IMG/VR virus record: IMGVR_UViG_3300022602_000036
Span: 1 to 64,000 of that record
Strand: one strand, 5' to 3'
DNA: 64,000 nt
DNA from: a virus
In this document: positions 1-64,000 of the stretch, one piece after another
Position numbering within the stretch: the first letter of the stretch is position 1
How the letters are laid out: every line of letters starts with the position of its first letter
The notes under the pieces: model-generated
Databases searched by the model: none
Seen by the model: only the letters and a program-made list of their open reading frames with translations
Told to the model about the DNA's origin: nothing
Translations under genes and position numbers: made by a program

Positions 1-1
1 C

Positions 2-973
2 AGTGCGCTGATAGCAGCTGCTGGCATTAGCGGTGCAGGTGCTGGCGGAGCAGCCGCACTTGGCTTATTAAAAATGACTGATAAGTTATTGCAAGGTGAG
101 GAGTTTAGCACAGCCGCTGGACAAGGACTTAAAACAGGTGGCATGGCCTATGCTGCTGGTGCGTTAGGCAAAGCAATGAAAGGTGGAGATACAACTACTA
201 CATCGTCATCATTTAGTCAACACACCACAGGACTACAACCAGCAAGTCCGTGGGACATTCCAAGTGGAGTTAAACAACAATTTCCGCTTGATAAGTTTTC
301 ATATAAAACAGATGGTATAGATCTTAGTATCTATGACAAAGCAGGTAAACTAGTAGCAACAAGACCAAGTGTTGATGCTATGGAAAGTATTGTGCTTTCA
401 TCGGCACAGGTTAACCAACTGTTTGAACATATCCTTATTGCTGAAGGCTTATTTGATAAATTTAAAACAGCTGCGGCTAATGTTAGCAGAGGTATAGCAG
501 GCAAACATGCTCAAGGTAGAACCGCTAAAGGTACCTACGGCAAAGCAGGCCTGGGTGATAAAGCCGCAAATCTATTAGGCAAAGGTATTGGCGCAGTTAA
601 AAACAAAGCACAAACAGTAGGACATAACCTTACTACTAAAGTTACCGCAGACAAACTACAGGCCGCATGGAAGGCTGCTGGCAGTCCAACAGACAGCGAA
701 GCTATTGTAGATATATTACAAAAACAAGGTATTGATCCAGCAGTTATATCGGATGCAATGAAAGCAATTAACATTACCAAGGTTGATAGAAGTCGCCTAC
801 CTGATATTAGTAAATTAACACTACAACAAAAACAAGCACTATTAAAACAACTAGATGCACTTGACGCAAAACCAAACAGACCAAAGGCTATTAACAGAAA
901 AGCTGTACAAGTCCAATCACGTGATTATAAAGAATTTAAATATCTAGTAGACGGTATAAAGGCACGCATTTAA
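2..973 (+). CDS. Gly/Ala/Lys-rich hypothetical protein, 5'-truncated by the window edge; possibly virion-associated
   Basis: Frame is open from position 2 through ORF 74..973; stop overlaps the next start (TAATG). Confidence 0.7.
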   Translation, partial: SALIAAAGISGAGAGGAAALGLLKMTDKLLQGEEFSTAAGQGLKTGGMAYAAGALGKAMKGGDTTTTSSSFSQHTTGLQPASPWDIPSGVKQQFPLDKFSYKTDGIDLSIYDKAGKLVATRPSVDAMESIVLSSAQVNQLFEHILIAEGLFDKFKTAAANVSRGIAGKHAQGRTAKGTYGKAGLGDKAANLLGKGIGAVKNKAQTVGHNLTTKVTADKLQAAWKAAGSPTDSEAIVDILQKQGIDPAVISDAMKAINITKVDRSRLPDISKLTLQQKQALLKQLDALDAKPNRPKAINRKAVQVQSRDYKEFKYLVDGIKARI

Positions 974-2199
974 TGAAATTATTTGAAATAAAGAATCAAA
1001 CACCTAACTTCTTGCTAACAGAAAGCAAGAACACTCACCTTGAGCATTTAGAAGATTTGATCTTTAACAATGGCTATGCTGGCGCAGTAGAAGCATTAAA
1101 TTTCATTGAAAGCCTACGTCACATGCTAGGAGAAGGTACAGGTACTACTACCAAACTCACAGTCAAATGGGACGGCAGTCCAGCTATTATCTGTGGTATT
1201 GATCCTGCTGACAGCAAATTTTTTGTAGGCACTAAATCAGTGTTTTCTAAAGGTGAACCTAAACTCTGTAAGAAACCACAAGACGTACAACAGTTCTACG
1301 GTGATAAACCTGAACTAGCAGAAATACTATTAGCCGCACTAAAATATCTCAGCAAACTAGGCATTGGCGGAGTAGTACAAGGCGACCTAATGTTTACCCC
1401 TGGTAAAGTTACTAAGGTAGAAGTCAACGATGAGTTGTGCTATGTGTTTACACCTAACACTATTACCTACGCTGTACCAGTTGACAGTCATCTTGGTCAA
1501 CGCATCGCTAATGCACAACTAGGAATCATATTTCATACTACCTACACTGGTAACAGTATAGAAGAAATGACAGCTACATTTGGAGTTAATGTAAGTGGAT
1601 TCCATCAGACCAAAGCAGTATGGTTTGATGATGCTACCTATAAAGACTACACAGGAGTAGCTAGCCTAACACCTACAGAAGACAGCAAGATTAAAAAATA
1701 TCTAGCCTCAACCAAAGCTACTATGGAAAAGATTGGCCAACAACGCTTTGATGTTATACTAGCAGACAAAGAGTTTGGTCGCATGGTTAAACCATTTATC
1801 AATAAACTAGTACGCAGTGGAGTACATGCCGCAGAGCCTACACAATTTTTAAAAGATTTTATCGCACACTATAACAGTGAAATGATGAAAGGCGTAGAAG
1901 ATCCAACTAGCCGTGTTGCTAAAAATCGTGTTGAAAAGATCAAGCAAAAAGAACAATGGATCGCTGACAACAGCAACAACCTATTAGGCGTTCTAGCTAC
2001 CTACAAGCGTGTAGTAGAACTTAAGGGAATACTCTTACACAAACTAAGTCAAGTAGAAGGTATTGGTACATTCCAAAAAACAGCAGACGGATATAAAGTC
2101 ACAGCGCCAGAAGGCTTTGTAGCTATAGGACATGATGGTGGCGCTGTTAAACTAGTTGATCGTCTAGCATTCAGCAGAATTAACTTCTTAAACAAATAA
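973..2199 (+). CDS. DUF6267-like phage protein with covalent nucleotidyltransferase (ligase-type) motifs
   Basis: KNTHLEHLED N-terminus; KWDG, VVQGDLMF, PEGFV and VKLV resemble ligase motifs I, III, IV, V. Confidence 0.65.
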   Translation: MKLFEIKNQTPNFLLTESKNTHLEHLEDLIFNNGYAGAVEALNFIESLRHMLGEGTGTTTKLTVKWDGSPAIICGIDPADSKFFVGTKSVFSKGEPKLCKKPQDVQQFYGDKPELAEILLAALKYLSKLGIGGVVQGDLMFTPGKVTKVEVNDELCYVFTPNTITYAVPVDSHLGQRIANAQLGIIFHTTYTGNSIEEMTATFGVNVSGFHQTKAVWFDDATYKDYTGVASLTPTEDSKIKKYLASTKATMEKIGQQRFDVILADKEFGRMVKPFINKLVRSGVHAAEPTQFLKDFIAHYNSEMMKGVEDPTSRVAKNRVEKIKQKEQWIADNSNNLLGVLATYKRVVELKGILLHKLSQVEGIGTFQKTADGYKVTAPEGFVAIGHDGGAVKLVDRLAFSRINFLNK

Positions 2200-2273
2200 T
2201 CTAGTCAGTTAACTTTTTGTATTTTGGCTAAATAATAGTATGCGCACTGCGCACAAACTTAGGAGAAATACAA

Positions 2274-2624
2274 ATGTCATACACAACAATCGCACGTATT
2301 AACGGTTTCCCACAACCAACCGATGGTTTAAATGGTAACTTAACCATTACAGGTCGTACGCTAACACATTACACTGTTACATACGCAAACATTGGTTCAA
2401 ACCCATACACAGTTGGTTCAAACTTTGATTTACTAGTTAAAGCAATTGAAACAATTGGTTCTATTGAACTTTTAGGTGATCCAACAATTGGTACACCATG
2501 GCCAAGTAGCTTCCGTGTTGCTATCTCAGGTGCAGCTCCATCAGCATCAAGTGGTACAGGTAACTTACAAGGTATTTGTTCAGCAGCAGTTTCTGGTACA
2601 ACAGTTGCATCATTCGTTTACTAA
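2274..2624 (+). CDS. Hypothetical protein, probably structural
   Basis: AGGAG RBS, upstream TAAATA motif, downstream terminator. Confidence 0.75.
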   Translation: MSYTTIARINGFPQPTDGLNGNLTITGRTLTHYTVTYANIGSNPYTVGSNFDLLVKAIETIGSIELLGDPTIGTPWPSSFRVAISGAAPSASSGTGNLQGICSAAVSGTTVASFVY

Positions 2625-2651
2625 TATCTAAACGAAAGTACTAAACTTAAG

Positions 2652-2678
2652 AAAGGCACTTTTATAAGTGCCTTTTTT
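2652..2678 (+). terminator. Rho-independent terminator
   Basis: AAAGGCACT-tttata-AGTGCCTTT followed by a T run. Confidence 0.85.
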
Positions 2679-2696
2679 ATTGGCCATAAATACCTA

Positions 2697-3128
2697 GTGG
2701 ACGATCAAAGATACATCTATCAAGCATATACTCTAGTAGACATTACCCCAACAGGGCGAACGATATACTCACGAGAACATGAACTTGAACGCAATCAACA
2801 GCGTAACTGGGAAACTGTTCTACAACTTATAAATCTACGCACACAAACTGAAATCTTAGAAACGGCCAATTCAGTAAAAAATATTAAAAATCTTGATCAG
2901 GTGTTTGGCGTTAACTACACAGGCAAACATAGAGTTTGGAGTTTTAAATTTTCAGTAGACTATGCAGAAGTCTATAGAGAAGGTGCAGATTTATATGGAC
3001 TACTAAAAAGTGATTTTAAGCTGACCCCAGTAATCCTAGGTCTCACAGAAACTGCACATCCAAATCAACCTATATTTTACACTAGCGGTCCGTGGAAAAA
3101 CATATACTTTAACGCTCTACCACACTAA
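2697..3128 (+). CDS. Hypothetical protein
   Basis: 143-aa ORF with GTG start just after ATAAATA. Confidence 0.7.
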   Translation: MDDQRYIYQAYTLVDITPTGRTIYSREHELERNQQRNWETVLQLINLRTQTEILETANSVKNIKNLDQVFGVNYTGKHRVWSFKFSVDYAEVYREGADLYGLLKSDFKLTPVILGLTETAHPNQPIFYTSGPWKNIYFNALPH

Positions 3129-3147
3129 CTAAATACTTTAGATGCTA

Positions 3148-3193
3148 TAGGCATTCATTAAGGCACATATTAAGGCACATTATTAAGGCTCAT
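3148..3193 (+). repeat. Four imperfect tandem copies of TAAGGCACAT enclosed by a GATGCT/AGCATC stem
   Basis: taggcattcat taaggcacatat taaggcacattat taaggctcat; inverted arms at 3141-3146 and 3202-3207. Confidence 0.8.
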
Positions 3194-3226
3194 CAAAAAA
3201 CAGCATCGCTCATACAGGAAAGCGAG

Positions 3227-3490
3227 ATGCCAGGTCCATCAGAAATTGAGAAACAGAGCTTAGAAGCCCACGTTGAAATATGTGCCGTAAGGTACAGCAA
3301 CTTGGAAACTAAACTATCTAATTTAGAACATCGTATGGATAAACTTGAAGGCTACCTAGTCAGCATCAAGGAAAGTCTAGACGACAAACTTGAAGGTCGC
3401 GGCAAACAAAGCGTCAGCATCATCGTCACCATCTTAAGTGTTGTCCTGACTGGTCTACTAGGTTTATTAGCCCACATCGTGTTCAAGTAA
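3227..3490 (+). CDS. Coiled-coil protein with C-terminal transmembrane helix
   Basis: Heptad region followed by hydrophobic IIVTILSVVLTGLLGLLAHIVF. Confidence 0.7.
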   Translation: MPGPSEIEKQSLEAHVEICAVRYSNLETKLSNLEHRMDKLEGYLVSIKESLDDKLEGRGKQSVSIIVTILSVVLTGLLGLLAHIVFK

Positions 3491-3501
3491 TAAATACTTG
3501 C

Positions 3502-3711
3502 ATGAAGATCGTAGAATTAACTAATAAAATACTATTACCTATCACTAACGAAGAGAAAGACCTTCTTGAACGTTTTATAGGTGAAACCCCTATTGCAAAA
3601 AATCAACTCAATGAACGTGAACAAGTGATTGCTAATCATTTGACTACTAAAGACGTGTTACTTCGAACCAATGACTCCGGCAAAATCTACTACAAAAAAC
3701 GCATCGGCTGA
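3502..3711 (+). CDS. Hypothetical protein (MKIVEL N-terminus)
   Basis: ORF directly after ATAAATA. Confidence 0.65.
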   Translation: MKIVELTNKILLPITNEEKDLLERFIGETPIAKNQLNEREQVIANHLTTKDVLLRTNDSGKIYYKKRIG

Positions 3712-4168
3712 GTTTGATGTAGAAAAGATACGTCGTTTTACACAAACAGAATTATCTAATCTAACACAAACCAACAATGAATTGCCCTTTTGTTATCAAA
3801 TAGGCAGTGATGTTCTTGTGGGTCGTTACCGTGTGGTTAAGATCAATGACAAATGTTGGCGTGTAATGGATCAAGAACAGCAGATATTTGACTTTTTTAG
3901 TCGTAAAGATGCTATATTTTACTGTATTGCCCTGCATAAACAAAAATTACAGTTAGCTAACGATATCAAAGACAGCGACAGCTTGTTAAACAGACTAGAG
4001 TTTGAAGCCACATTGTATCGTCAAAGATACAAAAAAGCCATAACAAACGGCGATAGTTGGAGTGAAGAATACTATTCAACACGCTATCAAGAGGTTATGC
4101 AACGTATTGATAGCACTAAAAAAGAAATTAAGAAAAATCTAGATCTGGCTAAATATATTAAAGTCTAA
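3671..4168 (+). CDS. Hypothetical protein
   Basis: 165-aa ORF in operon. Confidence 0.7.
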   Translation: MTPAKSTTKNASAEFDVEKIRRFTQTELSNLTQTNNELPFCYQIGSDVLVGRYRVVKINDKCWRVMDQEQQIFDFFSRKDAIFYCIALHKQKLQLANDIKDSDSLLNRLEFEATLYRQRYKKAITNGDSWSEEYYSTRYQEVMQRIDSTKKEIKKNLDLAKYIKV

Positions 4169-4184
4169 ACAGGAATCGGACCAT

Positions 4185-4877
4185 ATGAAACTTTCAGAAA
4201 TGGCAGTAAAATCAGCCAAAAAATATAATAAATTAATGGAAAGCCGCTTTGGTTTTGCTATTAATTTTAACAGCTTAACTGTTAGCAAAGCAGAGCAATT
4301 AAGCGAAACAATCACAGCTAACCTAAACAAGATCCGCCACAGTGTGGACCTACACACTGCTGAACGTAATCCACGTTATATGGAATTACTTACAGTGCGT
4401 GAAAGTATCAATACATGGTTAGAAGAACAACGTCGTCAACTTAACGAAGGTGAAGTTGGCAGTGCTGAAGTTTTACTAGCTGCTAAGAACATGGTTGACA
4501 GTGTACAAGACGCTATTGAAAAAGTAGGTAAAATGCAAAATGAGCAATTACCTGAACTACTAGATTCAATCCGTGATCAAATTGGCGCTGAACAAGCTGA
4601 CGGCTTTAAAAACGCAGTAGGTGAAACACTAGCAACTCTAATGTCGAACCTACAACAAGCACGTGAAGGCGTTGACAATGGCGTTCGTATTTTATCAGGC
4701 GAGCAAGTTGACAATCCAATGGACATTGGAGGTGCAGACTTACCAGGTGATGAACTAGGCGGTGATTTACCACCAGCCCCAGTTAGTGATTTAGATTCTG
4801 AAGAAGACACTGATGGATTTGCAGCCAGCGATGCAGCAGTTGGTGGATCTGAAGAACTTGGCCGCGAACGTCGTTAA
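4185..4877 (+). CDS. Hypothetical helical protein with acidic tail, possibly head core/internal protein
   Basis: MKLSEM N-terminus, coiled-coil body, D/E/G/P-rich C-terminus. Confidence 0.7.
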   Translation: MKLSEMAVKSAKKYNKLMESRFGFAINFNSLTVSKAEQLSETITANLNKIRHSVDLHTAERNPRYMELLTVRESINTWLEEQRRQLNEGEVGSAEVLLAAKNMVDSVQDAIEKVGKMQNEQLPELLDSIRDQIGAEQADGFKNAVGETLATLMSNLQQAREGVDNGVRILSGEQVDNPMDIGGADLPGDELGGDLPPAPVSDLDSEEDTDGFAASDAAVGGSEELGRERR

Positions 4878-4879
4878 TC

Positions 4880-5269
4880 GTGCGCTTACATGAATTTACA
4901 CATAGCCCAAAAAACACTCCAGAGTCAAATTTAACAACGGCTCTGGAGCTTATTCGCAATCGTTACAAAGATCAAGACACACCTCCAAAAATTTCAACAC
5001 AGAGTCTAATCAATCTTGTGCTTAACACAGACAAGACATTTGATTATGACGCACTGGTTGCTGCTAACACTAACAATCCAGCAATTCAAAATATTATCAA
5101 AAGCTACAATAAAGATTATATAGAATTACGTCCGGCCGGTGAAGATAATGATAGCTCAGCAACAGTAGAAAATCCTAAAGGTCAAGATGTAGACCCAAAT
5201 GCACCAGTGGACACAGTTGGTGATATGGCTAAATCCGCGGCCAAAAAACGCGGCGCCGCAGGATTCTAG
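4880..5269 (+). CDS. Hypothetical protein (MRLHEF N-terminus)
   Basis: 129-aa ORF in operon. Confidence 0.7.
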   Translation: MRLHEFTHSPKNTPESNLTTALELIRNRYKDQDTPPKISTQSLINLVLNTDKTFDYDALVAANTNNPAIQNIIKSYNKDYIELRPAGEDNDSSATVENPKGQDVDPNAPVDTVGDMAKSAAKKRGAAGF

Positions 5270-5282
5270 TATTAAATACTAG

Positions 5283-6101
5283 ATGATTCGTTTATTCCCT
5301 GGAGTAGAATTCTATATAACCAACGTCTGTAATCTCACCTGTCGCGGGTGTAATCGCTTTAATAATTTAAATTTCAAAGGACATCAACGTTGGGCAGATC
5401 ATGCGGCTGCATATGAAGCATGGAGTCGTCGTTTAGATCTACCGCAGATTACTATCATAGGTGGAGAACCTACACTTAATCCTGATTTAGAATTATGGGT
5501 TAGTAATCTAAGGCGCCTATGGCCTGACAGTGTTATTATGGTGCAGACTAACGGCACCTATCAACGTCCTGAACATTTAACCTATTGGGACAAATATCGT
5601 GTGGGGTTTGGATTAAGTTTGCATGATCCTGCAACAGCAGAAGAACTAAAAGCCAAGTGGAAATACCATGCTGGCGAAATAGAAGCCTATGTATTCCATC
5701 AATCAACAGTGATCAAACAAGATGATCATTATGTGTTACACAACAGCGACACTGTAAAAGCATTTAATAGTTGTGATATGAAACACGACCATACTATGTA
5801 TCAGGGCAAACTATATAAGTGTCCAGCAATGAGCAATTTACCAGATTTTGATCAACAGTTTGATTTACGGTTGGATACTAGACAACGTGAATTGCTATAC
5901 AGTTACCAACCACTGTCAGCGGACTGCTCAGAAGAAGACCTACAAGAATTTGCCGCAACCGTAGATACACCTATAGCACAATGTGAATTTTGCCCGCAGG
6001 ATCTACAGTGGCACACTGCCCTAGGCGAACTTAAAGAAAATCTACCAAAACCTACGTTTGCTCCGCCAGTAACAGAAGCTGAATTAAAATTCTACAAATA
6101 G
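5283..6101 (+). CDS. Radical SAM protein
   Basis: CNLTCRGC (CxxxCxxC), GGEP, TNG and extra C-terminal Cys. Confidence 0.9.
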   Translation: MIRLFPGVEFYITNVCNLTCRGCNRFNNLNFKGHQRWADHAAAYEAWSRRLDLPQITIIGGEPTLNPDLELWVSNLRRLWPDSVIMVQTNGTYQRPEHLTYWDKYRVGFGLSLHDPATAEELKAKWKYHAGEIEAYVFHQSTVIKQDDHYVLHNSDTVKAFNSCDMKHDHTMYQGKLYKCPAMSNLPDFDQQFDLRLDTRQRELLYSYQPLSADCSEEDLQEFAATVDTPIAQCEFCPQDLQWHTALGELKENLPKPTFAPPVTEAELKFYK

Positions 6102-6185
6102 CTTGACACAACACAATAAATACTTTAGTATTTTAGTATACTATTGTTTTTCACATGCTTGTGCGCCAAGATGATAAATACTTGT

Positions 6186-6773
6186 ATGAAAAACAAATAT
6201 GGTATTATTAAGAAGTGTTTATATTGCGGAAATGACTTTGAAACTAAACCTCGTTTCTTAGATTATTGTTCTCAAAAATGTAAAAATCCTTTAAATAGAG
6301 GAGAATATGATCCCTGGAATAAAGGGGTTAAACTTACAGAAGAACAAAAAGCAAAACAAAATACAAGCGGGCTTACAAAAGGTTGGGGATGGAATAAAGG
6401 CATACCAAATCAACTCCAATCAGAAAAATGGACAGGCAAAGGAAATCCCAATTGGGATGGAAAAATTAATAATCAACGCCCTAAGAATTATGTAGATGAT
6501 GAATTTACAGCATACAAAAGAGAATGTAAAAAAGCAACATATCGTTCTTGGTACGCTATGAAGAAAGAAGGTATGGTTCCCAAATTAGGCAAAAGAAAAA
6601 CAGATTGGCAAATGGATCATATTATTCCGTACGAACAGGGATTTCAATTGGGGATAGATCCTAAAATAATTGGCGGTAGAAAGAATCTAAGATTTATATT
6701 AGGTGAAGAAAACAGAAGTAAATGGGATAGTTTCCAACCTGATGATGTTGTTAAATCTATTATAGGAGATTAA
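6186..6773 (+). CDS. Free-standing HNH homing endonuclease
   Basis: CLYC...CSQKC Zn finger, PWNKG/GWNKG NUMOD-like repeats, DHIIP..NL..N motif. Start moved to ATG 6186 after ATAAATA. Confidence 0.8.
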   Translation: MKNKYGIIKKCLYCGNDFETKPRFLDYCSQKCKNPLNRGEYDPWNKGVKLTEEQKAKQNTSGLTKGWGWNKGIPNQLQSEKWTGKGNPNWDGKINNQRPKNYVDDEFTAYKRECKKATYRSWYAMKKEGMVPKLGKRKTDWQMDHIIPYEQGFQLGIDPKIIGGRKNLRFILGEENRSKWDSFQPDDVVKSIIGD

Positions 6774-6774
6774 A

Positions 6775-7171
6775 ATGTCTTACAGCACAAAAGTGCTTGA
6801 CCATTACGAAAATCCAAGAAATGTTGGAAGCATGAATAAGGAGGATCCGCAAGTTGGCACAGGTATGGTTGGTGCGCCAGCTTGCGGATGACGGAGATGT
6901 AATGAAGCTCCAGATAAAAGTGGAGAATGGAATTATAACAGATGCAAAATTCAAAACCTATGGCTGTGGCTCAGCGATTGCTAGCTCGTCTCTTGTTACA
7001 GAAATGCTCAAAGGCAGAACGCTCAAGGAAGCTGGTGAAATTAAGAACTCAGCGATTGCAGAAGAACTCGCATTACCGCCCGTTAAGATACACTGTTCGG
7101 TGCTTGCTGAGGATGCAATCAAATCAGCTATAGAAGATTATAGGAAGAAACATGATAACCTTAACAGCTAA
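6775..7171 (+). CDS. iscU: Fe-S scaffold IscU, interrupted after Cys37-Gly38 by 7 extra nt containing TGA (candidate programmed bypass, or a split gene/pseudogene)
   Basis: 6775 reads MSYSTKVLDHYENPRNVG...GAPACG then stops; the +1 frame continues GDVMKLQIKV...GCGSAIAS...LPPVKIHC. Confidence 0.9.
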
Positions 7172-7472
7172 TGCCGCAAAAAAAATGCAAGATGCCTTGT
7201 ACAATCGCAAGAAAGGTATAGGCATGCGTATTGGTGTGCGCACCAGTGGCTGTAGTGGTTTTGCTTACTTGCTAGAATTTGCTGATCAAACGTTTGATGG
7301 CGATCTTGAAATAGAAGAACGCGGCGTTACTCTTATAATCAATAAAAAAGACCTAGTATACCTACAGGGTATGGAAATAGATTATACCAAAAAAGGTCTT
7401 AATGAAGGTTTTGAGTTTGCTAACCCTAACGAGAAAGCACGTTGTGGGTGCGGCGAATCATTTACTGTTTGA
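7152..7472 (+). CDS. iscA: Fe-S cluster A-type carrier IscA
   Basis: MITLT, SGCSG and CGCGESF motifs. Confidence 0.95.
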   Translation: MITLTANAAKKMQDALYNRKKGIGMRIGVRTSGCSGFAYLLEFADQTFDGDLEIEERGVTLIINKKDLVYLQGMEIDYTKKGLNEGFEFANPNEKARCGCGESFTV

Positions 7473-7497
7473 CCTTTTCTAATTAGTACTATATACT
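7469..7497 (+). promoter_or_regulatory. Sigma70-type promoter giving a leaderless mRNA
   Basis: TTGACC-17-TATACT, then 6 nt and ATG 7504. Confidence 0.65.
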
Positions 7498-7503
7498 AGT
7501 ACT

Positions 7504-8217
7504 ATGCTTATACAACGATACGACTATACCCCCATCTCTCGTGACACTGTTGAAGGAAAAAGACTCTACACCCTGCCAGATGGCAGCAGAGTTCCTAGTG
7601 TTACAACAATCTTAGACAAGACTAAACCTCGAGAAAAAGTAGAAGCTCTTAACAACTGGCGTAAAGCCGTAGGCGAAAAGAAAGCACAGGAAATTACCAC
7701 AGAAGCTGCCAGCCGCGGTACACGTATGCACAAGTGGTTAGAAGACTATGTGCGTAACGATCGCCAATTAGGAACCCCTGGTACTAATCCCAACAGTCAA
7801 CAAAGCTATGCTATGGCACAGCAGATTATAGAACATGGGCTTAAACACGTAGATGAAGTATGGGGCATTGAAGTGCCCTTATATGTTCCCGGCTTGTATG
7901 CAGGCACTACAGATGCCTGTGGAGTGTACAAAGGCCAGCCCGCAATTTTAGACTACAAACAGACCAATAAACCTAAGAAAAAGGAGTGGATTGAAGACTA
8001 TTTCCTTCAATTATGCGCCTATGCTGCCGCACATAATGAAGTCCATGGCACAGACATTCGACAGGGTGTAATCTTAATGGCTGTGGCACCTAAAATACTA
8101 GCAGAAGGCGGCTTTGAAAAACCTGAATTCCAAACCTGGACTGTAGAAGGTGCTGAGTGGAACATCTGGATGGATCGCTGGTTTGATAGAGTTGAACAGT
8201 ATTATAAACTAGCATAA
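7504..8217 (+). CDS. PD-(D/E)xK exonuclease
   Basis: PSVTTIL, RGTRMH, AGTTD, LDYK and QLCAY motifs. Confidence 0.85.
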   Translation: MLIQRYDYTPISRDTVEGKRLYTLPDGSRVPSVTTILDKTKPREKVEALNNWRKAVGEKKAQEITTEAASRGTRMHKWLEDYVRNDRQLGTPGTNPNSQQSYAMAQQIIEHGLKHVDEVWGIEVPLYVPGLYAGTTDACGVYKGQPAILDYKQTNKPKKKEWIEDYFLQLCAYAAAHNEVHGTDIRQGVILMAVAPKILAEGGFEKPEFQTWTVEGAEWNIWMDRWFDRVEQYYKLA

Positions 8218-8244
8218 ATACTAGATACAAAGTAAGGTGTAACC

Positions 8245-8511
8245 ATGTCAGAAATAACTAATATACAGCCAATTAGCACAACTCAGTCAGCTGTGTCAGC
8301 TATCAATCAAATAGAAGGTCGCGTATTTGACAAAGATGGTGTAACTAATTATGGTGTTGTTGCAGAAGAATTAGCAGTTACATTCCCAGAATTTGTAGAT
8401 TTATCAAATCCCAGTAATCCAGTAGTAAACTATAATGGTATTATTGCTTATCTAGTTAATGCTATTCATGAACTCAATGGTAGGGTACAAAATTTAGAGG
8501 ATAGTAATTAA
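8245..8511 (+). CDS. Stand-alone tail-fibre chaperone-like domain (peptidase S74-like)
   Basis: YGVVAEEL...PEFV...VNYNGIIAYLVNAIHEL...LE pattern. Confidence 0.6.
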   Translation: MSEITNIQPISTTQSAVSAINQIEGRVFDKDGVTNYGVVAEELAVTFPEFVDLSNPSNPVVNYNGIIAYLVNAIHELNGRVQNLEDSN

Positions 8512-8513
8512 TC

Positions 8514-9089
8514 ATGGCTGTTATACAAGTTAGTTTAATTCAAGTACGTAGTGGCTTAAACGCAGATCTTCCTTCGTTGTCTACGGGTGAGTTTGGTTGG
8601 AGTATTGATACTCAACAACTATATATTGGTAATGGTACAGCTGCAGAAGGCAGTCCAAATCCAGGCGGTGTTACAGAATTACTTACTCAATACAGTGCAG
8701 GTAATTTTAACGTTGCCCTTGGCGCTGTTGAAGCTAACATTGCTATTCTACAGGCTAATGTTGCTACCTTACAGTCAGAAGTGGGTGATTATAAAATTAC
8801 CCTAGCTGACAATCAAGCTAACGTAACCAACACCGCAGTACAACTTAATTCATTAACTACTAACACCATTGATTATAATATCATTCGTGGCACAGCAGCC
8901 AGAGTAGGCACTATCAAAGTATCAACCTACAATGGTACAGTGGTCTATGAAGATGACTATAGTGAAACTGCTAGTACAGGTATTAATCTTAGTTTTACTA
9001 CAACCACAACCACAGCTAATTTAGCCTATACTAGTACGTATGTAGGCAATGCGGCAGTATTAACCTACTACCTAAAAGCGTTTAATTAA
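8514..9089 (+). CDS. Virion fibre/structural protein with Mtd-N-like N-terminal domain
   Basis: IQVRSG..LPSLSTGEFGWSIDTQQLYIGNG, coiled coil, beta-rich C-terminus. Confidence 0.65.
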   Translation: MAVIQVSLIQVRSGLNADLPSLSTGEFGWSIDTQQLYIGNGTAAEGSPNPGGVTELLTQYSAGNFNVALGAVEANIAILQANVATLQSEVGDYKITLADNQANVTNTAVQLNSLTTNTIDYNIIRGTAARVGTIKVSTYNGTVVYEDDYSETASTGINLSFTTTTTTANLAYTSTYVGNAAVLTYYLKAFN

Positions 9090-9090
9090 C

Positions 9091-9552
9091 ATGTTGGAAA
9101 ATTTTTGGAATCTGCGAGTTAATGAAAGACTAGCGCAGTGGAAGGACTTCCGCCGCAATTTAGATCAATTGCCGATTGAACAGGCAGTAGAACAACTAAA
9201 TCAATTTTGGAGCCGCGCTCCAGGCATTGGCTACTATTTGGCACCAGATAATACAACAGATTGGCCAGATCCCTGGACATTATTGGCTGAAAATTATTAC
9301 TGCGACATTGCAAAAGCCCTAGGAATAGTTTATACTATATACTTTACTGGTCATAAAAATTTAAATCCAGAAATAAGAATATATTATGATCCTGAAACCA
9401 AAGAACGCAGTAACGTAGCGTGGCTAGCAGATGGGAAATATATTCTTAATTTCTATCCTTACACGATAGTAAATACAAGTGAAGTTGAAAAAATGCAGTT
9501 GCAATTACTGTATCAATATTCAAGTACAGATTTACAATTAGAAAAATATTAA
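9091..9552 (+). CDS. Hypothetical protein
   Basis: 153-aa ORF with WPDPW motif. Confidence 0.7.
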   Translation: MLENFWNLRVNERLAQWKDFRRNLDQLPIEQAVEQLNQFWSRAPGIGYYLAPDNTTDWPDPWTLLAENYYCDIAKALGIVYTIYFTGHKNLNPEIRIYYDPETKERSNVAWLADGKYILNFYPYTIVNTSEVEKMQLQLLYQYSSTDLQLEKY

Positions 9553-9567
9553 AAAGAGGCACTCAAG

Positions 9568-11892
9568 TTGAGCAATATTCAAGTTAAGAAACGCAGCGGA
9601 GCCATCGTTCCGTTAGATTTAACAAAATGGCAAAATCAAGTAGCTAAAGTATGTCAAGGTATAGCTGATGTTAGCCAATCGATGATTGAGATCAAGGCCC
9701 AACCACACTTTTACGATGGTATCAGTACACGCGAAATTGATGAAATTACTCTACGTGCTATTGTTGATCTTATTGACGTAGAACACGAACCCGATGTAGG
9801 GCATACCAACTATCAATATGTAGCAGGCAAACAACGCCTAAGTATGCTGCGTAAAGACGTCTATGGTGACTATAATGTTCCGCACCTATTGGAAATTGTT
9901 AAAACCAATGTAGCCACAGGATTGTATACCAATGAACTATTAACTTGGTACACAGAAGAAGAGTGGAACAAAATGAATGACCTGTTAGATCATGAAAAAG
10001 ATGAAAGTTATTCATACGCAGCCATTGAACAACTAATTGAAAAGTATCTAGTTCGTAACCGCTCAACAAAACAAATTTACGAAACTCCGCAGATTCGCTA
10101 TATAATTGCGGCCGCAACAGTGTTTCACAAAGAACTACCTAGTCAAAGATTGCGTTATATTAAAGATTACTACGCCTGCGCCAGCGATGGATTGTTTACC
10201 TTAGCTACTCCTGTTCTAGCTGGCCTGGGCACCCCTACAAAACAATTTAGTTCATGCGTGTTGATCAAATCAGACGATGATCTAGATAGTATTTTTGCAT
10301 CAGGCGAAATGATGGCCAAGTATGCAAGTAAACGTGCTGGTATTGGCTTGGAGATTGGACGTCTACGCCCATTGGGATCTCCCATCAGAGGTGGTGAAAT
10401 CATGCACACTGGTATGATCCCTTTCCTTAAAAAATGGTTTGGTGACCTACGTTCATGTTCACAAGGTGGTATTAGAAATGCGTCAGCTACTGTGTTTTAT
10501 CCAATATGGCATCATCAATTTGATGATCTTATTGTGCTTAAAAATAATCAGGGCACTGAGGAAACTCGTGTACGTCATATGGATTATGGGGTCGTACTAT
10601 CGGCACTGTTTTGGCGTAGATTCAAAAACAAAGAAATGATCACGTTCTTTGATCCAAACGAAGTGCCTGACTTATATGAAGCATTTTACAAAGACATTGC
10701 ACTATTTGAAGAACTCTATGTCAAATACGAAAAGCAAAAAGACCTACGTAAAAAAGTCCTACCAGCAGAAGAAGTATTTAAAGGTGGTATCTTAAAGGAG
10801 AGAACTGATACTGGGCGTATCTATCTTGTGTTCATTGACAATGTCATGAACCAAGGTCCATTTGATCCAGAATACCACACAATTTATCAGTCAAATTTAT
10901 GTTGTGAAATATTACTTCCTACCCGTCCTTTTAAGCGTCTTGACGACAGTAACGGCCGCATCGCTTTATGCACTTTGGGATCAATCAACTGGGGTGCGTT
11001 CCGCAATCCAGAAGACATGCGTCGTGCTTGCCGTATACTTCAGCGCAGTCTATGTAATATCCTTGACTATCAAGATTTCTTAAGTATACAAAGCAAACTC
11101 AGTAATGACGAAATACAACCACTAGGTATTGGTGTTACTAATCTTGCCTATTGGCATGCTAAACGCAGTTATCAATACGGCACACCAGATGCACTACAAG
11201 ATGTTAAAACATGGATGGAGCATCAGGCATTTTACCTAACAGAAGCCACAGTTGAACTAGCTAAAGAACGTGGTGCTTGTACACACAGCGAACACACACG
11301 TTATGGTAAAGGTTACTTCCCTTGGGAAAGTCGTGCTAAAGGTGTTAACACTCTAGCAGACTTTACACCAAGTCGTGAATTGGATTGGGAACAGCTACGC
11401 AGTGACATGAGATCATATGGTGTGCGTAACGCTACCTTAATGGCAGTAGCACCTGTTGAAAGTTCTAGTGTGGTGATTAACAGTACCAATGGTATTGAAA
11501 TGCCCATGAGTTTGATCTCAGTTAAAGAATCAAAAGCAGGCTCGTTTATTCAAGTTGTTCCAGAATACAACAAACTAAAAACTAAGTATCAATTGATGTG
11601 GGAACAAAAGGACTGCGACGCATATTTGAAAACAGCGGCGGTGCTAGCGGCTTATGTGGATCAAAGTATCAGTACAAATACATTTTACAATCCAGCGCAC
11701 TTCCCAGATCGTAAAGTTCCAACTACATTGATTGCTAAGAACTTGATGCAGGCTCATGCGTGGGGTATTAAAACATTCTACTATAGCTTGATTAATAAAG
11801 CTGGAGCAAAAGCACAAGACGAACCTAAAGAAATCTTAGTAGATGAAGTATCAACATTAGACGACGAGGACTGCGAAAGCTGCAAATTATAA
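9568..11892 (+). CDS. nrdA: Class Ia ribonucleotide reductase alpha subunit
   Basis: ATP cone, QFSSC, SNLCCEI, KTFYY and C-terminal CESC; uninterrupted. Confidence 0.97.
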   Translation: MSNIQVKKRSGAIVPLDLTKWQNQVAKVCQGIADVSQSMIEIKAQPHFYDGISTREIDEITLRAIVDLIDVEHEPDVGHTNYQYVAGKQRLSMLRKDVYGDYNVPHLLEIVKTNVATGLYTNELLTWYTEEEWNKMNDLLDHEKDESYSYAAIEQLIEKYLVRNRSTKQIYETPQIRYIIAAATVFHKELPSQRLRYIKDYYACASDGLFTLATPVLAGLGTPTKQFSSCVLIKSDDDLDSIFASGEMMAKYASKRAGIGLEIGRLRPLGSPIRGGEIMHTGMIPFLKKWFGDLRSCSQGGIRNASATVFYPIWHHQFDDLIVLKNNQGTEETRVRHMDYGVVLSALFWRRFKNKEMITFFDPNEVPDLYEAFYKDIALFEELYVKYEKQKDLRKKVLPAEEVFKGGILKERTDTGRIYLVFIDNVMNQGPFDPEYHTIYQSNLCCEILLPTRPFKRLDDSNGRIALCTLGSINWGAFRNPEDMRRACRILQRSLCNILDYQDFLSIQSKLSNDEIQPLGIGVTNLAYWHAKRSYQYGTPDALQDVKTWMEHQAFYLTEATVELAKERGACTHSEHTRYGKGYFPWESRAKGVNTLADFTPSRELDWEQLRSDMRSYGVRNATLMAVAPVESSSVVINSTNGIEMPMSLISVKESKAGSFIQVVPEYNKLKTKYQLMWEQKDCDAYLKTAAVLAAYVDQSISTNTFYNPAHFPDRKVPTTLIAKNLMQAHAWGIKTFYYSLINKAGAKAQDEPKEILVDEVSTLDDEDCESCKL

Positions 11893-12993
11893 ATGTCAAA
11901 AGCACAATACAATTTAAATACCAAAACAGACTATCTATCACGTAAGATGTTTCTTGACCCAGCAGGTCCTGTAACCATACAACGTTTTGAAGAAGTAAAA
12001 TATAACAAGCTGGTTAAACTAGAACAAACAGCTCGTGGGTTCTTTTGGATCCCAGAAGAAGTCAGCTTAACCAAAGACTCAAATGATTTTAAAGATGCCA
12101 GCGACACAGTCAAGCATATTTTTACCAGCAATTTACTAAGACAAACTGCCCTGGACAGTTTACAAGGACGTGGCCCTGCACAGGTGTTTACTCCGGTAGT
12201 AAGTATTCCAGAACTAGAAGCACTGATGTATAATTGGAGTTTCTTTGAAACTAATATACACAGTCGCAGTTACAGCCATATCATTCGCAACATCTATAAT
12301 GTGCCCAAGGATGTGTTTAACACTATTCATGACACTGAAGAGATTGTTAGTATGGCATCAACCATTGGCAACTACTATGATGCTCTCCACCTAATAAACT
12401 GCAAGGTAGAGCTAGGACACAAAGTAGATGAACAACAACATATTAAAGCCATATGGTTGGCTCTCAACGCCAGTTACGGACTAGAAGCATTCCGCTTTAT
12501 GGTCAGTTTTGCTACTTCACTTGCGATGGTGGAGAACAAGATTTTTATTGGTAACGGCAATATTATATCACTGATCTTGCAAGACGAGTTGTTACACAAA
12601 GAATGGACTGCTTGGTTAATTAATCAGGTAGCCAAAGAAGATCCACGTTTTGCCAAGGTCAAAGAAGAGTGTACGGCAGAAGTCTATGCTATGTATCAAG
12701 ATGTTATTCGTGAAGAAAAGGAGTGGGCTGATTACTTGTTTAAATTTGGTCCAGTGATTGGTCTTAATGCTAATATCTTAAAAGAATTCGTAGACTATAC
12801 TGCACTTGGCGCACTAAAAGAAATTGGTATTAAATATCAAGAACCAGCACCTAAGACCACACCAATTCCTTGGTTTAACAAACACAGCGACACTAGTAAG
12901 AAACAAACAGCATTACAGGAAAATGAGTCAACAAATTATGTAATTGGAGTCATGGGCGAAGGTATTGACTACAATGAATTACCAGATTTATAG
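11893..12993 (+). CDS. nrdB: Ribonucleotide reductase beta subunit
   Basis: FWIPEE, ETNIHSRSY and DELLH di-iron motifs. Confidence 0.97.
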   Translation: MSKAQYNLNTKTDYLSRKMFLDPAGPVTIQRFEEVKYNKLVKLEQTARGFFWIPEEVSLTKDSNDFKDASDTVKHIFTSNLLRQTALDSLQGRGPAQVFTPVVSIPELEALMYNWSFFETNIHSRSYSHIIRNIYNVPKDVFNTIHDTEEIVSMASTIGNYYDALHLINCKVELGHKVDEQQHIKAIWLALNASYGLEAFRFMVSFATSLAMVENKIFIGNGNIISLILQDELLHKEWTAWLINQVAKEDPRFAKVKEECTAEVYAMYQDVIREEKEWADYLFKFGPVIGLNANILKEFVDYTALGALKEIGIKYQEPAPKTTPIPWFNKHSDTSKKQTALQENESTNYVIGVMGEGIDYNELPDL

Positions 12994-13001
12994 GAAAAAA
13001 A

Positions 13002-13262
13002 ATGTTAATAGTATATAGTAAAAATCACTGCCCGTTCTGCGTGCAGGCAAAAAAATGGTTAGAACTGAAAAAAGTTGATTTTGAAGAAATCAACGTAGAA
13101 CAAGACCCAGATAAATTAGTTTGGTTAAAATCAAAAGGGCATCAAAGTGTGCCACAGATCTACACAGACAAAGATGAACTGTTTGTAGAAGGTGGATTCA
13201 AAGGATTAGTAGGATTAACTGAAGAAGAATTTCAACGACGCTTAGGAGCAACAAATGCTTGA
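13002..13262 (+). CDS. Glutaredoxin
   Basis: CPFC, SVPQI, GGF. Confidence 0.93.
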   Translation: MLIVYSKNHCPFCVQAKKWLELKKVDFEEINVEQDPDKLVWLKSKGHQSVPQIYTDKDELFVEGGFKGLVGLTEEEFQRRLGATNA

Positions 13263-13566
13263 GAAACAAGGTTACGCTAAAGATACAGTAGTATCATTCA
13301 AAATTGTTAATGGTGATGAAATCATTGCTAAAATTCTGTCAGAGGACAGTACCAGCTTTACTATTGACAAACCATGTACAGTAATGCCTAGCCAAAAAGG
13401 CCTAGGTCTGATACAAAGCCTCTTTACAAGTGACTTAAATAAGAGTATAGTCCTGCAAAAAGCACATGTGATGTTACATAGTCCTACAATCAAAGACATG
13501 GAAGACCATTACATTCAAACTACCACTGGTATTACCCCAGTTGGTGCAGGCGGCATTATAACTTAA
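13255..13566 (+). CDS. Hypothetical protein, possible Sm-like fold
   Basis: VSFKIVNGDEIIAK beta pattern common in T4-like phages. Confidence 0.6.
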   Translation: MLEKQGYAKDTVVSFKIVNGDEIIAKILSEDSTSFTIDKPCTVMPSQKGLGLIQSLFTSDLNKSIVLQKAHVMLHSPTIKDMEDHYIQTTTGITPVGAGGIIT

Positions 13567-13576
13567 GGCAACGCCA

Positions 13577-15487
13577 ATGGCAATATCAGATCTTGTAACT
13601 TCCAAATCAGCTACCAGCATAATAGAGGGTTTAAAAGCTACGCTGGCTACTCCAGCACCTAGTCTTACCCCTAGTACGTTTACAGCAATGATTGGTATCA
13701 ATCAAGGATCTGCACTACAACTAGCGGCGCCAGTTCAAGCTACAATGTCACAGCTGGCAAATATTGCAGCCAGTAATTCATCAGCTAATGTGCAGGCCGC
13801 GGCTGCACTGTCTAGTTTAACTAGTTTCCAATCTGGATTGGGATTTAGTGGCACTCCTAATCATGCCGCCTTTGGTGATTTCTTAAACCAAGCACAGGGC
13901 CACATAAAAAATGCAACAGATCTGCGCACCAGCACTGATTTTATGGCTAACATAAATTACAGTGATTTTGGTGCTGGCATCACTGACATGGGCAGTAGTG
14001 CAGATCGAGGTATGGTAAATCAGCTGGGCAGTCTAAGTGGTGCTGGCGCATCAATGTTGTCAACGGGCTCAATGTTTAATGGCATAAGTGTTAAGAGTTT
14101 TGGCACACCTAGCGGATTAGTAGAAGCATTAAACAATAATAAATTAGGGAATGCATCAGGCGTTAATGATTTATTAGCAAAAAATGGTGTGCCATTAGAT
14201 GATCTTAACAACCCTGTTTACACAGATCAAATAAATCAAGTCATGGGCAGTGTTACTAATTCTGCCACAATTAACACAGCCGCAACACAATTTGGCATTA
14301 CAGCCCCATATGGTGGATTACCATCATACAATGGTAGTGACAGTAGTTTGTATACCAATAATGCGTTTGCAGGTGGTGCACCTTCTTTAGGTTCTACCGT
14401 AGAAGGAACAGTAACACAAGGATATAGTACAGCTAGCACAGCCTTTGGAGCCGCAGCCGCACCAGTAGTTGGTACAGGCGGTATACAGAGTCTTAAAGAT
14501 CTCAGTGATCCTAGTAAACTAGCAAATCCAGCAGACACAGCAGGATTTTCTGGTGTTAGTGCGCTGACCACACATCTAAGTGATCTTGGTGCTGGGTCTG
14601 TTAAAGATGCTGGCCAAGCACCAGATCTATTTGGGCAAATACAGTCAGTGACAACACCTTTGCACTCAGCGGCCTTTCCAAGTCTAGGCGGGTTAATCAG
14701 TGATCATCAAAGTATAATTGACAGCATGACAGGCACTGGTAGTGGACCCAAAGGTTTGCCTAGCATGACTGACTTTACTCAACATCTAGCAGGTGGGCCT
14801 AGCATTACCAGTTTCCTTCAAACAGTGGGCTCTAATGCATCAGCCGCTATATCAGCACTGACCGCATCAATAGCAACTGCTACAAGTCTTTTTACCAAAG
14901 CAGGTGTAGACTTTACTGCACCTGTTAAAAATACCCTAGGCTCATCAATGAACTTTGCACAAAACCTACACAAGTTTGGTGCAGACAATAGCGGTAGCGG
15001 CATAGGTGATATACTACATAACATGGCCAATACATCTACTCCCTACGGTGAAGCAATCAAGGCCAGCCTAGCAGAAGGTAAAAATAGTAGATTGCTGTCA
15101 GACAATGGTATTAGTCCGTTGACTACTACACCGCCACCTCCAGTTGGCAAGACATCAACTGTGAATTTTCCTATTACTGTTAGTAGAAGATTTGATCGTC
15201 CGCCAACAAGTACTACAGGCAGCTATGTAACAGTAGAAGCAACAGCCACAGGTACTAATGCTTGGGAACAAACATGGAAAGTTATAAATGGAGAAACACC
15301 ATCCAAAGCTGGTAAGCCACCATTTGCAGAATTATTCAGCGGCAGCTACGCTACACTACTTCTAGCAAGTGCGCAACAGTCGGGAGATGCTACCTCAACG
15401 GCTCCTCAAATTTATGAAGCATTACCGCAAATGAAAGCGGAACTTACTAGTCAATTAAGTGGCGGAAGCCCTTCAGTAACAGGATAG
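13577..15487 (+). CDS. Ser/Gly/Ala-rich probable tail/baseplate structural protein
   Basis: 636 aa, virion-like composition; no catalytic motif seen. Confidence 0.6.
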   Translation: MAISDLVTSKSATSIIEGLKATLATPAPSLTPSTFTAMIGINQGSALQLAAPVQATMSQLANIAASNSSANVQAAAALSSLTSFQSGLGFSGTPNHAAFGDFLNQAQGHIKNATDLRTSTDFMANINYSDFGAGITDMGSSADRGMVNQLGSLSGAGASMLSTGSMFNGISVKSFGTPSGLVEALNNNKLGNASGVNDLLAKNGVPLDDLNNPVYTDQINQVMGSVTNSATINTAATQFGITAPYGGLPSYNGSDSSLYTNNAFAGGAPSLGSTVEGTVTQGYSTASTAFGAAAAPVVGTGGIQSLKDLSDPSKLANPADTAGFSGVSALTTHLSDLGAGSVKDAGQAPDLFGQIQSVTTPLHSAAFPSLGGLISDHQSIIDSMTGTGSGPKGLPSMTDFTQHLAGGPSITSFLQTVGSNASAAISALTASIATATSLFTKAGVDFTAPVKNTLGSSMNFAQNLHKFGADNSGSGIGDILHNMANTSTPYGEAIKASLAEGKNSRLLSDNGISPLTTTPPPPVGKTSTVNFPITVSRRFDRPPTSTTGSYVTVEATATGTNAWEQTWKVINGETPSKAGKPPFAELFSGSYATLLLASAQQSGDATSTAPQIYEALPQMKAELTSQLSGGSPSVTG

Positions 15488-15491
15488 CGAT

Positions 15492-16199
15492 ATGTATCTA
15501 AATCCAACTGTAGAATATAATCATCTTAGCGAATGGTTATCTACACTAGTTGGAGAGAAGATTACTCCTCGCAGTCTTGTTAAACGTCTAAGCAAACATC
15601 TAAACAAACATCAACATCCTGTACGTGTGAAACTCTATACTGGTGCCAAAGGCGCACTAGAACCAGGCGAGTGGACTATTGGTGCAGAATACGATCCTGG
15701 CCTAGATGAAATCAAAAAGAAACAGTTTATCATAGATTTTATTCTTAATCACCCTAAGACTGCACCTATAACTATCTCAGCTGACATGGCTGATCAAATG
15801 GCTATAGATCTAGTAGAAACACTGATACATGAATATGAACATCAAAGACAGTTCCGCAGTCGTAGATATCGCTATCACAGAAATACCTACAAAAGCAATC
15901 ATAAAGATCCTAACAAACGTGCTGATCAAGAATATCTAGGTGATCCAGACGAAATAGATGCGTATGCGCAGAACATAGCTGCCAGACAATACCTAATGAA
16001 ATATAAGTTAAATATTACTAGCGCCAGTAAAATCAACAGTCCAGATTTAAATCAATATTACAAGGCATTTGGTAAAGATCACGAAGTAACTAAATTGTTA
16101 CTAAAAAAAGTTAAAGCAAACGTAAAATACTTCAAGGAGAACGATAATGGCAAAAATCACAGACGGGCCTTCAAACGACCACAATCTAAACGTAAATGA
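15492..16199 (+). CDS. Zincin-like (HExxH) metallopeptidase-fold protein
   Basis: LIHEYEH followed by Y...DEIDAYA. Confidence 0.6.
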   Translation: MYLNPTVEYNHLSEWLSTLVGEKITPRSLVKRLSKHLNKHQHPVRVKLYTGAKGALEPGEWTIGAEYDPGLDEIKKKQFIIDFILNHPKTAPITISADMADQMAIDLVETLIHEYEHQRQFRSRRYRYHRNTYKSNHKDPNKRADQEYLGDPDEIDAYAQNIAARQYLMKYKLNITSASKINSPDLNQYYKAFGKDHEVTKLLLKKVKANVKYFKENDNGKNHRRAFKRPQSKRK

Positions 16200-16377
16200 T
16201 GATGTACTAGGTGATATACAGCCAGAAGATTATGTGTTTGTTGTTGCGCAAGACGGACACTTAAAAGGCATAAGCATGCCAGAAGTTGATGTAGAAGCTA
16301 CTACCAAAGTAGAAGAAATTTTTAAGTTCTTTATTAACCACGACAACGGTTACTTATCTAGTAGAACCATTCACTAA
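16147..16377 (+). CDS. Hypothetical protein
   Basis: AAGGAG RBS; 76 aa. Confidence 0.65.
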   Translation: MAKITDGPSNDHNLNVNDDVLGDIQPEDYVFVVAQDGHLKGISMPEVDVEATTKVEEIFKFFINHDNGYLSSRTIH

Positions 16378-16601
16378 CACCAAGTCAATCTAAAATAAGT
16401 TGCATCTGCGGGATCTTCAAAGCGGAAGGCAAATCCTTCCGTGCCACGCCACCCGTGCAGATGATAGCGGCCACCTGGAGCTGATTCTACCCAATCTAGT
16501 ATAACAGGAGGTTTGTGAATTCCACTGTGCAACATAACTTCCCAGGTTATTACTACTTCTTCCCATTCTTCAGGCGGCGGCCACAATTTTAGCTCTATCA
16601 T
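16374..16601 (-). CDS. Small FxLRW-family protein
   Basis: C-terminus FRFEDPADATYFRLTWC. Confidence 0.7.
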   Translation of the reverse strand: MIELKLWPPPEEWEEVVITWEVMLHSGIHKPPVILDWVESAPGGRYHLHGWRGTEGFAFRFEDPADATYFRLTWC

Positions 16602-17488
16602 ACCTCAATGTATTTTAGTTCAAAGTATCCAGCACGATTCTCATGATTGACATAGCCACGTGGGTTACACACCACACGTGTTTCACCTAAGACATAGTCA
16701 AAGTCCTCGTGTGTATGACCATGACACCATAATTTAATCTGTGGACGATAAGCTATGAAGTCATCTAGGTTACTACGGAAGCCACCATTCATAATTGTGT
16801 CAGCTCGGTACTTAGCATGTACACTCTGCTCACTTGGACAGTGATGTGATACAACCACAAACTTTTGGTCAGCACGTTCTGCTACAACATGATTGATGTA
16901 GTCTAGGGCCTTGTTGTGGTCTTCTACTGCGTGTTCTGGTTTAAACTTACCAGCAGACTCTTTAATCTTATATGTAACTGTCTGTGTCTTAGCTACATCA
17001 TCATAATGATACAATGGCACTTTACGTTGTATCATATGATTGCTGTTATCTACACCGTGGAAGTCGTTCATTATGTGCGGCATTTCACGCAAGGTAACAG
17101 AATCACTACCATTCATATCAGTCCAAACAGTAGCACCAATGATGGTAACATCATCTACAACTAATACGTCTTTTTCTAATATATGGACGTTTTCCAAATG
17201 ACCTAAGGCATTTTTAAGAATACCATAGGTATATTTGAAGTCACCGTGATAGTGTTCGTGATTGCCCATGACGTAGACAACCTTGGGAAACTCCTTTGAT
17301 ATTTGTTCAAAGAATGCCAAGTAACGTTCAGCACGACCGCGCTGTGCTTTTAAGTTACTGTTCATAAGTTCAATATCACGGGCCACACAGATGTCGCCAG
17401 CAAGTACAAGCACATCTGCACTTTCTGTATTGTGTAGTTCTATTGTACCAAACTCTAAGTGTAGGTCACTACCCAATGCAATTTTCAT
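16598..17488 (-). CDS. Calcineurin-like metallophosphoesterase
   Basis: SDLH, AGD, GNHE, SHH and HGHTH motifs. Confidence 0.92.
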   Translation of the reverse strand: MKIALGSDLHLEFGTIELHNTESADVLVLAGDICVARDIELMNSNLKAQRGRAERYLAFFEQISKEFPKVVYVMGNHEHYHGDFKYTYGILKNALGHLENVHILEKDVLVVDDVTIIGATVWTDMNGSDSVTLREMPHIMNDFHGVDNSNHMIQRKVPLYHYDDVAKTQTVTYKIKESAGKFKPEHAVEDHNKALDYINHVVAERADQKFVVVSHHCPSEQSVHAKYRADTIMNGGFRSNLDDFIAYRPQIKLWCHGHTHEDFDYVLGETRVVCNPRGYVNHENRAGYFELKYIEV

Positions 17489-17799
17489 TGTACCACCAAT
17501 AACATCATTGTAACATCCTCTTCACGACATAGATATAAATGTCTGTAATACTTATTCTTTTTGCCATGTGCTGTACTATAGTCGTTGCTCCACACCTGGC
17601 GAGGAAGAAACCCGTCATTACCCCAGGTGTATTCTTTACCCCAGGTATTTTCGCACCATTTCATTACCGCCATCCAAATGTGCCATTTTTCACCTTGTGT
17701 GTCAAAGTCAATGCGATACCTAAAGCCACGATTGTAGCCTTTGTATCTGCCATCAAGTTTGACAACATTTGGTGATTTATAGTGCATTATTTTACTCAT
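17485..17799 (-). CDS. Small protein, divergent FxLRW-family member
   Basis: KWCENTWG motif; C-terminus LYLCREEDVTMMLL; ATG 17799 lies 6 nt after a -10 box. Confidence 0.7.
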   Translation of the reverse strand: MSKIMHYKSPNVVKLDGRYKGYNRGFRYRIDFDTQGEKWHIWMAVMKWCENTWGKEYTWGNDGFLPRQVWSNDYSTAHGKKNKYYRHLYLCREEDVTMMLLVVQ

Positions 17800-17805
17800 A
17801 CTAAT

Positions 17806-17834
17806 ATTATACACTAAACGCACTCAAAAGTCAA
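17806..17834 (-). promoter_or_regulatory. Sigma70-type promoter giving a leaderless mRNA
   Basis: Minus strand TTGACT-17-TATAAT-6nt-ATG. Confidence 0.75.
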
Positions 17835-18017
17835 TGCCAACATCACTTCAGCATGTGCGGTTATAGTTAAATAGCTATGGTCTATTTCATATTCATTTGG
17901 ACAGTACTCTTCTAACCAATTAATAAATTTTTTATAGTCATCAGCGTAGAGGTCCTCATAAGGACTCATTATGTAGATACTAGCACGATCACTGCCAGAT
18001 ATTTTCTTTAGATTCAT
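17814..18017 (-). CDS. Small hypothetical protein (divergent family member)
   Basis: ATGA overlap with upstream gene; GAGGTG RBS. Confidence 0.65.
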   Translation of the reverse strand: MNLKKISGSDRASIYIMSPYEDLYADDYKKFINWLEEYCPNEYEIDHSYLTITAHAEVMLALTFECV

Positions 18018-18247
18018 GACCACCTCAACTTTACCATGGTAGCATGTTCTTCTTTTAAACAGAGGAAATGGTATTCATACTTACCATTGACGATATATTC
18101 CATATCTTCGTAAAGAGTATTGATCTCATGGGCCTCTAACCAAGCATCAACTTCGTCCCTAAACGCAACTGCCGTTGAATACTCATAATAGTCACCACGG
18201 GCTGTGACTTTAATATAATGACTTGTTCCGTTGTAATAGTATGCCAT
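18014..18247 (-). CDS. Small FxLRW-family protein
   Basis: C-terminus EEHATMVKLRWS. Confidence 0.75.
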   Translation of the reverse strand: MAYYYNGTSHYIKVTARGDYYEYSTAVAFRDEVDAWLEAHEINTLYEDMEYIVNGKYEYHFLCLKEEHATMVKLRWS

Positions 18248-18462
18248 TAACTCCACCTCAACAAGAACATAGTATATGCTTGTTTATTAGGAAAAACCAA
18301 TTCATCCCAAGACCCCCACGGACTTCTAATAATTTTTACATTGTGTAATTGCTCAAAGGCATCTTTGTGTTGGTGTCGCTCTAGCCCAAATCCACCTTTG
18401 GCAATTACCACCTGATTGGCATTACGAAACGCTGAGGGGATGTCACGTATTAGAACTTTCAT
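18247..18462 (-). CDS. Small FxLRW-family protein
   Basis: C-terminus FPNKQAYTMFLLRWS. Confidence 0.75.
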   Translation of the reverse strand: MKVLIRDIPSAFRNANQVVIAKGGFGLERHQHKDAFEQLHNVKIIRSPWGSWDELVFPNKQAYTMFLLRWS

Positions 18463-18680
18463 AGCCACCTCAGACAAAAAGCAGTATAATCTTCTTCTTT
18501 AGCAAACACCACACCTAGATATAGATAAAACTCATCCATGTGCCATCTACACACAGTGACACTACTATCCATGGCCATTAGCCAACCCGGTAGTTCGTCA
18601 GCAACAAAATATCCATTATTTCGCTGGAAATGGCTTTCGATGCTGTCTAGTAATTCACCGTTGATTAGCGTTCTTTTCAT
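18459..18680 (-). CDS. Small FxLRW-family protein
   Basis: C-terminus FAKEEDYTAFCLRWL. Confidence 0.75.
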   Translation of the reverse strand: MKRTLINGELLDSIESHFQRNNGYFVADELPGWLMAMDSSVTVCRWHMDEFYLYLGVVFAKEEDYTAFCLRWL

Positions 18681-18964
18681 TGGAATTTTAACGTAAATAT
18701 TAAAAACTTTTGTTCATCTACAACAGTATACCCATTAATACCAATCATACCATTACCACCATGGTTAAATTGAAGTTCTACACCGTATTCATCTTTTAGC
18801 CAAGCGTAGAATTTATCATTATCAACATTGTTAGGTGATATAGACTGCCAATAATGATTACTCTTTAATAAAAATTTATGAATACGATATAAATCAGCAT
18901 CAGGATCAAATGCCGTATTGGCACGAGCCTCTGGTGTGCTATATAAATCATTTTGTGAAGTCAT
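18677..18964 (-). CDS. Small FxLRW-family protein
   Basis: C-terminus VVDEQKFLIFTLKFQ. Confidence 0.75.
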   Translation of the reverse strand: MTSQNDLYSTPEARANTAFDPDADLYRIHKFLLKSNHYWQSISPNNVDNDKFYAWLKDEYGVELQFNHGGNGMIGINGYTVVDEQKFLIFTLKFQ

Positions 18965-19239
18965 AGCCACCTCAGGGCAAATGCTGTAGCATCATTGGCA
19001 TGCTTAAAGTGAAAATTATAATAACCATACCAATTAAATGTATACCAAACATCTTGGTCGTCTAACCAATTATGTCCAGGTTCTGGTCTGCCTGGGCCAA
19101 CAGTATCTTCGCACCACTTCATCATATTGTGATAACGCCAGCCATTGTCGCCAGTGACTTTGACCAAACGAACCGCATGCCACCCTTCGTTGAGTAGCTG
19201 ATGTTCTGCTTGATGTCTTTCTGCTGGTGCTGCTCTCAT
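18961..19239 (-). CDS. Small FxLRW-family protein
   Basis: KWCEDTVG motif; C-terminus FKHANDATAFALRWL. Confidence 0.75.
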   Translation of the reverse strand: MRAAPAERHQAEHQLLNEGWHAVRLVKVTGDNGWRYHNMMKWCEDTVGPGRPEPGHNWLDDQDVWYTFNWYGYYNFHFKHANDATAFALRWL

Positions 19240-19484
19240 GCATACCTCATTAAAAATGCTGTTAGATCGTTTGGCGTACCAAAGCGTATATAATGTTTTT
19301 TGGCGTAATCCCCTCGCTTGTCTAATACAAGTTGATATTTGGCATTGTAGTCAGCTAACGCAGTATTGACATGATCCCATGTATAATATTGACCGTGTTC
19401 AGCAATAACAGTTAATATAAAGTTATTCCAAACTTTAGTAGCTTCAATGTTGTCTTTAAGGTTTAAGTATAAATTTTCAGCCAT
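19236..19484 (-). CDS. Small FxLRW-family protein
   Basis: C-terminus FGTPNDLTAFLMRYA. Confidence 0.75.
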   Translation of the reverse strand: MAENLYLNLKDNIEATKVWNNFILTVIAEHGQYYTWDHVNTALADYNAKYQLVLDKRGDYAKKHYIRFGTPNDLTAFLMRYA

Positions 19485-19720
19485 TATGCCCACCTCAATA
19501 AAAACGCTGTCAGTTGTTCTTTGGTTTCTAATGCTATGGTCATGCCTTCTTGATGCATACGACCTCTAGGCAAATTTTCATCCATCCAAGTGTATATTTC
19601 TGACTCATGGTTAAGCCAATACCTAATGTCAGCAATGACAATATAGTGGTAAGGCATTTCGTGATCAAATGGCCCACTAGCAATAAACTTACGCCCATTG
19701 CCTCCGTCTAATATACTCAT
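19484..19720 (-). CDS. Small FxLRW-family protein
   Basis: C-terminus LETKEQLTAFLLRWA. Confidence 0.75.
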   Translation of the reverse strand: MSILDGGNGRKFIASGPFDHEMPYHYIVIADIRYWLNHESEIYTWMDENLPRGRMHQEGMTIALETKEQLTAFLLRWA

Positions 19721-20853
19721 TTAGTAAAAACGTAAACGCCTTCCCATTTTTCACGACCTTTGGTTTTGTCATTGCCTACACCTGGGCGAGTGTTCAACAT
19801 CATCTTGATAGTGCGAGAATGTTTGAAGCCTAGTTTTTCAGCAGTAGCAATCCAGCGGTCAACTACCTTGTATTCTTTGTTGCCATAACTCTTATAGTCA
19901 GCGATGTTGGTGGCAAATACTCCATCACTGTTTAATCCTTTGTGAATATTTGACATAGTAGGCACTACATAACCATCAAACCATTCATCAAGTGTAGTAA
20001 ACTGATTCATACACTGTGTGGGTTCATCACTGTATTTTTCCAAGTTAAAATAAGGTGGACTACTAAATGCTAAGTCTATGTTCTCAGGAATGTATTCTTC
20101 ACTGACTGCCTGCGCAATTCTAGGACGACTGAATCCAGACTTTTCTATTAGGGTGGCTAGGTAAACTAGATACTTGACAGTTTCAGTGTTGGGATCTATA
20201 CACTCATAATCATGGCGCAGGTTGCCAGTGGCAATGCCCAACATACGACCACCATAGCCAGCTGAGTAGTCATAGACACGACCCCACAGCATATTACACA
20301 ACTCATAGCTGACTGCACGAGCATTTAAGGGTTTGAAGTTCTGTATGTTCTCTCCTGTGACCAACTCAAGAGCTCTACGTAGTGCGGTAGGACTAACAAG
20401 ATTATTACCATCCCTGTGCTCAAAACAAAGCCTAATGGCCCGCTCAAGTTTTCTATCATCATAAAAACGATCCTTTAAACTGTTACTGCCACGACCTTTG
20501 GGTTCAGCTGTCATCATGTTAGGAAACAAGAAACGATTAACTGTCTGCCCACCATTGTTGCCTAGGCCTAACACACCTTTGTTAACTTGATTACCAGCGG
20601 TATTGGCCAGCTCTTTGATCTTGGCGATCAACCCCTGTTCAGTGAAGTAAACAATAGGTGTGATGTTTACACTGCGATAGATGTCAAATACTTCTTGTAA
20701 GCACACTTCAGGTTCTTGACTATAACGTTCTTTGGTGTAGGTTGCTAACTGTTCGTAGTGCGCTTCATAACAGGTAAATTCACCCAGGTCACTTAAGTTA
20801 GCTAGGGTAGCATATTGTTCAACACCCCAGGTTTTATGTAGTTGATTAATCAA
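19717..20853 (-). CDS. Amino (N4-C/N6-A) DNA methyltransferase
   Basis: YDYSAGYGGR SAM-binding motif and DLAFSSPPYF catalytic motif. Confidence 0.85.
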   Translation of the reverse strand: MINQLHKTWGVEQYATLANLSDLGEFTCYEAHYEQLATYTKERYSQEPEVCLQEVFDIYRSVNITPIVYFTEQGLIAKIKELANTAGNQVNKGVLGLGNNGGQTVNRFLFPNMMTAEPKGRGSNSLKDRFYDDRKLERAIRLCFEHRDGNNLVSPTALRRALELVTGENIQNFKPLNARAVSYELCNMLWGRVYDYSAGYGGRMLGIATGNLRHDYECIDPNTETVKYLVYLATLIEKSGFSRPRIAQAVSEEYIPENIDLAFSSPPYFNLEKYSDEPTQCMNQFTTLDEWFDGYVVPTMSNIHKGLNSDGVFATNIADYKSYGNKEYKVVDRWIATAEKLGFKHSRTIKMMLNTRPGVGNDKTKGREKWEGVYVFTK

Positions 20854-20866
20854 TCTTTGCTCTTTC

Positions 20867-21184
20867 TCAATCTGTATTTTTGTCTGAATCTAGTAGTTTC
20901 TGCCACAGTTGCATAGGATATTTTAAATAAAAATAAGTTAAAAATCGCTCAAGTTCACTGTGGCTAGTCCAATGCCAAGTATCGTAACTCATGCGTTTGA
21001 CCCCCACACGACCTTCTAGTTCTTCTACTACATAGTCTATGATCTGTGTCCAACCTATAACACCCTCATCATCACCAAAGACCTTTTGGTTATAGCGTTC
21101 TTTAACAACCCCGGCAGGCAAGCTGATAAAGCCCTGTTCAGCTGTCATAGCCCAACATTTAGGTTTTTTGGTTATAGTAAACAT
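20867..21184 (-). CDS. Hypothetical protein with FxLKY motif
   Basis: ERFLTYFYLKYP; promoter directly upstream. Confidence 0.7.
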   Translation of the reverse strand: MFTITKKPKCWAMTAEQGFISLPAGVVKERYNQKVFGDDEGVIGWTQIIDYVVEELEGRVGVKRMSYDTWHWTSHSELERFLTYFYLKYPMQLWQKLLDSDKNTD

Positions 21185-21190
21185 ACAAGT

Positions 21191-21219
21191 ATTATACAGT
21201 ATTTAAGATAAAAAAGCAA
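21191..21219 (-). promoter_or_regulatory. Sigma70-type promoter for the minus-strand small-gene operon (leaderless first gene)
   Basis: TTGCTT-17-TATAAT-6nt-ATG 21184. Confidence 0.7.
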
Positions 21220-21232
21220 GTCAAAATTCCAC

Positions 21233-21261
21233 TTGACTCTTGGATATTTTGAGTGTATAAT
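21233..21261 (+). promoter_or_regulatory. Divergent sigma70-type promoter
   Basis: TTGACT-17-TATAAT. Confidence 0.75.
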
Positions 21262-21293
21262 GTTACACATGAACAATAAAAAAGGAACCACAG

Positions 21294-21503
21294 ATGATTT
21301 TTTCATTAGACCATTTATTTCCTAAACGCAGGTTTGATCCCGCTAATCGTGACGACCTACTGGCTTATAAAAAGTATATGACCACAGGTGCTTGGGGCAA
21401 GGGCGGATGTCCATTTAAACTTGAACAGGGCTGGACTAGTATTCCGCAGATGTGTACAGTTAAACTAGCTACTTGGGCAGTTAAAAACGCTATTAAACGA
21501 TGA
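21294..21503 (+). CDS. Hypothetical protein
   Basis: AAGGA RBS; W..GCPF.LE motif. Confidence 0.7.
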   Translation: MIFSLDHLFPKRRFDPANRDDLLAYKKYMTTGAWGKGGCPFKLEQGWTSIPQMCTVKLATWAVKNAIKR

Positions 21504-21736
21504 AAGCTGTGGTATTTGAATCTGAATACTGGCACAAGAAGTTGTGGCCCCGCATCATTGAAGAAAATGGTGCGGCTGTGCGTATATCCTGGGTGTGTCG
21601 TCAACGCCTAGGATTTACAGTACGTGAACATACTTGGTATGAAGATGTAGATGGATTCCTAGATAGATTCACTGATATTCGTTTGGATTTCTACGACGAA
21701 TCTTTGCGCACTATGTTCTTACTCAAATACAAATAA
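21500..21736 (+). CDS. Small FxLRW-family protein
   Basis: C-terminus FYDESLRTMFLLKYK. Confidence 0.7.
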   Translation: MKAVVFESEYWHKKLWPRIIEENGAAVRISWVCRQRLGFTVREHTWYEDVDGFLDRFTDIRLDFYDESLRTMFLLKYK

Positions 21737-21751
21737 TTCCATAAATACTGT

Positions 21752-22033
21752 ATGGCTTCATACAGTATTCCAGTAAATAATTCCACTAGTACCACCACTG
21801 CTACTACACTACCACGTAGTACAGTGCAGGTTTTTGCTAACGTACCTGTCTACTACACCGTAGGCAGTGACACACCTGTGGCCACAGATCGTTGCGCAGT
21901 CATAGCCGCAAATCAAACTCTTACCCTACGCTTACCAGTTAAATGCCTACGAATAGCATTCCTAGCAGTAGACGCACCAGGATTTGCTACTATTGTAGAA
22001 ATAAATGGAACCAAAGCTAGCTGTTCTGCATAA
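21752..22033 (+). CDS. Small beta-rich protein, probably virion (paralog of next gene)
   Basis: Follows ATAAATA; ST.V.V.AN..V...VG pattern shared with 22063. Confidence 0.7.
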   Translation: MASYSIPVNNSTSTTTATTLPRSTVQVFANVPVYYTVGSDTPVATDRCAVIAANQTLTLRLPVKCLRIAFLAVDAPGFATIVEINGTKASCSA

Positions 22034-22062
22034 ATATAGTTATTAGATATTAGGAAAACATT

Positions 22063-22410
22063 ATGGCAGTTCAAACCATTACCTGGAACGTTGTAGCAAA
22101 CACAGCACAGGCCACCACAGCCCAAGCATTAACCAGCACCAAAGTTAAGGTAGCAGCCAACAACCACGTTTGGGTAGGTGTAGGCAACGTTAGCACAGTT
22201 AGAGCTAACAATGTCAGTAGCTTTATTATCCCACCAAACGTTATTACCACAGTAGACTGCGGCCCAGCTAATTTGTCTATTGATGCTAACAACAAGAATG
22301 TTATCAGTACTACAGGTCCATTTATCAGCTTCTTATCAGCAGGTCCTGGTCCAGCGGCAGTGTCATTCACTGAAATTGGTACTGTAAACTTTAACAACGT
22401 ACAGAGTTAA
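22063..22410 (+). CDS. Small beta-rich protein, probably virion
   Basis: Follows ATAAATA; AGGA RBS. Confidence 0.7.
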   Translation: MAVQTITWNVVANTAQATTAQALTSTKVKVAANNHVWVGVGNVSTVRANNVSSFIIPPNVITTVDCGPANLSIDANNKNVISTTGPFISFLSAGPGPAAVSFTEIGTVNFNNVQS

Positions 22411-22412
22411 TT

Positions 22413-22760
22413 ATGAAAACAGCAGAAATCCTACGTAAACTAGCAGACGTTATTGATCAACACGAAGGCGGTGCAGAACATCGTCCAGAAAATTCAATGC
22501 CACACGCTGATTTAACTCCGGTTGAAGTTGATCACACTGATGGTACAGAACCAGCAGCAATGGTTCCGCCCTTACAACAAAAACTAGAATTACTTAAACA
22601 GGCAGTACATAGTGATGATGAGGTATGCACAGTCTGTGGTGGTTGCCCATGCGAATGCAGTGATGAACCTGAAGACGAATTATCATTTATTAAACGTGCA
22701 GCTGGCGTTCCAGTTGCAGTCATTGACGCCGTAGCTGAAGATAACGACATAGGAGACTAG
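22413..22760 (+). CDS. Acidic hypothetical protein with CxxCxxxPCxC motif
   Basis: MVPPLQQKLELLK and CTVCGGCPCEC. Confidence 0.7.
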   Translation: MKTAEILRKLADVIDQHEGGAEHRPENSMPHADLTPVEVDHTDGTEPAAMVPPLQQKLELLKQAVHSDDEVCTVCGGCPCECSDEPEDELSFIKRAAGVPVAVIDAVAEDNDIGD

Positions 22761-22764
22761 TTCT

Positions 22765-24600
22765 ATGTCAACTAATGCGGTAAAAGTTAGTTCAGGGTTT
22801 ACCCAATACCCATTTACTACTCATATAGGCGAAGCAGGCCGACTATTCTATAATGCAGCCACTGGCGAACTACGCATCAGTAACGGTGTTACTCCAGGCG
22901 GTTTGCCAGTTTATACCGCAGTAGGCGCAGCCAACATTGGTAATCTGGTAATTACCAACACTACTATTAGTACCTATTCTGCCAATGCCAACATCAGTAT
23001 ACAGACCAATGGCACCGGCGTTATCAATCTGGTAGGCAACATTGGATTTTTTACCACAGCAACAGGTCCAGTCGGAACTCCGCTACTATCAGTAGACAAT
23101 CTGGGCAATCTTGTAGTCAATGGTAAATTGGTAGTTAATGGACAGAGTTACTTTATTGGCAATGAAACTAATTTTGGTAACATAGTAGTCAATGGTGTCA
23201 CAACATTTAACGGTGCTACTATCATCAACGGTGATACTACTCGTAATGGCAACACTTATCAGACTGGTAATGTAAACATCACTGGTAATTCAGTTAACAG
23301 CGGCACCAGCACATTTAACGGTAATACTATATTCAATGGTAATGCTTATCACACAGGATTCACATCATTTGTTGGCGATGTAGCACACATAGGTAACATT
23401 GTCATCACAGGCCAAACAACCAACAATGGTCTAAGCATATTCAACGGCGACCTAACTATTGCTGGTAATGCGCACTTAGTTGGTAACACCAGCATAACTG
23501 GTAACACTCTAGTAACTGGATTCACAACAGTAGCAGGCAATACTCTGGTTACAGGTAATACTGTAGTAGTAGGAACTGCGACTCTAACTGGTAATAGTTA
23601 TATAGCTGGCAATACCTTTGTTACAGGAACTACGACTGTAGTTGGTAATACCTATGTAACTGGACAGGTTACAACTATTACTGGTAACACTTACCTACAA
23701 GGCAACAGTTTTGTCACTGGCACTATATCAATCACTGGTAATAGTTTTCAAACTGGTCTAGCAACATACATAGTATCAACAGTAAATACCACACAAGGTG
23801 CGGTGGAAATTACTGGTGATAGTAGTGGCTTATACCAAGCACCAATTAACCCTGGTGTGATGTTACAGGTTACTGGACAATATAATCTTCCTGGTCGAGT
23901 TTACAACGACGGACAAAATAATTATGCAGTATACGTAGGTCGTAGATACAACGGCAATATTATAGTTCCCACACAGGTATTAAACAATCAAGATGTGGCT
24001 CGTTATGGTGCCACAGCCTACACATCAGGTGGTTGGTTTGGTAACGGTATTGCTAGAATAAGCATAGTAGCTAACGAAGATCAAACCTTGACTAACCAAG
24101 GTGGTCGTATTGATTTTTGGGTAACACCAAACGGCAGTAATTCTAGCGGCATCACTAGTGTAGTATCTGTAACTTCTAGTCAAATGACAGTTAATGCCAA
24201 CATAGCCATTGGTGCAAACAGCACACTTACAACTCCACGTGTGGTTATTAACGATGGTGGCCTACGCATTATTAATGGTGGTATTTGGGCCAATGTGAGC
24301 TTTGCTTCAGACAGTATGGTATTAGCATACCATCCCACTGGAGCAGGTACTGTGCCATTTACAGTTAACCTAAGCAATTACACCGCTGGTGCTACAGTTA
24401 GAGTACAGATTAGACTAGACAATACCAGCCGTGATATCAATTATGGTGTGTCCACAGGTGAAAACAGCAGTACAGCCGCTACCAGTTACAACGGTAATGG
24501 TATAGGGTCAACTGACATTAGTAACAGTACTATACAACTGCTCTATACCTGCTATGATGGCACAGCGGCTAATACCTACGTGGCTGTAACTACACTTTAA
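22765..24600 (+). CDS. Fibre/spike protein with long G-N-x-x-x-x hexapeptide beta-repeat
   Basis: GRLFYN..LRISNGVTPGG N-terminus; repeats such as GNTLVT GFTTVA GNTLVT GNTVVV. Confidence 0.75.
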   Translation: MSTNAVKVSSGFTQYPFTTHIGEAGRLFYNAATGELRISNGVTPGGLPVYTAVGAANIGNLVITNTTISTYSANANISIQTNGTGVINLVGNIGFFTTATGPVGTPLLSVDNLGNLVVNGKLVVNGQSYFIGNETNFGNIVVNGVTTFNGATIINGDTTRNGNTYQTGNVNITGNSVNSGTSTFNGNTIFNGNAYHTGFTSFVGDVAHIGNIVITGQTTNNGLSIFNGDLTIAGNAHLVGNTSITGNTLVTGFTTVAGNTLVTGNTVVVGTATLTGNSYIAGNTFVTGTTTVVGNTYVTGQVTTITGNTYLQGNSFVTGTISITGNSFQTGLATYIVSTVNTTQGAVEITGDSSGLYQAPINPGVMLQVTGQYNLPGRVYNDGQNNYAVYVGRRYNGNIIVPTQVLNNQDVARYGATAYTSGGWFGNGIARISIVANEDQTLTNQGGRIDFWVTPNGSNSSGITSVVSVTSSQMTVNANIAIGANSTLTTPRVVINDGGLRIINGGIWANVSFASDSMVLAYHPTGAGTVPFTVNLSNYTAGATVRVQIRLDNTSRDINYGVSTGENSSTAATSYNGNGIGSTDISNSTIQLLYTCYDGTAANTYVAVTTL

Positions 24601-24667
24601 CCAAAACTCTTGACATTCAATTATCTTTTATTATAACATATAGATAACATTCTATAAATATTTAACT

Positions 24668-26341
24668 ATGATATTTGGATTATTCACCCTAGCAGTAGCA
24701 ATATTCATATCTGGTGTTAGTGCCTTTTATTCTGTAACAGGTTTAACAGCAATATTCGCCGCGGCATTTTGGCCTATAGTTATCATGGGCGGCGCATTAG
24801 AGTTGGGAAAAATTACCGCAACTGTCTGGTTACACAAATACTGGAATAGGGCAGGATGGCAATTCAAAACTTATCTAGTGCCTGCTATCGTCATCTTAAT
24901 GTTAATCACAAGCATGGGTACGTTTGGGTATCTTTCGGCCGCTCACTTATCGCAATCAACAGCAAATGAAGATATTTCATCACAAGTTTCTCTATTAGAT
25001 GAAAAGATTAAAACGGAACAAGATAATATTGCTACTAGCAAACAAGCCCTCAAACAAATGGATGCCCAAGTAGATCAACTACTAGGACGCACAGACGATG
25101 ACAAGGGTGCTAATCGTGCTGTTCAAGTACGCAAGCAACAAGCTAAGGAACGCAAATCATTACAAGCAGATATTAGTATAGCACAGAAAAATATTAGCAC
25201 ACTACAAGCAGAACGTGCGCCTATTGCGGCCAAAAGTCGTGTTGCTGAAAGCCACATAGGACCAATTAAGTACATAGCCGCACTGATCTACGGTGACAAT
25301 CCCAATGCTGATCTATTAGAGCGTGCTGTGCGTTGGGTAATCATCTTACTAGTATTTGTATTTGATCCCCTAGCACTTATATTAATCTTGGCCGCAGAAC
25401 AAACTATTGCCTGGGCTCGAGATGACAAAGAAAAACGCAAGGGCTGGCATCAAGAGTGGGTACCCGACACAGAAGCATGGCCTGAGTGGGACGATGAAAT
25501 CACTGAAGAGCAAATAGAGGCTATCAAACAAGAAGCCAACGTAGACAATGACATTGAAATGACGTCGTTCTTTGATGAAGGTAAGGAACTAGCTAAAGAA
25601 ATAGATGCCAATAATGGATATCTAAACAAACCATGGGCATGGCCAAGTGCTTCTGGTAATGTAGGCTTAGTTGCTAAAGAGCCTTTATTCATTAGTCGTA
25701 TTGCTGTGCCGGAATCAAACCCAGACGTAGTTGTTACACTACCTGAAGAGCCTGCTGAAATAAAAAAGCCAGAACCTGAACTCAACGGCATTGCCGCTGA
25801 AGATTTCATTGATTTTATCACTGCTAACACTGTAGTAGCAGAAAATCCAGAACCAGTTGCAAGTATACCTGTGGCCACAGTAGAAGAAGTTGCAGTACCT
25901 GCTAGACCAAAACCACAACAACGTACTCTATTCCATCATCATTTGGCTAACACAGTTGAAGAACCAGAGGTAGTACACCATCCAGATAAGTTTGATCCAG
26001 AACCTATTATCAAACCTAGATCTGTGGATATTCCTAGTTTTGCTATCAGTGAAGCAGACAATAATCCAGTGGATGCTGGATTTGGTACAGAGTTTCCACC
26101 AAATCCAAACAAAGGTGATATGTTTCTACGTGTAGACATGTTGCCCAGCAAGCTGTTCAAGTGGAATGAAAAGAAGTGGATAGAAGTAGATAAAACCAAG
26201 ACTGACAGTTTTGCCTACGACGCCGCATATATACAACATCTAATCGAGAAGATTGACAGCGGAGAGTATGATGTGGACATGTTGTCCGTCGCTGAACAAG
26301 AGCAAATTTCAAGGTACTTAAACAATGACAAACCCAACTGA
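24668..26341 (+). CDS. Membrane protein with coiled coil and acidic Pro-rich tail
   Basis: N-terminal TM helices, heptads, VFVFDPLA, C-terminal FPPNPNKGDMFLRVD domain. Confidence 0.75.
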   Translation: MIFGLFTLAVAIFISGVSAFYSVTGLTAIFAAAFWPIVIMGGALELGKITATVWLHKYWNRAGWQFKTYLVPAIVILMLITSMGTFGYLSAAHLSQSTANEDISSQVSLLDEKIKTEQDNIATSKQALKQMDAQVDQLLGRTDDDKGANRAVQVRKQQAKERKSLQADISIAQKNISTLQAERAPIAAKSRVAESHIGPIKYIAALIYGDNPNADLLERAVRWVIILLVFVFDPLALILILAAEQTIAWARDDKEKRKGWHQEWVPDTEAWPEWDDEITEEQIEAIKQEANVDNDIEMTSFFDEGKELAKEIDANNGYLNKPWAWPSASGNVGLVAKEPLFISRIAVPESNPDVVVTLPEEPAEIKKPEPELNGIAAEDFIDFITANTVVAENPEPVASIPVATVEEVAVPARPKPQQRTLFHHHLANTVEEPEVVHHPDKFDPEPIIKPRSVDIPSFAISEADNNPVDAGFGTEFPPNPNKGDMFLRVDMLPSKLFKWNEKKWIEVDKTKTDSFAYDAAYIQHLIEKIDSGEYDVDMLSVAEQEQISRYLNNDKPN

Positions 26342-26663
26342 AAGTAGATTCATCACACACCCAACAGTTTTAGAAAAAAGCACCACAAGTCACACAGTAG
26401 TCTTAGTTGATCCATACGAATTAGAAACCAAAGTTCTTACTATATTTTTACAATCTTGTTCACTTAACTTTGATGTGTACTTCTACACAGGCGAAACTGG
26501 TGATTTAGAGTATCTAAGTGAAATTACCAAAAATGCTGATGCAGTGCTGATCAACACAGTCAGTGAAGTTTCAGTAGTCCCAGATGGTCAACGCTATGGT
26601 CCAGATCTAGACCTAAAGAGTTGTATAGACTATTTCCGTCGCTATGCTGCTCAAAATAGTTGA
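26325..26663 (+). CDS. Hypothetical protein
   Basis: 112-aa ORF overlapping upstream gene. Confidence 0.65.
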   Translation: MTNPTESRFITHPTVLEKSTTSHTVVLVDPYELETKVLTIFLQSCSLNFDVYFYTGETGDLEYLSEITKNADAVLINTVSEVSVVPDGQRYGPDLDLKSCIDYFRRYAAQNS

Positions 26664-26689
26664 CACTCCAGATAAATCCCTGTTATAAT
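26660..26689 (+). promoter_or_regulatory. Sigma70-type promoter upstream of rpsU
   Basis: TTGACA-18-TATAAT with TGn extension. Confidence 0.7.
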
Positions 26690-26731
26690 GCTAGTATTGG
26701 TAAATAATATACTAATATAATAAAGGATTTT

Positions 26732-26965
26732 ATGCCATACGAAAACCCACTTAAAGGCAGTACTGTTTACGTTAAGAATGATAACGTAGAAGCGGCCATG
26801 CGCAAGTTCAAAAAGAAAATGATGGACAGCGGCCTGCTACAAGAACTACGTGATCGTGAATTTTATGAAAAGCCCACAGCTACTCGTAAGAAAAAAGCGT
26901 CGGCAGCTAAAAACCGTTGGAAAAAGAAAATTTCCAGCCAAGAGTTGCCCAAAAAATTATATTAG
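26732..26965 (+). CDS. rpsU: Ribosomal protein bS21
   Basis: [11 protein letters not shown]...[16 protein letters not shown]. Confidence 0.93.
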
Positions 26966-27058
26966 TATATAATAACTAATACAAGAAATAAATAATTATA
27001 CAACCGCTGATTTATACTTAATTGCAGGCGGCTAAACTTGCTAAAGGAGGATGGCAGA

Positions 27059-27121
27059 ATGAATAATTCTGATACAGAAGTGGGAGGCTTTGGCTTCCCA
27101 ACATACGGTAGACTGCTCTGA
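27059..27121 (+). CDS. Possible 20-aa upstream ORF (MNNSDTEVGGFGFPTYGRLL)
   Basis: AAAGGAGG at 27043-27050, 8 nt before the ATG. Confidence 0.35.
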   Translation: MNNSDTEVGGFGFPTYGRLL

Positions 27122-27165
27122 TGAGGGTTTACATTTTAGATCTTGCTTAATAAAGGAGAAACTAT
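27108..27165 (+). promoter_or_regulatory. ROSE-like RNA thermometer in the dnaK 5' UTR
   Basis: TCTTGCT 27141-47 pairs with SD AGGAGA 27154-59 leaving a bulged G; upstream hairpin GTAGAC/GTTTAC. Confidence 0.6.
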
Positions 27166-29088
27166 ATGTCTAAGATCATTGGTATTGACCTCGGCACCAC
27201 TAACTCATGTGTGGCCATTCTTGAAAACAACAAACCAAAAGTAATTGAAAATAACGAAGGTGCTCGTACTACACCTAGTATCGTTGCCTACGGCGATGAG
27301 ATCGTAGTTGGTGCACCAGCTAAACGTCAAGCAGTTACAAATCCAAAGAAAACAGTCTATGCGGCTAAACGCTTAATTGGTCGTAAGTTTGACGAAAAAG
27401 AAGTACAAAAAGACATTGACCTAATGCCATACAAAATTGTTAAAAACAAAAATGGTGATGCATGGGTTAAGATTGATGATCAAGAACTAGCACCACCACA
27501 GATTTCAGCTGAAGTCTTACGCAAAATGAAAAAGACCGCTGAAGACTATCTTGGACATGAAGTAACACAGGCAGTTATTACTGTTCCTGCTTACTTTAAT
27601 GACAGCCAACGTCAAGCAACTAAAGATGCAGGTACTATTGCAGGCCTAGAAGTCTTACGTATTATCAATGAGCCAACAGCGGCTGCACTAGCGTTTGGTA
27701 TGGATAAAGATTCTAAGAAAGATCGTAAGATTGCTGTATACGATCTAGGTGGTGGTACATTTGACGTATCAATCATTGAAATTGTAGATGTTGATGGCGA
27801 AAAACAATTTGAAGTACTAGCTACCAATGGTGACACATTCCTAGGCGGTGAAGACTTTGACCAACGTCTAATGAACTACTTAATTGATGAATTCTTAAAA
27901 GAGTCAGGCGTTGACCTGTCAAAAGATGTTCTAGCTCTACAACGCCTAAAAGAATCAGCAGAAAAAGCTAAAATTGAACTATCAAGCAGCCAACAAACCA
28001 CAGTAAACTTACCGTACGTTACTGCTGATGCCACTGGTCCTAAACACTTAAACGTAACTATTACACGTGCTAAGTTTGAAGGCCTAGTAGAAGATTTGAT
28101 CAAACGTGCTAGCGAGCCATGTAAGGTAGCATTGAAAGATGCAGGTGTAAGTGCCAGCGACATTGATGATGTTATCTTAGTTGGTGGCCAAACACGCATG
28201 CCTAAGGTACAGGAATCAGTTAAAGAGATCTTTGGACGTGATCCACGCAAAGACGTTAACCCAGACGAAGCTGTAGCAGTTGGTGCGGCTATCCAAGGTG
28301 CTGTTCTAGCAGGTGATAAAACAGACGTGTTATTGTTAGACGTTACTCCGTTGAGCCTAGGTATTGAAACAGTTGGCGGTGTTATGACTAAACTGATTAA
28401 AAAGAATACAACTATTCCTACTAAAGTTAGTCAAACATTCTCAACAGCAGAAGACAACCAACCAGCAGTTACAGTAGCTATTGGACAAGGTGAACGTGAG
28501 TTTATCAAGGACAACAAGAAACTAGGTGAATTTAACCTAGAAGGTATTGCTCCTGCTCCACGTGGCGTGCCAGCAATTGAAATTACACTTGACATTGATG
28601 CTAACGGTATCTTGAAAGTAAGTGCCAAAGATAAAAACACTGGCAAAGAAAACAAGATCACTATCAAAGCTAACTCAGGCTTAACTGAAGAAGAAATTGA
28701 AAAGATGATTCAAGAAGCTGAAGCTAACAAAGATGCTGACGTTAAAGCTCGTGCTGTAGTTGATGCTAAAAACCGTGCTGATGAACAAGTACACGGTATT
28801 AACAAAGCATTAAAAGAACACGGTGACAAGTTAGATGATGGCATGAAAGAAAAAATTGAATCAGCACTAAAAGATCTTGAAACAGCCAAAGCTACAGAAG
28901 ATGCTGACAAGATCATGGAAGCTATCTCAGCACTAGCTGAGCCAGTTAAACCATTGTTTGATATTATGCAACAGGCTGAAGTAGCTAAACAAGCTGAAGT
29001 TCAACCTGGTGCACAACCCAATTCAGAGAAACCAGTAGAAGGTGAAGTAGTAGATGCTGAGTTCACTGAAGTTAAAAAGGATGCCTAA
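27166..29088 (+). CDS. dnaK: Hsp70 chaperone DnaK
   Basis: [27 protein letters not shown]; full length. Confidence 0.98.
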
Positions 29089-29131
29089 GGGGTCCTTTAA
29101 TTAATCTTGCTTAATATAAGGAGAATAAGCT
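29076..29131 (+). promoter_or_regulatory. ROSE-like RNA thermometer in the hsp20 5' UTR
   Basis: TCTTGCT 29105-11 opposite AGGAGA 29119-24; upstream hairpin AAAGGAT/GTCCTTT. Confidence 0.65.
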
Positions 29132-29575
29132 ATGAAACAAGTATATGTAAATTCGTTAGATATCCCACAAATTCACAGATTTGCTGTGGGCTTTGACCGT
29201 ATGTTTGATGAACTTGCTCGTACAGCAGGTACATTAAACTCAAGTAACTATCCACCATACAACATCGTTCGTGTTGCTGAGAACGAGTATGAAATTGAAG
29301 TAGCAGTCGCTGGCTTTGCAGAAGACGAACTAGATGTTGAAATGCAAAATGGTGAACTGTTTGTGCGTGGTGAATCAAAAGCCACTGACACACGTGTGGG
29401 CAACTACTTACATCAAGGCATTGCTGCACGTGACTTTACACGCACGTTTGCTCTTGCAGACAACGTTGAAGTCAAAGGTGCTAGTGTTAAAAACGGCATC
29501 TTAACAATCAAATTGGAAGTGTTTGTTCCTGAACACGAAAAGCCAAAAAAGATTGCAATTACCTTTCAGAAGTAG
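29132..29575 (+). CDS. Small heat-shock protein Hsp20 (IbpA-like)
   Basis: NYPPYNI, AVAGF, YLHQGIAARDF, NGIL. Confidence 0.95.
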   Translation: MKQVYVNSLDIPQIHRFAVGFDRMFDELARTAGTLNSSNYPPYNIVRVAENEYEIEVAVAGFAEDELDVEMQNGELFVRGESKATDTRVGNYLHQGIAARDFTRTFALADNVEVKGASVKNGILTIKLEVFVPEHEKPKKIAITFQK

Positions 29576-29629
29576 TATAATTAATAGTAAGGGGTAAGGA
29601 AACTTACCCCGCTATTCAACTAAAAAATT

Positions 29630-29962
29630 ATGTCAATTATAGAAAAGGAACATATGGGTACCAAAGCTGTCACAAGGACAAAGCCTGTCCCTAACTTTGA
29701 TTTGCAAGAACCTCCAATGTATCGTGTGATCTACATTAATGATAATGTAACTACCATGGAGTTTGTTGTGGAAACATTGGTAACTATATTCAATCATACA
29801 CCAGAATCAGCAGAAGCAGTTACAATGAAGATCCATGAAGAAGGATCAGGTATTGCCGCTGTACTACCATATGAAATGGCAGAACAAAAAGGTGTAGAAG
29901 TAACGCAACTGGCCCGTAACAACGGATTTCCACTGCAAGTTAAACTAGAACCAGACGCATGA
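29630..29962 (+). CDS. clpS: Clp protease adaptor ClpS
   Basis: PPMYRVIYINDNVTTMEFVV, IHEEG, FPL. Confidence 0.92.
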   Translation: MSIIEKEHMGTKAVTRTKPVPNFDLQEPPMYRVIYINDNVTTMEFVVETLVTIFNHTPESAEAVTMKIHEEGSGIAAVLPYEMAEQKGVEVTQLARNNGFPLQVKLEPDA

Positions 29963-30447
29963 TTTTCAACAAGATTAAAGAACTCAAAGCTGAAGGTAAG
30001 CGCATAGGTATCACCTTTAGTACCTTTGACATGCTACATGCTGGCCATATAGCCATGTTAAGTGAAGCTAAAAACCACTGTGATTACCTAATATGTGGAT
30101 TACAAACAGATCCAACTATTGATCGTCCTGACACTAAGAACAAACCTGTTCAAAGTATTGTTGAACGTCAAATTCAATTGGCCGCTTGTCGTTATGTAGA
30201 TGAAGTTGTTATCTACCAAACAGAACAAGACCTAATTGACTTGCTGTTAATCCTACCACTTGATGTGCGTATTTTAGGTGAAGAATATCAACATACTGAT
30301 TTTACTGGTAAAGAAGAATGTCTATATCGTGGCATTGAATTAATTTACAATAAACGTGATCATTCATTTAGTAGTTCAAGTTTACGTAAACGTGTAGCAC
30401 ATGCCGAAACTGAAAAATTATTGAAGGCTAAACATGAAACTAAGTGA
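29959..30447 (+). CDS. Cytidylyltransferase (TagD-like, HIGH family)
   Basis: TFDMLHAGH and RDHSFSSS. Confidence 0.88.
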   Translation: MIFNKIKELKAEGKRIGITFSTFDMLHAGHIAMLSEAKNHCDYLICGLQTDPTIDRPDTKNKPVQSIVERQIQLAACRYVDEVVIYQTEQDLIDLLLILPLDVRILGEEYQHTDFTGKEECLYRGIELIYNKRDHSFSSSSLRKRVAHAETEKLLKAKHETK

Positions 30448-30619
30448 AGATACAAAATTTTTTATCCTACTATTTGTTGTTATTGCATCAATGGTCATGG
30501 CATTTTTTCCACCTAAACCAGAAGTAACAGTGTTCTATGACTGCCGCATAGCTGAGATTAGTCCAGATGTGCCACCCAAGGTCAAAGAAGAATGTCGTAA
30601 GAAAATGGAGAAACACTAA
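30434..30619 (+). CDS. Small membrane-anchored protein
   Basis: TM helix then YDCRIAEISPD..C. Confidence 0.65.
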   Translation: MKLSEDTKFFILLFVVIASMVMAFFPPKPEVTVFYDCRIAEISPDVPPKVKEECRKKMEKH

Positions 30620-31152
30620 TGGATGTGATGTTAGACTTAGAAACGCTAAGTGTGCGTCCTGATGCTACAATTTGTACATTTGGTGCTTGTAAATTTAGTC
30701 CTTATAACCAAGAAGACATTGTAGACGGTATCTACTTCCGCATTGACATTGACAGTCAAATTGCTCTAGGACGACATGTAGATGACAATACTATTGCTTG
30801 GTGGGGTAATCAAGCAGAAGATGTCCGTGAAGAAGCTCTGGGTGAAGGTGATAGAGTCAGCTTAGAAAAGTTTACGCAAGAACTAAACAGATTTATTGTA
30901 GGTTGTGATAATATCTGGGCACAAGGTCCAGTATTTGACATTGTTATTTTAGAAAACCTATATCGCCAAATGGGCTTACCATGCCCATGGCAGTTCTGGC
31001 AGATCCGTGATAGTCGTACCTTGTTAAGTAGCCTAGGTGACCCACGTGAAAAGAACAAAGCAGGCCTACACAATGCCTTAGAAGATGCAGTAAGTCAAGC
31101 ACAGGCTGTGCAGTACGTGTTTAAACAAGCAGGTATTACGGAGAAGCGTTAA
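30619..31152 (+). CDS. DEDDh 3'-5' exonuclease (DexA-like)
   Basis: MLDLETL, FDIVIL, HNALEDA. Confidence 0.88.
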   Translation: MDVMLDLETLSVRPDATICTFGACKFSPYNQEDIVDGIYFRIDIDSQIALGRHVDDNTIAWWGNQAEDVREEALGEGDRVSLEKFTQELNRFIVGCDNIWAQGPVFDIVILENLYRQMGLPCPWQFWQIRDSRTLLSSLGDPREKNKAGLHNALEDAVSQAQAVQYVFKQAGITEKR

Positions 31153-31472
31153 TGCAGATTATATTTGGGCGTGAAAACGCAGAAAAACTCAGAGAAAAGT
31201 ACACAGTACTTGATCTAGAAACAGTAGAAAAAGATGGACACAGTCTAGAAGTATTTTGTCTAATTCCTGGTGATAAAATTGGTCTAGGTGATTTACCACA
31301 GTTAGAAAGCTGGGTTAAACTACATCACGATTTCCTTAATGGGTATTCTAAACAAGAATATGACTACTGCCTACAATGCATTGAACATCTTCGCGGCAAG
31401 TTTGGCGGAGAAGTAGACACATTCTACGATGAAATTCTTCGTCGTATCAACGAAAAAGACGTCAAAGTTTAA
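31152..31472 (+). CDS. Stand-alone protein resembling the C-terminal part of the class III cyclase at 48494
   Basis: By-eye alignment to the cyclase tail (see findings). Confidence 0.6.
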   Translation: MQIIFGRENAEKLREKYTVLDLETVEKDGHSLEVFCLIPGDKIGLGDLPQLESWVKLHHDFLNGYSKQEYDYCLQCIEHLRGKFGGEVDTFYDEILRRINEKDVKV

Positions 31473-31507
31473 TCTAGATTAAGATTAAAGTACTATAAAA
31501 CTTCACC

Positions 31508-31543
31508 CTAGGGTTCTAGTAAATATTAATACTAGGAGCCTAG
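31508..31543 (+). promoter_or_regulatory. Late-type promoter (TAAATA) inside a hairpin that masks the csgF RBS
   Basis: CTAGGGTTCTAGTA/TACTAGGAGCCTAG, 13 of 14 pairs; AGGAG at 31534-38. Confidence 0.7.
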
Positions 31544-31546
31544 ACA

Positions 31547-31999
31547 GTGAAAAAAATAATAATAACAATCACTTTCTTAGCGGCATCAACTGCGACGGCC
31601 GCACCTCTGCCTGACTATACATTCAAAAGCCCAAGCTTCAATGGCAATGGTTACGGCACTTATGTCTTAACCATACAGAACGAAGAGTTTACTCGCAAGC
31701 AGGCAATTGAGCAGGCCTTACAAGCAGCACAGCAACAGGCCAAAACAGATGCAGCTAATACTCCTATTAACCAGTTCCTAGTAAACTTAGAATCACGTGT
31801 GCTAGCACAGGTAAGTCAAAACCTAGCTACTGCTATGTTTGCTCCTGGTGCAGCCACTAGCGGAACATTTAATTTCCAAGGTAATACAATATTTTGGCAT
31901 AACCTAGGGAATTCTGTAGAATTACAAGTAACGGATAACTTGGGGAATGTAACCACGATCAATGTACCACTAGGATCATTTACATTTACACAACCATAA
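31547..31999 (+). CDS. csgF: Curli assembly protein CsgF-like
   Basis: Signal peptide, YTFKSPSFNGNG, F..NLESR, T.I.VP. Confidence 0.85.
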   Translation: MKKIIITITFLAASTATAAPLPDYTFKSPSFNGNGYGTYVLTIQNEEFTRKQAIEQALQAAQQQAKTDAANTPINQFLVNLESRVLAQVSQNLATAMFAPGAATSGTFNFQGNTIFWHNLGNSVELQVTDNLGNVTTINVPLGSFTFTQP

Positions 32000-32000
32000 T

Positions 32001-33032
32001 ATGAAAAGAATAATAACAATATTAGCTATATTATCGTTGACTGGCTGTGCCACTATACAGAAAGCTGGATATGAGTCTAAACCAGAAACAGTGGGTATTA
32101 AACTACAAAAAGAGTTTGATACTATACCAGCACCAATGGGCAAGCCTATTACTGTGGCTGTGTATAGTTTTAAAGATCAAACTGGGCAACGCCGTAATAT
32201 ACCAAACATTGCTAGTTTTAGTACTGCGGTAACACAGGGTGCTGAGCCGTTTTTAATACGTGCCTTACAGGAAGTAGGACACGGACAATGGTTTGATGTA
32301 GTAGAACGTGTTAACGTGGACAACCTAGTTAAAGAGCGTACTATTATCAAACAGATGCGCGATGCCTACGAAGGCACTAATGCTAAACCACTAATGCCCT
32401 TACAGTTTGCTGGTGTTATTATGGAAGGTGGTATTATTGGTTATGATAGCAGTATAGAAAGCGGTGGTACAGCTTATAAATGGTTGGGCATTGGTCCACA
32501 GACACAGTACAGTAAAGATGTAGTTACAGTTAGTTTGCGAGCAATATCAGTTAACTCTGGTAAAGTTCTAGCCACAGTAACAGAAAGTAAAACAATTTAT
32601 TCAACAGCTGATAGTATTGCTGTGCTTAAGTTCTTTAAAGGTGGCACACAATCATTTGAATTTGAAACAGGCTTGACTATAAACGAGCCAACAAGTTTAG
32701 CGGTGAAAACTACAATTGAAGCCGCAGTAGTAGAGTTGATCAAAGAAGGTCAACGTAAAGGAATTTGGGACTATAGAACTAATGCTCCACAGGCATTACC
32801 TGTAGTACCAAGTACTCCTGTAGCACAACCTCCAGAGCCAGCGGTGGTAACACAACCAATAGCTAAAGAGGAACCAATTGAGGCCAAGGCGGTGGAAGAG
32901 CCAACAGCACCAGTGGAAGTAAAACAGGAAACTAAGAAACCACAGGTAAAAAAGAAAACTAATAAACTAATGCCAGTGGTGGATAACGGACCTAAAGTGT
33001 CCAAGGAGCAGATAGATGTTAAATTACATTAA
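32001..33032 (+). CDS. csgG: Curli secretion channel CsgG-like lipoprotein
   Basis: LTGC lipobox, VAVYSFKDQTGQ, STAVTQG, WFDVVER, EGGIIGYD. Confidence 0.93.
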   Translation: MKRIITILAILSLTGCATIQKAGYESKPETVGIKLQKEFDTIPAPMGKPITVAVYSFKDQTGQRRNIPNIASFSTAVTQGAEPFLIRALQEVGHGQWFDVVERVNVDNLVKERTIIKQMRDAYEGTNAKPLMPLQFAGVIMEGGIIGYDSSIESGGTAYKWLGIGPQTQYSKDVVTVSLRAISVNSGKVLATVTESKTIYSTADSIAVLKFFKGGTQSFEFETGLTINEPTSLAVKTTIEAAVVELIKEGQRKGIWDYRTNAPQALPVVPSTPVAQPPEPAVVTQPIAKEEPIEAKAVEEPTAPVEVKQETKKPQVKKKTNKLMPVVDNGPKVSKEQIDVKLH

Positions 33033-33846
33033 AAGTTTATTCGCAGTGTTATTACTTACTACAAGTGTGGCCTATGCTGACAACAACATCTATATTGATC
33101 AAAGCGGTGACTCTAACACTATCACAGTAACACAAGGTGATGGTAGTGGCAGCACAGGCAGTGACAATATTGGTGGTACAGGCAGCGGCAGTGCCGGCAC
33201 AGGTAATCGTGCTAAAATTTACGGTAACAACAATGTTGTCAACGTAGATCAAGCTGGTACAAGTGATACCTTAAAATTGAATATCAATAACAATGCTACA
33301 AGTGGCTTTACATCAGAAACACGCAATGGTAATACATATAACAAAACATTCAATTATAGCGTAACTGGTGACAGTTCAACTGGTGTTATTAATATTACAG
33401 GTACACCTAGTGGCGGTGCAGCAACAGCCAGCTCAGGCAACCTAGTTAATATTAATCAAAGCGGTAACAGTGCTGGAGTTACTTTAAGTATTACAGGTAG
33501 CACCAACGACGTTACAGCATTAACCAGTGGTGGTAGTAGCAATACACTTACTTCAACAATCACAGGTAGTGGAAATAGTCAAGGTATCAGCCTAACAGGT
33601 GGCGGTAGCAACGCAGCAACACTAACACAAACTGGTGGTAGCAATATTATCAATTTGACCAGTGTTGGCGCAAGCAATACCTACACAGTTAGTCAAACGG
33701 GCACAGGTCACGATGCTGAATTGAGTTTCAATGGTAGTAGCAATACAGTTGCAGTTACACAGCAAGGTAGTACAGGTGTAAGCAACGTTAATGTTACTTC
33801 AGTAGGCAGCAGTAACTCAATCACTATCAACACCAACGCTCACTAA
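33016..33846 (+). CDS. Secreted curlin-repeat protein
   Basis: Signal peptide, DNNIYIDQSG, repeated N-x-x-x-x-x-Q-x-G units. Confidence 0.8.
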   Translation: MLNYIKSLFAVLLLTTSVAYADNNIYIDQSGDSNTITVTQGDGSGSTGSDNIGGTGSGSAGTGNRAKIYGNNNVVNVDQAGTSDTLKLNINNNATSGFTSETRNGNTYNKTFNYSVTGDSSTGVINITGTPSGGAATASSGNLVNINQSGNSAGVTLSITGSTNDVTALTSGGSSNTLTSTITGSGNSQGISLTGGGSNAATLTQTGGSNIINLTSVGASNTYTVSQTGTGHDAELSFNGSSNTVAVTQQGSTGVSNVNVTSVGSSNSITINTNAH

Positions 33847-33858
33847 GCGGGGTGTAAA

Positions 33859-34674
33859 ATGCGAGCATGGATATGGGCAGCAGTCTTATTTGTTACGACT
33901 CTGCCCTCTTTTGCTGGCGACAACCAAGCATATATTGATCAATCTGGTCAATTCTCAGATATTTACGTATTACAAGATGGAGTAGGCAATGGCCTATATG
34001 GTATAGGCGGCCCTGCTATTCCCACAAATACAGCTACCATTCATGGTAATGGTAATGTAGTAACCATACAACAAACAGGCTCCAACGATCAACTACAGTT
34101 GAACATGGAAACTTCCAGTATGCCACGTCCGATGACCAATGTTAGTTGTCCTACATGCCCACAACCTGTACAAGGCAACAGTTGGAGTTATAACATTAAT
34201 GGTAACAATGCCAAAGCGGTTATAGATGTCAACGCAGATGGCAAGAATACTTCAGTGAGTAATGGCATGGATGTGTCACAGATAGGTGATAATGCCGTAT
34301 ACAATGGGCGTTTTATTGGCGACCATAACTCAGTGACTGTATCAACTACAGGACTTAACCAAACAGTTAATACAAGCGTAAGCGGTAGTACTAATACACA
34401 GACTACCAGTGCCGCTAATGGTAGTTACAATATTGTCACGGTAACACAATCTGGCACAAATGGCACGGCGCAGACTAACTTAAATGGTACTGCTAATATA
34501 GTCACAGTAAATCAAACAGATGGCGCTGCAAATGGACATCGCACAAACCTAGACATTAGTGGTAATAGTAATACCATTGCTGTTAATCAAAGTAGTCTAG
34601 TAGCAGATAGTAATATAAATCTTAAAACCACTGGCAGTAATAATGTTATCAACATAACGAGTATGTCAAGATGA
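33859..34674 (+). CDS. Secreted curlin-repeat protein
   Basis: Signal peptide, DNQAYIDQSG, curlin-like repeats. Confidence 0.8.
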   Translation: MRAWIWAAVLFVTTLPSFAGDNQAYIDQSGQFSDIYVLQDGVGNGLYGIGGPAIPTNTATIHGNGNVVTIQQTGSNDQLQLNMETSSMPRPMTNVSCPTCPQPVQGNSWSYNINGNNAKAVIDVNADGKNTSVSNGMDVSQIGDNAVYNGRFIGDHNSVTVSTTGLNQTVNTSVSGSTNTQTTSAANGSYNIVTVTQSGTNGTAQTNLNGTANIVTVNQTDGAANGHRTNLDISGNSNTIAVNQSSLVADSNINLKTTGSNNVINITSMSR

Positions 34675-35795
34675 AGCAACTACTAATCTTGTTACTTGTC
34701 CCTTTACTAGCCAATGCCGCAGTGGGTACTATCACAGAACAAACAGCCCTGCCTGGTACTATTACTCGTAGTTTTACTGCCATGGAAGGTAAGAAAGGTG
34801 CTGGCATTGAAATGAATGACAAGGTACAGACTACTAAAGGTAAGATTGGCATTACATTCCAAGACGATACTAAAGTAGAAGTTAATGAAAGTAGTAAGTT
34901 AGTCATTGATGATTTTGTATTTGATCCTAAAAAGCCCAGTGCCGGCAAACTGGCTATGAAGTTTACACAGGGCACAGTTCGTTACGCATCAGGTGCTATT
35001 GCGCACAGTAACCCTAACAAAGTAGCACTAAACACGCCTAGCGCGACCATAGCAGTGCGTGGTACAGACTTTACGGCTACAGTAGATGAAATGGGCGAAA
35101 GTACTGTTATTCTACTGCCAAGTTGTCCTAAAGGTTGGGCAGATATAGACAGAGATTGTAAAACAGGTGCCATTGACGTTATTAACGATGCTGGTATGGT
35201 TAGTCTTAATGTAGCCTTTCAAGGCACTAAGGTAGCCAGTCGTACTACAATGCCAATGAAACCAACAGTATTAAACTTGTCACCTGATACGATTAACAAC
35301 CTGCTGATCGTTAGTCCGCCCAAAGAACTACGCAAGGAAGGAATAGAAACTAAAAACATATCAACTAAAAATCCTGCTGATATGTTAAATGTAGACTTTC
35401 TTAAACAAGATTATTTAAAAAATGAGTTTGAAAAAGAAGGCACACCCTTTGGAGATAACCCATTGGCACACCCACTATTAGAACAATACTTCCTTGAAAA
35501 CATTTTTGACATCTTGGCACAACAGCTACAAGAAGAACAAGCTGGACTACTAGCTAACTTGATAGCACCAAGTCAAACTAATAACATACTGCCAGACTAT
35601 AAAAAGTCTACAGGTGTTACTGAAAGTATTGGCGCAAGTGAAGTTACCTTATGCCGTAGTGATGGCAGTAACAATCAATGTATTAGTACTCCTAAAGATC
35701 AAAATAGTCTACTAGTAGAAACACAGGGCGCAGTTACTATTAAAAACCGTGTCAATCAAGGTGCGGGCAGTACTATAACGGTGATACAACGATGA
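34671..35795 (+). CDS. Secreted FecR-domain protein
   Basis: Signal peptide, ITFQDDT.V, TPSATIAVRGTDF. Confidence 0.85.
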   Translation: MKQLLILLLVPLLANAAVGTITEQTALPGTITRSFTAMEGKKGAGIEMNDKVQTTKGKIGITFQDDTKVEVNESSKLVIDDFVFDPKKPSAGKLAMKFTQGTVRYASGAIAHSNPNKVALNTPSATIAVRGTDFTATVDEMGESTVILLPSCPKGWADIDRDCKTGAIDVINDAGMVSLNVAFQGTKVASRTTMPMKPTVLNLSPDTINNLLIVSPPKELRKEGIETKNISTKNPADMLNVDFLKQDYLKNEFEKEGTPFGDNPLAHPLLEQYFLENIFDILAQQLQEEQAGLLANLIAPSQTNNILPDYKKSTGVTESIGASEVTLCRSDGSNNQCISTPKDQNSLLVETQGAVTIKNRVNQGAGSTITVIQR

Positions 35796-37267
35796 AAAAG
35801 TTACTGTTAATCTTATTACTTGTATGTTCTAGTGCATGGGCTGACGTTACCCAAGAACATTTTAGCTTCGCACAGGTATTTGATGTACAGTGGTATACCA
35901 GCAACGGCAAATTATATGCCAGCAGTTTCAATTATTTGTATGCCAGTGTCAACGCAAGTGGCCAATTACAAGCGGGCAGACTAACATCTACACAAACTAA
36001 TGCCTATGCATCAGCTGGTGATTATTTGGCTTTTTTTCATAGCTCAACTAATCCTGGAACCTTTGGACTTGGAGTATATGACACTAACAATAATCTAGTT
36101 CGTGTGTTGGACTACACAGGGACCTTTGTGGCTCTGGCAGATGGTGCTATATTCTATAATGGTAATGGCAGTTGGGGTACATTGTTCACTACAGCACAGG
36201 GATATAGTTATGGGCAAGGTGGATCTTGGACTATCACACAGAGTTATCCTAGTAATACCTACATGACTAATTATACTCCGCCTAACACTACTCCCTTAGC
36301 GGCAGGACAGTCGGCGCCACCTGCTGTTACTATAACCAGCAGAGTAAACTCAACAATTACCACAACAGCTACAAGTGGAGCGACGGTCTATACCTACAGT
36401 CAACCTATTACCACTACAACCTATAGTGATGGCTCTCAGACTGTGGTTAACAATGGCAGTGCAGTACTATTAAGCACAACTACTGTGGGTGGGGGCAGTG
36501 GTATTACCAATGCTGAACAAACATCAATGAACATTTCTCGTAATCAGCAGGTCAACTTGCCCACACCCAGCCACGTCTATATAGATCAAATTGGCAGTGG
36601 TGATCATATTAATATCACAGTAAACAATCAGTCTAACCTAATAGGTGGACAAGATCAAACTGCTATGAAAGTTCGTGGCGGCAATAACACAGTTACTATA
36701 CATCAGGGCGACCCTACTAATACATTAAGCACACATAACGTCATAGCCGCAGACCTACTAGGGGGAAGCAATAGTCTAACAGTTAATCAAGGCACAGACG
36801 CAAACGGTAACGGTAGTGGCACAGACTCTGGATATCATTATAGTAGCATATATGTTAGTGGAGTTAACAATTCAGTTAACGTTCAACAGCAGGCCACAGT
36901 TAATAATAACGTAGGCAACTATGCCAGCATCAATGTCACAGGCAATCAGAATAACATAGGTCTAATACAAACTGGTAACTCACCTAAACAGTTATTCACC
37001 GCAGTCTCAGGCAATCAAAATACAGAAACAATTAGTCAAACTGGACTTGGGCAGCATTTTCTAGATGTTAATCTAAATGGAGATGGTAACACTGCTACAG
37101 TAAATCAGTCAGGCAATACAGCCAACACAGCAACCATCAACCTAACCAATGCTGGTGGCCCCGCTAGTGTAAATCTAACACAAACAGGCGGACAAAGTTA
37201 TGGTATAAGTCAAACCTGCGTACAAGCAGGAGGCTGCGGTACTGTGACTGTACGTCAAGGACCGTAA
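35792..37267 (+). CDS. Secreted protein with C-terminal curlin-like repeats
   Basis: Signal peptide; VYIDQIG then Q-x-G-x-x-N repeats; terminal C..GC.V.V.Q. Confidence 0.8.
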   Translation: MKKLLLILLLVCSSAWADVTQEHFSFAQVFDVQWYTSNGKLYASSFNYLYASVNASGQLQAGRLTSTQTNAYASAGDYLAFFHSSTNPGTFGLGVYDTNNNLVRVLDYTGTFVALADGAIFYNGNGSWGTLFTTAQGYSYGQGGSWTITQSYPSNTYMTNYTPPNTTPLAAGQSAPPAVTITSRVNSTITTTATSGATVYTYSQPITTTTYSDGSQTVVNNGSAVLLSTTTVGGGSGITNAEQTSMNISRNQQVNLPTPSHVYIDQIGSGDHINITVNNQSNLIGGQDQTAMKVRGGNNTVTIHQGDPTNTLSTHNVIAADLLGGSNSLTVNQGTDANGNGSGTDSGYHYSSIYVSGVNNSVNVQQQATVNNNVGNYASINVTGNQNNIGLIQTGNSPKQLFTAVSGNQNTETISQTGLGQHFLDVNLNGDGNTATVNQSGNTANTATINLTNAGGPASVNLTQTGGQSYGISQTCVQAGGCGTVTVRQGP

Positions 37268-37338
37268 CTAAACTGTAATCTAAAATGTAATCTTTTAATA
37301 GGATATTCTTTATAAATATCTTACTAAAGGAGGACATC

Positions 37339-37500
37339 ATGATGAAACAAAGTAAACTAGTAACTAAGTTGTATCGTGCTTGTCTCGACCACGATACAGA
37401 AGCAATTAAAGAACTACGTAAAAAAGAGTTTCTTAAAATTGTGAAACACAAGGCCGAAGGGAAGCCATTCAACAGCAAATGGTCTATAGTTAGGATCTAA
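37339..37500 (+). CDS. Small basic protein (53 aa, not in ORF track)
   Basis: TATAAATA, AAGGAGG RBS, MMKQSKLVTKLYRACLDHD..., terminator follows. Confidence 0.7.
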   Translation: MMKQSKLVTKLYRACLDHDTEAIKELRKKEFLKIVKHKAEGKPFNSKWSIVRI

Positions 37501-37507
37501 CTGTATC

Positions 37508-37539
37508 AATAAAAAGCCCCTTAATTGGGGCTTTTTATT
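37508..37539. terminator. Bidirectional terminator
   Basis: AATAAAAAGCCCC-ttaatt-GGGGCTTTTTATT between convergent genes. Confidence 0.9.
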
Positions 37540-37551
37540 GAGTTAGTTTTC

Positions 37552-37752
37552 TTATGCGTAGGTATCTGGGTTAATTTTTGTTGCTTCTACTAGCTCGCCT
37601 TCGGCATTGTAGACTTTAACGGTTTGATCAACATCAACTTCAGGTTTTACATCTTTACGTGCAAAACTTAGAGCTTCTTTGATAGTTTCAAACTCATACT
37701 CTATTTGTTCTAGTACGCCTTTGATCCATCTGTTGATTTTAACTAAGCCCAT
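37552..37752 (-). CDS. Small protein (paralog of 37755)
   Basis: W..G.L....EFE....AL.FA...K.Y..TYA pattern shared with 37755. Confidence 0.7.
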   Translation of the reverse strand: MGLVKINRWIKGVLEQIEYEFETIKEALSFARKDVKPEVDVDQTVKVYNAEGELVEATKINPDTYA

Positions 37753-37754
37753 GA

Positions 37755-37997
37755 TTAAGCGTAAGTTGAATCCTGACTAGATAACCCAACTGATTGTACT
37801 AGTGAACCGTCTTCGTCATCATATATCTTAATTACTTGTTCTGTTTCAACTTCGTAAATTGTTTTTTGATGATTTACTTCAGCTTGATTAGCAAATGTAA
37901 GAGCCTGTCCTAGATCTTCAAATTCATGATCTTGAACTGTTAAACGACCTCTTTGCCATTTGTGTACTTTAACGTGATGCTTATTGTGATGTGCCAT
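37755..37997 (-). CDS. Small protein (paralog of 37552)
   Basis: Same motif pattern as 37552. Confidence 0.7.
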   Translation of the reverse strand: MAHHNKHHVKVHKWQRGRLTVQDHEFEDLGQALTFANQAEVNHQKTIYEVETEQVIKIYDDEDGSLVQSVGLSSQDSTYA

Positions 37998-38002
37998 TTT
38001 TA

Positions 38003-39055
38003 TTATCCTTTAAAAATTTTTGCCCAAATCTTACGGGTGTTATCTGTGTATTTATTTAAATTTCTTTGATTCAATGCTACATTAACAGCAGCAAAGCGGT
38101 GTGTACGCAGTAGCGCATCAGCAATTTCGTCGCTTTCAGCTGGGCGAGCATTAAACCATCTAGTAGCCCAAGGAATTTCGTAACTGCCCACTACAGGCAC
38201 ACCTTGACTGATCAAGTCAGCTGACACAATATTAAATGTTTCACTGAAGTTACACTGTAGGCCAATGTCCATGGTTGAACAGATTTCTAAGAATCCTTCA
38301 CGTGGAGTCCACTCATGTCCAATTAGTTGATGCCCTTGGCCAGCCAGATGTTGAAATAGCCCACGTAGGTTATGCATCACAGGATCGCCCTTCATTTCAA
38401 TACGGCCCATGTTGATATGGAAACGCAGTTGTTTACCTGCGGTCTGAGCAAACTTAAGAGCTGCTACAGCCTGTACCAAATGATTCTTTAACGGGCGCAC
38501 TGCACCAAAACAGGCAATGTCTACCCAGTATTTGTTCTTGTCATATTTTTTCTGTTTCATTTCTTGCGGATAGAAATTAGGCATGTAGATGATACGGCGC
38601 TGAGTTTCTTCGTCAGTCCACCCCTGTTTGATCTGCAGATAAGTTCTAACTTCATCTAACATGCGAGGAGCATTGACACCAATAACAATATTTTTGAATG
38701 TGACATAGTCGCCAATCCAATCCATGGCCATACCTTCACCAGCCATAAATGGCATTTCACTGTGTAAGCGTATGATCCAAGTTACGTTAGGATGTAGTTT
38801 GGTTAGAATTTCAAACTTTTGCGGAACAACCCAAAGTGCTTCAACAATACAGTGTGTGGGCTTATGGCGTGTTACCAAGCGATCAATGCAGTTGTTGTCT
38901 ATAGCCACTTCCATAGCTGACTCAACTCCCATGTCGTTTAGCATTTGATCAACAAAGCTGGCACTGTTAAACAAGCCTGTGCTAAGGCCCTGCGGACTGT
39001 GTTTAACTGGGTTGAAATCCTCACGCCGCTTGAGGATAAAAAGTACCTTGCTCAT
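38003..39055 (-). CDS. GT-B glycosyltransferase (family 4-like)
   Basis: FGAVRPLKN and SETFNIVSAD..GVPVV. Confidence 0.8.
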   Translation of the reverse strand: MSKVLFILKRREDFNPVKHSPQGLSTGLFNSASFVDQMLNDMGVESAMEVAIDNNCIDRLVTRHKPTHCIVEALWVVPQKFEILTKLHPNVTWIIRLHSEMPFMAGEGMAMDWIGDYVTFKNIVIGVNAPRMLDEVRTYLQIKQGWTDEETQRRIIYMPNFYPQEMKQKKYDKNKYWVDIACFGAVRPLKNHLVQAVAALKFAQTAGKQLRFHINMGRIEMKGDPVMHNLRGLFQHLAGQGHQLIGHEWTPREGFLEICSTMDIGLQCNFSETFNIVSADLISQGVPVVGSYEIPWATRWFNARPAESDEIADALLRTHRFAAVNVALNQRNLNKYTDNTRKIWAKIFKG

Positions 39056-39143
39056 TGAAAAACCTTTCTAATTGATAATATACAGCTATTTATATCTTAG
39101 ACGATTACGTGTAGATTACATTGATAATTCCTTATTATTTTTG

Positions 39144-39172
39144 TTGACTTTAAGATAAATCTGTTGTATAAT
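39144..39172 (+). promoter_or_regulatory. Sigma70-type promoter
   Basis: TTGACT-17-TATAAT. Confidence 0.75.
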
Positions 39173-39201
39173 AGTTTAAATACTAACGTTTGGAGAAATA
39201 C

Positions 39202-39450
39202 ATGGACAACAAAACCTACAGTAAAGACTTAGATATTCAAAAGATTGAAAACAATGTAGGGGGTAGCCGTTTTGAATTGATATTAATTGCAGCTACACGA
39301 GCCCGTGAAATATCTAATATACGCAATATTGCTAATAGAAATAATCCAGCGTTGAAGTATGATACTAAAATTACCACAGAAGCATTAAAAGAAATTGAAG
39401 ATGGTAAAATAGGCCGCGAATACTTAATGAAAGTAGTCAAAGCAAGATAA
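39202..39450 (+). CDS. rpoZ: RNA polymerase omega subunit homolog
   Basis: SRFELILIAATRAREI...K.TTEALKEIEDGKI; GGAGA RBS before ATG 39202. Confidence 0.85.
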   Translation: MDNKTYSKDLDIQKIENNVGGSRFELILIAATRAREISNIRNIANRNNPALKYDTKITTEALKEIEDGKIGREYLMKVVKAR

Positions 39451-39471
39451 CTAATAAGCACAAGTTTCTGC

Positions 39472-39696
39472 ATGAAAACCCTGGCAGACCTAGCCGTTGG
39501 CCAAGTAGCAGTGATCAAAGCCTTAGCGTTTGATGATCTAGGTTACCATAAGCGACTATATGGTCTAGGACTGCGAGAGGGTAAAGAAATAAAAATTATT
39601 AGAAAGGGGTTGACAGGTAGCCCACTTCATGTTATAATAGGTACTACTGAATTAGCAATTCGTCAAAAAGAGGCGAAAAATATACATATATTTTAA
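39472..39696 (+). CDS. feoA: Ferrous iron transport protein A
   Basis: TLADL..GQ.AVI, RL..LGL..G, G.PL.V....ELAIR..EA. Confidence 0.85.
   Translation: MKTLADLAVGQVAVIKALAFDDLGYHKRLYGLGLREGKEIKIIRKGLTGSPLHVIIGTTELAIRQKEAKNIHIF
39610..39638 (+). promoter_or_regulatory. Consensus sigma70 promoter inside feoA
   Basis: TTGACA-17-TATAAT with TGn. Confidence 0.65.
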
Positions 39697-39733
39697 TTCG
39701 GTATAAATAAATTTATAAGAAATAAAAAAGAGG

Positions 39734-39762
39734 TTGACACAGTTTATATTAGACTGTATAAT
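39734..39762 (+). promoter_or_regulatory. Consensus sigma70 promoter of the tRNA array leader
   Basis: TTGACA-17-TATAAT with A-rich upstream tract. Confidence 0.85.
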
Positions 39763-39805
39763 AGTTTTTATAGTAACAAATTAATTAAAGGAAAGCGAAA
39801 GCAAA

Positions 39806-39958
39806 ATGTTTAACAACAAGCTACATCAATTTAGAGGATCGAAACAAGTGCAAGCACTCGTAACGATATCTTATTGGCTAGCGATTGAGACAACATTAGG
39901 CAATGATCGTGCACCGAATAGTATCGATGGGGTTCGAGAGGGATGGGATGGTTATTAA
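39806..39958 (+). CDS. Candidate 50-aa leader peptide (not in ORF track)
   Basis: MFNNKLHQFRGSKQVQALVTISYWLAIETTLGNDRAPNSIDGVREGWDGY, between promoter and terminator; AAGGA upstream. Confidence 0.55.
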   Translation: MFNNKLHQFRGSKQVQALVTISYWLAIETTLGNDRAPNSIDGVREGWDGY

Positions 39959-39984
39959 GTAAATAACAAAATCCAAAACTTTAA

Positions 39985-40024
39985 GAACCCTAGAACAGAA
40001 ATGTTACTAGGGTTTTTTGTTTTA
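39985..40024 (+). terminator. Rho-independent terminator, candidate attenuator
   Basis: AACCCTAG-AACA-gaaa-TGTT-a-CTAGGGTT followed by a T run. Confidence 0.85.
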
Positions 40025-40237
40025 TGTGTCAGGGAAACGAGGTCCAAGCAAGGCACATTAAAGATTGTATGTTAAACGGGCGGGACTAGAGGATGGATTA
40101 CCCTTGTGTGGGTAAAAAAATTCTAGTTATAATAAAACACATTGGACGAATATACTTGCTGGGGTCGTATAATGCGGCGCCTTCAATACCAAACACCAGT
40201 GTGCTTTATTATACGCATTCGCAAGAGTGTGTTTAAA

Positions 40238-40311
40238 CTCAGTGTGGTGTAGAGATAACATGCGTGGTTTGGGACCATGTGTCGAAGGTTTGATTCCTTC
40301 CACTGAGACCA
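40238..40311 (+). tRNA. tRNA-Pro(TGG)
   Basis: Cloverleaf with encoded CCA. Confidence 0.9.
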
Positions 40312-40317
40312 TTTAGC

Positions 40318-40401
40318 GGGTGATGAGCAGCATTGGCGACTGCAGCAGACTGTAAATCTGTGTCCTCTGGAAACTAGGTTCGACTCCTAGATCACCCACC
40401 A
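40318..40401 (+). tRNA. tRNA-Tyr(GTA)
   Basis: Cloverleaf, extended variable region, CCA. Confidence 0.9.
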
Positions 40402-40407
40402 AGTTAT

Positions 40408-40502
40408 GTCGCAGTTCCAGTTACATTAATCTCTCAGTTCAAAGCTGTTAGTGTGCAAAGGACACGAGAAAGTCAACTTCTTCTGGGTAGACTGTGACGC
40501 CA
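40408..40502 (+). ncRNA. tRNA-like RNA with acceptor stem and CCA but non-cloverleaf body
   Basis: GTCGCAGT/ACTGTGAC-G-CCA; internal stems; no T-loop. Confidence 0.6.
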
Positions 40503-40509
40503 AAATTTA

Positions 40510-40583
40510 GGGTCGTTAATTCAATGGGAGAATAGCTGGCTTTTAACCAGTCTACGACGGATCGTAACCGTCACGACTCACCA
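40510..40583 (+). tRNA. tRNA-Lys(TTT)
   Basis: Cloverleaf, atypical T-loop ATCGTAA, CCA. Confidence 0.88.
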
Positions 40584-40630
40584 AGTATTTTATAGATAGA
40601 GCTAAATAATAGTAATAAGGAGCTCTACCT

Positions 40631-41041
40631 ATGAAGTATTTTAATTGTTTATGTTGCGGAAAAGAAAATATCATTAAAGGCTATAGTTATACAGGAAAAT
40701 ATTGTAATAACAAATGTCAAGCAACACATCGCACAGCTAAATGGTTTGAAGATAATAAATTATTGTTTGAACAAGGTTTACTTAAGCATAGATCAGCAAT
40801 TAAAAAGTTTGTTAAATTAAGAGATGGTGAAATGTGTTCTATTTGCGGACAATCGCCAGAATATAATAACAAGCCGTTAGTTATGATTATAGATCATATT
40901 GATGGTGACGCAAGTAATAATATGCCGGATAATTTTAGATTAGTGTGTCCAAATTGCGACTCGCAGTTAGATACATATAAAGCACGAAATATAGGAAATG
41001 GTCGTGCTACTAAAGGTATGAAATGGTATAGTAGTTTATAA
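40631..41041 (+). CDS. HNH homing endonuclease
   Basis: CLCC..CNNKC, CSICG, IDHIDG..NN...N...VCPNCD. Confidence 0.88.
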   Translation: MKYFNCLCCGKENIIKGYSYTGKYCNNKCQATHRTAKWFEDNKLLFEQGLLKHRSAIKKFVKLRDGEMCSICGQSPEYNNKPLVMIIDHIDGDASNNMPDNFRLVCPNCDSQLDTYKARNIGNGRATKGMKWYSSL

Positions 41042-41043
41042 AT

Positions 41044-41119
41044 GCGGTATTAGCTCAATCGGGAGAGCACGGCACTGTCACTGCCGAGGTAAGGGGATCG
41101 AAACCCCTATATCGCGCCA
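41044..41119 (+). tRNA. tRNA-Asp(GTC)
   Basis: Cloverleaf, T-loop ATCGAAA, CCA. Confidence 0.9.
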
Positions 41120-41127
41120 AATAATTG

Positions 41128-41156
41128 TTGACAGCATTGTCTGTTAGCTATATAAT
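41128..41156 (+). promoter_or_regulatory. Consensus sigma70 promoter inside the tRNA array
   Basis: TTGACA-17-TATAAT. Confidence 0.8.
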
Positions 41157-41172
41157 GTTTATTAGAGTCATT

Positions 41173-41248
41173 GCTCCCATCGTCTAGAGGCCTAGGACAC
41201 CCGCCTTTCACGCAGGTAACACGAGTTCGAATCTCGTTGGGAGTACCA
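41173..41248 (+). tRNA. tRNA-Glu(TTC)
   Basis: Cloverleaf, CCA. Confidence 0.92.
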
Positions 41249-41261
41249 GTTTTAAAGTTAC

Positions 41262-41336
41262 GGGCTGTTGGTATACTTGGGAACACACCTGCCTTGCACG
41301 CAGGAGTACGGGGTTCGACTCCCCGACGGTCCACCA
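41262..41336 (+). tRNA. tRNA-Ala(TGC)
   Basis: Cloverleaf, G3:U70, CCA. Confidence 0.92.
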
Positions 41337-41344
41337 AATTAATT

Positions 41345-41419
41345 GCGCGGTTAGCTCAGCGGGAGAGCAGGGCCCTTACAAGGCCAAGGTCGAAAGTTCA
41401 ATCCTTTCACTGCGCACCA
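41345..41419 (+). tRNA. tRNA-Val(TAC)
   Basis: Cloverleaf, CCA. Confidence 0.9.
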
Positions 41420-41442
41420 AGTTAGTAGTAGTAAAGTTTTAT

Positions 41443-41518
41443 TCCGGTCAAGCAAACACGGTGTAGGCGGTGGACTGTTAATCCATGAAGGTTGGTTCGA
41501 TTCCAACGACCGGAGCCA
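41443..41518 (+). tRNA. tRNA-Asn(GTT)
   Basis: Cloverleaf, CCA. Confidence 0.9.
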
Positions 41519-41525
41519 TTTTTAT

Positions 41526-41599
41526 AGTCTGTTAGTTCAATGGGAGAACAGTCGACTGATAATCGACAAACACTGGATCGTAACCAGTACGGACTACCA
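41526..41599 (+). tRNA. tRNA-Ile(GAT)
   Basis: Cloverleaf, T-loop ATCGTAA, CCA. Confidence 0.88.
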
Positions 41600-41604
41600 A
41601 GTAT

Positions 41605-41785
41605 TCCAACCACATCGCGTTTAGGGTGAAGTAGGGCGTGCCAATAAAACCCTGTAAGATCAAAAATACCTACCAAGCAAGGAGGAATCACAGCGCAAGC
41701 TGAAGAACAATGTGGTGACTTGCTACCCGGGAGAAAGCTGTAACATTACGTATTCGAGGTTAGGAGAGTACAGCAAACCGCCCAC
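41605..41785 (+). ncRNA. Unassigned structured RNA with possible pseudoknots
   Basis: Several complementary segments, GCAA tetraloop, no credible ORF, flanked by tRNAs. Confidence 0.55.
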
Positions 41786-41792
41786 TTATTTT

Positions 41793-41882
41793 GGAAGCGT
41801 GGCAGAGCCTGGCTGATTGCACCTGTCTTGAAAACAGACAAGGGGAAACCCTTCGTGAGTTCGAATCTCACCGCTTCCGCCA
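41793..41882 (+). tRNA. tRNA-Ser(TGA)
   Basis: Class II cloverleaf, G73, CCA. Confidence 0.93.
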
Positions 41883-41893
41883 AATATTTTTAT

Positions 41894-41985
41894 CCTTCTG
41901 TAGTTCAATGGTAGAACGGCTCCCTTATAAGGAGTGAGTGCTAGATAAGCCGCTAATGGGGGTTCGAGTCCCTCCAGAAGGACCA
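41894..41985 (+). tRNA. tRNA with TAT (Ile) anticodon and long variable arm
   Basis: CCTTCTG/CAGAAGG acceptor, GCTCC-ctTATaa-GGAGT, about 22-nt variable region, CCA. Confidence 0.85.
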
Positions 41986-41987
41986 AT

Positions 41988-42061
41988 GCTCTTATAGTTA
42001 AGTGGCATAACGCATCCATGGTAAGGATGTATTCCAAGTTCGATTCTTGGTGAGAGCACCA
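41988..42061 (+). tRNA. tRNA-Thr(GGT)
   Basis: Cloverleaf, CCA. Confidence 0.9.
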
Positions 42062-42073
42062 AAAAAGTTTAAT

Positions 42074-42147
42074 TGGCTCATGGTGTAGTGGTAGCACAAC
42101 AGGTTTTGATCCTGTTAGTCCTAGTTCGATTCTAGGTGGGCCTGCCA
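42074..42147 (+). tRNA. tRNA-Gln(TTG)
   Basis: Cloverleaf with unpaired 1:72, CCA. Confidence 0.9.
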
Positions 42148-42160
42148 AATAAATAAAGAA

Positions 42161-42278
42161 CAGTCCGGAGCATGCGAGTCCTACGATAAGTAGGAGAAAA
42201 CTCCACTTATAGCTGGAATTTACCAGTGAACCCTATGGACGCATAGGGCTACGGGCATCCTGGGGGACAACTCCAACC
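42161..42278 (+). ncRNA. Unassigned compact structured RNA
   Basis: TCCTAC/GTAGGA, CTGG/CCAG and CCCTATG/CATAGGG hairpins; GTCC/GGAC closure. Confidence 0.55.
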
Positions 42279-42331
42279 TAATTAAAATGGTAGCACAGCA
42301 GTTTTGTATAAATAATATAGTGGAGATAAAA

Positions 42332-42934
42332 ATGTTCTATATTATATACAAGACTACAAATTTAATCGATAATAAAATTTATGTCGGATCGCACCAAACT
42401 AAAGAGTTGAATGACGATTACTTAGGGTCCGGAAAGTATCTTAAGCGTGCTATTTCTAAACACGGAAAGCAAAATTTTACTAAAGAGATTTTACATGTGT
42501 TTGACAATAAACAAGACATGTTTAATAAAGAACGCGAAATAGTAAATGAAGAATTTGTTAAGGATACAAATACATACAATTTCAAAATAGGCGGCTCGGG
42601 TGGTAATCCAGGCATTGTGGGTGCATTTTCTGGTAAAAAACATTCGCAAGAGTCGATTGAAAAAATAAGATTGTCTGCCCTTGCCCAAGGAACAACAGAT
42701 GAAAAAAGAAGAAAATGTTCTGTTAATAATTGGGCAAAACAAGACCCAGACGCATTTAGAAAACACGCATCACGCATAAACAAAGATATCCCTAAAACAG
42801 ATACACATAGAAATGCGCTAGCAAAGGCACAGCTAGGACGAAAGATGATGAACAATGGTACAGTATCTAGTTTTATTAAAGCTGATGATATAAATGAATA
42901 TTTAGAAAAAGGGTGGACACTAGGCCACCATTAA
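42332..42934 (+). CDS. GIY-YIG homing endonuclease (Seg-like) with NUMOD3 repeats
   Basis: IIYKTTN...KIYVGSH..YLGSG, YN...GG, GKKHSQES; GGAG RBS and TATAAATA before ATG 42332. Confidence 0.9.
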   Translation: MFYIIYKTTNLIDNKIYVGSHQTKELNDDYLGSGKYLKRAISKHGKQNFTKEILHVFDNKQDMFNKEREIVNEEFVKDTNTYNFKIGGSGGNPGIVGAFSGKKHSQESIEKIRLSALAQGTTDEKRRKCSVNNWAKQDPDAFRKHASRINKDIPKTDTHRNALAKAQLGRKMMNNGTVSSFIKADDINEYLEKGWTLGHH

Positions 42935-42942
42935 CAATCAAT

Positions 42943-43016
42943 TACCCCATAGTGTAACGGCAGCACGCGAAGCTCCAAACTTCTTAGTCGCGGTTCAAAT
43001 CCGTGTGGGGTAGCCA
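42943..43016 (+). tRNA. tRNA-Trp(CCA)
   Basis: Cloverleaf, CCA. Confidence 0.9.
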
Positions 43017-43023
43017 TTTTTAC

Positions 43024-43101
43024 GCAACGGTACCAGAGTGGCCTAATGGCGGGGACTGCAAATCCCTAAAGCCGCCGGTTCAAATCCGGCCCTGTGCTCC
43101 A
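43024..43101 (+). tRNA. tRNA-Cys(GCA)
   Basis: Cloverleaf, U73, CCA; two acceptor-stem mismatches. Confidence 0.8.
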
Positions 43102-43123
43102 AGAATAAATGTAAATATATACT

Positions 43124-43699
43124 ATGTTAACAATGGATTTTATTGACGGCTCATATCCAGATTTCATTCATCGATTAGATGATTTTTTGGAATTGGTCCC
43201 ATCTGGGCATGCTAAATGTTCTAAGAATGATATACTATTTTTATATTCAATCATCTATTCTAAAAAACCAGAAAATGTATTAGAAATAGGCCGTAGTTAT
43301 GGCACATCAACTTTGACTATATGTGGTGCTTTAACGGACAATAATAAAGGTAAATTATATTCAATTGATGTGGAAAACTTATTGCCAAAAGATATAGCAA
43401 ATATAATTGATAAAAGAACTCAATTGATTACTAATTCAAGTGAATACCTATTAGATGAAATCAATGATGTTAAATTTGGTGTTACATTCATTGATGGCGA
43501 TCATTCATACGAGATGGCCAAAAATGATATTATTAAATCCATGACACTATCAGAAGATGAAGCAATCATACTTTGTCATGATTCAGACATGTTAGGAGTA
43601 CAACAGGCTATCAACGAAGTCTGTGGTATGTATCCAACTAGCTTATTAAATTGTGGAGTATTTGGAGAAAAGATCCAAATGCTCATAGTCCGTAAATAA
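43124..43699 (+). CDS. Class I SAM-dependent methyltransferase (Methyltransf_24-like)
   Basis: VLEIGRSYGTS, FIDGDHSY, CHD. Confidence 0.88.
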   Translation: MLTMDFIDGSYPDFIHRLDDFLELVPSGHAKCSKNDILFLYSIIYSKKPENVLEIGRSYGTSTLTICGALTDNNKGKLYSIDVENLLPKDIANIIDKRTQLITNSSEYLLDEINDVKFGVTFIDGDHSYEMAKNDIIKSMTLSEDEAIILCHDSDMLGVQQAINEVCGMYPTSLLNCGVFGEKIQMLIVRK

Positions 43700-43707
43700 T
43701 CCAACAT

Positions 43708-43784
43708 AGCAATATAGCTCAGCTGGCCAGAGCAGATCCTTCATACGGATAAGGTCACTAGTTCGAATCTAGTTATTGCTACCA
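43708..43784 (+). tRNA. tRNA-Met(CAT), probably elongator
   Basis: Cloverleaf, paired 1:72, CCA. Confidence 0.85.
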
Positions 43785-43785
43785 T

Positions 43786-43863
43786 GCCTCCATAGCTCAT
43801 TTGGATTAGAGCATTTGGCTACGAACCAAAAGGTGGGGAGTTCGAATCTCTCTGGGGGCTCCA
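43786..43863 (+). tRNA. tRNA-Arg(ACG)
   Basis: Cloverleaf, CCA. Confidence 0.9.
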
Positions 43864-43871
43864 GTTTTAAT

Positions 43872-43945
43872 GCAGGATTAGTTTAATGGTAAAACGAAAC
43901 GTTGCCAACGTCTAGTCACGAGTTCGATTCTCGTATCCTGCTCCA
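43872..43945 (+). tRNA. tRNA-Gly(GCC)
   Basis: Cloverleaf, U73, CCA. Confidence 0.9.
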
Positions 43946-43947
43946 AT

Positions 43948-44022
43948 GGTGTCTATAATGTAGCGGTAACATTCAGGATTGTGATTCCTGCATCACGGGT
44001 TCGAACCCCGTTAGACACCCCA
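43948..44022 (+). tRNA. tRNA-His(GTG)
   Basis: Cloverleaf with G-1:C73, CCA. Confidence 0.92.
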
Positions 44023-44023
44023 C

Positions 44024-44052
44024 TTGACATTTTGATTAAATGACTGTATAAT
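44024..44052 (+). promoter_or_regulatory. Consensus sigma70 promoter giving a leaderless mRNA
   Basis: TTGACA-17-TATAAT-6nt-ATG 44059. Confidence 0.8.
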
Positions 44053-44058
44053 ACACAT

Positions 44059-44223
44059 ATGAAAAATAAAAATACATACACCAAGTTCCAAGAAGCAGAA
44101 GATGCTGAAACAGCCTATGCTATGGTATTATCTGGGCAGTGGACTGTTGAACGATTTGCTGAATGGCACGATCAGGTCAAACATATTGAATATATGTATG
44201 CCACAGCAGATGAGAGTTTCTGA
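44059..44223 (+). CDS. Small hypothetical protein (54 aa, not in ORF track)
   Basis: MKNKNTYTKFQEAEDAETAYAMVLSGQWTVERFAEW...; abuts next gene. Confidence 0.6.
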   Translation: MKNKNTYTKFQEAEDAETAYAMVLSGQWTVERFAEWHDQVKHIEYMYATADESF

Positions 44224-44481
44224 GTGACTGAAGAACAACAATTAGCCTGGGATATATTAAGCACACCTGACAATGCGGACTTTAAAGAGTACCGCAGAAT
44301 GCACTATGCAACATGGCTAACTAAAGAACGCAAGGTATTACTAATATCTGATATGGAAACAGGTTATATTATTAACTGTATTAACATGCTAGAAGCATTA
44401 GGACAAGAAACTACTTTAGCCTACGCAGGCTTAATTGATGAACTAGGAAGGCGAGGGCATGAATATGAAAACCAAATTTGA
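44224..44481 (+). CDS. Hypothetical protein
   Basis: W.TK....I.DM...YI.NC motif. Confidence 0.7.
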   Translation: MTEEQQLAWDILSTPDNADFKEYRRMHYATWLTKERKVLLISDMETGYIINCINMLEALGQETTLAYAGLIDELGRRGHEYENQI

Positions 44482-44812
44482 TTGGAATGGTCTAAGTGAT
44501 TTACCTGATGTAAGTCAAGAAGCACTTAAGAACTATTTCTTATATGCTCTACCACCAGGTAGTTTCTTAACCAGTTTGTTAAGTTGCGATCCGTGGACCG
44601 ATGTTATTGCACGTGCAGACCATTGGAACAAAACACGCTTAAAAGAATATTCACTATGGCTACAGGACTTTGCTCCGCCAGGTAGTTGGGGTAGCCAAGA
44701 TATTGTTGCTGATTGGTTGCGTAAAGGTTCTGCTTACGAACAGTTCCAAAAGTCTATGACTTGGGAAATACTACAAGCAAATGAATATGAATCAAAAGAC
44801 TATGACTTCTAA
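44459..44812 (+). CDS. Hypothetical protein
   Basis: PPGSFL..L...A.AD..N...P.GSWGS...V..W pattern seen in phage proteins. Confidence 0.7.
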   Translation: MNMKTKFDWNGLSDLPDVSQEALKNYFLYALPPGSFLTSLLSCDPWTDVIARADHWNKTRLKEYSLWLQDFAPPGSWGSQDIVADWLRKGSAYEQFQKSMTWEILQANEYESKDYDF

Positions 44813-44996
44813 GCAACAACCAAGTTGGGTTGAGACACGAGAAGCTCTTCGTACACATGTTGAGGAGCCTCCTGTGTTTGTAGGAGAAATGGGCGTCGCA
44901 GGAGTTATAGATGGTCTATTACCCAACGGTGAACCATATGGTTGGTATAAACGTCGTGGTACTAAAGATACCAAGTTCAAAGGCAGGAAAGTTTAA
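44781..44996 (+). CDS. Hypothetical protein
   Basis: IDGLLPNGEPYGWYKRR; start uncertain. Confidence 0.6.
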   Translation: MNMNQKTMTSKQQPSWVETREALRTHVEEPPVFVGEMGVAGVIDGLLPNGEPYGWYKRRGTKDTKFKGRKV

Positions 44997-45001
44997 ACTG
45001 A

Positions 45002-45196
45002 ATGAATAAGATTAATTTTAGTGTTAATGAGTTTCCAAAATTGTGTAAAGAATTTTATAGGCAAGACTATATTAATTGGATAACATTTTTGTCTGACCTA
45101 GGATATAAGTTTACCTGGCAACATTACGCCAGTAAACGAAAATATGTAGAAATGGACGAAGATGAATTTACTTTATTCTTGTTAAGGTGGGCATAA
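45002..45196 (+). CDS. Small FxLRW-family protein (outlying copy)
   Basis: C-terminus EDEFTLFLLRWA; junction GGTGGGCATAATGG identical to that at 19484. Confidence 0.75.
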   Translation: MNKINFSVNEFPKLCKEFYRQDYINWITFLSDLGYKFTWQHYASKRKYVEMDEDEFTLFLLRWA

Positions 45197-45579
45197 TGGA
45201 CTTTACAATTAACCCAGAGTATATGACTAGTGTGACTATTCATAAAGAATGGAATTCTTATACGAATAATGGTCGTGTGCCAACCAATGATGAACTGCTA
45301 TTAATCCTACAAGGTAAAGGTAAGTGTAGTAGCACAAGTTCAGAAGACCACCCAGAGTTTGCCCGTTTGCGTGAGCAGTTAGGCGAGCTAGGTTACATTC
45401 ATATCCAACGTGGTCAGTGGAATGGCGATAGAGTTCTAAAGCCGTTCAAACTTAACGGCAGAAAGTTCAAAGAGGGTGATCGGTTTAGCTGTGGTGCGGC
45501 AATGGGTACGCATCTTGCTGTCCGTGCTAAACACCCAGAATATTATAAGGATGAGTACGATGATGAAACCGTGGATTGA
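45196..45579 (+). CDS. Hypothetical protein
   Basis: TAATG coupling; DHPEF..LR..L...GYI...WNGDRV. Confidence 0.7.
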   Translation: MDFTINPEYMTSVTIHKEWNSYTNNGRVPTNDELLLILQGKGKCSSTSSEDHPEFARLREQLGELGYIHIQRGQWNGDRVLKPFKLNGRKFKEGDRFSCGAAMGTHLAVRAKHPEYYKDEYDDETVD

Positions 45580-45979
45580 AAATATTAGTCTTGATGATGT
45601 TCGCAAGGGATATCACTACGACCCAGGTTTCAACAGTATGCTGATCCAGATTGTAGATCCTGGTGTAGAGTTTCCAACGCCTAAACATCAGTTCCGTAAG
45701 ACCTATCAGTTCTACTTCCTAGACGTAGAAGACAATGAGCCTGACGGTTGTTTGTATGATGCAGCAATTACCAATGAAGATGCTAAAGGTATTGCTGAAG
45801 CATTACGTGAAGCATGGAATGAACATATGAATGTAGTGGTACACTGCCATATGGGTGTAGCACGCAGTGGTGCAGTAGCAGAAGTTGGCGTTATGATTGG
45901 GTTTAGAGATACAGAGAAATTTCGTATTCCTAACTTGATGGTCAAACACAAGCTAATGCACTATTTAGGTTTAGTTTAA
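45560..45979 (+). CDS. Cys-based protein-tyrosine/dual-specificity phosphatase-like protein
   Basis: VVHCHMGVARSG (HCx5R). Confidence 0.85.
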   Translation: MMKPWIENISLDDVRKGYHYDPGFNSMLIQIVDPGVEFPTPKHQFRKTYQFYFLDVEDNEPDGCLYDAAITNEDAKGIAEALREAWNEHMNVVVHCHMGVARSGAVAEVGVMIGFRDTEKFRIPNLMVKHKLMHYLGLV

Positions 45980-45981
45980 AT

Positions 45982-46057
45982 GCTACCTTAGCTCATCTGG
46001 TAGAGCACCGGCCTGAAGAGTCGGGTGTGCTTGGTTCAAGTCCAAGAGGTAGCACCA
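45982..46057 (+). tRNA. tRNA-Phe(GAA)
   Basis: Cloverleaf, CCA. Confidence 0.92.
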
Positions 46058-46077
46058 ACGTTAAATAAAGGTATAAC

Positions 46078-46548
46078 ATGAAAAAATTAGACATCAATTA
46101 TGTCCGTGATTACATAGAATCACAGAGCGCAGAAACCAAAGTCTACATTGGTGGAGACAGCCGTCGTTTCCGTAAAAATGGCAAATGGTATGCTGAATAC
46201 ACCTTGGCAGTGGTTGTACACCTTAACGGTAAAAACGGCTGTAAGATCTTTGGTGAAAGCTCAGTTGAAGTTGACTATGATCAAAAGCGTAGTCGTCCAG
46301 CTATGCGTCTAATGAACGAAGTATATAAGATTTCAGAACTATACCTTAAACTGCACGAAGTATTAGAAGATCGTGAAGTTGAAGTTCACTTAGACATTAA
46401 CCCTGATGAAATGCATGGGTCAAGCTGTGTGGTGCAACAAGCAATTGGTTATATCCGTGGTACCTGTAATGTCATACCATTGGTTAAACCAAATGCGTTT
46501 GCGGCTAGCTATGCGGCAGACCGTCTACATCACGTAGTAAATGGTTGA
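46078..46548 (+). CDS. RNase H-like YkuK/DUF458 family protein
   Basis: VYIGGDS, RLMNEV, EVHLDIN, KP.AFAASYAAD. Confidence 0.82.
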   Translation: MKKLDINYVRDYIESQSAETKVYIGGDSRRFRKNGKWYAEYTLAVVVHLNGKNGCKIFGESSVEVDYDQKRSRPAMRLMNEVYKISELYLKLHEVLEDREVEVHLDINPDEMHGSSCVVQQAIGYIRGTCNVIPLVKPNAFAASYAADRLHHVVNG

Positions 46549-46573
46549 CACAGCGGCCAAATGAGCGTATAAT
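46545..46573 (+). promoter_or_regulatory. Consensus sigma70 promoter
   Basis: TTGACA-17-TATAAT upstream of tRNA-Gly. Confidence 0.8.
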
Positions 46574-46592
46574 ATATGCTTGTTTGGTTAAT

Positions 46593-46666
46593 GCGGGATT
46601 AGTTTAATGGCAGAACAAGAGATTTCCAATCTTTTGGTGAGGGTTCGATTCCCTTATCCCGCTCCA
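46593..46666 (+). tRNA. tRNA-Gly(TCC)
   Basis: Cloverleaf, U73, CCA. Confidence 0.92.
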
Positions 46667-46673
46667 TTTTACA

Positions 46674-46750
46674 GGGCCTATAGCTTAATTGGTTGAAGCA
46701 ACAAACTCATAATTTGGAGATTCCTGGTTCAAGTCCAGGTGGGCCCACCA
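46674..46750 (+). tRNA. tRNA(CAT), probably Ile2 (lysidine type)
   Basis: Cloverleaf with Ile-like GGGCCT acceptor, CCA; identity inferred. Confidence 0.8.
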
Positions 46751-46752
46751 AA

Positions 46753-46827
46753 CCGGTGTTAGTTAAATGGATATAACAGGGGATTTCTACTCCCTAGTTG
46801 GGGGTTCGATTCCCTCACGCCGGACCA
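46753..46827 (+). tRNA. tRNA-Arg(TCT)
   Basis: Cloverleaf, CCA. Confidence 0.9.
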
Positions 46828-46834
46828 TAAGTAT

Positions 46835-46863
46835 TTGACATAGTCACTAAAAGGCAGTATAAT
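46835..46863 (+). promoter_or_regulatory. Consensus sigma70 promoter
   Basis: TTGACA-17-TATAAT. Confidence 0.7.
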
Positions 46864-47103
46864 ATGAAATATACGCAAGAAGAGATTATTGAACTGGCCA
46901 AAGAAGTAGAGCTCAGTGATATGATTGATTGGGAAGGCCTGCCTTTAGAAAAAGATAGAATCTATCAAATCGTTGGCAGTCAAGCCTATGAAGTGTATGA
47001 AGAATTTACCAATAGTGCTGATGGTGAAGCAATACTGTTAGCCACAGTAACTAAGTTATTAGTAGAGAATTTTGTTCTTAACCTTAGGGTTAATAACGTT
47101 TAA
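46864..47103 (+). CDS. Hypothetical protein
   Basis: 79 aa; LLATVTKLLVENFVLNL C-terminus. Confidence 0.65.
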   Translation: MKYTQEEIIELAKEVELSDMIDWEGLPLEKDRIYQIVGSQAYEVYEEFTNSADGEAILLATVTKLLVENFVLNLRVNNV

Positions 47104-47109
47104 GTTGAT

Positions 47110-47184
47110 AGCGGTGGTGGAGCAATTGGCAGCTCGCCAGCCTCATAAGCTGGAGACCAGGTTCGAGTCCTGCGACCGCAACCA
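47110..47184 (+). tRNA. Initiator-like tRNA-Met(CAT) with atypical acceptor/T stems
   Basis: TGGAGC..GCTC D-arm, unpaired first position, CCA. Confidence 0.75.
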
Positions 47185-47190
47185 ACACTA

Positions 47191-47395
47191 GGTTACACTT
47201 TTCCTTAAAGAAAGTGGGTCATTGGTGATACCATAACGCCAGGGTGCGCACGATAAAGTTTAGCGACTACCTCTAAGTCCCATTGCCGGGAGCCTTGAAA
47301 GTATCGTGGGTGTTTTGCTGTTTTTAACCACAAAGCAAACAGACGGACAGAGTAACCGCTCAGTTCTGGGCCAGGTAGTGCTGGTAGCAGGACAC
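47191..47395 (+). ncRNA. Unassigned large structured RNA (about 200 nt)
   Basis: GGTTAC/GTAACC, CACTTT/AAAGTG, CACGATA/TATCGTG, TTTGCT/AGCAAA and CCAG/CTGG stems. Confidence 0.65.
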
Positions 47396-47398
47396 AAT

Positions 47399-47474
47399 GC
47401 ATCTATCGTCTAGAGGCCTAGGACACCGCCCTTTCACGGCGGGAACACGAGTTCGAATCTCGTTAGATGTACCA
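47399..47474 (+). tRNA. tRNA-Glu(TTC), second copy
   Basis: Cloverleaf; D and T arms identical to the 41173 copy; CCA. Confidence 0.92.
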
Positions 47475-47545
47475 ATTAATTTTGGTAATTACAATAAATG
47501 ACATTTTTCAATGTGTTTAGCTAAATAAACATAAGGAGATATAAA

Positions 47546-47998
47546 ATGTTATTAATAGAAGAGTATATTAAACAATCTAAAGAAGCAAGGCAACAACACT
47601 TAGTTTTAACGGAGTCTTGCATAGAAAGAGGTGGCCCACAAAAAGGTGGATTATCTAGTTATTGTAAAGGGCTAATGGCCCATGTATTAGATACGAGTAT
47701 CCCAAGTGGACATAAAATACATATATGCCATGCCTGTAACAATGAAAAGTGTAGTAACCCAAAACATTTATATTGGGGCACTGCACAAGAAAATAGAATA
47801 GATCAGGGCAAAGATAATAGTCCTTGGGATAGAATGGTTGCCAAATATGGGTATGAAGAAGCCTGTAAAATGAATGGTAAAAATAAAAAAGGTAATACCA
47901 ATGGGTCAGGTAATAAAGGTAAACCTAAATCAGAAGAACATAAAAGAAAAATTGCCCTTAATCGTAAGGGTGGTAGAAAGAAAAAAGAAACAGTTTAA
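47546..47998 (+). CDS. HNH-type (Zn-loop) homing endonuclease with NUMOD3
   Basis: ICHACNNEKCSNPKHLYWGT..EN and KGKPKSEEHKRKI. Confidence 0.85.
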   Translation: MLLIEEYIKQSKEARQQHLVLTESCIERGGPQKGGLSSYCKGLMAHVLDTSIPSGHKIHICHACNNEKCSNPKHLYWGTAQENRIDQGKDNSPWDRMVAKYGYEEACKMNGKNKKGNTNGSGNKGKPKSEEHKRKIALNRKGGRKKKETV

Positions 47999-48003
47999 AT
48001 ATT

Positions 48004-48088
48004 GCCCCGATGGTGGAATTGGCAGACACGCTTGTCTTAGAAGCAAGTACCGAAAGGTGTGAGAGTTCAAGTCTCTCTTGGGGCACCA
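48004..48088 (+). tRNA. tRNA-Leu(TAG)
   Basis: Class II cloverleaf, CCA. Confidence 0.93.
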
Positions 48089-48095
48089 TTAAATT

Positions 48096-48170
48096 GCTGG
48101 ATTAGCTCAGTGGTAGAGCAACCGCCTTGTAAGCGGTAGGTCGTCAGTTCAATCCCGACATCCAGCACCA
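48096..48170 (+). tRNA. tRNA-Thr(TGT)
   Basis: Cloverleaf, CCA. Confidence 0.92.
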
Positions 48171-48176
48171 AGAATT

Positions 48177-48270
48177 GGAGAGCTGGCCGAGTGGTCGAAG
48201 GCACTTCCCTGCTAAGGAAGCATACGGGCTTAAACCTGTATCGAGGGTTCGAATCCCTCGCTCTCCGCCA
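48177..48270 (+). tRNA. tRNA-Ser(GCT)
   Basis: Class II cloverleaf, G73, CCA. Confidence 0.93.
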
Positions 48271-48284
48271 ATATAAATATTAAT

Positions 48285-48497
48285 ATGAATCCAACGACAT
48301 CATTTCTAGTAGTACTACTAATCACAGGCTGTGCTGTCCAGCCTACTCCCGCAAAAAATAATAAGCAAGTTGAAACAACACCAAATAAACCAGCGTACAC
48401 ATTGTACGTACCACCAGAAGAAATATGGCCAGAAGATTATCAATCACCCCCAAAAGTCTGTGCTAGCCCATTTAGAGGAAGTATATTAGAAAGATGA
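48285..48497 (+). CDS. Small lipoprotein
   Basis: Hydrophobic N-terminus with LITGC lipobox. Confidence 0.6.
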   Translation: MNPTTSFLVVLLITGCAVQPTPAKNNKQVETTPNKPAYTLYVPPEEIWPEDYQSPPKVCASPFRGSILER

Positions 48498-50518
48498 AAA
48501 ACAAACTTAAGAAAATCTTAGTCAGTCCATGGACTGCTCTCATTACTCTAGCTCTTATTGTAGCTGTAGTGTTTCAAGGACCTACATTTGTAGAAAGTGT
48601 TAGGCTCCGATACTTTGACACACTTATTACCAATCAGAAGCCTACTCAAAATAATATCTATACTGTAAACATAGATGAAGCTACCATAGACCGTTATGGT
48701 CAATGGCCATTTAAGCGTGACATCTATGCTAATCTAATTGATCAAATATACGCCCACAATGCTGGCCTAGTTGTTTGGGACGTATTAATGCCAGAAAAGG
48801 ATCGCCAAGGTGGCGATGCAACACTAGCCACAGTGTTAAGAACACAGGCTAATGTTATTCTTACTAACATGCCCGCACAGACCAGCAAGAATATTCCACG
48901 CAAACCAGGTAGTGCTGTAATTGGTGCAGACTATTTAGATACTATCATTAACTATCCAGGCATTATTGCCAACATTCCAGAATTAGAAAATAATGCCATT
49001 GGTGTTGGTATTGCTAACACTATGCCAGAGATTGATGGTGTTAATCGTCGCTTGCCATTGTTTGTGGGCTATAATGGTGGCTTATATCCCAGCGTTCCTT
49101 TAGAAGTACTGCGTGTTATTAGTAATGATGACACATTCCAAGTTAAGCTAAATGAGAATGGCGTTGAGAAAATGCGTGTGCCTAGCTTCCGTCCTATTAG
49201 TACAGACAGCCTAGGTCGTATCTGGGTAGACTGGAGTCAACAGAGTATTCCTGTATCAGCAGTTAACCTACCTAAAGACTTTAAGAAAGGTATTGTTATT
49301 GTAGGTACCAGTGCCGCAGGTATTGGTAATCCAGTAGCAACATCAAAAGGCAGTGTTTGGCCACAAGACATGCAGGCCGCTGTAGTTGCTACGCTGGCTA
49401 ACAATGTAAATATTGAACGTCCTGATTGGGCTCCTGGTGCTGAACTATTAGCACTTGTAGTTATCTCACTTATTATCCTAATATTATCACGTTGGGTATA
49501 TGTTGGCCTAGGTGTAGGTGTTGTATTAACTGCTAGTTTAATTCCAGCAAGCATGTATGTGTTTGCGCACTACAAGTTCTTAATAGATGCTATTGTGCCT
49601 ACAGCAGGTGTAGTTCTTGTTATGCTACACGCTTATGGTGTTAAGTTTGTTAGTGAATTCTTACAGAAACAACAGATCAAGAAACAGTTTGGCAGCTATG
49701 TTAATCCTACTATAGTAGAACGCTTGCAAAAGAATCCAGAGCTGATCAAACTAGGTGGTGAGCGTAAAGAACTATCAATTGTCATGACAGACCTGCGTGG
49801 GTTTACTACCCTAGGCGAATCGTTTGGTGATGATGTAGAAGGACTTACACAGATCATGAACGACTACATGACAGCACTGAGTATTCCTGTGCTTAAGAAT
49901 GACGGTACACTGATCAAGTTCATTGGTGATGCCAGCCTGCACGTTCATGGTGCTCCATTGGATGATGCTAACCATGCCAAGACTGCGGTACGTACAGCAC
50001 TAGAAATGATTGATGCCATTGCTGATTTCAACAAGGAACTAACAGCCAAAGGTCGTCCACCAGTGGGCATGGGTGCTGGTGTTAACACAGGTGAAACTTT
50101 AATTGGTAACATTGGTGCTAAAAGTAAGTTTGGCTATGATGTCTTAGGTGATAGTGTCAGCACTGCGGCACGTTTAGAAGGACAAACTAAGGCCTATGGT
50201 GTATTACTAATCATTGGACCTAAGACTGCTGAGTATTGTAAAGATGACTTCCCTGTGGTATGGTTAGACAACATTGCTGTTAAAGGCAAAACCATCGGCT
50301 TAGATATCTATGCTGTGGGTCATACAGTCGCATACAAACACGAAGAATATAAGAAAGAATATCTACGTGGCAATTGGGTTGCCGCACTTAAATGGGCACG
50401 TGAACTAGAAGCTGATCCAACTGTAGAAATTAAAGAATACTATCACAAGATGATTGAGCGTCTTGAAGAGGGAGTTCCAGCTAACTGGGACGGCACTTAT
50501 CACGCTACGAGCAAATAA
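48494..50518 (+). CDS. CHASE2-domain membrane class III adenylate/guanylate cyclase
   Basis: TM-CHASE2 (IDE..GQWP, DGVNRR)-3TM-cyclase (TDLRGFT, KFIGDA, YDVLGDSVSTAARLE, VKGK). Confidence 0.92.
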   Translation: MKNKLKKILVSPWTALITLALIVAVVFQGPTFVESVRLRYFDTLITNQKPTQNNIYTVNIDEATIDRYGQWPFKRDIYANLIDQIYAHNAGLVVWDVLMPEKDRQGGDATLATVLRTQANVILTNMPAQTSKNIPRKPGSAVIGADYLDTIINYPGIIANIPELENNAIGVGIANTMPEIDGVNRRLPLFVGYNGGLYPSVPLEVLRVISNDDTFQVKLNENGVEKMRVPSFRPISTDSLGRIWVDWSQQSIPVSAVNLPKDFKKGIVIVGTSAAGIGNPVATSKGSVWPQDMQAAVVATLANNVNIERPDWAPGAELLALVVISLIILILSRWVYVGLGVGVVLTASLIPASMYVFAHYKFLIDAIVPTAGVVLVMLHAYGVKFVSEFLQKQQIKKQFGSYVNPTIVERLQKNPELIKLGGERKELSIVMTDLRGFTTLGESFGDDVEGLTQIMNDYMTALSIPVLKNDGTLIKFIGDASLHVHGAPLDDANHAKTAVRTALEMIDAIADFNKELTAKGRPPVGMGAGVNTGETLIGNIGAKSKFGYDVLGDSVSTAARLEGQTKAYGVLLIIGPKTAEYCKDDFPVVWLDNIAVKGKTIGLDIYAVGHTVAYKHEEYKKEYLRGNWVAALKWARELEADPTVEIKEYYHKMIERLEEGVPANWDGTYHATSK

Positions 50519-51675
50519 TGGAAGAAATTAAATCAATTGGGATCGCTCTAGATCCCAATAATATACCAGCCTTTCTATTAGATTGGGAACTAACCAAAAA
50601 GTGCAATTTGGATTGCAGCTATTGCGAAATAGGTGAAGAAGGAGGGCACGATAACTCGTTACCTCATCCTCCGCTAGATGAATGTTTACAAACTATTGAC
50701 TTTATGTATGAGTACGTTAGCCTATACATGGCCAATAAAAAGCCCACTCAACGTAAGGTAGTATTAAACGTCTATGGCGGCGAAAGTTTGTATCATCCAG
50801 ACATCATTGATATTCTCACTGCCTGCAGAGAAAAATATAAAAAGTATTCCAGCCAATGGGAATTAACTATTACCACCACTACCAATGCTATTGTTAAACA
50901 AAGTATCTGGAGCAAAGTAATAGATCTAATAGATGAATTTACAGTCAGCTATCATGCAGAAAATCTTCCTAAACAAGAAAAGATATTCTTTGAAAATCTA
51001 TTAGAATTAAAGAACAATAACAAGCGTGTAAAATGTGTGGTAATGATGCACACCGTACCTGAGTTATGGATTAAATCATCTGAAGCTGTGGAATTTTGTA
51101 AGCAACACGATATTAGATGTATACCCAAACCATTTGATAATCCAGAACTAGCATACACCGCTGATCAATATTCAAAGTTTAAAACATTTTGGATTTCTAA
51201 TACCAATTCAAAAAATAATCAACCAGCTATAGAACAATTAAATGATATAGCAACAGATACCAGCGATGTTGTAAGCATCTGTGAAGGTCGTGCATGTTGT
51301 GGTGGTAGGAAAATGTCCTTAAACAAAGACTTGAAATCAGCTGTGGTATTTGTGCCTAAACAGGGATTCTTTGGCTGGAACTGTAGTGTAAATTGGTTCT
51401 TCTTATTTGTTCAACAGACCACTGGCAAGGTCTATTTTAATAAAGATTGTAAGATGTCATTCACTGGCAAAGTAGAACCAATTGGCAACTTGAGCAATAG
51501 CTCAGCACTAATCAATAATCTTAAAGAGCAATTTGAAACTAAATCTATGCCTGTGGTCAAGTGTGCAAAATCTATATGCTTCTGCGGGTATTGCGCACCA
51601 AAGGCAGACAACATGGAAGACTTCAAAGAGTTAATTAAACGAAATGTCATAACGGATGTTATTAACTATGAATAA
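50518..51675 (+). CDS. Radical SAM protein
   Basis: CNLDCSYC, GGE, TTN and Cys-rich C-terminus. Confidence 0.9.
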   Translation: MEEIKSIGIALDPNNIPAFLLDWELTKKCNLDCSYCEIGEEGGHDNSLPHPPLDECLQTIDFMYEYVSLYMANKKPTQRKVVLNVYGGESLYHPDIIDILTACREKYKKYSSQWELTITTTTNAIVKQSIWSKVIDLIDEFTVSYHAENLPKQEKIFFENLLELKNNNKRVKCVVMMHTVPELWIKSSEAVEFCKQHDIRCIPKPFDNPELAYTADQYSKFKTFWISNTNSKNNQPAIEQLNDIATDTSDVVSICEGRACCGGRKMSLNKDLKSAVVFVPKQGFFGWNCSVNWFFLFVQQTTGKVYFNKDCKMSFTGKVEPIGNLSNSSALINNLKEQFETKSMPVVKCAKSICFCGYCAPKADNMEDFKELIKRNVITDVINYE

Positions 51676-52426
51676 AATTATATTTTTTCTTTTGGTATCG
51701 TTTGCAGTTACCGTACAAGCTGGTGTAACTGCTAAGAGCTATTTGGTCACTGATACTCAAGGACAAGTTGTTATTGAGAAAGATGCAGATCAACCACGCC
51801 CTATTGCTAGTATTACTAAACTAATGACCATTATGGTTGTGCTAGATTCTCGCCAGCCGTTAGATGACGTGATTATCTTAGACTATAAGTTAACCCGCCA
51901 ATATCATACACACTTACCTCATAGTGTTAAAACACTTACTCGCCAAGACCTAATTGATCTAGCCATGGTTAAAAGTGATAACTTTGCGGCCTATACTTTA
52001 TGCGCGAACTATCCAGGCGGAGTTGATAGTTGTATAGAGGCTATGAATCTCAAGGCCATCAATCTTGGCATGGCCAACACACACTACACTGATCCCACTG
52101 GCCTAGAGGAAACCAACGTCAGTACAGCTCGCGATTTAATTAAACTTATTATCAGTGCTAAAAGTTATCCCAACATAGTCAGTGCTACTCGACCTAGCGT
52201 TGAGATTAAAGTAAAGAAACATTGGTATCAGGCATTTAATACCAGCCCTATTGTTAGACTACATGACGATGATATTATTGTAAGTAAAACTGGGTATATT
52301 CACCAAAGTGGCGGATGTTTGGTAATGCTGATGAATACGCAGTTAGGTCAGCGTATAATTGCCCTACTTGGAAGTCGCAATGCACATACACGCTTTCCAG
52401 AGGCAGAAGAGCTAATTAAAAGTTAA
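51668..52426 (+). CDS. Secreted peptidase S11 (D-Ala-D-Ala carboxy/endopeptidase, PbpG-like)
   Basis: Signal peptide; SITK, SDN and KTG motifs. Confidence 0.9.
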   Translation: MNKIIFFLLVSFAVTVQAGVTAKSYLVTDTQGQVVIEKDADQPRPIASITKLMTIMVVLDSRQPLDDVIILDYKLTRQYHTHLPHSVKTLTRQDLIDLAMVKSDNFAAYTLCANYPGGVDSCIEAMNLKAINLGMANTHYTDPTGLEETNVSTARDLIKLIISAKSYPNIVSATRPSVEIKVKKHWYQAFNTSPIVRLHDDDIIVSKTGYIHQSGGCLVMLMNTQLGQRIIALLGSRNAHTRFPEAEELIKS

Positions 52427-52752
52427 CCTTCGCCGCTTGATGCGGCTTGGTCGTCTTCTGTTTTAGCTTTATGTACTTTCATATTAATTTCTTTTTCAGC
52501 TTCAACACGTTCGTGTTCAATTGTTTTGCCACGTAGGTGTAAGACTGTGTTTACTTTTTGATTTAAGCGTATTAGGTCATTGTCTAGCATACGTATACGA
52601 TCAATAAGCGCAATCAGCACAGTGTTAGCATCGCTAATCACAGGCTTAACTTCTTTTGTGCTCCATTCCCATACGTATTTGATAATATAGCCCATGCCCA
52701 CTGCCATGACAATGGGGAAGCCATACTTATTGATTAACATTACAATATCCAT
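52423..52752 (-). CDS. YvrJ-like membrane protein (paralog of 54220)
   Basis: INKYGFPIVMA TM segment plus coiled coil. Confidence 0.7.
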   Translation of the reverse strand: MDIVMLINKYGFPIVMAVGMGYIIKYVWEWSTKEVKPVISDANTVLIALIDRIRMLDNDLIRLNQKVNTVLHLRGKTIEHERVEAEKEINMKVHKAKTEDDQAASSGEG

Positions 52753-52753
52753 A

Positions 52754-52882
52754 CTACTCCTCTAACGCCTTTTGAATTTGTGCGTTATGTTCCGCTACTC
52801 TATCTTTGATAGAGTCTATCTCAGGAGTCAGCCACCAAAACACCAGTGCTAACCAAAAAATCCAAATTAATGCAACTCTCAT
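52754..52882 (-). CDS. Small membrane peptide (42 aa, not in ORF track)
   Basis: MRVALIWIFWLALVFWWLTPE...; fills the gap between flanking genes exactly. Confidence 0.5.
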   Translation of the reverse strand: MRVALIWIFWLALVFWWLTPEIDSIKDRVAEHNAQIQKALEE

Positions 52883-52883
52883 A

Positions 52884-53462
52884 TTAGAACCAAAGGAAAA
52901 GACCTTGGCTCATTAGCAGTATGCCAACTGCGCATACGCCAAAGCTGGTCCAAAATAGTGCCATGCTAACTGCTAAAATACTTGCTGAAAGTAAAACAAT
53001 CGCTAGTTGATATGCTGTGCCAGCGTAGCCAATCCACGGCGATTTTTTCTTAGCATGATCACGTTCTTCTTCTAACTTTTTAGCCTTTTCAAACAGTGCA
53101 GGTTTGCCTTCGTCACCTAGTTCATAATTAGCGGCTTTTTCACTAAACTTTTTAGCCTTGACTGGATCAGAGGTAGTCTGTGCAGCTAGTTCGTATTCTG
53201 TTTGTTTGATTGATTTTGCTTGATAAAAATTCCAAATATCGTTTGCTTTGATAGTGTTGTTCATAATAGTTGAACTTAACCCACCGCCATACCAAACGTT
53301 AAATGCTAGTAAGGCAGCAAAAATATTAATTACTAAGCCAGCGTGTCCTTTGATCTTTGCTTCGCGTTCACTGCGACTAGGGCCGCCTGTGGCCGGAGCT
53401 TTATCATCACCTGGTTTAGGTTCACGTGTTACCATTTTCATTACTGTATCCATTAATGCCAT
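52884..53462 (-). CDS. DUF4337-like membrane protein
   Basis: TM, A.D.WNFYQAKSIKQ, YQLAIVLLSASIL. Confidence 0.75.
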   Translation of the reverse strand: MALMDTVMKMVTREPKPGDDKAPATGGPSRSEREAKIKGHAGLVINIFAALLAFNVWYGGGLSSTIMNNTIKANDIWNFYQAKSIKQTEYELAAQTTSDPVKAKKFSEKAANYELGDEGKPALFEKAKKLEEERDHAKKKSPWIGYAGTAYQLAIVLLSASILAVSMALFWTSFGVCAVGILLMSQGLFLWF

Positions 53463-53472
53463 TATCTATCTC

Positions 53473-53625
53473 CTAAAATATCAGCCCAATTAAAAATCCT
53501 AATAACATACCTATAACTAAGAATCTAAACAAATCAGCATCGTGCCAGATTGCTTGTTTCTTTAACCATATTTGGGTATGCTTTGGTTGTTGCTCTAGCC
53601 ATACTTGATGTGGTAATTTAAACAT
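53473..53625 (-). CDS. Small membrane protein (50 aa, not in ORF track)
   Basis: MFKLPHQVWLEQQPKHTQIWLKKQAIWHDADL plus TM; GGAGA RBS. Confidence 0.6.
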   Translation of the reverse strand: MFKLPHQVWLEQQPKHTQIWLKKQAIWHDADLFRFLVIGMLLGFLIGLIF

Positions 53626-54181
53626 TAATCTCTCCCTTATGAGTTCTCATATGAGAAGCCATTGCATTTGTTGGTATTTCTTTGCCACAATGCTCGCAAG
53701 CCTTTTTAGGATATTTTTTTCCTAGTTGTCCCACGGACATATTTTTTTTACCTTCTTCAGACTTTGGCTTCATAAATGCTTTTTTTGTTTCTTCGCTATA
53801 TCTAACACGAGAACGAGATTTAGCATTTTCTTTTACTCTTTTATCAGTAGATGCTGTAAGTCCTTTGTTCCAAGGGGTTCTACCTTTTCCTGCTACAGAT
53901 ATTTTTTGTTTAATATCATCAGTCAATGAAGGCCCTTCTCCACCATCTGTTTTGTTTTTTAAAATACCAGTGCCCAAATCTTTTCTACCGTATTTTGCAA
54001 TTAGTTCTACTTCTAAATTAAATGCTTCTTGTTCAGTCAACTTATCAGCAACAATTCGTATGCGAGATTTGTCGTTGGGTTTATATGGCCTTTTACAATA
54101 CGCTCTAAACCCACTACCTTTACCTACATAATAAGGAGTGCCATTTTCTCTGAGATATTCATATACATAATATTTGTTCAT
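53618..54181 (-). CDS. GIY-YIG homing endonuclease
   Basis: YYVYEY...PYYVGKG..R, E..LI..YGR, L.N.TDGGEG, PWNKG, C2H2-like tail. Confidence 0.88.
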   Translation of the reverse strand: MNKYYVYEYLRENGTPYYVGKGSGFRAYCKRPYKPNDKSRIRIVADKLTEQEAFNLEVELIAKYGRKDLGTGILKNKTDGGEGPSLTDDIKQKISVAGKGRTPWNKGLTASTDKRVKENAKSRSRVRYSEETKKAFMKPKSEEGKKNMSVGQLGKKYPKKACEHCGKEIPTNAMASHMRTHKGEINV

Positions 54182-54219
54182 ATATGTATTTATATCTTTG
54201 CGTCATTTTTACGATATAG

Positions 54220-54501
54220 CTAATCGCGACGGGCGTCCGTCTTACCATCTGCACGTGCAATACGATCAGTGTCTGGTCTAAGTCCAAGTGCATTACTTAC
54301 AATAGTATCAATACGGATAACGTCATGGTTCATTGTTTTTACACGATTATCTAAGGCTGTGATAATACCTGCCATGCCCTTGATTGAGCCTAGCACACCC
54401 TGTAGTAATAGTTTAATTGTGAGATAAACGAAATAGCCGCCTGCTAGCGCCACTGCGATAGGAAAACCTAAATCACCTATGAGTTTGAATACATCACCCA
54501 T
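54220..54501 (-). CDS. YvrJ-like membrane protein
   Basis: IGDLGFPIAVA TM segment plus coiled coil; AAGGAG RBS. Confidence 0.7.
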   Translation of the reverse strand: MGDVFKLIGDLGFPIAVALAGGYFVYLTIKLLLQGVLGSIKGMAGIITALDNRVKTMNHDVIRIDTIVSNALGLRPDTDRIARADGKTDARRD

Positions 54502-54558
54502 GTCCTGCTCCTTGAAATACTATTTTTATTATACTAGTATTTATATTTAGGTGAGATT

Positions 54559-55833
54559 TTAATGGGTCAGCACATGATAGATATCATGGTAGTTAATGTG
54601 ACTGTCATCATAGCCTAGATCTTTAAACAAGGTCTTTGCATTAGTGATTAATTCTTGTGTGATTATGTGGCGGAATTCGCCATAAAAGTGATGGAAATTG
54701 TGCAAAACAATAGGTTCTATACGCTTTATGACATCTAATTTTTCATCTTCAGATAAACCGCAATACCATGCCAATTGATCAACTACTGCGGCAGTGCGCT
54801 GATCGTTGTCTTGAATAAGATCGTAGCTTTCATCAATGATTCCATCAAAGGTTTTAAATCCATAACTGCGTAAGTAGGCAAGATTACCTGGTGCAGCCAC
54901 GAGCATAAAAGGTTGCTTGCTGACGATAGGTTTGAATATCTTTTCAGTTAGATGTAGCTTATTGTAGTAAAACACTGTTTCAGTTACAATGTTCCACAGT
55001 GCATCATTTCCTCTAGGAATGTCAGCACTGGCACTACCTGGCAATTCTGCATGGTCTATGACTAATTTATCAACATTAACCAAATGAGTTTCTGCGTGCT
55101 GTTTTGCAAACTCGCTTAGTTTACTATTTGGATCAGCAACTTCATCACGCCAATCATCAAATGCGTTGTCAGTAACATTAAAACTGACTAGCCCTTTGTT
55201 TAATAGACCTTGAGCTTTTAGCAAACTAATCAAGTAAATCCTATAGCTACGATCATAGTTGATAATTCTATTAAACGAGGTAAAATCATAGTCATATGAT
55301 CTGACTATTGATTTATTAAAGTTCAAAGCATAGAATCCACGATACCAATCTAAGGCCGCAAAGCCATGGAAAAAGTAGTAAAGCGGATTCAATTCATAAT
55401 TTTTTAATAGAGTCTGCAGATATTCTGATATTTCAGAAACTACTATTATATGTGGTTCTTTAAAAAAGGTATTAGGATAAGCCAACGTAGTAGCATGAAC
55501 ATCTGGATGATTGGCTGTTTTATCAGTATTAGGATCATTGAAATACAGATTATACAATTCATCTAATGAATATTCTTTAAATTTAGGGTATCTAAGATCT
55601 TCAAAGATTGTAATTCTAGTCAAGGGTTCTGGAGTTTTAAACCAACCAAGTAAATCCTCAACTTCATTTAGGAATGGCTCTTGATCATAGAATAATATTT
55701 TAGAATTGGAACTATTTCTATTAAATACATTTACATTATCTTTAGTCACAACCCCATTGGGACGAAAATATCCCTCTGATTTTGGGAAGACATTTTTTAA
55801 AAAAAATTCGTAGATATGATCAATTTGGAGCAT
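54559..55833 (-). CDS. Putative glycosyltransferase-like protein (TEK motif; paralog of 63074)
   Basis: IVTET..LTEKIFKPI..PF...YLRSYGFKTF..IDESYD. Confidence 0.6.
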   Translation of the reverse strand: MLQIDHIYEFFLKNVFPKSEGYFRPNGVVTKDNVNVFNRNSSNSKILFYDQEPFLNEVEDLLGWFKTPEPLTRITIFEDLRYPKFKEYSLDELYNLYFNDPNTDKTANHPDVHATTLAYPNTFFKEPHIIVVSEISEYLQTLLKNYELNPLYYFFHGFAALDWYRGFYALNFNKSIVRSYDYDFTSFNRIINYDRSYRIYLISLLKAQGLLNKGLVSFNVTDNAFDDWRDEVADPNSKLSEFAKQHAETHLVNVDKLVIDHAELPGSASADIPRGNDALWNIVTETVFYYNKLHLTEKIFKPIVSKQPFMLVAAPGNLAYLRSYGFKTFDGIIDESYDLIQDNDQRTAAVVDQLAWYCGLSEDEKLDVIKRIEPIVLHNFHHFYGEFRHIITQELITNAKTLFKDLGYDDSHINYHDIYHVLTH

Positions 55834-55834
55834 T

Positions 55835-57079
55835 ATGTCAATTCAATTAAAAACAGTAGGATTCATTGGAATCGGTAAATTAGGCCTAGCCTGTGCAGAA
55901 GTAATGGCACAAGAATATGATGTAACTGGCTATGATATTTACCCTAAACACAGTAAGAAGATTAAGATTTCTGATACACTAGAAGGTGCAGTACGAGGCA
56001 AAGACGTAATCTTTGTAGCAGTACAAACACCACATGATCCTGTATATGATGGATCTATTCCTAGTACACATTTGGCTAATAAAGATTTTGATTACACCAT
56101 TGCTAATCAAGTCTTAGCTGACATCAATCAATACGTGACCAAAGATCAACTAGTGGTATTAATCTCAACGGTACTACCTGGCACAACAAGACGTGAATTA
56201 CGTCGTCATATTACCAACGCACGTTTTATCTATAATCCTTACCTAATAGCCATGGGCAGTGTTGCCTGGGATATGGTTAATCCAGAAATGGTTATCATTG
56301 GCACAGAAGATGGTAGCCTAACAGGTGATGCACAATTACTCAAAGACTTCTACCAACCCCTCATGGCTAACAATCCACGCTACGCTATCGGCACATGGGA
56401 CGAAGCAGAAGCTATCAAAGTCTTTTACAATACATTTATATCAACCAAGATTGGCCTAGTTAATATGATACAAGATGTGGCCATGAAGAATGGCAACATG
56501 AATGTAGATGTAGTAACATCTGCCCTAGCAGAATCAACTATACGTATTATGAGTCCTAAGTACATGACCGCAGGCATGGGCGATGCTGGCCCTTGTCATC
56601 CTCGCGATAATATTGCTCTACGATATCTAGCAGAAAGACTAGATCTAGGCTATGATATATTTGACACAGTCATGCACGCTCGTGAAAAGCAAGCAGAGAA
56701 CCTAGCATTATACCTAATAGATTTACAAAACACACACGATATGCCAATTATTATTCATGGCAAGGCCTACAAGCCAGATGTAGATATGTTAGAAGGCAGT
56801 TACAGCTTATTAATTGGTAGTTATCTAGAGGAACATGGCGCACAATACTTGTACAGTGATCCTCTAACAGGCGATACGGTGTATGACGACACCGAAGGTA
56901 TTGTTCTACTAGCACACAATCGTCAGATTACCTACGGCTATACAGGTAACTTGCCAGAACAACAACTATATTTTACACCAGGCCACGGTAGCATTATTGT
57001 AGATCCATGGCGTAGGTACTCTACACGTAACCCATCGTATACTGTTATTCACTACGGAAACACACGTGGACAGATTTAA
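55835..57079 (+). CDS. ugd: UDP-glucose/GDP-mannose 6-dehydrogenase family
   Basis: GIGKLG, AVQTP, STVLPGT, K.F.N, GPCHPRD, AYKP. Confidence 0.88.
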   Translation: MSIQLKTVGFIGIGKLGLACAEVMAQEYDVTGYDIYPKHSKKIKISDTLEGAVRGKDVIFVAVQTPHDPVYDGSIPSTHLANKDFDYTIANQVLADINQYVTKDQLVVLISTVLPGTTRRELRRHITNARFIYNPYLIAMGSVAWDMVNPEMVIIGTEDGSLTGDAQLLKDFYQPLMANNPRYAIGTWDEAEAIKVFYNTFISTKIGLVNMIQDVAMKNGNMNVDVVTSALAESTIRIMSPKYMTAGMGDAGPCHPRDNIALRYLAERLDLGYDIFDTVMHAREKQAENLALYLIDLQNTHDMPIIIHGKAYKPDVDMLEGSYSLLIGSYLEEHGAQYLYSDPLTGDTVYDDTEGIVLLAHNRQITYGYTGNLPEQQLYFTPGHGSIIVDPWRRYSTRNPSYTVIHYGNTRGQI

Positions 57080-57572
57080 CATAGAGCCGTTTTGGGGCGA
57101 TGCATATCTGCATTTAGATTATAGCAAAGAACCATTTAACAATCCCAGCGACACTGCACGTTGGACAGACATGGGCTTTGCTGATAACTTTGTGGGCAGC
57201 ATGTGTGATATGCGCAAGACACAGCCTGTATGGAATAATCGTATTATTGCTTACTTTGAAGAACAGCTAAAGTGGAAAGATGTCTGTACTAGTTATTATC
57301 GCATGGATTCGGGTACAATCTTACCTAATCATATAGACACTTATAAACGCTATATTGACGTATTTGAATTAGAAACTACACATCAAAGCATTTATCGTGC
57401 TATTGTGTTTTTAGAAGACTGGGCCAGTGGCCACTATTTAGAAGTAGCAGGTGAACCTGTGGTTAAATGGTCAGCGGGTGATGTGGTAGTATGGTGGTAC
57501 GATACTCCGCACCTAGCGGCTAACATGGGCTACACACCAAGATACACACTACAAGTTACAGGACACGTATGA
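57066..57572 (+). CDS. 2OG-Fe(II)/cupin oxygenase
   Basis: LPNHID...PHLAAN...R.TLQVTG (HxD...H). Confidence 0.78.
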   Translation: MDRFNIEPFWGDAYLHLDYSKEPFNNPSDTARWTDMGFADNFVGSMCDMRKTQPVWNNRIIAYFEEQLKWKDVCTSYYRMDSGTILPNHIDTYKRYIDVFELETTHQSIYRAIVFLEDWASGHYLEVAGEPVVKWSAGDVVVWWYDTPHLAANMGYTPRYTLQVTGHV

Positions 57573-58483
57573 AGATCAGCACAAGTAATGAATGGGGAAA
57601 ACTAAAATCAGTGGTCGTAGGATCAGCAACACATGCCAATTGGCCTAGTACAGATCCTGTGTTTGCTCAGGAAAGTTCTAAGACCACTTGGAAAGAAACA
57701 CCAGTGCCTAGTGGCCCAGTGCCGCAGTGGATCATTGACGAAGCCAATGAGGATCTAGATGACCTAGCCAATGTCTTGACACAAATAGGCGTTGAAGTCC
57801 ATCGTCCCGCAGATATGAACTTTCAAGAGCTAGGTGGCATGTACAATTATTGTCCTAGAGATAGATTGATAATATGGGGTAGCTGTGTAGTTGATCCTGC
57901 TATGATGTATCCTTGCCGTGATCAAGAAATTCAAGCACTACAAGCGGTGACTAATTCAGCACGCATGGTGTTTAATATGCCGCGTGGTCAAGGTATGACC
58001 TTAGATGCCGCTAACATTTGCCGTTTAGGTAACACTTGGTTATACTTAGAAAGCCCCAGCGGCAATCGTAAGGCCTACGAATGGTTATGTCAACAGTTCC
58101 CACAAATCAAAATAGAACTATGTAACTTCTACAGCGGTGTGCATATTGATTCAACCATAGCACCACTGCGTGAAGGGTTAGTTGTATTAAATGCTAGTCG
58201 TGTTAATCAAGTAAACTGCCCAAAAGCCTTTGATGGATGGGAGAAGATTTGGGTACAGGATGTAGTAGCACAGGACTTTTATCAATATCCCTATGCCAGC
58301 AAGTGGGTTGGTATGAATATGCTGAGTGTTGATCCAAACACTGTGATCATTGATGCGGCGCAGACCCAGCTTATTAAAGACCTAGAGCGAGTAGGTATTA
58401 CCAGTATTCCATTAAAATTGCGCCATAGCCGCACACTAGGAGGCAGCTTCCATTGTGTAACGCTTGATTTAGTTAGAGAATAA
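57569..58483 (+). CDS. Amidinotransferase (glycine/inosamine-phosphate amidinotransferase family)
   Basis: NEWGKL..VVVG, CPRD, DAA, HIDST, GGSFHCVTLD. Confidence 0.9.
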   Translation: MKISTSNEWGKLKSVVVGSATHANWPSTDPVFAQESSKTTWKETPVPSGPVPQWIIDEANEDLDDLANVLTQIGVEVHRPADMNFQELGGMYNYCPRDRLIIWGSCVVDPAMMYPCRDQEIQALQAVTNSARMVFNMPRGQGMTLDAANICRLGNTWLYLESPSGNRKAYEWLCQQFPQIKIELCNFYSGVHIDSTIAPLREGLVVLNASRVNQVNCPKAFDGWEKIWVQDVVAQDFYQYPYASKWVGMNMLSVDPNTVIIDAAQTQLIKDLERVGITSIPLKLRHSRTLGGSFHCVTLDLVRE

Positions 58484-58498
58484 ACTAAATAGTTACAA

Positions 58499-59242
58499 AT
58501 GGAAACAATTATGCCGCAAGGTTTTGCCACGTATTCTGAAGCCAGTTTAAGTGCTTTCAAATTTAATCCTAAAAGCCAAGAAGTTATTGACAAGAAGCAA
58601 GAAATTCTTCGTTCAATCTCAGAGCATCATGGAGCAGTTCCCACCAGTGTACTGTTCTACGGATTCAGTCCTATGATGTTGGGTGCCAAATATAAACAGA
58701 TAGCTGTTACAGGTATCACAGCAGATACAAAAAAATTCCTAGACACTACAGGAGTTAAATACGTATATATTGCTGATGCAGAATTAAAAGAATATAAAAA
58801 GCAGTTTAATTGGGTAGTGGCCAGCGATGAGTATTTTACCTTTGCCAACTCAGAACAAGAGCAGTTAGATAAAATAAAGTCAGCTAGTGATCTAGCCAAA
58901 GATGTTATTATAACCACCTTACGTGACTATAAGAACCAAGATTTCCGTGATCGTGAATTTAGTCAACCATTGGCAGTTCACGCACACAACGATACAAAAC
59001 TATTTTTAGAGTATCATCATTATGATTTCAATGATAGAAATAGTTGGAGCACCACAGTATATGAGATGCATGGTGCTAATGCAGTGACCACCGGCCCATT
59101 TGCTCGTCGCAGTATGTTTTTCAAGCAGATGGCTAAATTCAGCATTGATGCTGGAGCAAAGAGTTTTTATGTACATAAGAACTTGATGTATAAAAGTTTA
59201 ATCAAGAAAAACTACGAACACGTTATTTCAATTAGTTTCTAA
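58499..59242 (+). CDS. Hypothetical protein, possible degenerate methyltransferase fold
   Basis: SVLFYGF and F.WVVA.DEYFTF pattern; no intact GxG. Confidence 0.55.
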   Translation: METIMPQGFATYSEASLSAFKFNPKSQEVIDKKQEILRSISEHHGAVPTSVLFYGFSPMMLGAKYKQIAVTGITADTKKFLDTTGVKYVYIADAELKEYKKQFNWVVASDEYFTFANSEQEQLDKIKSASDLAKDVIITTLRDYKNQDFRDREFSQPLAVHAHNDTKLFLEYHHYDFNDRNSWSTTVYEMHGANAVTTGPFARRSMFFKQMAKFSIDAGAKSFYVHKNLMYKSLIKKNYEHVISISF

Positions 59243-59260
59243 GTTTTTCAAAGAGGTGTT

Positions 59261-60529
59261 ATGGATATCAATGAACAGTTACAACCTATTGTCGCCAGCA
59301 TCATAGACAGCCTTAAAGGCACTATCGAAGCTGAACTACGCGATCAAATTTCCAATGAAATCGTTGCTAAAATTGCCAATACTGAATTTGACAGCGTTGT
59401 ACAACGCCTTGTTGAACAACAAATCCGTACACGCCTGGACAATTTTAACTTTGTTAGCACCAGCGATGAACAACTGCAAAAGATTGTAGCACAATTAACT
59501 GACCAGATTAATAAAAACCTAACTGCAACTGCTAACCAACAGATCAGCAGCTACATCAATCAAAAACTAGCCGCAGTAAACGTCACAGAAGTTATTGGAG
59601 CATTGGTGCAGAACAAAGTAGGCAGTATGCTACAGACTACCAGCTTCCCAGAAAAAAGTATCAGTCACAACAGCATAGATTTTTCAGGACTAAAGTTAAC
59701 AGGTGACCAGGTCAGCGGCGGTATTATCACAAACTTTGGCAGTACAGGCATAGAAGATCTAAGTACTCGTGTACAGATGACCTTGATGGATCGTGGTACT
59801 GCATTTGAAGGGCCATTGTTTGCTCCACAACTCACAGTCAAAGGTGACATCAGTCTCAATGGCCGTTTGGTGATTAATGGTGAAGTAGCGGCTGATGCCA
59901 AGGGCTTTTTAAAGCTGGTAGAACAAACCAGTCAAGCAGTCAAAGAATTACTAACAGATGATTTATTTTCAGGATTCAGCGACATTATCTTTAAAAAGAT
60001 GCAGGCTGATGGTATTGATCTAGACAAGATCACACAAGGTGGGAAAGAAATTGTCAGTGGTAATAGGCTAGGATACCATATCATTGATACCAACATCAGA
60101 CGTTTGGGTGTGGTTAACGACCTACAGACATCAGGTGAAAATCTATTAGTTGATACCTTGTATGTTACACAGGGACGAGTAGGAGTAAACACCATTGATC
60201 CTACTGCGGTGTTAAGTGTTTGGGACCAAGAAGTTGAAGTGGTAGTGAACAAACGCAGTCAAGACACAGGTTATATTGGCACACCACGTAGTCAACAGTT
60301 GGTCATTGGTGCTAATAACAAACAAAATATTCTATTAGATCCTGATGGTAGTGTAGAAATAGAAAACCTACGCATAGGTAATACTCCTATGAGCTCAGCT
60401 TCGACAATACCAAACTATCCTGCTATCACAGGTACTATAGTTTGGAATGAAAGTCCTATGCCTGGTTCAGCAATTGGCTGGGTTTGTTTGGGCGCAACAC
60501 AGTGGGCAAGTTTTGGTAAAGTAGGTTGA
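59261..60529 (+). CDS. Probable virion fibre-like protein
   Basis: Helical N-terminus, GRVGVNT.DP, G.IVWN..P...IGWVC....W..FG C-terminus. Confidence 0.65.
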   Translation: MDINEQLQPIVASIIDSLKGTIEAELRDQISNEIVAKIANTEFDSVVQRLVEQQIRTRLDNFNFVSTSDEQLQKIVAQLTDQINKNLTATANQQISSYINQKLAAVNVTEVIGALVQNKVGSMLQTTSFPEKSISHNSIDFSGLKLTGDQVSGGIITNFGSTGIEDLSTRVQMTLMDRGTAFEGPLFAPQLTVKGDISLNGRLVINGEVAADAKGFLKLVEQTSQAVKELLTDDLFSGFSDIIFKKMQADGIDLDKITQGGKEIVSGNRLGYHIIDTNIRRLGVVNDLQTSGENLLVDTLYVTQGRVGVNTIDPTAVLSVWDQEVEVVVNKRSQDTGYIGTPRSQQLVIGANNKQNILLDPDGSVEIENLRIGNTPMSSASTIPNYPAITGTIVWNESPMPGSAIGWVCLGATQWASFGKVG

Positions 60530-60554
60530 CATAAAGACATTTTGGTGTTATAAT
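60526..60554 (+). promoter_or_regulatory. Consensus sigma70 promoter giving a leaderless uvsE mRNA
   Basis: TTGACA-17-TATAAT-6nt-ATG 60561. Confidence 0.8.
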
Positions 60555-60560
60555 AGTTTT

Positions 60561-61604
60561 ATGACATCACAAATCAAACGCATCGGTTTTGCCTGCAAGT
60601 GGATTGATCGCCCTGATCAAGTTGAGGGTATCAAATCCACAGACGCTGCAAAAGAATTCAATACAGGTACTACTACAGTGGCTTGGCTTAATCGTCAATC
60701 CCGCGAAGTAGCTGAACAGCGGCTATGGGACCTAATGGAACAAAACATTATGTCCACTCGCAAACTAATTGAGAGGGTAGGTAACTTAGATGAATCACTT
60801 CGCATGGTACGTATTAGCAGTGACATCTTGCCTGTATATACTGAGTCTAGCTGGTCTTATTATTGGCAGCAAGCTGATGTTAAAAGGCGTTGTGAACAGC
60901 TTTTTGCAGAAGTTGGATTGGTTGCTAAGGATCGTGGTGTACGTTTATCCTTTCATCCTGGTCAGTTTACTGTTTTGGCTAGCGATAATGACGATATTGT
61001 CGCCAGGAGTATAGCAGAGTTTGAGTATCATGCGGACATGATTCGCATGATGGGCTATGGCCAAAAGTTCCAAGACTTTAAATGCAACGTGCATATTGCA
61101 GGTCGTAGAGGCTATCAAGGTATCCTTGATGTCTACCCTAAACTCAGTGTTGAAGCACGCAACACTATTACCATTGAAAACGAGGAAATGAAACATGGTC
61201 TTGATGATTGCCTCAATCTTGTCGATACTGTACCTATTGTTCTTGATATCCACCACCATTGGATCCGCGAAGGGCATTACATTGATCTTAAGGATGCCAG
61301 AATTGCACGCATTCTTGACAGTTGGCGCGGCCTGCGTCCTACGCTACACTATAGTGTATCCAGAGAAGACGTTCTCCCCGCTCATTCATCTAGTACAGCT
61401 CCTAACCACAGCCTACTACTAGAGCAAGGCTACAAGAAAAGTAAGATGCGTGCGCACAGTGACTTCTACTGGAACACTGCTTGTAACGATTGGGCATTGT
61501 CATTCTTAGACAAGTTTGACATCATGTGCGAAAGCAAGGGTAAGAATTTGGCTAGTTTTGCACTATACGAACGTGCTCGGCAACTATCTATAATTGATCT
61601 TTGA
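60561..61604 (+). CDS. uvsE: UV damage endonuclease UvsE/UVDE
   Basis: RIGFAC, RISSD, RLSFHPGQF, IENEE, LDIHHH, RAHSD, DIMCESK.K. Confidence 0.93.
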   Translation: MTSQIKRIGFACKWIDRPDQVEGIKSTDAAKEFNTGTTTVAWLNRQSREVAEQRLWDLMEQNIMSTRKLIERVGNLDESLRMVRISSDILPVYTESSWSYYWQQADVKRRCEQLFAEVGLVAKDRGVRLSFHPGQFTVLASDNDDIVARSIAEFEYHADMIRMMGYGQKFQDFKCNVHIAGRRGYQGILDVYPKLSVEARNTITIENEEMKHGLDDCLNLVDTVPIVLDIHHHWIREGHYIDLKDARIARILDSWRGLRPTLHYSVSREDVLPAHSSSTAPNHSLLLEQGYKKSKMRAHSDFYWNTACNDWALSFLDKFDIMCESKGKNLASFALYERARQLSIIDL

Positions 61605-63065
61605 GTTAATATATTCTTTAATTAATTTTTTAGTCTGATGTTGGACTATAAAATGATTTATTTTTTCTGCAGGTGTATTAACAAATTGTTCAATTGATAA
61701 ATTGGTATAGGGCAGGACCTGACCAAACGCCCACCCTGATACAGAATGCTTTATCTGTTTAGTTGCATTCCAATCATTGATAGTTGCAATGGCCCATTTT
61801 AAATCCATGTGATCATTGGCCCAGTGTAATCCTAAAATTTCATCATGCCATGGCAGATTGTTTGTGCGTGCCAGACTTTCTTCAGGCATGCTTATATTTT
61901 CAAGAGGTTTAATTCTGTAGCCTCTTGAAGCCCAATCTTCCCCAATGGTAGATTTGTGACGATCCTCAACAACAATGTTTAATGGATAAAAAGTTGCATG
62001 CTGATCTTGCCAATTGGCATCAACCCAATCAAATGTAGTTTGAATAGTCTCTTTTGTTTCGTGCGGTAATCCAACAATAAAACTCATTACCCCATGATAT
62101 GGAACATATTGTTTGAACCACTGCTTGGCTTCTAACAATCCCTGAGTTAACTTTTCAGTAGGCATGCCTTTGCCTATGCTTTTAGCTGACTGCCAGTTAA
62201 GACTTTCTACACCATAGTGATGCATAAAAAATCTCATTCTCAGTAGATGTTCCCAATCTTCACGACGCGACACTAGCAAATCAGGGCGTATGAATCCCAT
62301 AAAGGTAGGATTAAAGTTTAAATTTTCAACAGCATCTGCAAATTTAATAATTTTTTCTGTGCGATCATTGAATGTTTCATCAGCGGCATAATAATGGCTG
62401 ACTCCCCATTGATCATAATTGTCCTGAAGTTCTTGTTGAAAATCATCTGCGGCTCTAGAATAATCACCTTTGACTCCCAGTATAGGATAAGCGCAGAAGT
62501 CACACTTAAATTTACAACCTCGCCCAATCTCAATACCTAGCCATTCAAATTCACGTATAAAATCTCTAGCTTCGTACTGCACACGCAGACTAGACATTGG
62601 ATAAGCTGGATAGCTGTGTATGGCATTGATAAATTTCTTGCCGTTGTTCCATAGAGAGTATTTGACTTTGTTATTATTACCCAACAGATGAGCTATTACT
62701 TCTAAGATAGCATGTTCGCCATATCCTTCAATGTACCAATCAGCAGGTATAATAATACGTCCTAGGCTTTGCCCGCCCACAACCAGTTTAATTTTAGGAT
62801 ATGTTGCCTTAATCCATATAAACAATTTTTGTATTAATGGACTAGAATAAGAAAATGTTGTGCTACACCCAACAAATACTGTGCGATCATTAAGACGTTC
62901 GCGACAAAGTTCTTGTAATTCTTCTAAAGTCCAAAATTCAATAAAGTCAATTACTTCGGCATCCCATCCTTGTTCACGTAGCCAAGAGGCTATACGATGA
63001 CCGCCTAGACTTCTGCGATATTCTGGTTGATAAGAGCTTAAATTGAAAATTAACGTATGGTGCAC
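61584..63065 (-). CDS. Cobalamin-binding (class B-like) radical SAM protein
   Basis: N-terminal VVGG/GYGE domain, RGCKFKCDFC, DETF, GVES, FIVGLPHET; GTG 63065 follows TAAATA. Confidence 0.85.
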   Translation of the reverse strand: MHHTLIFNLSSYQPEYRRSLGGHRIASWLREQGWDAEVIDFIEFWTLEELQELCRERLNDRTVFVGCSTTFSYSSPLIQKLFIWIKATYPKIKLVVGGQSLGRIIIPADWYIEGYGEHAILEVIAHLLGNNNKVKYSLWNNGKKFINAIHSYPAYPMSSLRVQYEARDFIREFEWLGIEIGRGCKFKCDFCAYPILGVKGDYSRAADDFQQELQDNYDQWGVSHYYAADETFNDRTEKIIKFADAVENLNFNPTFMGFIRPDLLVSRREDWEHLLRMRFFMHHYGVESLNWQSAKSIGKGMPTEKLTQGLLEAKQWFKQYVPYHGVMSFIVGLPHETKETIQTTFDWVDANWQDQHATFYPLNIVVEDRHKSTIGEDWASRGYRIKPLENISMPEESLARTNNLPWHDEILGLHWANDHMDLKWAIATINDWNATKQIKHSVSGWAFGQVLPYTNLSIEQFVNTPAEKINHFIVQHQTKKLIKEYINSKINYR

Positions 63066-63073
63066 ACTAGTAT

Positions 63074-64000
63074 TTAAACTATAATTGCGCCAAGAGAATT
63101 TAAAAATTCTCCATACCAATCAGTACCTAACATCAAACTTTGGTTATGCTTTGTTATTGGACTAATTTTAGCTAAAAGTTCTTTCTGAGGTTGACCAGCT
63201 AAGAATTTTATCTGTTCACCAATCATTTGGCATCTGATTTTATAATCAGGTTCTAGATCATAACTTTCATCTATGACCGTGTCAAATGTACGAAATCCCA
63301 ATGCACGTAAGTTACGTAGATAGTATTGATTGCTGGCCACTAAAAATAACCTTTCAGCTAGAATAGGTTTGACGATTTTTTCAGTGTTAAAGGTAAAGCG
63401 ATTATCAATCCCCCATGTTTCTGCTACTACTGTGTAGGCTGTTTGGTTATAAATGCTCAATGGAATGATCTGGCTTAATGAAATTATTTGATTGTAGTAT
63501 TTTACTGGGCGTATAGTATGCCTAATAGGCCAATCAGGAATTTCTAATCCTTCACTTTCCCATTGCCACTCAGTGGCGGATTTTTCTTGAAAACTTTCTG
63601 TTATACTAGATATATAGGTTAGAATAACTTTGTCATCTAGGTTATTGTGTTTGATATAAGAAAATATTTCATCACGATGTTTTCTTTCTTGTCCTAATAA
63701 TATGTCAAAATATTTAGGTTTAGCAGTATAAGGAGTTAACTTGTCTAGTAGAAACTGATTATTTTTATAAAACAACGTAGTAGACTCAAACCAATGATGG
63801 TAGTGATAGTAGGTAGCATGATCTAGTTTGAAATTTAAATCACCATTTAAGAACAGGACTATTTTAGGGCGATCAAACTTTTCAATGAAATCTACAGTGA
63901 CATCGTGTAGTTCTGTGACCAGTAGTATTATCTGCTCACTAGAATCATATATTTGGTTGAAAGTTTCTTCTAAATGATCAAAATCTGAATACCTAGGAAA
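63074..64000 (-). CDS. Putative glycosyltransferase-like protein (TEK motif), 5'-truncated by the window edge
   Basis: Frame open to 64000; VVAET..NTEKIVKPI..LRALGFRTF..IDESYD. Confidence 0.6.
   Translation of the reverse strand, partial: FPRYSDFDHLEETFNQIYDSSEQIILLVTELHDVTVDFIEKFDRPKIVLFLNGDLNFKLDHATYYHYHHWFESTTLFYKNNQFLLDKLTPYTAKPKYFDILLGQERKHRDEIFSYIKHNNLDDKVILTYISSITESFQEKSATEWQWESEGLEIPDWPIRHTIRPVKYYNQIISLSQIIPLSIYNQTAYTVVAETWGIDNRFTFNTEKIVKPILAERLFLVASNQYYLRNLRALGFRTFDTVIDESYDLEPDYKIRCQMIGEQIKFLAGQPQKELLAKISPITKHNQSLMLGTDWYGEFLNSLGAIIV

Follow-up and report, generated by a model that had tools for sequence, protein, structure and literature searches.

A probable short translational bypass linked to a mobile nuclease cassette in the iscU gene of a freshwater jumbo phage

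The iscU gene of a freshwater jumbo phage probably carries a programmed short translational bypass, or 'stop-hop', that is linked to a mobile nuclease cassette. This reading is drawn from sequence comparison and its probability is put at roughly three in four. The gene lies in the analyzed window, which comprises positions 1 to 64,000 (64,000 nucleotides) of IMG/VR record IMGVR_UViG_3300022602_000036, and all features of the locus given below are on the + strand. In the proposed mechanism, the ribosome would reach Gly38 (GGA) with UGA in the A site, and decoding would restart at Asp39 to yield a canonical one-piece IscU (...GAPACG-DVMKLQ...). Refolding of a hairpin on the exit side of the ribosome would pull the mRNA forward, and pairing of an upstream AGGAG with the anti-Shine-Dalgarno (anti-SD) sequence would perhaps position that hairpin. 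The original prediction of a short gene-60-like bypass cassette is supported by the recurrence of the insert, its linkage to the nuclease and compensatory changes in the stem. Programmed bypassing in bacteria and phages has so far rested on a single lineage, T4 gene 60 and its homologues, although the existence of shorter gene 60 counterparts has long been assumed (PMC5009743). If the hop is true, the iscU locus is an independent natural system and such a short counterpart.

The anatomy of the interrupted gene is directly visible. The first segment of iscU (6775-6888, codons 1-38) starts at ATG 6775 and ends with Cys37-Gly38 (TGC GGA, 6883-88), the last codon of which (GGA, 6886-6888) is the putative take-off codon. 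A 7-nt coding gap follows (6889-6895), made up of TGA (6889-91), C (6892) and the candidate landing GGA (6893-95). The second segment (6896-7171, codons 39-129 and the stop) is read in the +1 frame, opening with GAT GTA ATG and encoding DVMKLQ; each of these elements had been predicted and is confirmed. Asp39, Cys63 and His105-Cys106 are all located in the second segment. With the Pfam NifU_N profile, the N-terminal piece covers positions 2-35 (E 4.5e-11) and the C-terminal piece positions 35-124 (E 1e-34); the pieces therefore meet exactly. Joining the gene from GGA to GGA restores the conserved protein, as had been claimed, with the profile contiguous over the 7 nt, and the joined segments supply all scaffold ligands of NifU_N (three Cys and Asp39). 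The end of iscU is overlapped by iscA, which encodes an A-type Fe-S carrier (7152-7472; Fe-S_biosyn, E 2.5e-19) and is given as context only.

A promoter-like site, TTGACA-17-TAGTAT (6103-6131, 10/12 matches), lies farther upstream, and in the nuclease-free relatives L188, L207, L149 and L004 this promoter block directly abuts the ATTGGAGATT-ATG of iscU. The glycine tRNA with a TCC anticodon that the phage was said to encode is present as tRNA-Gly(UCC) at 46593-46666 (+ strand); it is cognate to both GGA codons and may take part in the hop. A second glycine tRNA, tRNA-Gly(GCC), is found at 43872-43945. Codon usage across 42 window open reading frames (ORFs) agrees with the description of the stem codons as uncommon, with CCG making up 7% of Pro and GCG 7% of Ala codons, while GAG and GGA account for 18% of Glu and 18% of Gly codons, respectively.

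Inserts of 4-10 nt are found at precisely the Cys37-Gly38 site in approximately 82 distinct relatives, and the insert is not private to one assembly. Insert lengths are distributed as 4 nt (1 allele), 5 nt (1), 6 nt (3), 7 nt (41), 8 nt (22), 9 nt (14) and 10 nt (5). All follow one pattern: a Gly codon, a stop codon (rarely AGG or TGT), 0-4 nt and a further Gly codon, followed by GAY GTN. The codon after the take-off codon is TGA in 43 cases, TAG in 26, TAA in 15, AGG in 1 and TGT in 2 (alleles L245 and L333), which places a slow A-site codon, in the form of a stop, 3' of the take-off codon in 84/87 sequences. Because the three stop codons and all four following bases are found among the alleles, the special UGA-C context that had been proposed finds no support as a general rule. 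Nor are matched GGA codons the rule. Take-off and landing codons always pair GGN with GGN, the commonest pair is GGT to GGA (27 alleles), and the reverse, GGA to GGT, occurs in 9; together these two pairs mean that two-of-three pairing is needed. More than 80 variants with 4-10-nt gaps, three stops and many take-off/landing pairs constitute a ready allelic series.

All three frame classes are present among the inserts, and only a frame-independent Gly-to-Gly hop fits every allele. Recoding that is specific to each insert length would instead leave 1-3 extra residues between Gly38 and Asp39, through a +1 shift for inserts of 4, 7 and 10 nt, a -1/+2 shift for 5 and 8 nt, and read-through for 6 and 9 nt. 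In a variant of this reading the ribosome would slide without re-pairing and decode the second Gly anew to give CGGD, a product that is inseparable from CGD by sequence alone. The 4-nt allele, which reads GGT-A-GGC with AGG in the A site, does resemble a hungry-codon +1 shift, and read-through is possible for in-frame inserts such as the 6-nt GGT-TAG-GGC. However, three mechanisms would be needed at one homologous site, where close relatives in the IscU tree change insert length freely, and at GGA-U neither the +1 nor the -1 position offers the P-site tRNA-Gly a codon to re-pair with. [quoted passage not shown] The +1 frameshift that had been offered as an alternative cannot serve inserts of 5, 6, 8 or 9 nt. 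Length-specific recoding is thus considered unlikely. Reassignment of stop codons (codes 4 and 25, TAG recoding) was examined separately and rejected, since all three stops are used and most inserts shift the frame; window ORFs also have normal ends (TAA 28, TGA 10, TAG 4).

Purifying selection is evident downstream of the insert, where dN/dS is ~0.06 with synonymous sites saturated. Among the 78 insert alleles with enough downstream sequence, 74 have an intact C-terminal frame with the Cys63 and His-Cys106 motifs, and the remaining 4 are interrupted just at the second insert site; the claim that the rest of iscU shows no decay is thereby upheld. One allele (L091) has an in-frame intein downstream of the insert. 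A coding sequence broken by a stop and a frameshift usually points to a pseudogene, and decay, an assembly error or removal of the insert from the RNA would each explain the interruption in its own way. The insert is nevertheless present in independent assemblies of different years and studies: a 1409-nt contig, assembled from freshwater reads of 2017 in another study, matches the window without gaps over 6600-7195, and a contig of depth 64 from 2020 sequencing matches exactly over 6836-6930, which disposes of the assembly error raised in the original prediction. Decay or error would also have to contend with 82 diverged alleles, the low downstream dN/dS and conserved signals, and to our knowledge no mechanism excises 4-10 nt from mRNA. 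This group of explanations is regarded as extremely improbable.

Further searches define the range of the series. A scan for the insert pattern after a TGT-encoded Cys37 returned mostly unrelated genes and just 6 further iscU alleles. A scan of prokaryote genomes with the insert pattern gave no real iscU insert among the 120 matches listed (at least 120 in total), and a distant DNA search of phage GenBank records gave three remote iscU/iscA matches, none of them informative. No RNA run containing the locus was found among the sequencing runs listed. Parsimony on the IscU tree requires a minimum of 12 changes in insert state, a count of changes only, as the protein is too short to tell gains from losses.

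Two candidate signals are located upstream of the take-off codon. The first is a Shine-Dalgarno (SD)-like AGGAG (6839-6843), separated by 4 nt from the conserved stem that follows it and placed 46-50 nt before the take-off codon ends. It is present in 79/82 insert alleles compared with 0/72 insert-less alleles and is encoded in varied amino-acid contexts and frames (KED, KGD, KEN, EET). The second is a 5' stem-loop (6845-6889) with arms at 6845-6858 and 6876-6889; this hairpin spans roughly 40 nt, and insert-less alleles lack it. In a 67-nt window segment that contains the hairpin, the minimum free energy (MFE) is -27.3 kcal/mol (z = -4.3) and 0/200 shuffled sequences are as stable. Fold energies range from -21 to -28 kcal/mol in 14/14 insert alleles, while 67 insert-less alleles have a mean of -15.3 (p 1e-8). 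The predicted 14-bp hairpin with one G-U pair does exist in the window, but just 11 bp (6848-6858/6876-6886) are conserved across the family, and the 3' arm of this core reaches as far as the take-off codon's first base. Pairs of this core are 100% paired and show compensatory changes at three pairs. The peptide upstream of the take-off codon is ordinary IscU sequence with no insert-specific residues seen. Mini-inserts also occur in DPPYG DNA methyltransferase genes without AGGAG and without a consistent hairpin, and the signals are therefore not universal.

The upstream SD-like element bears on length-specific recoding as well. The +1 frameshift of prfB (RF2) involves UGA-C in the A site together with an upstream SD-like element that acts on the elongating ribosome, and UGA-C after a P-site codon in the window recalls that site. 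At ~42 nt, however, AGGAG is too far away for a prfB-type effect unless the hairpin shortens the distance.

AGGAG and the hairpin could also serve initiation in a split IscU, in which translation would terminate at the stop, the C-terminal part would be made separately and the pieces would assemble non-covalently. Start options are Met41 (GGAG 6893-96 with ATG 6902), TTG 6854 served by AAGGAGG, and an ATGA overlap in 8-nt alleles; the window has both of the first two. Across the 82 alleles, 50 have ATG at Met41, and as a caveat for the hop, 15 have 8-nt TGACN inserts in which the stop and an in-frame start overlap as ATGA. The order of an SD and then a hairpin is similar to the split ribosome-binding sites described for T4 genes 25 and 38. 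Homing nucleases are also known to split genes into working halves, as in T4 39/60 and Aeh1 nrdA (10.1101/2022.08.31.505936). Against these points, 12/82 alleles lack any in-frame ATG, GTG or TTG in the 60 nt past the stop, an upstream start is impossible in the 6- and 9-nt alleles, and allele L141 has neither option. The start served by AGGAG is open in just 12/66 alleles, including the window, and initiation at TTG 6854 was accordingly rejected as the general role of AGGAG. The G-D-V codons from the landing codon to Met41 show synonymous variation only, in alleles found without any constraint on the DNA pattern, and the break would lie within the Cys37-Gly-Asp39 cluster-binding loop. Re-initiation, which the original prediction had listed among its alternatives, hence fails as a general explanation, and a split IscU is judged very unlikely.

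A second insert site in the same gene, LPP|VKIHCS, shows comparable features. Here 14 distinct alleles carry 6-nt inserts of a stop plus CTN or a stop plus CCG, with CCN as the take-off codon and CCG or CTN as the landing codon; one allele is a perfect CCG-TAA-CCG. AGGAGG and a covarying hairpin that ends just before the take-off codon are present in all. The AGGAG motif is found in 14/14 insert alleles compared with 12/233 insert-less alleles, and the MFE is -24.1 in the former compared with -11.6 in the latter, which lack the hairpin. These inserts mostly lie beside a DUF559 nuclease. The AGGAG-hairpin design represents convergence with the Gly38 site, which places two such sites in one small gene. 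A split protein is again difficult to accommodate, as several alleles have GTT rather than a start codon directly after the insert, and alleles with both inserts would yield three pieces of 38, 65 and 27 aa. Inserts that keep the frame (6 and 9 nt at Gly38 and all of the second site) could also be served by read-through of the stop, which is a further caveat for the hop.

The linked nuclease is encoded by a free-standing ORF of 195 aa (6186-6773; frame open from 6144) of the HNH-like, NUMOD3-type homing-endonuclease kind. A start at 6146 had been assumed; the conserved Met encoded by ATG 6186 is the most likely start instead. The protein carries a CxxC...CxxxC zinc finger in its N-terminal part, WNKG repeats resembling NUMOD3, and a DH...N...N motif in its C-terminal part, with M15, C25, C28, C42, C46, D158, H159, N181 and N190 conserved. 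The earlier HNH label agrees with the invariant D158, H159, N181 and N190, but the Pfam HNH match is sub-threshold (E 0.011, 16.3 bits against a cut-off of 21.4, in 8/13 members). Searches of Pfam and PDB sequences with the nuclease gave nothing above threshold, whereas NUMOD3 exceeds the Pfam cut-off in distant relatives. The best fold matches are the HNH nicking endonucleases 4h9d (Z 4.1) and T5 SciA (Z 3.8), both below the safe threshold, and Foldseek against the PDB gave nothing at E <= 0.001, with matches at E above 0.3. No second copy was found in the phage's own genome. A distant relative, P0142, is found on ~1 kb contigs in which neighboring genes have no family match.

As a discrete indel, the nuclease ORF separates the iscU promoter from the ribosome-binding site (RBS), with boundaries at ~6147 and ~6757 (between ACTATTG and GAGATT), and its last codons (SIIGD*) overlie the iscU RBS. 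Its linkage to the insert, as had been predicted, is observed in an IscU-centered sample, where the ORF is present in 3/4 insert alleles and 0/76 insert-less alleles (Fisher p 5e-5). A full or remnant copy is found in 62/78 insert alleles with enough upstream sequence. The core reads MVGAPACG|DVMKLQ in 74/76 nuclease-free alleles. Nuclease-bearing alleles that have no insert all show an amino-acid change in or beside the core GAPACGDVMK (GSPACG, APSCG, GDLMK, or Val-to-Thr two residues before it). The insert would be part of a mobile cassette, together with the HNH-like nuclease inserted between promoter and RBS. It breaks the conserved CGD-coding DNA, the most likely target of the nuclease, and carrier genomes would be immune while IscU is still made.

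A broader proposal, which is possible and is put forward tentatively, is that stop-hops are a general and modular immunity device of phage homing endonucleases and that the two-part iscU stimulator evolved twice. Nuclease-linked inserts of 4-10 nt, each consisting of a Gly/Pro codon, a stop and a near-cognate codon, would break the target within conserved active-site motifs of several genes, namely iscU at two sites and the DPPYG DNA methyltransferase. AGGAG would tether the anti-SD beside an exit-side hairpin, whose zipping would pull 4-10 nt of mRNA through the ribosome. The compact candidate stimulators make the hypothesis that exit-side pairing drives sliding testable within ~60 nt of mRNA. 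For annotation, interrupted genes of this kind are now called as two fragments or as pseudogenes.

Several known systems resemble parts of the iscU locus. The window shares UGA-C in the A site and an upstream SD-like element with prfB, in which the slip is 1 nt to an overlapping codon and the SD is 3 nt away; in iscU the shift would be 4-10 nt to a non-overlapping codon and the SD is ~42 nt away in the linear sequence. Unprogrammed hops in E. coli are inefficient, at about 1%, and the efficiency of synthetic stop-hops is low. Synthetic stop-hops have been known since 1987, and no natural in-frame stop-hops are known according to the same review (PMC5009743). They share with iscU the geometry of the 6-nt alleles and of CCG-TAA-CCG and a frame-independent re-pairing, but they are artificial and without stimulators, whereas iscU alleles have conserved candidate stimulators and the hop would be the sole route to the Fe-S scaffold protein. 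The mitochondrial 'byp' elements of Magnusiomyces capitatus are likewise short mobile insertions that translation bypasses in essential genes, and they tolerate imperfect take-off/landing codons through two-out-of-three pairing (PMC5009743). Unlike the iscU inserts, they are 27-55 nt long, have an unassigned sense codon in the A site, rely on relaxed mitochondrial decoding and have no nuclease link. A proposed coding-gap case keyed to UUA codons also has a short gap and an SD-like sequence 5' of the gap start (PMC5009743); this unverified case differs in its dependence on the rare UUA codon and its proposed regulatory role, and it has no nuclease link or described hairpin.

The closest parallel is T4 gene 60, in which a GGA take-off codon is combined with a stop, a GGA for landing and a 5' stem-loop, and which is accompanied by MobA (10.1101/2022.08.31.505936, 10.1101/2024.12.09.627546). 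Both systems have a Gly take-off codon in a conserved motif (GGA in the window) that is immediately followed by a stop, a landing codon for Gly that restores the protein and an mRNA stem-loop 5' of take-off; the role of the hairpin here may be comparable to the driver role proposed for the gene 60 stem-loop. In each, the insert moves with a free-standing HNH-type nuclease, outlasts loss of the nuclease and in some lineages is accompanied by a Vsr-like (DUF559) replacement (10.1101/2022.08.31.505936). The origin is independent: the target is iscU rather than a topoisomerase gene, and the iscU nuclease family has no similarity to the gene 60 context detectable in the searches made here. Unlike gene 60, iscU is not additionally split. 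[quoted passage not shown] With 4-10 nt in iscU compared with 50 nt in gene 60, the gap leaves no space for a take-off/A-site stem-loop or an in-gap mini-SD. The iscU locus would provide a second case in which a homing nuclease and a bypass insert travel together, and one in which a Vsr-like domain has also replaced the HNH domain.

In the window, iscU starts at ATG 6775, 1 base past the stop of the upstream ORF, and is interrupted as the original prediction described: TGC GGA (6883-88) is followed by TGA (6889-91), C, a second GGA (6893-95) and then GAT GTA ATG AAG in the +1 frame. Deleting the 7 nt regains a colinear IscU, since the Pfam NifU_N matches of the two pieces abut, the first piece covering profile positions 2-35 and the second 35-124. 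The predicted 14-bp hairpin is recovered with an MFE of -27.3 kcal/mol (z -4.3), the stem codons and the adjacent AAG GAG are indeed rare in this 40% GC genome, and the claimed tRNA-Gly(UCC) is present among the 28 tRNAs encoded by the phage, as is tRNA-Gly(GCC). The window makes up the initial 64 kb of an IMG/VR record of 149 kb from lake water, with an estimated completeness of 42%. Independent assemblies confirm the insert: Logan contigs of independent runs span it with zero gaps, one of 1409 nt from 2017 (another study) and one from 2020 with a depth of 64; the same samples also contain insert-less alleles, which belong to other phages.

Searching by protein similarity gave 80 viral loci whose IscU is 79-93% identical; 76 of them read an uninterrupted TGY GGN GAY GT. 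The other four carry inserts at exactly the window's position (CG/DVMK) that vary in sequence and length: GGA-TGA-CT-GGA (8 nt), GGT-TAG-A-GGA (7 nt), GGA-TGA-C-GGA (7 nt) and GGT-TAG-TTA-GGT (9 nt, in frame). Starting instead from the upstream nuclease ORF, a further search found 37 loci (21 with an insert, 14 without and 2 ending short of the site), in every one of which this ORF lies directly 5' of iscU. With two DNA pattern scans included, the set comprises 87 distinct DNA contexts, or ~82 distinct alleles, the deduplicated count depending on flank length. Insert lengths among the 87 are 4 nt (1 sequence), 5 nt (1), 6 nt (3), 7 nt (41), 8 nt (22), 9 nt (14) and 10 nt (5), and the codon next to the take-off Gly is TGA in 43, TAG in 26 and TAA in 15, with AGG (1) and TGT (2) as exceptions. 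Every insert at this site ends in a Gly codon, the landing codon, followed by GAY GTN; this ending was built into the scan pattern and is also true of the ~25 insert loci found from protein similarity alone. The shortest insert (L150, GGT A GGC; 4 nt) has no stop and puts AGG at the A site, a rare codon that makes up 3% of the window's Arg codons. Two further loci (L245 and L333, GGT TGT T GGA) share a 7-nt insert with the ordinary sense codon TGT at the A site and no stop; this allele, sister to GGT-TAG-TTA-GGT, may be decaying or may represent a hop without a stop.

The IscU tree requires at least 12 changes between insert and insert-less states, and close relatives differ in both the length and the sequence of the insert. 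Because the inserts span all three frame classes, no one frameshift or read-through event can account for all alleles. A frame-independent hop, in which the ribosome would pass the insert from Gly to Gly and produce a one-piece IscU, does fit every allele as sequenced, with the CGD motif regained each time.

Comparison of alleles indicates that the part of iscU downstream of the insert is translated and functional. Across 19 distinct alleles its synonymous sites are saturated (pS 0.81) with a dN/dS of ~0.06 where computable, and the G-D-V codons from the landing site to Met41 vary synonymously only. The downstream frame is open and contains the Cys63 and His-Cys106 motifs in 74 of the 78 alleles having enough downstream sequence; the four exceptions share one later stop position (...ELALPP). 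In two loci (L091:3233-4534 and L094) iscU contains an intein at Cys63 and this frame is open for 433 codons. The L091 intein, of ~340 aa (KTYGC/LTSN...SHN/CGSAIASS), occurs alongside an 8-nt insert, which places three kinds of selfish element within one 130-codon gene family.

Separate initiation of the downstream piece, which would yield a two-piece IscU, is open to some alleles. The start listed originally as an alternative, AAGGAGG with TTG 6854, is available in the window, but as a general route it is open in just 12 of 66 alleles. The 8-nt TGACN alleles (15/82) have an in-frame ATGA overlap, so for these specifically a two-piece product may be made. However, 12 of 82 alleles (DVL-K/R/Q types) lack any in-frame ATG, GTG or TTG for 60 nt past the stop, upstream initiation is barred in the 6- and 9-nt alleles because the downstream frame is the zero frame, stop included, and one allele (L141) has a start codon on neither side of the insert. 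Judged by this distribution of start codons, re-initiation cannot be the general route.

[quoted passage not shown] The MFE of a 56-nt segment ranges from -21 to -28 kcal/mol in insert-bearing alleles (mean -25.2, n = 14), compared with means of -15.3 in insert-less alleles without the nuclease (n = 67; Mann-Whitney p 1e-8) and -11.2 in those with it (n = 5). The conserved core is an 11-bp stem (window 6848-58/6876-86) whose final pair takes the first G of the take-off codon, and 10 of its 11 pairs are formed in all sequences. Compensatory changes occur at three core pairs (A-U to C-G in three alleles; U-A to C-G or G-C; G-C to A-U or C-G), and since they span a Gln-to-His change matched by a synonymous Ala change, it is the pairing and not the coding that is conserved. 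AGGAG precedes the stem by 3-7 nt in 79/82 insert alleles versus 0/72 insert-less alleles and is encoded across frames and contexts (AAG GAG GAY, AAA GGA GAT, GAG GAG ACA and AAG GAG AAT). The window's closest relative (L004:2890-3003) has neither insert nor nuclease, keeps the window-type stem and reads AAG GAA rather than AAG GAG; this allele may have arisen by loss of the insert.

The later stop position shared by the four early-ending alleles marks a second insertion site in iscU (LPP/VKIHCS), which a pattern scan then identified in 17 loci, 13-14 of them distinct (L208:4127-4152, L149:3467-3492, L367:7538-7563 and 14 further loci); the equivalent stretch of the window (7074-7088) is uninterrupted. 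The insert is 6 nt, in frame, and consists of TAA or TAG past Pro-Pro, then CTA, CTT or CTG before VKIHCS, except in L367, where CCG replaces CTN to give a perfectly matched CCG-TAA-CCG. CUN can pair with the Pro anticodon via a middle-position G-U. AGGAGG is present in 14/14 alleles versus 12/233 without the insert, and a hairpin of ~45 nt starts 3-4 nt past it, its 3' arm ending on the base preceding the take-off codon. The 71-nt MFE is -24.1 versus -11.6 kcal/mol without the insert, and pairing in the 11-bp outer helix reaches 98.6%, with compensatory changes at four pairs (such as GGGGAG/CTCCCC to GGCAAA/TTTGCC). That two independent sites converge on a Shine-Dalgarno, a hairpin, a stop and a near-cognate codon is the best reason to regard these as recoding signals and not as inherited flanks. 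Three alleles have both inserts, for which a split-gene model would need a three-piece IscU.

The nuclease ORF upstream of iscU most likely starts at a conserved Met (ATG 6186) and not at 6146 as first proposed. It encodes a CxxC...CxxxC zinc finger, WNKG repeats and an invariant DH...N...N motif. Support for an HNH fold is consistent, yet all matches are sub-threshold: Pfam HNH has an E of 0.011 in 8/13 members, and a structure model of moderate confidence (pLDDT 70, ~90 in the C-terminal domain) aligns best with the Gme HNH nicking endonuclease (Z 4.1) and T5 SciA (Z 3.8). NUMOD3, a homing-endonuclease DNA-binding motif, exceeds the Pfam cut-off in distant relatives, and the family comprises at least 388 clusters at 90% identity, almost none annotated. 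Three loci (L188, L207 and L149) have the window's 7-nt insert and no nuclease; there, a promoter-like TTGACA-17-TAGTAT block (window 6103-6131) passes straight to the ATTGGAGATT-ATG of iscU. The window has ~610 nt (6147-6757) inserted between this block and the iscU RBS, which the nuclease's final codons re-create, and by this alignment the ORF is a discrete indel. The radical-SAM gene upstream (window 5283-6101) is also an indel relative to these three loci, in which the end of the preceding gene (window 5201-5268) nearly abuts the iscU promoter block.

The expected co-occurrence of insert and nuclease is found: the ORF or a remnant accompanies 3/4 insert alleles versus 0/76 insert-less alleles in the IscU-centred set (Fisher p 5e-5). 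In the 78 insert alleles whose upstream sequence is long enough to judge, the ORF is complete in 50, reduced to a remnant in 12 and missing from 16, a pattern that matches the 'hit and run' of the homing endonuclease MobA and gene 60 (10.1101/2022.08.31.505936). Nuclease-positive, insert-less alleles have neither AGGAG nor the stem, and all have amino-acid substitutions within or beside the core motif (GSPACG, APSCG, GDLMK or, two residues ahead of it, Val-to-Thr); MVGAPACG/DVMKLQ is found in 74/76 nuclease-free alleles. We infer that the nuclease recognises DNA encoding this core motif and that immunity would come from substitution or from the mini-insert. At the second site, an ORF for a DUF559 (Vsr-like) nuclease lies beside iscU in 12/17 loci, directly 3' in 8 and 5' in 4, where it is fused to the HNH family's N-terminal DNA-binding half (DUF559 match 26 bits, cut-off 20.6). 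The remaining five loci are mostly at contig ends, and some loci have the DUF559 ORF without the second-site insert. ORFs of 262 aa with a swapped nuclease domain, combining the zinc-finger/NUMOD3-like N-terminal half with DUF559, are located 5' of iscU in L208 (3027-3812), L204, L128, L133, L229 and L111. This swap parallels the MobA-to-VSR replacements reported in gene 60 cassettes.

Similar inserts of 6-10 nt occur in a DNA methyltransferase, where 17 distinct viral alleles (within L491-L509) have GGN, a stop, 0-4 nt and GGN right after DPPYG (for example, GGA-TGA-CT-GGA in L509 and GGC-TGA-GGC in L508). No AGGAG and no consistent hairpin were found upstream of these 17, so the stimulators appear specific to iscU and the insert architecture general. 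No report of bypassing in iscU was found in the literature searched, and a 2022 preprint on gene 60 homologues states that nothing comparable had been described in other phages.

The comparative evidence supports the original reading of a bypass cassette, in which the hop, at whatever efficiency, the parts played by AGGAG and the hairpin, and the nuclease specificity are proposals drawn from sequence. While GGA occupies the P site, the ribosome would enclose the stem's 3' arm (-10 to +1), and the 5' arm and inner hairpin would already have emerged. Termination is likely to be slow because the stop follows Gly, or Pro-Pro at the second site, the residues of slowest release. During this pause, the outer stem would zip up and draw the nucleotides of the E and P sites toward the exit, unpairing the take-off codon; the mRNA would advance a few nt and the tRNA would re-pair at the next GGN. 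Two G-C pairs are probably enough in the P site, as GGT-to-GGA pairs are frequent, and the same has been reported of variants of gene 60 and of yeast byps. AGGAG, near the hairpin base, may base-pair with the anti-SD, positioning or stabilising the process; in phage Hau3, too, a Shine-Dalgarno has been proposed upstream of a short gap (PMC5009743). The loop lies ~21 nt upstream here, compared with 26 nt for its gene 60 counterpart (10.1101/2024.12.09.627546), and the scheme agrees with the proposal that, at the 5' stem-loop of gene 60, pairing of the exiting mRNA is the driver.

Follow-up and report, generated by a model that had tools for sequence, protein, structure and literature searches.

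A candidate attenuator at the head of a phage tRNA array

In a phage represented by an IMG/VR record, we find a cassette that is likely, if by no means certain, to be a ribosome-mediated (leader-peptide) transcription attenuator; it would gate the passage of transcription from a promoter, P1, to a structured RNA and the first part of a tRNA array. Comparison with related sequences suggests that the phage probably makes more tRNA when ribosomes decode slowly. The cassette has the makeup of a leader-peptide attenuator, with a short promoter-proximal open reading frame (ORF), an intrinsic terminator before the regulated genes, and an antiterminator that excludes the terminator and lies within reach of the ribosome. 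Its parts, their conservation, the covariation of the pairing strands, and the biased composition of the leader peptides are direct observations.

The window, which is the whole stretch of 64 kb that was analyzed, is the first part of a 149-kb record (IMGVR_UViG_3300022602_000036) with a CheckV completeness of 42%, implying a phage of roughly 350 kb. Cultured relatives of the region and its neighborhood were sought by blastn and megablast among 50,697 phage records, with no match. A search of genome contigs with the structured-RNA motif gave essentially chance matches, in GC-rich genomes, from which no host can be inferred. The original prediction, drawn up from the letters of this DNA, had named a promoter, a 50-codon ORF, a strong terminator, and then the tRNAs, and all are present as it placed them. 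The parts are as follows.

39700 to 39733, + strand: A/T-rich stretch 5' of the -35 hexamer, UP-element-like, kept in relatives (alignment)
39734 to 39762, + strand: promoter P1, TTGACA-17-TATAAT, a 12/12 sigma-70 match
39806 to 39958, + strand: leader ORF of 50 codons, ATG at 39806 and TAA at 39956-39958, with 19 of the 20 amino acids and no Cys
39911 to 39916, + strand: Ala36-Pro37 codons of D34-R35-A36-P37, next to the Arg codon CGT at 39908-39910
39928 to 39992, + strand: antiterminator hairpin of 65 nt, from constrained and truncated folds and covariation, found in 91 of 91 distinct leaders; base helix 39928-39935 with 39985-39992, inner helices 39938-41/39979-82, 39946-49/39971-74, and 39951-56/39962-67
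39983 to 40023, + strand: intrinsic terminator, hairpin 39983-40017 and T-run 40013-40018, then G and TTTT, -17.4 kcal/mol
40025 to 40237, + strand: conserved structured RNA of 213 nt, from terminator to tRNA-Pro, from RNAalifold and covariation
40238 to 41119, + strand: first block of the tRNA array (Pro, Tyr, Lys, HNH ORF, Asp), ending before a promoter at 41128

The A/T-rich stretch at 39700 to 39733 would act as an UP element for P1. Promoters are a regular part of the arrangement, as a sigma-70 match of at least 10/12 occurs in the 95 nt 5' of the leader in 65 of 87 related leaders, compared to 3 of 81 control windows.

The cassette recurs across phage and metagenome loci

A leader-terminator unit is present in 145 of the 184 loci that carry the downstream RNA, with 96 distinct leader peptides. 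Leaders were called by a rule blind to composition, as the longest ATG ORF of 18 to 80 codons with its stop 0 to 85 nt before an intrinsic terminator, the terminator itself lying within 800 nt upstream of the structured RNA. The 91 leaders analyzed below are those of 60 residues or fewer among the 96. Pattern and peptide searches of IMG/VR and metagenomes yielded a close set of 51 loci with about 32 distinct peptides; a profile-based locus search returned no relatives beyond those from the pattern searches.

The order of the unit is constant, with promoter, leader ORF, antiterminator/terminator, sometimes a small ORF, structured RNA, and tRNA array, and the ORF stop lies 23 to 41 nt from the terminator. 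A same-strand tRNA array follows in 78 of the 81 loci with enough sequence, with a median of 10 tRNAs within 3 kb. The first tRNA varies among relatives (Tyr in 20, Pro in 15, Cys in 8, and others), and on this ground we rejected a loop specific to tRNA-Pro, in which a conserved Pro codon in the leader would report on a first tRNA for Pro.

Antiterminator and terminator are mutually exclusive and covary

The terminator hairpin has the core AACCCTAG/CTAGGG and a loop of more than 8 nt, because of which it was missed by a simple terminator scan. It has positions 39985-39992 in common with the antiterminator, whose base takes the first 5 to 8 nt of the terminator 5' arm, and the two structures are therefore mutually exclusive. 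The original prediction had this exclusion resting on GGGGTTC (39929-39935), which starts 12 nt past the Pro codon (39914-39916) and pairs with GAACCCT (39985-39991) with one G-U pair. The pairing is real, but its 7 bp are merely the base of a longer, interrupted hairpin spanning 39928-39992.

Judged by comparison of the sequences, the pairing of GGGGTTC with the terminator arm is beyond chance. Cognate strands pair at -18.1 kcal/mol, compared to -13.7 kcal/mol for noncognate ones (permutation p<1e-4). In a MAFFT alignment of 24 close relatives, 92% of cells in the antiterminator base helix are paired, against 29 to 60% in slid registers. If the pairing matters, GGGGTTC and GAACCC should covary in relatives, as the original prediction had anticipated, and 5 pairs of the base helix have changed on both sides, a result reached by 0 of 500 shuffles. 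For the terminator, 98% of cells are paired and 3 pairs have changes on both sides. Between lineages, the covarying strand pairs include GGGTTC/GAACCC, GGGTCC/GGACCC, AGGGTTTAAG/CTTAAACCCT, and CTAAGTT/AACTTAG, and compensatory pairs of antiterminator base and terminator arm include GTTC/GAAC, GTCC/GGAC, GTTTAAG/CTTAAAC, and GGTTTC/GAAACC. One relative, L145, has a perfect 14-bp antiterminator base.

Folding of the nascent RNA agrees with this picture. When the RNA is cut before the terminator 3' arm, it folds as the antiterminator, with the CCC of the terminator paired to the upstream GGG, in 30 of 30 unique close relatives. Each of the 91 leaders no longer than 60 residues has a nascent fold in which 4 nt or more of the terminator 5' arm pair with sequence further upstream (hairpin median z of -5.8), and for 90 of the 91 this partner belongs to the final ~30 nt of the ORF. 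The 30 close relatives have near-isoenergetic full-length conformers, separated by a ddG of -5 to +6 kcal/mol; the value for the window is +3.8. Because of a conserved A-A mismatch, the commonest close type has just 3 to 4 bp that compete with the terminator, and the terminator is favored by up to 6 kcal/mol, so that a kinetic switch, not a thermodynamic one, would be needed in that type.

The hairpin is also tied to the leader ORF. The last 8 to 14 codons of the ORF make up the antiterminator 5' strand, and the stop codon of relatives always falls inside that strand or in the apex; in the window it sits in the apical loop. Folds and covariation thus lend comparative support to the predicted coupling of a mutually exclusive antiterminator/terminator pair to a leader ORF upstream of the tRNAs. 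In the window, GGGGTTC is 22 to 27 nt upstream of the stop, beyond the cover of a ribosome at the stop codon, and termination there would depend on melting of the upper helices.

The leader ORF is maintained

Among relatives, indels in the leader ORF are all multiples of three, whereas the 5' leader and the hairpin loops have indels of other lengths, and the Arg and Pro codons vary synonymously. Both patterns indicate that the ORF is held open by selection. The alternative two frames of the leader DNA contain 2.7 to 4.2 stops. A pooled pN/pS of 0.71 among relatives shows that most of the peptide is weakly constrained, with the exception of a Trp and a D-R-x-P block. A Shine-Dalgarno-like motif at -18 to -4 of the start is found in only 46% of leaders; the window leader has one 12 nt from its ATG. 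No family was found for the leader peptide in Pfam (E<=0.01) or PHROGs, and no credible Rfam family for the leader and downstream RNA (E<=1 on 10 kb; E<=10 on 511 nt). We infer that the leader is translated.

Codon usage in the window leader is unusual. Its codons are rarer than those of phage genes (CAI-like index of 0.59 versus 0.73, P=0.02), and exact matches of leader codons to phage anticodons are not enriched (0.53 versus 0.50). The stretch 39806-39919, which holds codons 1 to 38 and lies 5' of the antiterminator strand, favors codons that end in G and that the phage's own genes seldom use (TCG, ACG, GCG, CCG, and GAG), and these are mostly kept in close relatives. It uses 30 distinct codons in 38, compared to a mean of 24 in phage genes.

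Leader peptides are near-pangrams

All 20 amino acids occur in 66% of the 96 distinct leaders, and at least 19 in 89%. For the 91 leaders of up to 60 residues, whose mean length is 45, the average is 19.45 distinct amino acids. Random peptides of 43 residues with matched composition reach 16.8 on average, with a probability of 0.9% for all 20 and 8% for at least 19, and the other two frames of the leader DNA average 16.6 types. The first 45 residues of ORF2, a small downstream ORF of some relatives, give 15.3. Exactly one Cys, His, and Trp occur in 71, 72, and 81 of 90 leaders, respectively, and the position of the Cys differs between lineages; in the L015 type, for example, a Cys precedes the hairpin.

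Since single-linkage clustering at 40% identity joined almost every leader together, greedy representatives were used instead. In 23 representatives below 35% identity, the summed count lies 7.7 z units over the null and above all 20,000 simulations, a figure to be read with the leaders being homologous and their lineages thus not fully independent. When 65% of the positions of a pangram are replaced at random, as under neutral change, 5% of trials retain the full set of 20, compared to 10 of 23 (43%) observed.

At least 19 types are already present upstream of the point at which a ribosome would cover the antiterminator strand in 57 of 91 leaders, compared to a null probability of 1.8% at 35 residues. 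We tentatively consider, as plausible without being probable, that the leader has been selected to hold every amino acid once 5' of the antiterminator strand, as an any-of-20 OR-gate or homeostat for charged-tRNA supply. Any single tRNA shortage, as might follow host anticodon-nuclease cleavage or host shut-off, would then stall the ribosome and open the gate. Phage tRNAs would be made, decoding would become fluent, and the gate would close again.

Predicted products of read-through and the scope of the proposed gate

The tRNA array begins at 40238 with tRNA-Pro, the first tRNA after the terminator, and comprises 28 tRNA genes covering all 20 amino acids; leader and product thus compare at 19 of 20 amino acids in the one and tRNAs for all 20 in the other. 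The structured RNA comes before the array. RNAalifold predicts 39 pairs in it, 17 of them with compensatory changes, and in the window its 213 nt hold no conserved ORF. The motif occurs in more than 118 IMG/VR contigs, always between attenuator and tRNA array. The structured RNA would be the first product of read-through, and it is the one that is universally linked to the cassette.

The structured RNA, of ~210 nt, has five covarying helices and conserved loops GAAACGAG and AACGGGCGGA, and in the relatives L014 and L134 it has a variable domain with a T-arm-like GGTTCGACTCC. Between structured RNA and tRNA-Pro, at L002 3400-3490 and likewise in L010, L014, L015, L021, and L024, lies a tRNA-like element that combines an acceptor-like stem with a GGTTCGAGTCC T-arm; it was not called by ARAGORN.

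Transcription through the terminator is itself indicated by what lies beyond it. The TATAAT 3' of the terminator is a strand of a 14-bp helix, TATAGTAGAGCAC with GTGCTCTACTATA, that shows double compensatory changes; a TATAAT within a covarying RNA helix implies that this DNA is transcribed from upstream and the terminator read through. Many relatives also have ORF2 between terminator and structured RNA (for example L023, L225, L226, and L228), with 46 to 60 codons and an AAGGAG ribosome-binding site. It starts ~20 nt past the T-run, leaving no space for a promoter. ORF2 is rich in charged residues and helix-like, is known in 46 distinct versions, and is absent from the window.

A candidate that was considered and rejected is the conserved TGTTATAAT 3' of the terminator as a second promoter, which would make the terminator irrelevant. 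Its hexamer lies in a compensatory RNA helix, and its TG sits in another covarying helix.

How much of the array the cassette could govern is set by other promoters. Within 7.3 kb, the + strand has six promoters that match TTGACA-17-TATAAT perfectly (12/12).

39610 to 39638, + strand: inside a FeoA-like ORF, 124 nt upstream of P1
39734 to 39762, + strand: P1
41128 to 41156, + strand: within the array, without attenuator
44024 to 44052, + strand: within the array, without attenuator
46545 to 46573, + strand: within the array, without attenuator
46835 to 46863, + strand: within the array, without attenuator

The last four, at 41128, 44024, 46545, and 46835, supply most of the array, and it follows that the cassette would gate P1 transcripts only. 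The P1-gated output would consist of the structured RNA, of tRNA-Pro, -Tyr, -Lys, and -Asp, and of anything reached by transcripts that read on, and the earlier description of a device controlling the tRNA array holds for the P1-driven head of the array but not for the parts served by these attenuator-free promoters.

Among neighboring genes, an RNA polymerase omega-like gene (39190-39450; Pfam Rpb6, E=1e-9) and a FeoA-domain gene (39472-39696; E=1e-17) are directly upstream of the tRNA promoter. Elsewhere, the window carries a DnaK/Hsp70 gene (27166-29088), whose product is ~67% identical to DnaK proteins labeled Salmonella, Pseudomonas phage, and Acinetobacter phage in the phage collection, and genes for a class I ribonucleotide reductase large subunit (9568-11892), a CHASE2-adenylate/guanylate cyclase protein (48494-50518), and a FecR-domain protein (34671-35795).

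Proposed mechanism and alternatives

We infer the direction of the switch and the signal that it senses from how the parts overlap. RNA polymerase would start at P1 and transcribe the leader ORF of ~45 codons, the end of which (the last 8 to 14 codons and the stop codon) would form the 5' strand of the antiterminator hairpin. A ribosome close behind the polymerase, on reaching the stop codon, would melt or occupy this strand, allowing the terminator to form, with termination at about 40018 after fluent translation of the leader. A ribosome delayed in the first ~35 to 38 codons, or one that never loaded, would let the antiterminator form first, and the polymerase would proceed into the structured RNA and the tRNAs. 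New tRNAs would feed back and restore termination. Nearly every amino acid is in the leader, mostly once, and the device would accordingly sense charged-tRNA supply for any of the 20, or general translation speed. The comparative evidence supports the predicted logic that impaired translation favors read-through.

Where the stall would occur was seen differently in the original prediction, which proposed a TnaC/SecM/Apd-like arrest at RAP. In such a scheme, a W...D-R-x-P peptide in the exit tunnel would stall the ribosome at or near the Pro, perhaps depending on a ligand or on stress, and this stall would set read-through in place of tRNA supply. The TnaC peptide of Escherichia coli has a fixed W-x3-D-x7-P spacing and a Pro codon directly followed by the stop, and it controls Rho-dependent termination before tnaA/tnaB; SecM, ApdA, and ApdP arrest at R-A-G-P or R-A-P-P with Pro-tRNA in the A site. 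The phage leaders resemble these in a Trp ~12 residues before the Pro and, in the window, in R-A-P. Conservation of the W...NDR(A)P pattern, which the same proposal entails, holds in part: the W is present in 89 of 90 leaders and D-R-x-P in 53 of 91, but DRAP in just 6 of 91, with DRTP in 40. D-R-x-P is the best-conserved block (D in 64, R in 74, and P in 60 of ~80 aligned), and synonymous codon changes keep its residues.

Several observations make such arrest unlikely as the basis of the switch. Leaders without D[R/C]xP, 38 of the 91, retain both the switch and the pangram content. The distance from W to P is 11 to 16 (one leader has 26), with 13 from W24 to P37 in the window; the residue at W+4 is E or N in the family and Glu in the window. 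The Pro is followed by E, N, G, H, S, or A and never by another Pro, and the second Pro or Gly of RAPP/RAGP is missing; the window has R-A-P-N, and 13 sense codons follow its Pro, in contrast to the stop codon of TnaC. The Pro codon lies 7 to 15 nt before the antiterminator strand, a position in favor of arrest. Yet the same gap means that a Pro-stalled ribosome would cover the strand in some lineages; with the Pro in its P site, a ribosome on leaders of the L118 and L006/L023 types would cover 5 to 8 nt of it, and a stall at that point would favor termination. The phage terminator is, moreover, intrinsic and not Rho-dependent, and the downstream genes are RNAs. No leader matches an arrest-peptide family in Pfam, the tna leader included. 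The W and D-R-x-P residues may contribute to pausing.

It is quite unlikely that the cassette regulates nothing, being a small-protein ORF with a leaky terminator and a hairpin that acts as a 3' stabilizer or an RNase III-type processing site. This would suit a stable hairpin that directly adjoins the terminator and coexists with it in the minimum-energy fold of the commonest type, a peptide with a conserved core, and strong unattenuated promoters that serve most of the array. It leaves aside, however, that the hairpin base tracks the terminator 5' arm by compensatory changes, that the conformers are near-isoenergetic in all 30 relatives, and that the stop codon is always in the hairpin 5' strand or apex. 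Nor does a small protein give any reason for 19 to 20 amino acid types, for the shifting positions of Cys, His, and Phe, or for a pN/pS as high as 0.71. Protein-controlled antiterminator/terminator pairs are common in bacteria (BglG/SacY, PyrR, and TRAP), and parts of the upper stem are invariant in close relatives, but control by a trans-acting factor, whether an RNA or an RNA-binding protein of phage or host origin, that binds the hairpin while leader translation is incidental is very improbable, since neither the sequence nor the length of the apical loop and upper stem is constant between lineages, the 91 leaders share no conserved candidate binding motif, and the conserved ORF frame, the stop position in the hairpin, and the amino acid completeness would be left unexplained.

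Relation to known systems

The closest parallel to a leader-peptide attenuator of this kind is the uORF of whiB7 in mycobacteria and other actinobacteria, where it is experimentally established that efficient translation leads to termination and translation stress to read-through (PMC10274678). The amino acid content of that uORF decides which starvation is sensed; the M. smegmatis version encodes all amino acids but Cys, and whiB7 uORFs are Ala rich, at 25 to 40% (PMC10274678). Both systems have a uORF, a rho-independent terminator, and a competing antiterminator. They differ in that there is no sequence relationship and no family match, that the phage output is a structured RNA and tRNAs rather than a transcription factor, and that the phage leaders are even, with most amino acids once or twice and a bias toward completeness across many lineages. 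By analogy, the phage cassette would work like the whiB7 uORF without being a member of that system.

Classical attenuators such as the trpL, hisL, pheL, and multivalent ilv/thr leaders (PMC1183508, PMC3082878) likewise combine a short ORF near the promoter with alternative hairpins and an intrinsic terminator, and a ribosome stalled at regulatory codons favors the antiterminator. They control biosynthetic enzymes through runs of one to three cognate codons, whereas the phage leaders are without codon runs. The classical leaders also terminate without translation by means of a fourth segment (1:2 pairing). No such anti-antiterminator is seen in the phage cassette, and an untranslated RNA should therefore read through. 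In erm/cat-type leaders and the toiL uORF (PMC12121999), a short ORF again reports ribosome stalling and alters downstream expression, but the stalls are drug dependent, occur at specific codons, and often act via translation initiation or Rho, while the phage leaders have an intrinsic terminator and no conserved specific stall site.

The kind of mechanism is already known, and what is new is the kind of output, its setting in a virus, and how complete the leader is. A full-text literature search yielded no description of phage tRNA genes under leader-peptide attenuation. The reason for which phages have tRNA genes, and the way in which these are expressed, have been under debate for decades. 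Recent work shows that infection can be rescued by phage tRNAs when the host defends itself by cleaving tRNA (PMC10264068, PMC11555353). An attenuator of the proposed kind makes a specific prediction, namely, that withdrawal of any amino acid or tRNA represented in the leader raises read-through and that withdrawal of the absent one, Cys in the window, does not. Near-complete amino acid content is a simple sequence signature that could be used to find such sensors elsewhere. If the proposal is correct, leader-peptide attenuation would extend from amino acid and resistance genes to RNA genes, and the phage would measure decoding capacity directly and answer with tRNA synthesis.
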